DNA of 13,213 nt from a virus (IMGVR_UViG_3300048998_000119:1-13213), one strand, 5' to 3'; positions 1 to 13,213 are shown, numbered from the stretch's first letter. Made by a program: numbers and translations. The notes: a model not told the origin generated them from the letters alone.

Positions 1-3000
1 ATGAAACTCTAGTTCTTTCTCTTGCAAATTTTCAAAGTCACTAGTGTATAACTTCTTGGCGGCCACCACATCAGGACGTTTATTGATGGCGTCGATGGTG
101 TTCATCTGAGCTTGCCAAGCTGGATCTTTGATTGCGCTCACACCGGGCTTCAACTTTGCTTTAGTGAAGTAATTCACTACGCTATCTAAAGCTCCAAATG
201 CGGAATCAAGTATTCCAGGCATCGGACGTGCGGTCTCCCTCAGCGCGTCGTCTGCGTCACTGTAGGCCCATTGAAGACTACGATCTTTGAGACGTGCAAG
301 CTTTTGAGCATAAGTCAGTTTATCCAGCGGATCTTCATATTCGACAGGCGACATCTCCATATCGCTTATAACTGTACCGTCGTTGTTCAGATTACCACTT
401 ACACGACCATCTGCTCGACCACCCTTGGCGAAAGCCGGGAGTGGCTTGCCGCCGTTGATGGCCTCGACCAGACCACGGTTTGCCGAGTACGACGCCGCGT
501 TGATCACAAATTCGCCGTTCGACAAACGCGCCAGCACCGAGTCGGAGGTGCCGGTACCTGGACCACGAACCTCGCCGCCCGTCGCCCTGGAGGCGGAGAC
601 AGCTTTGGTTGTGGGATCGGTCGCGGTCGCCTTATCGGGGACGGTGGGTTTGGCCTTGTCGGGAGCCGTGCCGCCCAGCCACGTGGGCAGAACAGAACGA
701 ATCTTATCGATGATGCCCAAGAACTTGTCCGGGAGCTTCTCGAAGAAGCCGATCGGATCCTTGATCGCCGCACTGATCTTATCGACGATGCTCGTGAAGA
801 CACTGCCGACCCAAGTGAACATAGCTTTGATGCTGTCCACAAAGGCTTGACCCACAGCGGTGATGGTGGCCCAATTGCTTACAATCAAGTAACCCACACC
901 GATGACCGCAGCAATTAGCGCCGCAGCGATCAACACAGGCCAACCCACAAGACCAGCAATAAAGGTCGCAGCCATAGTTACGCCGGTGATTACAGCACTC
1001 GCGAGGAAACCTACACCCGCAGCGGCAGCCGTGGCCGCGCCCGCAGCGATTGCACCGACACGCTGAATGGCCAAGAAGCCGTAGTACTGTGCACGGAAGG
1101 CAATCCAGTAAGCCAATGCCTTGGCACCTTCAAGTGCCGTTTGAGCAAGCTTGGTGCTCATGATCGATTTCAGAATCATCCCCGGAAGACCGAGGAAAAG
1201 GAAGCCGATGAACTGACCGGCGAGCGCACCCAGCATAGAGCCGAGGCCCTGACCGATGGCCATGCCGCCGAACTGATAGAAAACCTGCTTGAGCATAGGT
1301 ACAGGCAGAGAAGCGACAACAGTCTTGGCGAATTCCTGACCGGCCTTATCCAGATTGCCGATCTCGATTTTACCCGAGACGACATCCTTGGCTTGGTCTG
1401 AAGTTAGACGCTTGCCCTTGATCGTGACTTGATCGTTAGCCTGGAGTGCCTGCGCACCTTTGGCGTTACGATCGGTTTGGGCACGTTCGAGCGCCATATT
1501 GCCGACCTGCATGCCGACACCCGTGCCGACAGCACCGCCCACGAGCGTACCGAAATTCATCAGACCGCCCCTAATGGCTGCGCCCTGATCGCTGAACTTT
1601 TTGGCCGTTGCATCGGCGATGTCGCGAACCTTCTTGGCTCCAGCCAAAGCTGCACCGCCCGTTCGGTCACGATTGCCTTGCGCAGCAATAACAGCTGTAC
1701 GCTCATTCTGCACATTCTTCAACGCGTCATTGTGAGCGGGATCGGTGTAACCGGCTGGAAGCTGACCACTCGCCAAAGCAAGTTTGGCCGCGTTCTTACC
1801 CATCGGCGCACCCGCAGCGTTCATGGCGTTGGCGAGCTTATCGAGAGCAACCTCAAAGCGAAGCTTGGAAGTCTCAAGCGCGGTGTCCAGGCGACTTACG
1901 ACGCGGTTTGCACCACCTTCAGCAATCCTGGCGGAGACAACCTGACCGGCATAACCGACACGATTGGCCACAGCCTGACCGGCTTTACCCGGAGCAGTTG
2001 CGATGCCCATAGCCATCTTGGCGAAGTATTCACGACCAGCCTTAAACAGCAGAGAGAATTTGGCGATGAGCAGAAGGAAACCGAACGGATCCTTACTGAT
2101 CGGACCACCCATCAACAGACGGAAGCCCTTGTCAATCATATTGACGGCAAAGCTGGCGAGCTTGATGAACAGTTCATGCCACAAACGCTCATCGATGAAA
2201 CGAGCGCTGGAAGCCAAAGCGGCGGTTGTGAACAGAGAAATGACCACAGAACGAGTGGTGCCGCTCTTCATTGCGAGCATCAGACCACCAACCACCAAAG
2301 CGGTGATGCCTGCGGCGAGAGGAGCCTGCTTGTCGCGAGGAATATGAAGCTTATCCGCAAGCATAAAGCGGGTGTAGTTCTTGATGGCTACCTGACCGCT
2401 CATGGGATCCTGTTCACGGACCTTCATGTTGCCGTTGAAGAACTTATTCCCTGCGGCGAGTACCTTGTTTGCGCCTTCACGACCATCGTCGACTGTGTCA
2501 ACTGCGGCGTTCTTGACGGTGACTCCGACTTTACTCAGAGGTGCTTTGACGAACTTATCCACGGCGTCGGAGAGAACCCCGGTGCCCTTGGTGAAGATAT
2601 CCATCACGCTTTCGAGACCGTCGCCCTTGAGCAAGCTGAAGGCACCGTAACCGGCACCAGCCAACCCTGCGACTATGGCAAACTTCTTCAGCAGACCCAG
2701 ACCCGCATTCAGCGAACCAAACGGATTGATGCTGGCGAAGAGACCTGCGGCGACGGTGACAAACTTCTTGACAAACGACAAAGGTGCGCCGGTGAGCTTG
2801 CCGATCCAGCTGATGATACCTTCGACCAGATCAGGAATATACGAGTGACCGATGGTCACATCATACAACCACCAGAACCAGTGAGCGGCGGCTTGTGCCC
2901 AACTTTTGATCGTGTCGAGAGCCACACTCAGGTTCGGAATGAACTTATTGACGTCGATGTTCTTCAGACTGTTGAACAGCGTACCGATATACTGACCGAG

Positions 3001-4242
3001 ATTGATGTCTTTGAGTTTCATGATGCCCGCACGCACACCGTCGATGGCACCCTTGAAGAAGGAACCATAGTCGATCTGACTGAGCAGGTCACGGAACTTA
3101 CGGAAGTTGGTCAGAATATACTGGTTGGCTCTACCGATTGCGTCGGCGACACCCGCAGTCATACTGCTCTGCTTCAACCATGCGAGGAAGCTGAAGAACA
3201 TGCCACTGGAACCGTCGTAGACCGCGTTGGCGTAAGACATCAGCGTACCATACAAGGCAATCGCATAAGGCTTGACCGCTTCCACAACCATGCCGAACGC
3301 CTTGACGATACCTTCCGGACCGCTGGAAATTGCATCCCAGAGACCTTGGAAGAAGATCATCGTGCTGGCCACAAAATTGAAAGCCTTAGCTTCAGCCATG
3401 ACCAGATAGTAACCGAAGCTCTGAGCAAACTCACCGATTGCTTGAGCCCAACCGTTGATCACTTCGGCGAGACCGCCACCACTTGATCCCAGGAACGCCT
3501 TGCTGACCGCGCCGAACAGCAGAGTCAGAGAAGTTCCCATGTTGGTGAAGGCTTGCCCGAAGGTGACCTGCATGGTCTTGGCTTTGGCGTTGATCTCGTC
3601 ACTGGCGTGCAGAATACCTCGCAGCACGTCCTTGGTGAACAACTGACCGGCGTTCTTCATCTTCAGCAATTGCTGAACCGTTACGCCCATACCCTTGGCG
3701 ATCATCGCCGCAGTGTAAGGACCGTTCTCCATGATCGAGTTGAACTCGTCACCGTTCAAAACGTTCTTGGCCAGTGTCTGACCCAACTGCAGCATGACCG
3801 AGTTGGTCTCTTCGGCGTTTGCGCCGCTGACCTGAATGGACTGCGCCACGGCCTTAGTCGCAATGGCCACCTGCTGCTGGCTCATACCCAGCGCAGAAGA
3901 GTTTAGCTGGAACTTGGAATAGAGCGAACTCACACCTTCCAGCCGAGAGTGAGTGTCGAGTGCGATCTTCCCGACCATGTAGAGGGCGTTCTTTGCCTCG
4001 ACCTGGCTCTTGGTGAACACAGACACACGGTTGGTGACCTGCGTCATAGTGTCGGAAAGATGCATAAACCCTGAGATTGCACCATACAAAGCACCGCCGA
4101 ACGCGAGCGCCTTGCCGAAGCTGTACATTTTGGTCGTCAAACTCTGCGCGGCACCTTGAATGCCTTGCACAGATTCTCTTAGCTGGCTGAGATCCTTGCG
4201 TGCTTGCGCGGAGTCAGACAGCGTCTGAATTACAATTGCCAT
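1..4242 (-). CDS. Tail tape measure protein, 3'-truncated by the window edge (>=1414 aa)
   Basis: Not in the ORF track. ATG at 4242 is preceded by GGAG (TTTGGAGTTCAT-ATG). I translated 4242-2701, 1620-1 and the remainder via the codon-aligned antisense ORF, and the frame stays open to base 1. The N-terminus MAIVIQTLSDSAQARKDL...LQLGQTLAKNVLNGDEFNSIMENGPYTAAMIAKGMGVTVQQL matches the tape-measure N-terminal domain pattern. Internal WLYDVTIGHSYIPDLVEGI and ATGGEVRGPGTGTSDSVLARLSNGEFVINAA...FAKGG are motifs typical of TMPs. Ala/Gly-rich, and located after the tail chaperones. Confidence 0.95.
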   Translation of the reverse strand, partial: MAIVIQTLSDSAQARKDLSQLRESVQGIQGAAQSLTTKMYSFGKALAFGGALYGAISGFMHLSDTMTQVTNRVSVFTKSQVEAKNALYMVGKIALDTHSRLEGVSSLYSKFQLNSSALGMSQQQVAIATKAVAQSIQVSGANAEETNSVMLQLGQTLAKNVLNGDEFNSIMENGPYTAAMIAKGMGVTVQQLLKMKNAGQLFTKDVLRGILHASDEINAKAKTMQVTFGQAFTNMGTSLTLLFGAVSKAFLGSSGGGLAEVINGWAQAIGEFAQSFGYYLVMAEAKAFNFVASTMIFFQGLWDAISSGPEGIVKAFGMVVEAVKPYAIALYGTLMSYANAVYDGSSGMFFSFLAWLKQSSMTAGVADAIGRANQYILTNFRKFRDLLSQIDYGSFFKGAIDGVRAGIMKLKDINLGQYIGTLFNSLKNIDVNKFIPNLSVALDTIKSWAQAAAHWFWWLYDVTIGHSYIPDLVEGIISWIGKLTGAPLSFVKKFVTVAAGLFASINPFGSLNAGLGLLKKFAIVAGLAGAGYGAFSLLKGDGLESVMDIFTKGTGVLSDAVDKFVKAPLSKVGVTVKNAAVDTVDDGREGANKVLAAGNKFFNGNMKVREQDPMSGQVAIKNYTRFMLADKLHIPRDKQAPLAAGITALVVGGLMLAMKSGTTRSVVISLFTTAALASSARFIDERLWHELFIKLASFAVNMIDKGFRLLMGGPISKDPFGFLLLIAKFSLLFKAGREYFAKMAMGIATAPGKAGQAVANRVGYAGQVVSARIAEGGANRVVSRLDTALETSKLRFEVALDKLANAMNAAGAPMGKNAAKLALASGQLPAGYTDPAHNDALKNVQNERTAVIAAQGNRDRTGGAALAGAKKVRDIADATAKKFSDQGAAIRGGLMNFGTLVGGAVGTGVGMQVGNMALERAQTDRNAKGAQALQANDQVTIKGKRLTSDQAKDVVSGKIEIGNLDKAGQEFAKTVVASLPVPMLKQVFYQFGGMAIGQGLGSMLGALAGQFIGFLFLGLPGMILKSIMSTKLAQTALEGAKALAYWIAFRAQYYGFLAIQRVGAIAAGAATAAAAGVGFLASAVITGVTMAATFIAGLVGWPVLIAAALIAAVIGVGYLIVSNWATITAVGQAFVDSIKAMFTWVGSVFTSIVDKISAAIKDPIGFFEKLPDKFLGIIDKIRSVLPTWLGGTAPDKAKPTVPDKATATDPTTKAVSASRATGGEVRGPGTGTSDSVLARLSNGEFVINAASYSANRGLVEAINGGKPLPAFAKGGRADGRVSGNLNNDGTVISDMEMSPVEYEDPLDKLTYAQKLARLKDRSLQWAYSDADDALRETARPMPGILDSAFGALDSVVNYFTKAKLKPGVSAIKDPAWQAQMNTIDAINKRPDVVAAKKLYTSDFENLQEKELEFH

Positions 4243-4251
4243 ATGAACTCC

Positions 4252-4287
4252 AAATTAAAAACCCAGGATCTGTTAGGACCCTGGGTT
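4252..4287 (-). terminator. Putative intrinsic terminator/attenuator immediately upstream of the tape measure RBS
   Basis: Minus-strand RNA AACCCAGGGUC-CUAACA-GAUCCUGGGUU (11-bp stem with one G-U pair, 6-nt loop) runs into UUUUUAAUUU. It overlaps the stop codon of the gp10-like gene. Confidence 0.7.
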
Positions 4288-4608
4288 CGAATGCATTACC
4301 GTGACGATAGAGCCAATCGGTTTGCCAAAACGTAAAGCTATCGATTCGATAAAGAACGAGGGCGCCTGTCTCGAAGAGCCCCTGTCCAAATATTCTATGT
4401 AGCTTGCATCATTCAGTACTCGAAACTTCGGGAATGATCCTTCAATTTTCCAGCGCGACTTGGCGTAGCCAGTGTCGACCGGAGTTGCTGCTTCCAACAG
4501 CAAGAGCATGTTAGCCAATCGGCTCTTCATTTCTGCTTCAGTCAGGGTGTGAACCTGATTATATACGTTTTTGAAAGTTTCTTCGACACCTTTAAAGACC
4601 ATCTTCAT
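4273..4608 (-). CDS. HK97 gp10-like tail completion/neck protein (111 aa)
   Basis: Contains TPVDTGYAKSRW...NDASYIEYLDRGSSRQAP, the pattern typical of HK97-gp10-like proteins. Start moved from the track's GTG at 4644 to ATG 4608, which follows the upstream TAA by 1 nt and has AGGA 8 nt upstream. Confidence 0.8.
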   Translation of the reverse strand: MKMVFKGVEETFKNVYNQVHTLTEAEMKSRLANMLLLLEAATPVDTGYAKSRWKIEGSFPKFRVLNDASYIEYLDRGSSRQAPSFFIESIALRFGKPIGSIVTVMHSNPGS

Positions 4609-4609
4609 A

Positions 4610-4960
4610 TTAGAGATCCTGTAAGATTTCGAGTTTGTCTCCACCTTTTGCGTTCATCATCATGGCATGCAAGAAGGATCCAGCCTGCGGGACCGGATTG
4701 GTTGTGGCCTTGGAGCGATGCTCCTTCATAATGGCCAGAGACGAGAAGAGTTGTTCGGGGTTAGATTTAACACCCGCAGCCCTCAAGAGTTTAAACGTAC
4801 GGTCGTCATCCCTCCAGCCTATGGGTCGTTGATCGAAGTATTCCAACCAGAGAGCGTACTCCTGATAAGACATATTCTCCAACAACTCATAGACCGGTGT
4901 TCTGAGAGCGAGCGCCAACTCAAAGATGGGCAACAACTCCGAGGTTAATGTCAGCGCGCC
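4610..4960 (-). CDS. Tail assembly chaperone C-terminal extension (lambda gpT-like), most likely translated only as a -1 frameshift fusion to the upstream chaperone (about 223-aa product)
   Basis: The reading frame is open from the slippery site at 4966-4960 (GALTLTSELLPIFELALALRTPVYELLENMSYQEYALWLEYFDQRPIGW...). The track's TTG start at 4936 has GGAG directly abutting it, too close to work as an RBS. The sequence resembles gpT-like segments (LALALxxPVxELxxxMSxxExxxWxxY). Confidence 0.8.
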   Translation of the reverse strand, partial: GALTLTSELLPIFELALALRTPVYELLENMSYQEYALWLEYFDQRPIGWRDDDRTFKLLRAAGVKSNPEQLFSSLAIMKEHRSKATTNPVPQAGSFLHAMMMNAKGGDKLEILQDL

Positions 4961-5280
4961 TTTGGGTCCATACCCGCGTAAGCCAGGACGGCGTCGGACA
5001 GCTTGTTCAGATCATCCATCGGGAAGTTCTGGAAGTCATCGTCGGTGAAGTCGGCTGCGGACGGTACGCCCATGCGAATGACATTCTGCAGCAGTTCGAA
5101 ACCCTTCTCCGGATTCTCAGGAGTAAGATCCTTCGCCTGCTTCTGAATTTCGGTGCACTCTGCGAGAGTGAGCTTGTTGATTTCAATCCGGGTGCCCGCA
5201 AACGGAACGACCTTGGTCTGACGACGATTGATGAGCTCGCGCAGATTGGTGACAACGTTGGGCTTCTTGATATCAGCCAT
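4951..5280 (-). CDS. Tail assembly chaperone (gpG-like, 109 aa)
   Basis: Small acidic helical protein between the tail tube and tape measure genes. It has an AAGGA RBS and ends in a slippery heptamer. Confidence 0.82.
   Translation of the reverse strand: MADIKKPNVVTNLRELINRRQTKVVPFAGTRIEINKLTLAECTEIQKQAKDLTPENPEKGFELLQNVIRMGVPSAADFTDDDFQNFPMDDLNKLSDAVLAYAGMDPKAR
4960..4966 (-). promoter_or_regulatory. Programmed -1 ribosomal frameshift slippery heptamer C CCA AAG
   Basis: X XXY YYZ heptamer in the correct phase (GAC CCA AAG) two codons before the chaperone TGA. A -1 slip enters the downstream open frame. This is the same arrangement as lambda G/GT (G GGA AAG). Confidence 0.85.
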
Positions 5281-5503
5281 GTGAATTTTCCTTGAAATTT
5301 GCTGCCTGGAAATCGTCCAGGTTCTTACGTAGATCGTGCAATACCATCAGCGTGTACATGACTTCCTTGGAGAGATCAGGGTCATCCTTGAACTCTTTCC
5401 AACGATCATTGGTCTTGCGAATACTGATGTCGATACTTCTGCGAATATGCTTGGCCGTAGCCTTTAGCACGTAATCGCGTGTGAATGGCTGTTTGTCGGC
5501 CAC
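5273..5503 (-). CDS. Hypothetical protein (76 aa)
   Basis: GTG start with CAAGGA 7 nt upstream. The stop overlaps the next start by 8 nt (CATGGCTGA), as for other genes of this operon. No motif recognised. Confidence 0.75.
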   Translation of the reverse strand: MADKQPFTRDYVLKATAKHIRRSIDISIRKTNDRWKEFKDDPDLSKEVMYTLMVLHDLRKNLDDFQAANFKENSHG

Positions 5504-5520
5504 TTAGTTATCCTTGATAG

Positions 5521-5546
5521 GAGGGAGGAGCCGAAACCCCTCCCTC
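5521..5546 (-). other. Stable RNA hairpin directly after the major tail protein stop (no U-tract)
   Basis: Minus-strand RNA GAGGGAGG-GGU-UUCG-GCU-CCUCCCUC: 8 Watson-Crick pairs plus 3 more (two wobble) closing a UUCG loop. It is followed by CUAUCAAGGA, not poly-U. Confidence 0.7.
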
Positions 5547-5552
5547 TGTAAA

Positions 5553-6137
5553 TCAGACAGTGAACGCGCCGTAAAGCTCGCTCAGCATCGAGATCGTCAG
5601 CGTGGCCTGATTCGCATCAGTCAGCTGAGGATTGTAGACGAGCGCCTCAACCTTACCGGTGAAGTAGAACTCCGAGTTCGGCACAGTGCCGAGACCAGTG
5701 CTCTTCGACTCGAATGAGGTGGGCGGGGAGTTCAGCATCGCGAAGCGGAAGGCACGGACGACGCCGTCGCCAACCATGCTGCCGAGAAGCTGCGTTGCGC
5801 CCTTGGCCCAGTCCGCTGCAACATAATTGAGGGTGAGCTCAATCGAAGGTGCGTCGGCCTGACCCTGTACCTGCGAACTCGTGCGTGCGCCGAAACGAGG
5901 CACGTTGACGATGTTGGCCGGAATACCGAGCGACGGGAACTCACGAACGTTCTGAATACGAATGAACGTACCAGCCGCTTCCGTGCCGCCGACTGCGGTG
6001 ATCTCAGTCGCGAAAGCCGCAACGAAAAGAGCCTCGGTGTTCATCGCCGTAATCTGAGCGGCGGTGAGATCCGTGGCAGGAGAGGCTACCGACATATCCG
6101 AGAACATGCCAGCGCCAATCGAAGTAAGATGCGCCAT
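5553..6137 (-). CDS. Major tail (tube) protein (194 aa)
   Basis: VREFPSLGIPANIVNVPRFGARTSSQVQGQADAPSIELTLNY and a C-terminal FYFTGKVEALVYNPQLTDANQATLTIS resemble siphovirus tube proteins. Canonical position, GGAG RBS, TAATG overlap, strongly biased codons and a downstream hairpin. Confidence 0.88.
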   Translation of the reverse strand: MAHLTSIGAGMFSDMSVASPATDLTAAQITAMNTEALFVAAFATEITAVGGTEAAGTFIRIQNVREFPSLGIPANIVNVPRFGARTSSQVQGQADAPSIELTLNYVAADWAKGATQLLGSMVGDGVVRAFRFAMLNSPPTSFESKSTGLGTVPNSEFYFTGKVEALVYNPQLTDANQATLTISMLSELYGAFTV

Positions 6138-6529
6138 TAATTCACTCCAAAATGAGAATAGGGCAGGGAATAAATAACACGCGCCACTGATGGGTTGTCT
6201 TTATCACGTTCCTGCCGGTCAAGCGATGAGTTGAACAGCTGTGTTCTTCCCACCGACTTGTGCTGTAAATACTTATCCAGCGTATCCGCCAATTCGGAGG
6301 CGGGCTTTGGCCCTAAACCCCAAGCGGTGTATATTTCTACCAGCAACACTCCGGAACTGGATGCAGCGTTGAGTGGGGGTCCACTTGGGACGATGGTAAA
6401 GAGGAGGTATGGCGGAGGGCCTTTCTCAACTTCAACTGATCGTGGATAAATCGCGACGTGCTCTTCTTCCCAAGCAGCAGACGCAAAGATCGAAAAGATA
6501 TCGTTCTCACAACCTACGTACTTACCCAT
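6137..6529 (-). CDS. Probable tail terminator protein (130 aa)
   Basis: Assigned by position immediately before the tube gene, size, and the pattern (PYLLFTIVP...GVLLVEIYTAWGLG...ELADTL) typical of gpU/gp17-like proteins. Start moved to ATG 6529, which has a perfect GGAGGT RBS; the track start at 6559 is unlikely. Confidence 0.68.
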   Translation of the reverse strand: MGKYVGCENDIFSIFASAAWEEEHVAIYPRSVEVEKGPPPYLLFTIVPSGPPLNAASSSGVLLVEIYTAWGLGPKPASELADTLDKYLQHKSVGRTQLFNSSLDRQERDKDNPSVARVIYSLPYSHFGVN

Positions 6530-6854
6530 GGTACACCTCCACAATTTGTGTGTAGCCATTGTCTACTATGGTTTGACCGAGAGTCCACTCCTGACCGTCC
6601 ATAGTAACTTTGTCGAAGAGATCGAGTTGATCTATCCTCTGAATCAGCAATTGCCGTTTGACCATGTCGAGCTTCTGGGTGGTACTCACAACTAGTGCTT
6701 TTGCAGGAGTCACTTTGTCTTTGGCTGAGACACTACCACTCTTGTAGTCAAACTTCTGTTCGCTTTTCAAATGAAAAACAACGTCGATCTGCAGAGAGAC
6801 CGTCTTCTTGAAAACAGCAGTGAGCTGTTTGCCGATCAGCTTTCCATAATCCAT
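6522..6854 (-). CDS. Probable head-closure/head-tail joining protein (110 aa)
   Basis: Beta-rich small protein between adaptor and terminator (FDYKSGSV...DKVTMDGQEWTL). Start moved to ATG 6854, a TAATG overlap with GGAG upstream. The function is assigned mainly from synteny. Confidence 0.62.
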   Translation of the reverse strand: MDYGKLIGKQLTAVFKKTVSLQIDVVFHLKSEQKFDYKSGSVSAKDKVTPAKALVVSTTQKLDMVKRQLLIQRIDQLDLFDKVTMDGQEWTLGQTIVDNGYTQIVEVYHG

Positions 6855-7297
6855 TAGTTGGCTCTCCACCAACTCCCTGCACCCGTCAAGATGCCACTCG
6901 AACGAGTATAGGGACCGATGTATCGCATCACGATCTTTGGGATCAGAGCTACGACGCCGAGGTTTTCCAGATGGATCGGACCCACGACAAGCGTTTGAAC
7001 CGTCTCGTCCTCCTGCAGCACACCGGGATTCACAAGCAGATGAATAGCCTGCTCGTAAAGTGCCCAGAGAACCATAGTGGGGGTTGACAGTGTTCTGCCG
7101 TCGAGGTAACGCGGGAAAGCCGCCGCAGAATAGTAAGGTCTACCTTCCCATTCCATGGCGTTGAGTAGATTGGCGGCGGTGACGAGAGCAGCTTTCTTGC
7201 CGTCCTCATCACCGTTCGTCCAAGCCTCGCTGTTTAGGCGAGTCAAGAAATAGGCGTCCGCATCATCGACAGTTGCGTCTGTGATTACGATCGCCAT
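6854..7297 (-). CDS. Head-tail adaptor/connector (often annotated 'DnaT-like'), 147 aa
   Basis: TVDDADAYFLTRLNSEAW...KKAALVTAANLLNAMEWEG...AFPR is the ADAY...W...K.AAL..A...W.G...PR pattern of adaptors encoded directly after major capsid genes. Confidence 0.8.
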   Translation of the reverse strand: MAIVITDATVDDADAYFLTRLNSEAWTNGDEDGKKAALVTAANLLNAMEWEGRPYYSAAAFPRYLDGRTLSTPTMVLWALYEQAIHLLVNPGVLQEDETVQTLVVGPIHLENLGVVALIPKIVMRYIGPYTRSSGILTGAGSWWRAN

Positions 7298-7303
7298 AGC
7301 AGA

Positions 7304-8503
7304 TCAGCCGTGGAAGACCGGGAGGATACCCATGGTCAGCGCGCTGGTAGCCTTACGACGCCACACGCTCTCGACGGTATCTTCGTTGGTGTTTGCCGTG
7401 ACCGAAGCATCCGTGATCGGCACAACGATGTTCGAGCCGTCGCCGACAGTCACACCCTTGTAGTCCGCGTCGGACGGGAACTTGTTGGTCGGACCACGCC
7501 AGTCGTAACCGACCGGATGCATCACATAACCCCAACGGTTCCAAACGTCGGTCGAGCCACCACCGTGGTAGCTGGCTTCATTCTCGTCGATACCGGTCGG
7601 CTTCGGAATCGTGAGATTCTCGAAAGCGATGGCACCCGGAAGCACGACGAACGAGGTACGCGTACCCACAATATCGACACCCGAACCGCCGTTGATCGCA
7701 GCCAGTTCAGTCGTGTTGAACGACGTGTTGGTGCGGCTCATGACGAGACGGAACTTACCCGAGAAGATGCTCTCGAACTCGATCGGACCATCGCTGACGC
7801 GATCAGTGTCGATCAGGTTGGCCGAACGCAGGTTCGCCATCAAAGCAGGATCGATTACGAGATAAGCGTAATCCGGCTCGTAGTCCTTCCACGCCATACC
7901 GAGTGCCTGGACGAGACCGAAGACACGAGCAGCGCCGACGCCCACGCTCGACACAAGCGGGTTGTTACCCAGATCGACGTAGAAGCCATAGTTGCGGTTG
8001 GTCGGATCGTTGTCGAAGGTCTGACCGCCGAGACCGACAGAAGCACCCTCAACCGAAGCAGCGCCCCGGAAAGCTTCCGAGAAGGCGACACCCTTAAGAA
8101 CAGCGAGGAACGCGTTCTCTTCGTCCTTGACACGACCGTTTGCGAAACCGGTACCCATCTTGGTGAGCGCGTCTTCCTTCGTCACCAGCTCCGTGAGGTT
8201 CACCTTGTACGCGCCCTGAGTACGGGCGGTCTTGATGTAGTTCAGGAAGTCAGCGCTGAAGTTGCTGGGCACACCGTTCGTGGGATCGACCAGCGAGGCG
8301 ATGTTGATGATGTTGTTCATCGGCGTATCCCACTTCAGCTGACCGATGAAGGTCTCCTGCGAGGGATCGATGGTGGAGTTGCCCGAGACGATCCCCGAAG
8401 CGGAGATACGACGAGCGTCGGTGTAGGCTTCAGCGGCGATAGCCGTGATCGACGTCTGAATGACGTACTTGTTGCCTACGCCATCAGTGAAATTATCGGG
8501 CAT
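7304..8503 (-). CDS. Major capsid protein, HK97 fold, SPP1 gp13-like coat family (399 aa)
   Basis: Size, position after the scaffold, AAGGT RBS and high-expression codon bias. Segments recognisable from this family: ...FLAVLKGV, YLVIDPALMANLRSANLI, TSFVVLPGAI, GGGSTDVWNRWGYVMHPVGY. Confidence 0.9.
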   Translation of the reverse strand: MPDNFTDGVGNKYVIQTSITAIAAEAYTDARRISASGIVSGNSTIDPSQETFIGQLKWDTPMNNIINIASLVDPTNGVPSNFSADFLNYIKTARTQGAYKVNLTELVTKEDALTKMGTGFANGRVKDEENAFLAVLKGVAFSEAFRGAASVEGASVGLGGQTFDNDPTNRNYGFYVDLGNNPLVSSVGVGAARVFGLVQALGMAWKDYEPDYAYLVIDPALMANLRSANLIDTDRVSDGPIEFESIFSGKFRLVMSRTNTSFNTTELAAINGGSGVDIVGTRTSFVVLPGAIAFENLTIPKPTGIDENEASYHGGGSTDVWNRWGYVMHPVGYDWRGPTNKFPSDADYKGVTVGDGSNIVVPITDASVTANTNEDTVESVWRRKATSALTMGILPVFHG

Positions 8504-8517
8504 TCATTTGTACCTTA

Positions 8518-9177
8518 TTATCGAGAGAGTTTACCCTCTTTAGCCATTCGCAGAATTTCTTGTGTGCTCTTGCCTACAAGCTTACCGGAGGTCTGCGTAC
8601 CGGGTTTGCGTGGTGTCGACGTCGGAGTATCCGTGCCGCGATTTTCCTTCTTGGCGAAGAGGAACTCGTTGTCCTCATCTTCTGCGTACGTCTTGATATA
8701 GTCGCTGATGGACTTACCCGACTTGTGTACCCAAACACCCTTATCGTCCTGGACGAGGTCCTTGATCACAGCGTCGTATACAAGGGCGTATGCCTTCTCA
8801 TTCCGGAACTTGTATCCAGAAAGATCTCGTTGGACAGTGTTGTCGCGCGTGAGCTCGATAACCGCAGTCTTGAGTTCCTCGATCTCCTTGTCCTTATCGG
8901 CCAAGAGACCTTCGAAGTGCTCCTTATCCTTGCCTTCGTCTTTCAGCTTCTGAAGCTCCGCGTCGCGGATCTGCTTCTTCAATGCGTCGCGTTCTGCCTT
9001 GAGGGTGTCGCGTTCGCCATAAGCCTTGTTCAGCTTGTCCTTGATGGGAGCGAGGTCGTCTTTCTCCACGGGAGTGCCGTCCTCATTCTTCGTCGGATCG
9101 AAGCTGGGATTGTCGATCATCTGACCTTCGTTGTCGGGGTCGGCGATCTGCTTAGGGTTCGAATTCTCAGTCGTCAT
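8518..9177 (-). CDS. Capsid scaffolding protein (219 aa)
   Basis: Acidic, disordered N-terminus; coiled-coil core (IKDKLNKAYGERDTLKAERDALKKQIRDAELQKLKDEG); FLF followed by a G/P/T-rich linker and basic C-terminal helix; directly upstream of the capsid gene. Start moved to ATG 9177 (AAAGGAAAGAAC-ATG). Confidence 0.87.
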   Translation of the reverse strand: MTTENSNPKQIADPDNEGQMIDNPSFDPTKNEDGTPVEKDDLAPIKDKLNKAYGERDTLKAERDALKKQIRDAELQKLKDEGKDKEHFEGLLADKDKEIEELKTAVIELTRDNTVQRDLSGYKFRNEKAYALVYDAVIKDLVQDDKGVWVHKSGKSISDYIKTYAEDEDNEFLFAKKENRGTDTPTSTPRKPGTQTSGKLVGKSTQEILRMAKEGKLSR

Positions 9178-9188
9178 GTTCTTTCCTT

Positions 9189-9262
9189 TGAGCACAGCTC
9201 AGGCGTTGTGGCACAGCACACAACTTGATGGGGTAGGCAGGAAGTGAGGTCACTTCACGCCT
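9189..9262 (-). promoter_or_regulatory. Structured leader of the scaffold-capsid genes: three consecutive hairpins, two with identical GC-UGU-GC tops
   Basis: mRNA sense: AGGCGUGAAGUG-ACCU-CACUUCCUGCCU (9262-9235), GUUGUG-U-GC-UGU-GC-CACAAC (9224-9205) and UGAGC-UGU-GCUCA (9201-9189), with the RBS starting at 9188. The structure is read from the sequence; the function is inferred. Confidence 0.6.
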
Positions 9263-9710
9263 GGGTTAAATTAACGGGGTCGGCCTTGATCTTACGCGCA
9301 GGTTTCTTCTTGTAAGGATGATTGTCTTTTATAACAGTCATAATCTCATCGACTATATTTTGTAGAAGATAAGCTTCTGCTTCATCACCGGGATTCTTCT
9401 CGCCGATATGCCGCCAAAGTGCTTGGACACAGTGAAGCGCTTCATGAGCCGCCACACCTGCCATTGAATATGGATTCCAAGACAATCTATTGGACAGCAA
9501 TACTATTACGGCCAGTCTATTTGTTTTATCGTTGATGAACTCGTAGGTGGTTGCAAAGCCTTTAGTGATCTCAGCATCCTCGTGCGGAACACCTAGAGAA
9601 TCCAGAACTAGTCTAAAATCCTCCAGGCTATCCACAACAGCGAAATGCATAGGGTAAACACCATAATCCTTCCAGTGCTTATCAGCCAACCCCGTACCAG
9701 CCTCTGTCAT
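9255..9710 (-). CDS. Hypothetical protein with HExxH motif (putative zincin/gluzincin-like metalloprotein, 151 aa)
   Basis: VAAHEALHCVQALW...GDEAEAYLL gives HExxH plus a downstream Glu helix as in gluzincins. It fills the gap between RNAP and scaffold and overlaps the RNAP 3' end by 29 nt. The RBS is weak, so the start is uncertain. Confidence 0.75.
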   Translation of the reverse strand: MTEAGTGLADKHWKDYGVYPMHFAVVDSLEDFRLVLDSLGVPHEDAEITKGFATTYEFINDKTNRLAVIVLLSNRLSWNPYSMAGVAAHEALHCVQALWRHIGEKNPGDEAEAYLLQNIVDEIMTVIKDNHPYKKKPARKIKADPVNLTQA

Positions 9711-12700
9711 TCTTAAAATCTTTCTCTATCTCTTGCAGAATATCTTCCGGAGTCAGAATATCTTCTTGCGTGATGGTTCTGCCGCCGACGACTGACCTTC
9801 CGGCCACGGGTATAATACCGCTATCGATGGCTTCATTCAGATATTTATCATACAGTTCTTTGGGCAAGCCACGAGCTTTCAATTCGTCCAGCGTAGCCTT
9901 CACCGACTGAGTAGTAACAAGGTCTCCGTAGATTCCTCTAAGCGCGTCACGACCTCTTTGCATGTCCCCAATGTTCGTGAAGAACGCGTCGTGAATGGTA
10001 CTCGTAGGTACACCGTTTTTGCGTCCCCAAAGATGAAATCGCTTGACGATGACGGCGTCGTTTGAGTGGTTTCCGTTGACTGCGTAGGCAGTTCTGGCTC
10101 GTTGGGCGTCCGCGATGTCATTTATTTTTCCTGACTTATTGATTACCTGTTCCCACCACGTCGCCTCAGTCTTCTGAGGAACATGCAAGATGTTTGTCAT
10201 CCACTCACCACTCTTGTCTTTGTACCGCAGCCGCTCTTCGAATGACTGCGTATAGTTCTGCTCCAGCACCTTACCGTCGAAGTTGACCCAAGGAATGTTG
10301 GTCCAGCTCTTCGGGAGATTGTTGGCGTAGAAGACTTTGAGCTCAGTGAGGTTTACTACCTGCGCTATTTCTGTTTTGAAGTATGTTGCGCCAACCCTGC
10401 GTCTATCAGGCGTTTCAACGCCATAGATGAGATCTGCAAGATTTCCGTTGGGGGTCCAGAAACCGAATCTGCGGAGGACTTTTTCACTGACAGCTTCTCC
10501 GGGACGAGTGCCAAGAATTCGGTTAATGTTATCTGGGAGGACATAGCCCTTCTTCCTTTCTCCGAGTAAGCTGATCTTGGCGATCGACTTCCAATCAAAA
10601 TCAGAATTGGAAGGCTTGGCGTTGCCGATGAAGTCTTGAGCCAGACGACCGAAGAACTTCGTGAAGTCTTTCAGAATTGGAACTTCGCTGGCGAGGTATT
10701 CAGACATGATGCTGGCAATCAACTTGAAGTCGTCCGGCGTAACAACCTTGTCGTACGAGGAAGACATCTTCTCGACCAGCTCACGAGTCTGAGGCGACAA
10801 GAAGTAAAGTTGATCCATGATCTCATCGCCGGGATCTTCGCCCTTGTTGAACGAATCACGAATGTTCTGACGCAGACGACGCAGCTCAAGGCCGGTGTCC
10901 GGATCATAACGTTCCACCCGCGCGATACGGGCGTCTATCTCTTGCAGAACAGAGTCACGCTCCGAGGCTTTCACCACCAGAACATTTTCCTGTTTGTTTA
11001 AGACTTTGGAGAGCTTACCTTCGACGTTCAAGCCGCTGGTCTTCTCACCTGCACCGTAGAAGGTGACCATGTTCTGAGCCTTAGCCGCTTTACGCAAATC
11101 GGCCTCCTTCAATCCAAGCTTCTCGTTGAGCGTTTTGAATCGTGGATCCGAGTACGTGCGGGCGGCGATCTCATCGTACAAACGACGCTTCTGCTCCGTG
11201 GGCACAACGTTGGACAGTTCAGCCAACTGCTTATTCTTCGTGGTCAACGCAATGATCTGCGCACCAGAAGACGAAGCATCCTGCTCGATGGCGAAGTCGG
11301 TTAGATAATTAGCCAACTTAGTTGTATCGGAGTAATCCCCTCCGAGAAAATTATCGACTCTGGTTTGTTCGAGAGCGAGTCGGAAGAATTTTCCTTGCTC
11401 TTCTCCGTCGATCCTGGCGACCATGGGGTGTTCCAGAATAAACCGAATGTCAGCTGGTCGTCGTCTTTGCATAGCGGTGCCGATGTCGACAAGATCTTTC
11501 CTCCATTTCAAGGCAATGTTTTGCCGTCCAGTGATCGTGAGATTGTTATAGTTACCCTCGAATACCTCGTCGAGTCCACCGAGGAAAGCACCGATCTGGT
11601 CTTGAAGGTTATTGAACCCGTCAACCCCAAGTGGCTTGTGAGCTTCAGTGGAGAGGAAGGGACGGAAAGTCTCGCCCGATTGCGGACTGATGAGCCCACG
11701 GTCATAGACACGCGCTCGGTGATCAATGAAAGGATGATTGGAGAACGTTTGATCTTTCGACCGCAACCACGACATGGTCTTAAATCGTTCATACGTATCC
11801 TGTCGGGACTGTAGATACTTTCTGTATTCGTTGAGCTCGTTGTACTTCTTGGCTCCACCTCGGTCGTCTTCAAAATAAACGAGTTTATCGATGAAATCGA
11901 AGAAGTCTTTATCGATACGATACTTGGTGTTCGCGGCCCAGTTGAGAGTGTCGGCGAACTCCTTATCGATGAACTCGTCCGGGAAGTCGGAGAAGCTACT
12001 TGTGCTGGTGATGGGGATTCGAGTGTCGGAATAGCCCAAGATCCCTTCGTCGATGAAATAAGTTTTGTAACCTGGACGAATGACCAACCGGTTCTTGTCG
12101 GCGGTTACAGACACACGCAGACCGAGGTCCACACGTCGTTGCAGACGAGCGTAGTTGGTGATGCGCGGATCAACCGTCCTGAGATTAAACGACTGAGTGT
12201 CGTAGTAAGGACCGAAGTAGTTGTTGCTCAAACGAGACTTCATACGACGTTTCTGAACGCCATATGTTTCTATCTCATAGAACTTCTTCGCCCGCTTGTT
12301 CTCAAGCATCTTCACGCCGAGATTATACCAGTCGTTCCTGGCACCGTTGAGGTTGGCCATGTTGTACAGGTCTCGCCCCAGCGTGACGGCCAGCGTATCA
12401 CGATCCGGCAATTCGGCAAACGCCAGACGGTGCGCGAATCGCAGGTAGAACTGCTGTAGGTCGCGGTCGGAGAGCCGCAGACGCAATTGCAGAGGAATGT
12501 CCCTCTGGAATACCGGACGCAACTCCGATGCGATCTTGGGAGCAACAGTATCTTCCCACTTGTTGCGAGCCTTGATGTTACTCAAGAGACCGTCGTGGAG
12601 ATCTTGCAGCTGCACAGGTCCAAGAACGGGATCGATGTAGTTGTCCTGCAGAAGCTTCTTGAACGGATTAGAATCCGTGCGCAACTGCGTTTCCAGAGAA

Positions 12701-13213
12701 TCAGAAATGTTCTGTACGTCGAATTTCAACTGTGCCTGGATGACACCCTTGAGGTTGCCCCACACCTCACCGTCGAGGCGTTGACGCCCCAGAATGATAC
12801 GAAGGTTGTCTGCGATAACCGCTCGCTCGTTCATGCTCATCTTCAATTCAAGTGCGTCCATCATGTTGCGGATGAACTTCTTGTCGTCGGCGGTGATCTT
12901 GTCACTTTCGTCGACCAACCTCAGAGCGTTGTTGAACACACCGGGATTGGGCTGATACAGACGAGTGTCTTCATAACGGCCGGTGATCGGATTAAACTTC
13001 ATCTGATCTTCAGTCGGGAGGCTGTTCAGCACACGCGTTTTGGTGGCCTTCTTGGTGTGCAACAAAGCGCCACGGTAGTTGGTTAAAGACAGATTACCGT
13101 CCAAGTCTTTGCTCTGCAACAGATAGTAATCCTGCAGGGTCTGGAAGAACTTGGGATCGGAAATCAACTGATCCGCCGTCGAAGCACCCAGCTGCATAGC
13201 GTCCAAGGTGTTC
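9682..13213 (-). CDS. Single-subunit DNA-directed RNA polymerase of the T7/T3 family, enlarged and 5'-truncated by the window edge (>=1176 aa)
   Basis: All T7-RNAP hallmark motifs occur in order: DHRARVY...SPQ (DxxGR motif, D at 11724), motif A EQDASSSGAQ (D at 11280; T7 FDGSCSGIQ), motif B RKAAKAQNMVTFYG (Rx3Kx7YG, 11094-11053), WVNFDG...QNY (T7 WVTPDG...QEY), NGNHSNDA (T7 NFVHSQDG) and motif C TIHDAF (D at 9990; T7 IHDSF). The frame is open past the track's TTG at 13206 to the window end (..AAC ACC TTG), so the true start lies upstream. Confidence 0.95.
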   Translation of the reverse strand, partial: NTLDAMQLGASTADQLISDPKFFQTLQDYYLLQSKDLDGNLSLTNYRGALLHTKKATKTRVLNSLPTEDQMKFNPITGRYEDTRLYQPNPGVFNNALRLVDESDKITADDKKFIRNMMDALELKMSMNERAVIADNLRIILGRQRLDGEVWGNLKGVIQAQLKFDVQNISDSLETQLRTDSNPFKKLLQDNYIDPVLGPVQLQDLHDGLLSNIKARNKWEDTVAPKIASELRPVFQRDIPLQLRLRLSDRDLQQFYLRFAHRLAFAELPDRDTLAVTLGRDLYNMANLNGARNDWYNLGVKMLENKRAKKFYEIETYGVQKRRMKSRLSNNYFGPYYDTQSFNLRTVDPRITNYARLQRRVDLGLRVSVTADKNRLVIRPGYKTYFIDEGILGYSDTRIPITSTSSFSDFPDEFIDKEFADTLNWAANTKYRIDKDFFDFIDKLVYFEDDRGGAKKYNELNEYRKYLQSRQDTYERFKTMSWLRSKDQTFSNHPFIDHRARVYDRGLISPQSGETFRPFLSTEAHKPLGVDGFNNLQDQIGAFLGGLDEVFEGNYNNLTITGRQNIALKWRKDLVDIGTAMQRRRPADIRFILEHPMVARIDGEEQGKFFRLALEQTRVDNFLGGDYSDTTKLANYLTDFAIEQDASSSGAQIIALTTKNKQLAELSNVVPTEQKRRLYDEIAARTYSDPRFKTLNEKLGLKEADLRKAAKAQNMVTFYGAGEKTSGLNVEGKLSKVLNKQENVLVVKASERDSVLQEIDARIARVERYDPDTGLELRRLRQNIRDSFNKGEDPGDEIMDQLYFLSPQTRELVEKMSSSYDKVVTPDDFKLIASIMSEYLASEVPILKDFTKFFGRLAQDFIGNAKPSNSDFDWKSIAKISLLGERKKGYVLPDNINRILGTRPGEAVSEKVLRRFGFWTPNGNLADLIYGVETPDRRRVGATYFKTEIAQVVNLTELKVFYANNLPKSWTNIPWVNFDGKVLEQNYTQSFEERLRYKDKSGEWMTNILHVPQKTEATWWEQVINKSGKINDIADAQRARTAYAVNGNHSNDAVIVKRFHLWGRKNGVPTSTIHDAFFTNIGDMQRGRDALRGIYGDLVTTQSVKATLDELKARGLPKELYDKYLNEAIDSGIIPVAGRSVVGGRTITQEDILTPEDILQEIEKDFKNDRGWYGVG

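Follow-up and report, generated by a model that had tools for sequence, protein, structure and literature searches.

Why does a T7-type RNA polymerase (RNAP) gene lie among the head genes of a phage, and at what stage of infection would such an enzyme act? In the window, the whole stretch of 13,213 nucleotides that was analysed, a frame on the minus strand (9682-13213) is open over 1176 codons and remains unclosed at the window edge. A preliminary description had recognized there an RNAP longer than that of T7, and the 77,213-bp record of the genome (52% G+C, rated 100% complete by CheckV) bore this out, the whole gene being a single uninterrupted ORF of 1525 aa at genome 9682-14259 on the minus strand. 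The features that bear on the question are listed below, with residues numbered in the whole 1525-aa protein.

1..4242 (-), tape measure protein, N-terminal 1414 aa
5553..6137 (-), major tail protein, PHROG 158
6854..7297 (-), head-tail adaptor Ad1, PHROG 477
7304..8503 (-), major capsid protein, 399 aa, PHROG 247, E 9e-19
8518..9195 (-), head scaffolding protein, 225 aa, PHROG 206/194
9255..9710 (-), 151-aa ORF with HEALH (HExxH) motif, 29-nt overlap with the fusion gene end
9260..9281 (-), motif GACCCCGTTAATTTAACCCAGG of the middle/late promoter-like class, immediately before scaffold and capsid
9682..13213 (-), 3' part of the fusion gene, 3.5 kb, aa 350-1525 plus TGA stop
9685..12615 (-), complete T7-type single-subunit RNAP module, aa ~549-1525
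9982..9996 (-), motif C IHDAF, H1423/D1424, aligned to T7 H811/D812
11047..11094 (-), motif B RKAAKAQNMVTFYGAG, R1056/K1060/Y1068/G1069, aligned to T7 R627/K631/Y639/G640
11263..11286 (-), motif A EQDASSSG, catalytic Asp D994, aligned to T7 D537
11710..11724 (-), T/DxxGR motif DHRAR, D846-R850, aligned to T7 DWRGR, D421-R425
12664..13213 (-), conserved helical domain, aa 344-532 (window part from aa 350)
genome 13252-14259 (-), just beyond the window, MuF domain, aa 1-336

A MuF head domain and a T7-type RNAP in one chain

The preliminary description had predicted that an N-terminal MuF or other packaging domain lay beyond the window, and proposed extending the frame upstream and comparing the full ORF with Pfam profiles. 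When this was done, Phage_Mu_F and RNA_pol were both found in the one ORF. The N-terminal domain belongs to the Phage_Mu_F/SPP1 gp7 type by both Pfam (PF04233, aa 132-237, 39.6 bits, cut-off 29.6) and PHROG (family 241, "head morphogenesis", aa 51-334, E 2.7e-58), and its motif LDSRT..C / PP.H..CRS is invariant across the fusion family. It is the sole MuF domain in the complete genome, so the separate gp7/MuF gene that would have spoken against the prediction is absent, and it was kept in all 26 of a diverse set of full-length homologues (20-83% identity), indicating that the head function has been selected together with the polymerase. For SPP1 gp7, portal binding inside the capsid is established as the route into the procapsid (PMC6316719; PMC5512222). 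The MuF gene here lies after the portal gene and before those for scaffold and major capsid protein. The portal gene, expected directly upstream, is separated from the fusion by five genes, about 5.3 kb, in contrast to the textbook SPP1 order; in the cultured roseophage DSS3_VP1 the two genes are adjacent.

The C-terminal end of the fusion is the polymerase, whose final residues follow the T7-like C-terminus. It matched RNA_pol (PF00940) at 35.7-37.6 bits (cut-off 22), PHROG 414 ("RNA polymerase") at E 6e-23 to 1.7e-22, and T7 RNAP residues 397-877 by hhalign with a probability of 99.2% and E 2.7e-19. A structure model of the polymerase (pLDDT 82, pTM 0.77) gave a Foldseek match at E 1e-17, and its VIA superposition on T7 RNAP gave Z 28.5, with 528 residues aligned at an rmsd of 3.6 A and 17% identity (model 204-1175, T7 38-882). 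The module thus spans about T7 residues 34-883 and, in the model, has the right-hand fold with a T7-type N-terminal promoter-binding domain; the specificity-loop region is also retained, and the presence of both argues for promoter-specific initiation. An insertion of ~90 aa, modeled with low confidence, precedes the specificity loop. The residues of motifs A, B, and C, described beforehand as intact, are in place and align with those of T7 RNAP. Among the 26 homologues R850, D994, and K1060 are invariant even where identity falls to 20%, and at least 90% of them share Y1068, G1069, and D1424. Judged from its sequence, the fused polymerase is complete and apparently active. Its excess length over T7 RNAP is made up of the MuF domain and the helical domain, which is bounded in the structure model by low-confidence linkers (aa 337-343 and 533-546) and for which a structural search returned no informative match.

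All genes of the phage are co-oriented. Scaffold and capsid genes follow within 500 nt downstream of the fusion gene, and the small gene reported to intervene is indeed there, as the 151-aa ORF; its absence from this position in relatives makes it a probable accessory insertion, outside the system. The tape measure protein (about 2350 aa) is separate from the fusion; the contig break falls inside a repeat of its gene, and the reading frame resumes at the opposite end of the contig. The annotated tail genes do not include one for a sheath, so the tail is presumably long and non-contractile. The replication module is T7-like, with DNA polymerase A, a primase/helicase (PHROG 239, E 9e-113), an exonuclease, and a ligase.

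Hundreds of uncultured phages carry the fusion. Clustered at 90% identity, the family resolves into 441 clusters, and almost every one of the 120 top matches combines PF00940 with PF04233 in ~1540 aa. A phmmer search returned only 161 matches among 1.84 billion representatives, the fused enzyme being so divergent that the search did not reach ordinary T7-like RNAPs, from which the family is distinct. Whole-fusion homologues occur in the cultured roseophages DSS3_VP1 and DSS3_PM1 (Naomviridae, with dU-DNA genomes; gp108, 33% identity) and in EBPR siphovirus 1 (60% identity), where the protein is split by an HNH endonuclease gene into gp47 and gp49 and is directly preceded by gp46, a 499-aa "hypothetical protein". 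In DSS3_VP1 the fusion stands between the portal and a hypothetical protein of 248 aa, probably the scaffold, after which comes the capsid. Database records label the roseophage and EBPR homologues only as head proteins ("head morphogenesis"), and two published descriptions of DSS3_VP1 nowhere mention an RNA polymerase.

A second RNAP and two candidate promoter classes

An N4-style relay would require a second phage polymerase, and the genome does encode one, a canonical T7-like RNAP (RNAP2) of 763 aa (243 bits; PHROG 414, E 1e-118). A canonical RNAP of ~765 aa accompanied the fusion in all eight genomes checked, namely this one, DSS3_VP1, all four near-complete relatives, and two contigs common to both locus lists.

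Two candidate promoter classes were found, and their positions differ relative to the canonical RNAP gene. The class E motif, with core GTATCTTATATG and consensus AAAA[CT]GCGGAAA-N5-[GA]GTATCTTATATG[AG], occurs three times, on the gene strand only, upstream of the gene for the canonical RNAP at distances of 2.0, 3.7, and 10.1 kb, and each copy is followed by a ribosome-binding site and a start codon. With the exception of a single site in the RNAP2 coding sequence, the 12-mers of its core were the only ones of the genome exactly common to at least five of 13 relatives (RNAP2 50-64% identical), and the relatives' loci around the canonical RNAP gene carry exact copies 0.5-5 kb upstream on the gene strand. 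The core is invariant over 13 nt among phages that share only 50-64% protein identity and that depart visibly in base composition from the 52% G+C of the present genome. Neither a -35-like box nor a conserved hairpin was found at the class E sites. In this genome a 17-bp hairpin and a T15 run separate the canonical RNAP gene from the class E copy nearest to it, and of the three complete relatives that bear the motif, two contain additional class E copies at a great distance from the gene; both observations were counted against the relay considered below.

The class M/L motif, CCCGTTnAnTTAACC, gave seven matches on the gene strand vs. none on the opposite strand. Five of these matches are convincing, and each is found downstream of the gene for the canonical RNAP, the first ~380 nt past its stop codon (in T7, phi1.1A lies 26 nt past gene 1); copies stand ahead of the operons for packaging and for the capsid. 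Of 14 relatives, 10 have a copy behind the fusion gene, 9-39 nt (mostly 9-13) past the stop codon of that gene. In DSS3_VP1, which shares the second canonical RNAP and the two promoter classes with the present phage, the phage's own version of the M/L motif occurs 13 times, never between the end of the tape measure gene and the RNAP gene; at the start of that interval there are instead two copies of a 32-nt class-E-like motif containing a perfect TATAAT. In the present genome, sigma-70-like sites were not enriched in the 20-kb early region plus RNAP2 stretch (11 found, 13 expected). The fusion gene is part of the late head module. An M/L-type candidate promoter lies upstream of it at genome 24528, and it has no promoter-like motif itself; this context is consistent with late expression. 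Each point of the preliminary interpretation that sequence data can address agreed with expectation.

A proposed relay and its alternatives

A MuF-RNAP fusion, an ordinary T7-like RNAP, and two promoter classes occur together in this phage, and the polymerase is therefore probably carried in the capsid to start infection. We favor, as the probable though far from certain explanation, a relay like that of N4, in which early transcription is begun by a virion RNAP that is made late and anchored through MuF, before a second RNAP follows; packaging, ejection, and promoter assignment are steps that we infer. Expression of the fusion gene would come late, together with that of the packaging and head genes, and the MuF domain of the product, by analogy with SPP1 gp7, would bind the portal and bring a few polymerase copies into the procapsid. 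At infection the fusion would leave through the long tail with the DNA or just ahead of it and would initiate at the class E candidate promoters, an assignment suggested by position and analogy; the canonical 763-aa RNAP would then be made and would read the class M/L candidate promoters. The polymerase module, of ~110 kDa, would need to unfold to pass the tail tube, a point against the relay.

The fusion could instead be packaged but not injected, residing at the portal and acting at the capsid exit while the host RNAP reads class E, which we consider unlikely. Such a protein might gate or hold the DNA end, or might transcribe the last-entering or first-exiting DNA and so help to pull or route the genome. 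Work on SPP1 by Vinga et al. in 2006 reportedly did not detect co-ejection of gp7 with the DNA in vitro, and MuF anchoring is thus no guarantee of delivery. The MuF paradigm itself is one of portal binding within the capsid (PMC6316719), no prohead protease or MuF-polymerase cleavage site was identified, and the TATAAT in the class-E-like motif of DSS3_VP1 makes the host RNAP a possible reader. A polymerase confined to the capsid, however, would be without access to NTPs, and the fusion has kept its full promoter-binding domain and specificity-loop region; moreover, the 13-nt invariance of class E across divergent phages is unlike sigma-70 promoters, and a -35-like box is lacking.

Somewhat less likely still is an exchange of roles, in which M/L is read by the fusion, as an intracellular middle/late polymerase, and class E by the canonical RNAP, with the MuF domain merely coupling the enzyme to assembling proheads or reflecting a historical fusion. 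The promoter assignment is, after all, drawn only from position and analogy, read-through from class E could express the fusion gene since the genes are co-oriented, and in some relatives class E copies also lie outside the region preceding the RNAP gene. Against this, the first M/L copy follows the canonical RNAP gene much as phi1.1A follows T7 gene 1, the fusion gene lies within an M/L-driven late unit and so would be unable to start its own class, and the genome's only MuF domain is one that none of the 26 full-length homologues has lost. It is very improbable that the polymerase serves replication, through primers or origin activation on incoming DNA, or is decayed, inactive cargo. T7 RNAP primes replication at the T7 primary origin and so offers a precedent, but the present genome has its own primase/helicase, and class E followed by a ribosome-binding site and gene is the layout of a promoter, not of an origin; decay is contradicted by catalytic residues that are invariant across 20-83% identity.

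Comparison with known systems

T7 RNAP has the same catalytic motifs but is an early, non-virion, stand-alone enzyme of 883 aa, relative to which the fusion has the ~90-aa insertion and ~550 aa of N-terminal additions. In architecture the fusion resembles the MuF-fused effectors ("polymorphic toxin" and polyvalent proteins), likewise encoded in the head module, with MuF at the N-terminus and an enzyme at the C-terminus, and the present protein does combine a MuF anchor with C-terminal enzymatic cargo among late genes. The known MuF cargoes are toxins, ADP-ribosyltransferases, nucleases, and the like, with RNA polymerase unlisted (PMC5512222; PMC6316719); the cargo here, at ~980 aa, is far larger than its MuF anchor. 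Our literature search found no published description of a MuF-T7-type RNAP design. In Thermus phage P23-45, a virion RNAP fused to the tape measure protein of this siphovirus transcribes the pre-early genes, including that for a second, non-virion RNAP (PMC10770324). The likeness lies in a siphovirus virion RNAP fused to a structural protein, and the difference in that the P23-45 enzyme is a two-barrel polymerase of cellular type in a tape measure fusion, whereas here a T7-type enzyme is fused to a minor head protein.

The closest functional parallel is N4, whose capsid-carried RNAP is injected and serves to express a second, non-virion phage RNAP, to which it later gives way (PMC4496689). Its gp50 is likewise a single-subunit polymerase of the T7 superfamily encoded among late virion genes. 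Three early promoters are read by the N4 vRNAP, comparable with the three class E copies here. The N4 promoters are DNA hairpins, whereas class E has no conserved hairpin, and N4 is a podovirus, whereas the present phage is long-tailed. In gp50 (~3500 aa) the polymerase is central, flanked N-terminally by an injection domain and C-terminally by an encapsidation region that includes a zincin domain (PMC5512222); in the present fusion the C-terminal position is taken by the polymerase, with MuF as the packaging module. Membership in the N4-like vRNAP family, reported by Iyer et al. (2017) from N4-like phages only, was considered and rejected: the N4 architecture is absent, N4 mini-vRNAP (2po4) gave Z 16.1 with 9-10% identity by VIA as opposed to 28.5 for T7 RNAP, and the 12 PHROG families matched include no RNA-polymerase family besides the general ones, 414 and 2051. 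The likeness to N4 raised in the preliminary description accordingly held for the relay-type second RNAP and failed for the fold, the best structural matches being T7 and mitochondrial RNAPs (Z 25-28). The fusion would thus work like the N4 vRNAP while lying outside its family, a virion RNA polymerase of new build in which a MuF/gp7 head domain, a helical connector, and a T7-type RNAP form one chain. The logic of the proposed relay is that of N4, assembled from different parts.

A MuF domain and a T7-type RNA polymerase in one reading frame

The window spans bases 1-13213 of a 77,213-bp IMG/VR record, rated as complete by CheckV; its real genes all run on the minus strand, as do nearly all genes of the record. 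The frame at 9682-13212 (minus strand) was open for 1176 codons, ran past the window edge, and matched Pfam RNA_pol (PF00940; 37.6 bits, cut-off 22) and PHROG 414 'RNA polymerase' (E 6e-23). The preliminary description was right in what it observed, namely a polymerase frame open at the edge with scaffold and capsid genes downstream and co-oriented. In the whole record the ORF is 1525 aa long (genome 9682-14259), and its upstream extension supplied, within the same ORF, the N-terminal MuF domain that had been suspected beyond the edge. The separate gp7/MuF gene that would have counted against that suggestion was not found, because a search of the whole genome gave no second MuF domain. We refer to the product, a MuF region, a helical connector, and a polymerase in one chain, as the fusion.

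Features of the fusion and of the genes downstream of it (all minus strand; domain limits from an AlphaFold model of residues 1-560, pLDDT 86)
Residues 51-334: match to PHROG 241 'head morphogenesis' (E 2.7e-58)
Residues 132-237: Phage_Mu_F, Pfam (39.6 bits, cut-off 29.6)
About residue 336: end of the MuF region
Residues 337-343: short linker, low confidence
Residues 344-532: helical domain, well predicted
Residues 533-546: second linker
Downstream: 151-aa ORF
Downstream: scaffold (PHROG 206/194)
Downstream: major capsid protein (PHROG 247)
Downstream: Ad1 adaptor
Downstream: major tail protein
Downstream: tail assembly chaperone-like ORF
Downstream: tape measure

When the N-terminal 560 aa were compared with solved structures, only generic helical-bundle matches were obtained (best Z 8.8), which do not imply a new fold, and Foldseek gave nothing at E <= 0.001. 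Complex prediction for the MuF domain (aa 1-345) and the portal, both supplied as alignments, scored 0.00, which is evidence neither way.

For residues 350-1525 we obtained a model with pLDDT 82 and pTM 0.77, which matched T7 RNAP and the mitochondrial RNAPs across their full lengths (Foldseek E ~1e-17). The superposition on T7 RNAP gave Z 28.5 (rmsd 3.6 A over 528 residues, model 204-1175 against T7 38-882), that on yeast and human mtRNAP Z 25-26, and that on N4 mini-vRNAP only Z 16 with 9-10% identity, from which we conclude that the module is a T7-type enzyme in full, with its N-terminal promoter-binding domain, and not an N4-type one. By sequence, solved structures yielded only a marginal match, to the N4 RNAPII large subunit (E 0.31). 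With hhalign the fusion polymerase aligned to T7 RNAP at a probability of 99.2%, pairing DHRAR with DWRGR, EQDASSSG with FDGSCSG (D994 = T7 D537), RKAAKAQNMVTFYG with RSVTKRSVMTLAYG (K1060 = K631, Y1068 = Y639), NHSND with VHSQD, and IHDAF with IHDSF (D1424 = D812). It has a specificity-loop region; ahead of this, ~90 aa are inserted and modeled with low confidence.

A search with residues 700-1525 returned 441 clusters. Of the best 120, nearly all were ~1540 aa long and carried both PF00940 and PF04233, on contigs of up to 90 kb, and those that had a name in their source were called 'SPP1 gp7 family putative phage head morphogenesis protein'. Exhaustive phmmer against 1.84 billion representatives gave just 161 hits, nearly all from the same fused family, ordinary T7-like RNAPs being beyond its reach. 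Among 26 diverse full-length members, 20-62% identical, MuF was kept in every one and the RNA_pol threshold was reached in 20; R850, D994, and K1060 were invariant, and Y1068, G1069, and D1424 were at least 90% conserved. Given this conservation of residues, we rejected the reading that the polymerase has decayed or lost its activity. The fusion is old, and selection acts on both halves. The phage collection contains the following homologues with names.

Named phages carrying the fusion
EBPR siphovirus 1, gp47 and gp49: 60% identity
DSS3_VP1 and DSS3_PM1, cultured roseophages: 33% identity, annotated 'head morphogenesis' or 'minor head protein-like'

The gene order in DSS3_VP1 is portal, tRNA, fusion, a 248-aa hypothetical protein that is probably the scaffold, and capsid. 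We conclude that the MuF-RNA polymerase fusion is real, intact, and widely conserved.

Several side observations concern these genes. In EBPR siphovirus 1 (L006:10987-16360) an HNH endonuclease gene, gp48, breaks the fusion into the two ORFs gp47 and gp49; in several uncultured relatives (loci L105, L121, L123, and L128) the matches are 0.9-1.7 kb longer than the present gene; and relative G004 has a split in each of its two polymerase genes. These interruptions suggest homing elements, introns, or inteins that target the polymerases. The 151-aa ORF between the fusion gene and the scaffold promoter-like motif (window 9255-9710, minus strand) has a HEALH motif, matches PHROG 882/1365 (unknown function), and gave weak structural leads to zincin-like peptidases (M78, SprT, matrixin; TM ~0.35). 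We rejected this HExxH ORF as a conserved partner protease, as it is missing at the same position in relatives and the zincin-like leads are weak; a zincin domain is usually fused to N4-type vRNAPs, and for that reason the coincidence is perhaps worth a look.

A GH5 cellulase domain lies in a 411-aa protein between the portal and the fusion gene (genome 14803-16038; L002:5804-7039), next to an 866-aa glycine-rich protein, and a second forms the C-terminus of an 879-aa probable tail fiber (genome 66082-68721; L004:17083-19722); the two are possibly depolymerases against a host polysaccharide. The sequence KKLYTSDFENLQEKELEFHA occurs at both contig ends, and the contig break falls inside a repeat of the tape measure gene (window 1-4242; genome 74397-77213, L005:5398-8214). 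On circular joining the tape measure frame reads through (~2350 aa), and the assembly is circularly closed.

A second polymerase and two classes of promoter-like motif

The same genome encodes a separate T7-like RNAP of 763 aa (genome 51518-53809; PF00940, 243 bits; PHROG 414, E 1.6e-118), here called the canonical RNAP, followed by a T7-like replication set of DNA polymerase A, exonuclease, primase/helicase, ribonucleotide reductase, and ligase. Both polymerases were found in DSS3_VP1, in all four near-complete relatives (66-97 kb), and on two more contigs common to both locus lists; two polymerases per genome is a family trait. Two classes of promoter-like motif, E and M/L, were found.

Promoter-like motifs and hairpins (genome coordinates; motifs on the gene strand)
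63962: class E, 10.1 kb upstream of the canonical RNAP gene
57510: class E, 3.7 kb upstream of that gene
55842: class E, 2.0 kb upstream of that gene
54601-54683: long GC-rich hairpin, a T-run (T13-T15) following 12-25 nt later, after the last class E copy and before the canonical RNAP gene
51136: M/L, convincing, ~380 nt after the canonical RNAP stop
35636: M/L, convincing
30508: M/L, convincing
~24550-24620: similar hairpin and T-run, just before the M/L motif heading the packaging genes
24528: M/L, convincing, after hairpin and T13, ahead of the packaging genes
9281-9260: M/L, convincing, just ahead of scaffold and capsid
65653: M/L, weaker copy
42675: M/L, probable chance match

The class E consensus is AAAA[CT]GCGGAAA-N5-[GA]GTATCTTATATG[AG]. 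Its three copies, the only ones in the 77 kb, are each followed at 15-30 nt by a ribosome-binding site and start codon. Apart from one coding site in the canonical RNAP gene, the class E core provided the only 12-mers of this genome with exact copies in at least 5 of 13 relatives, and the core itself occurred in 12 of the 13, though their canonical RNAPs are just 50-64% identical. At the relatives' RNAP loci, every exact copy preceded the gene by 0.5-5 kb and was on the gene strand. When the complete genomes of three relatives with class E were scanned, two showed extra copies elsewhere, intergenic, followed by genes, and with a weaker upstream box. At G001:59484, G001:63410, and G003:82759 (loci L138-L140) the core lies far from the canonical RNAP gene and is followed by a ribosome-binding site and start codon, without the GCGGAAA box; such distant copies may be a weaker subclass, or early genes may be scattered beyond the main early region. 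The core was absent from EBPR siphovirus 1 (a partial record) and, in that spelling, from DSS3_VP1 and the near-complete relative G004. Class E has neither a −35-like element nor a conserved hairpin, and its end, ...TCTTATATG, is similar to T7-group promoters from −5 to +1. It was recovered only by seed-and-extend clustering: early hunts in crude intergenic segments with exact 11-mers, then with 12-18-mers allowing mismatches, gave nothing, and an exact scan of viral_contigs with one spelling gave 0 hits because the upstream box varies. The relatives were reached through protein-based loci.

The M/L consensus, [AG]nCCCGTTnAnTTAACC(CAGG), had seven matches on the gene strand and none on the opposite one. 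An M/L motif lies 9-39 nt (mostly 9-13) past the fusion stop codon in 10 of 14 relatives, and here it falls within the last codons of the 151-aa ORF. The M/L copy at 51136 is ~380 nt past the canonical RNAP stop; the corresponding distance in T7, from gene 1 to its first promoter, phi1.1A, is 26 nt. Exact matching in the late region gave no conserved non-coding k-mers, every conserved word being coding. The gap upstream of the packaging genes (genome 24357-24500) is AT-rich, with three near-palindromic AACCTTAAGGTT-like repeats and a sigma-70-like pair, TTGACT-17-TAAGAT, and is a candidate pac site or operator region.

In DSS3_VP1 (NC_055826.1) the motif ATAGG[GT]T[GA]CGTTAAAG occurs in 13 forward copies from 2242 to 59211 (control count 1), in the late region, where three stand just before the portal, and downstream of the phage's own RNAP gene; there are none between the end of the tape measure (35735) and that gene (42436-44634). 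Right after the tape-measure terminator, at 35790 and 36237, are two identical 32-nt copies of AAAAAGTGAGAAAACTAAGGCATCTATAATGA, which ends ...GGCATCTATAATGA, resembles class E, and contains TATAAT. By these motifs, DSS3_VP1 has the same two-class split. The published descriptions of this phage that were consulted mention neither class and no RNA polymerase.

A possible relay of two phage polymerases

The presence of two phage polymerases agrees with that of two dissimilar consensus sequences. On the model of T7, M/L would belong to the canonical RNAP; if it does, class E needs a polymerase present before the canonical enzyme is made, either that of the host or one delivered by the virion. In the 20 kb that contain the early region and the canonical RNAP gene, a scan with the sigma-70 consensus gave no more matches than expected from shuffled sequence. 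We consider delivery by the virion, in an N4-type relay, the best-supported reading and probably correct, the function of the fusion being inferred. The fusion would be synthesized late, in the unit starting at 24528. A terminator-like hairpin just upstream of its gene would fit low expression of the fusion, and the M/L motif just downstream would fit high expression of scaffold and capsid. MuF would then dock the fusion on the portal, where a few copies would be incorporated, as established for SPP1 gp7 only (PMC6316719). The fusion would exit along with the DNA and initiate at class E, with subsequent hand-over to the canonical RNAP.

Several observations speak against this relay. Co-ejection of SPP1 gp7 was reportedly not seen in vitro. 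The polymerase is large, and neither a cleavage site nor a prohead protease was seen. The TATAAT within the class E motif of DSS3_VP1, the 17-bp hairpin and T15 run that follow the last class E copy ahead of the canonical RNAP gene, and the extra class E copies elsewhere in some relatives also count against it.

Taking the relay as the reading preferred, we more tentatively propose a broader form of it, in which the fusion may be the founding polymerase of a self-contained two-polymerase program in a large, mostly uncultured family of long-tailed phages that includes the dU-DNA Naomviridae; carried at the portal and entering with the DNA, it would read class E (GCGGAAA-N5-GTATCTTATATG) specifically, and the canonical RNAP would read CCCGTTAAATTAACC. 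If true, these phages would be largely independent of host RNA polymerase, a possible start of transcription without the host enzyme would be explained, with speculative relevance to uracil-DNA phages, and two new, compact, and orthogonal single-subunit polymerase/promoter pairs would be available, potentially for synthetic biology. MuF would also offer a general way of bringing large enzymes into capsids.

Relation to known virion polymerases and MuF proteins

To our knowledge, virion-carried RNA polymerases are known from few phage lineages only: N4-like, crAss-like, and phiKZ/AR9-like jumbo phages, and P23-45. Each such discovery altered the understanding of early infection by those phages. 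Here the MuF minor head protein, a different device and a very widespread one, apparently loads a T7-type enzyme. The phage family concerned is abundant in environmental metagenomes and includes DSS3_VP1, which is tractable and cultured on Ruegeria pomeroyi. Confirmation would widen the concept of MuF cargo from toxins to a core information-processing enzyme, and would put right hundreds of database entries that are called just 'head morphogenesis protein' at present.

We found no description of a MuF-polymerase fusion in the full-text literature, a coverage that takes in the smaller part of the subscription journals. The survey of 'polyvalent' injected proteins by Iyer et al. (2017), with MuF and N4 vRNAP among its seeds, placed N4-like vRNAPs in N4-like phages only and did not list such a fusion (PMC5512222), and a review of the SPP1 genome names no MuF cargo other than toxins (PMC6316719). 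Precedent for a polymerase relay is given by N4 (PMC4496689) and, among siphoviruses, by P23-45 (PMC10770324). The fusion is a new variant of the virion RNA polymerase strategy: in its inferred function it would work like N4 vRNAP, and by membership it belongs with the T7-type polymerases and the MuF cargo proteins.
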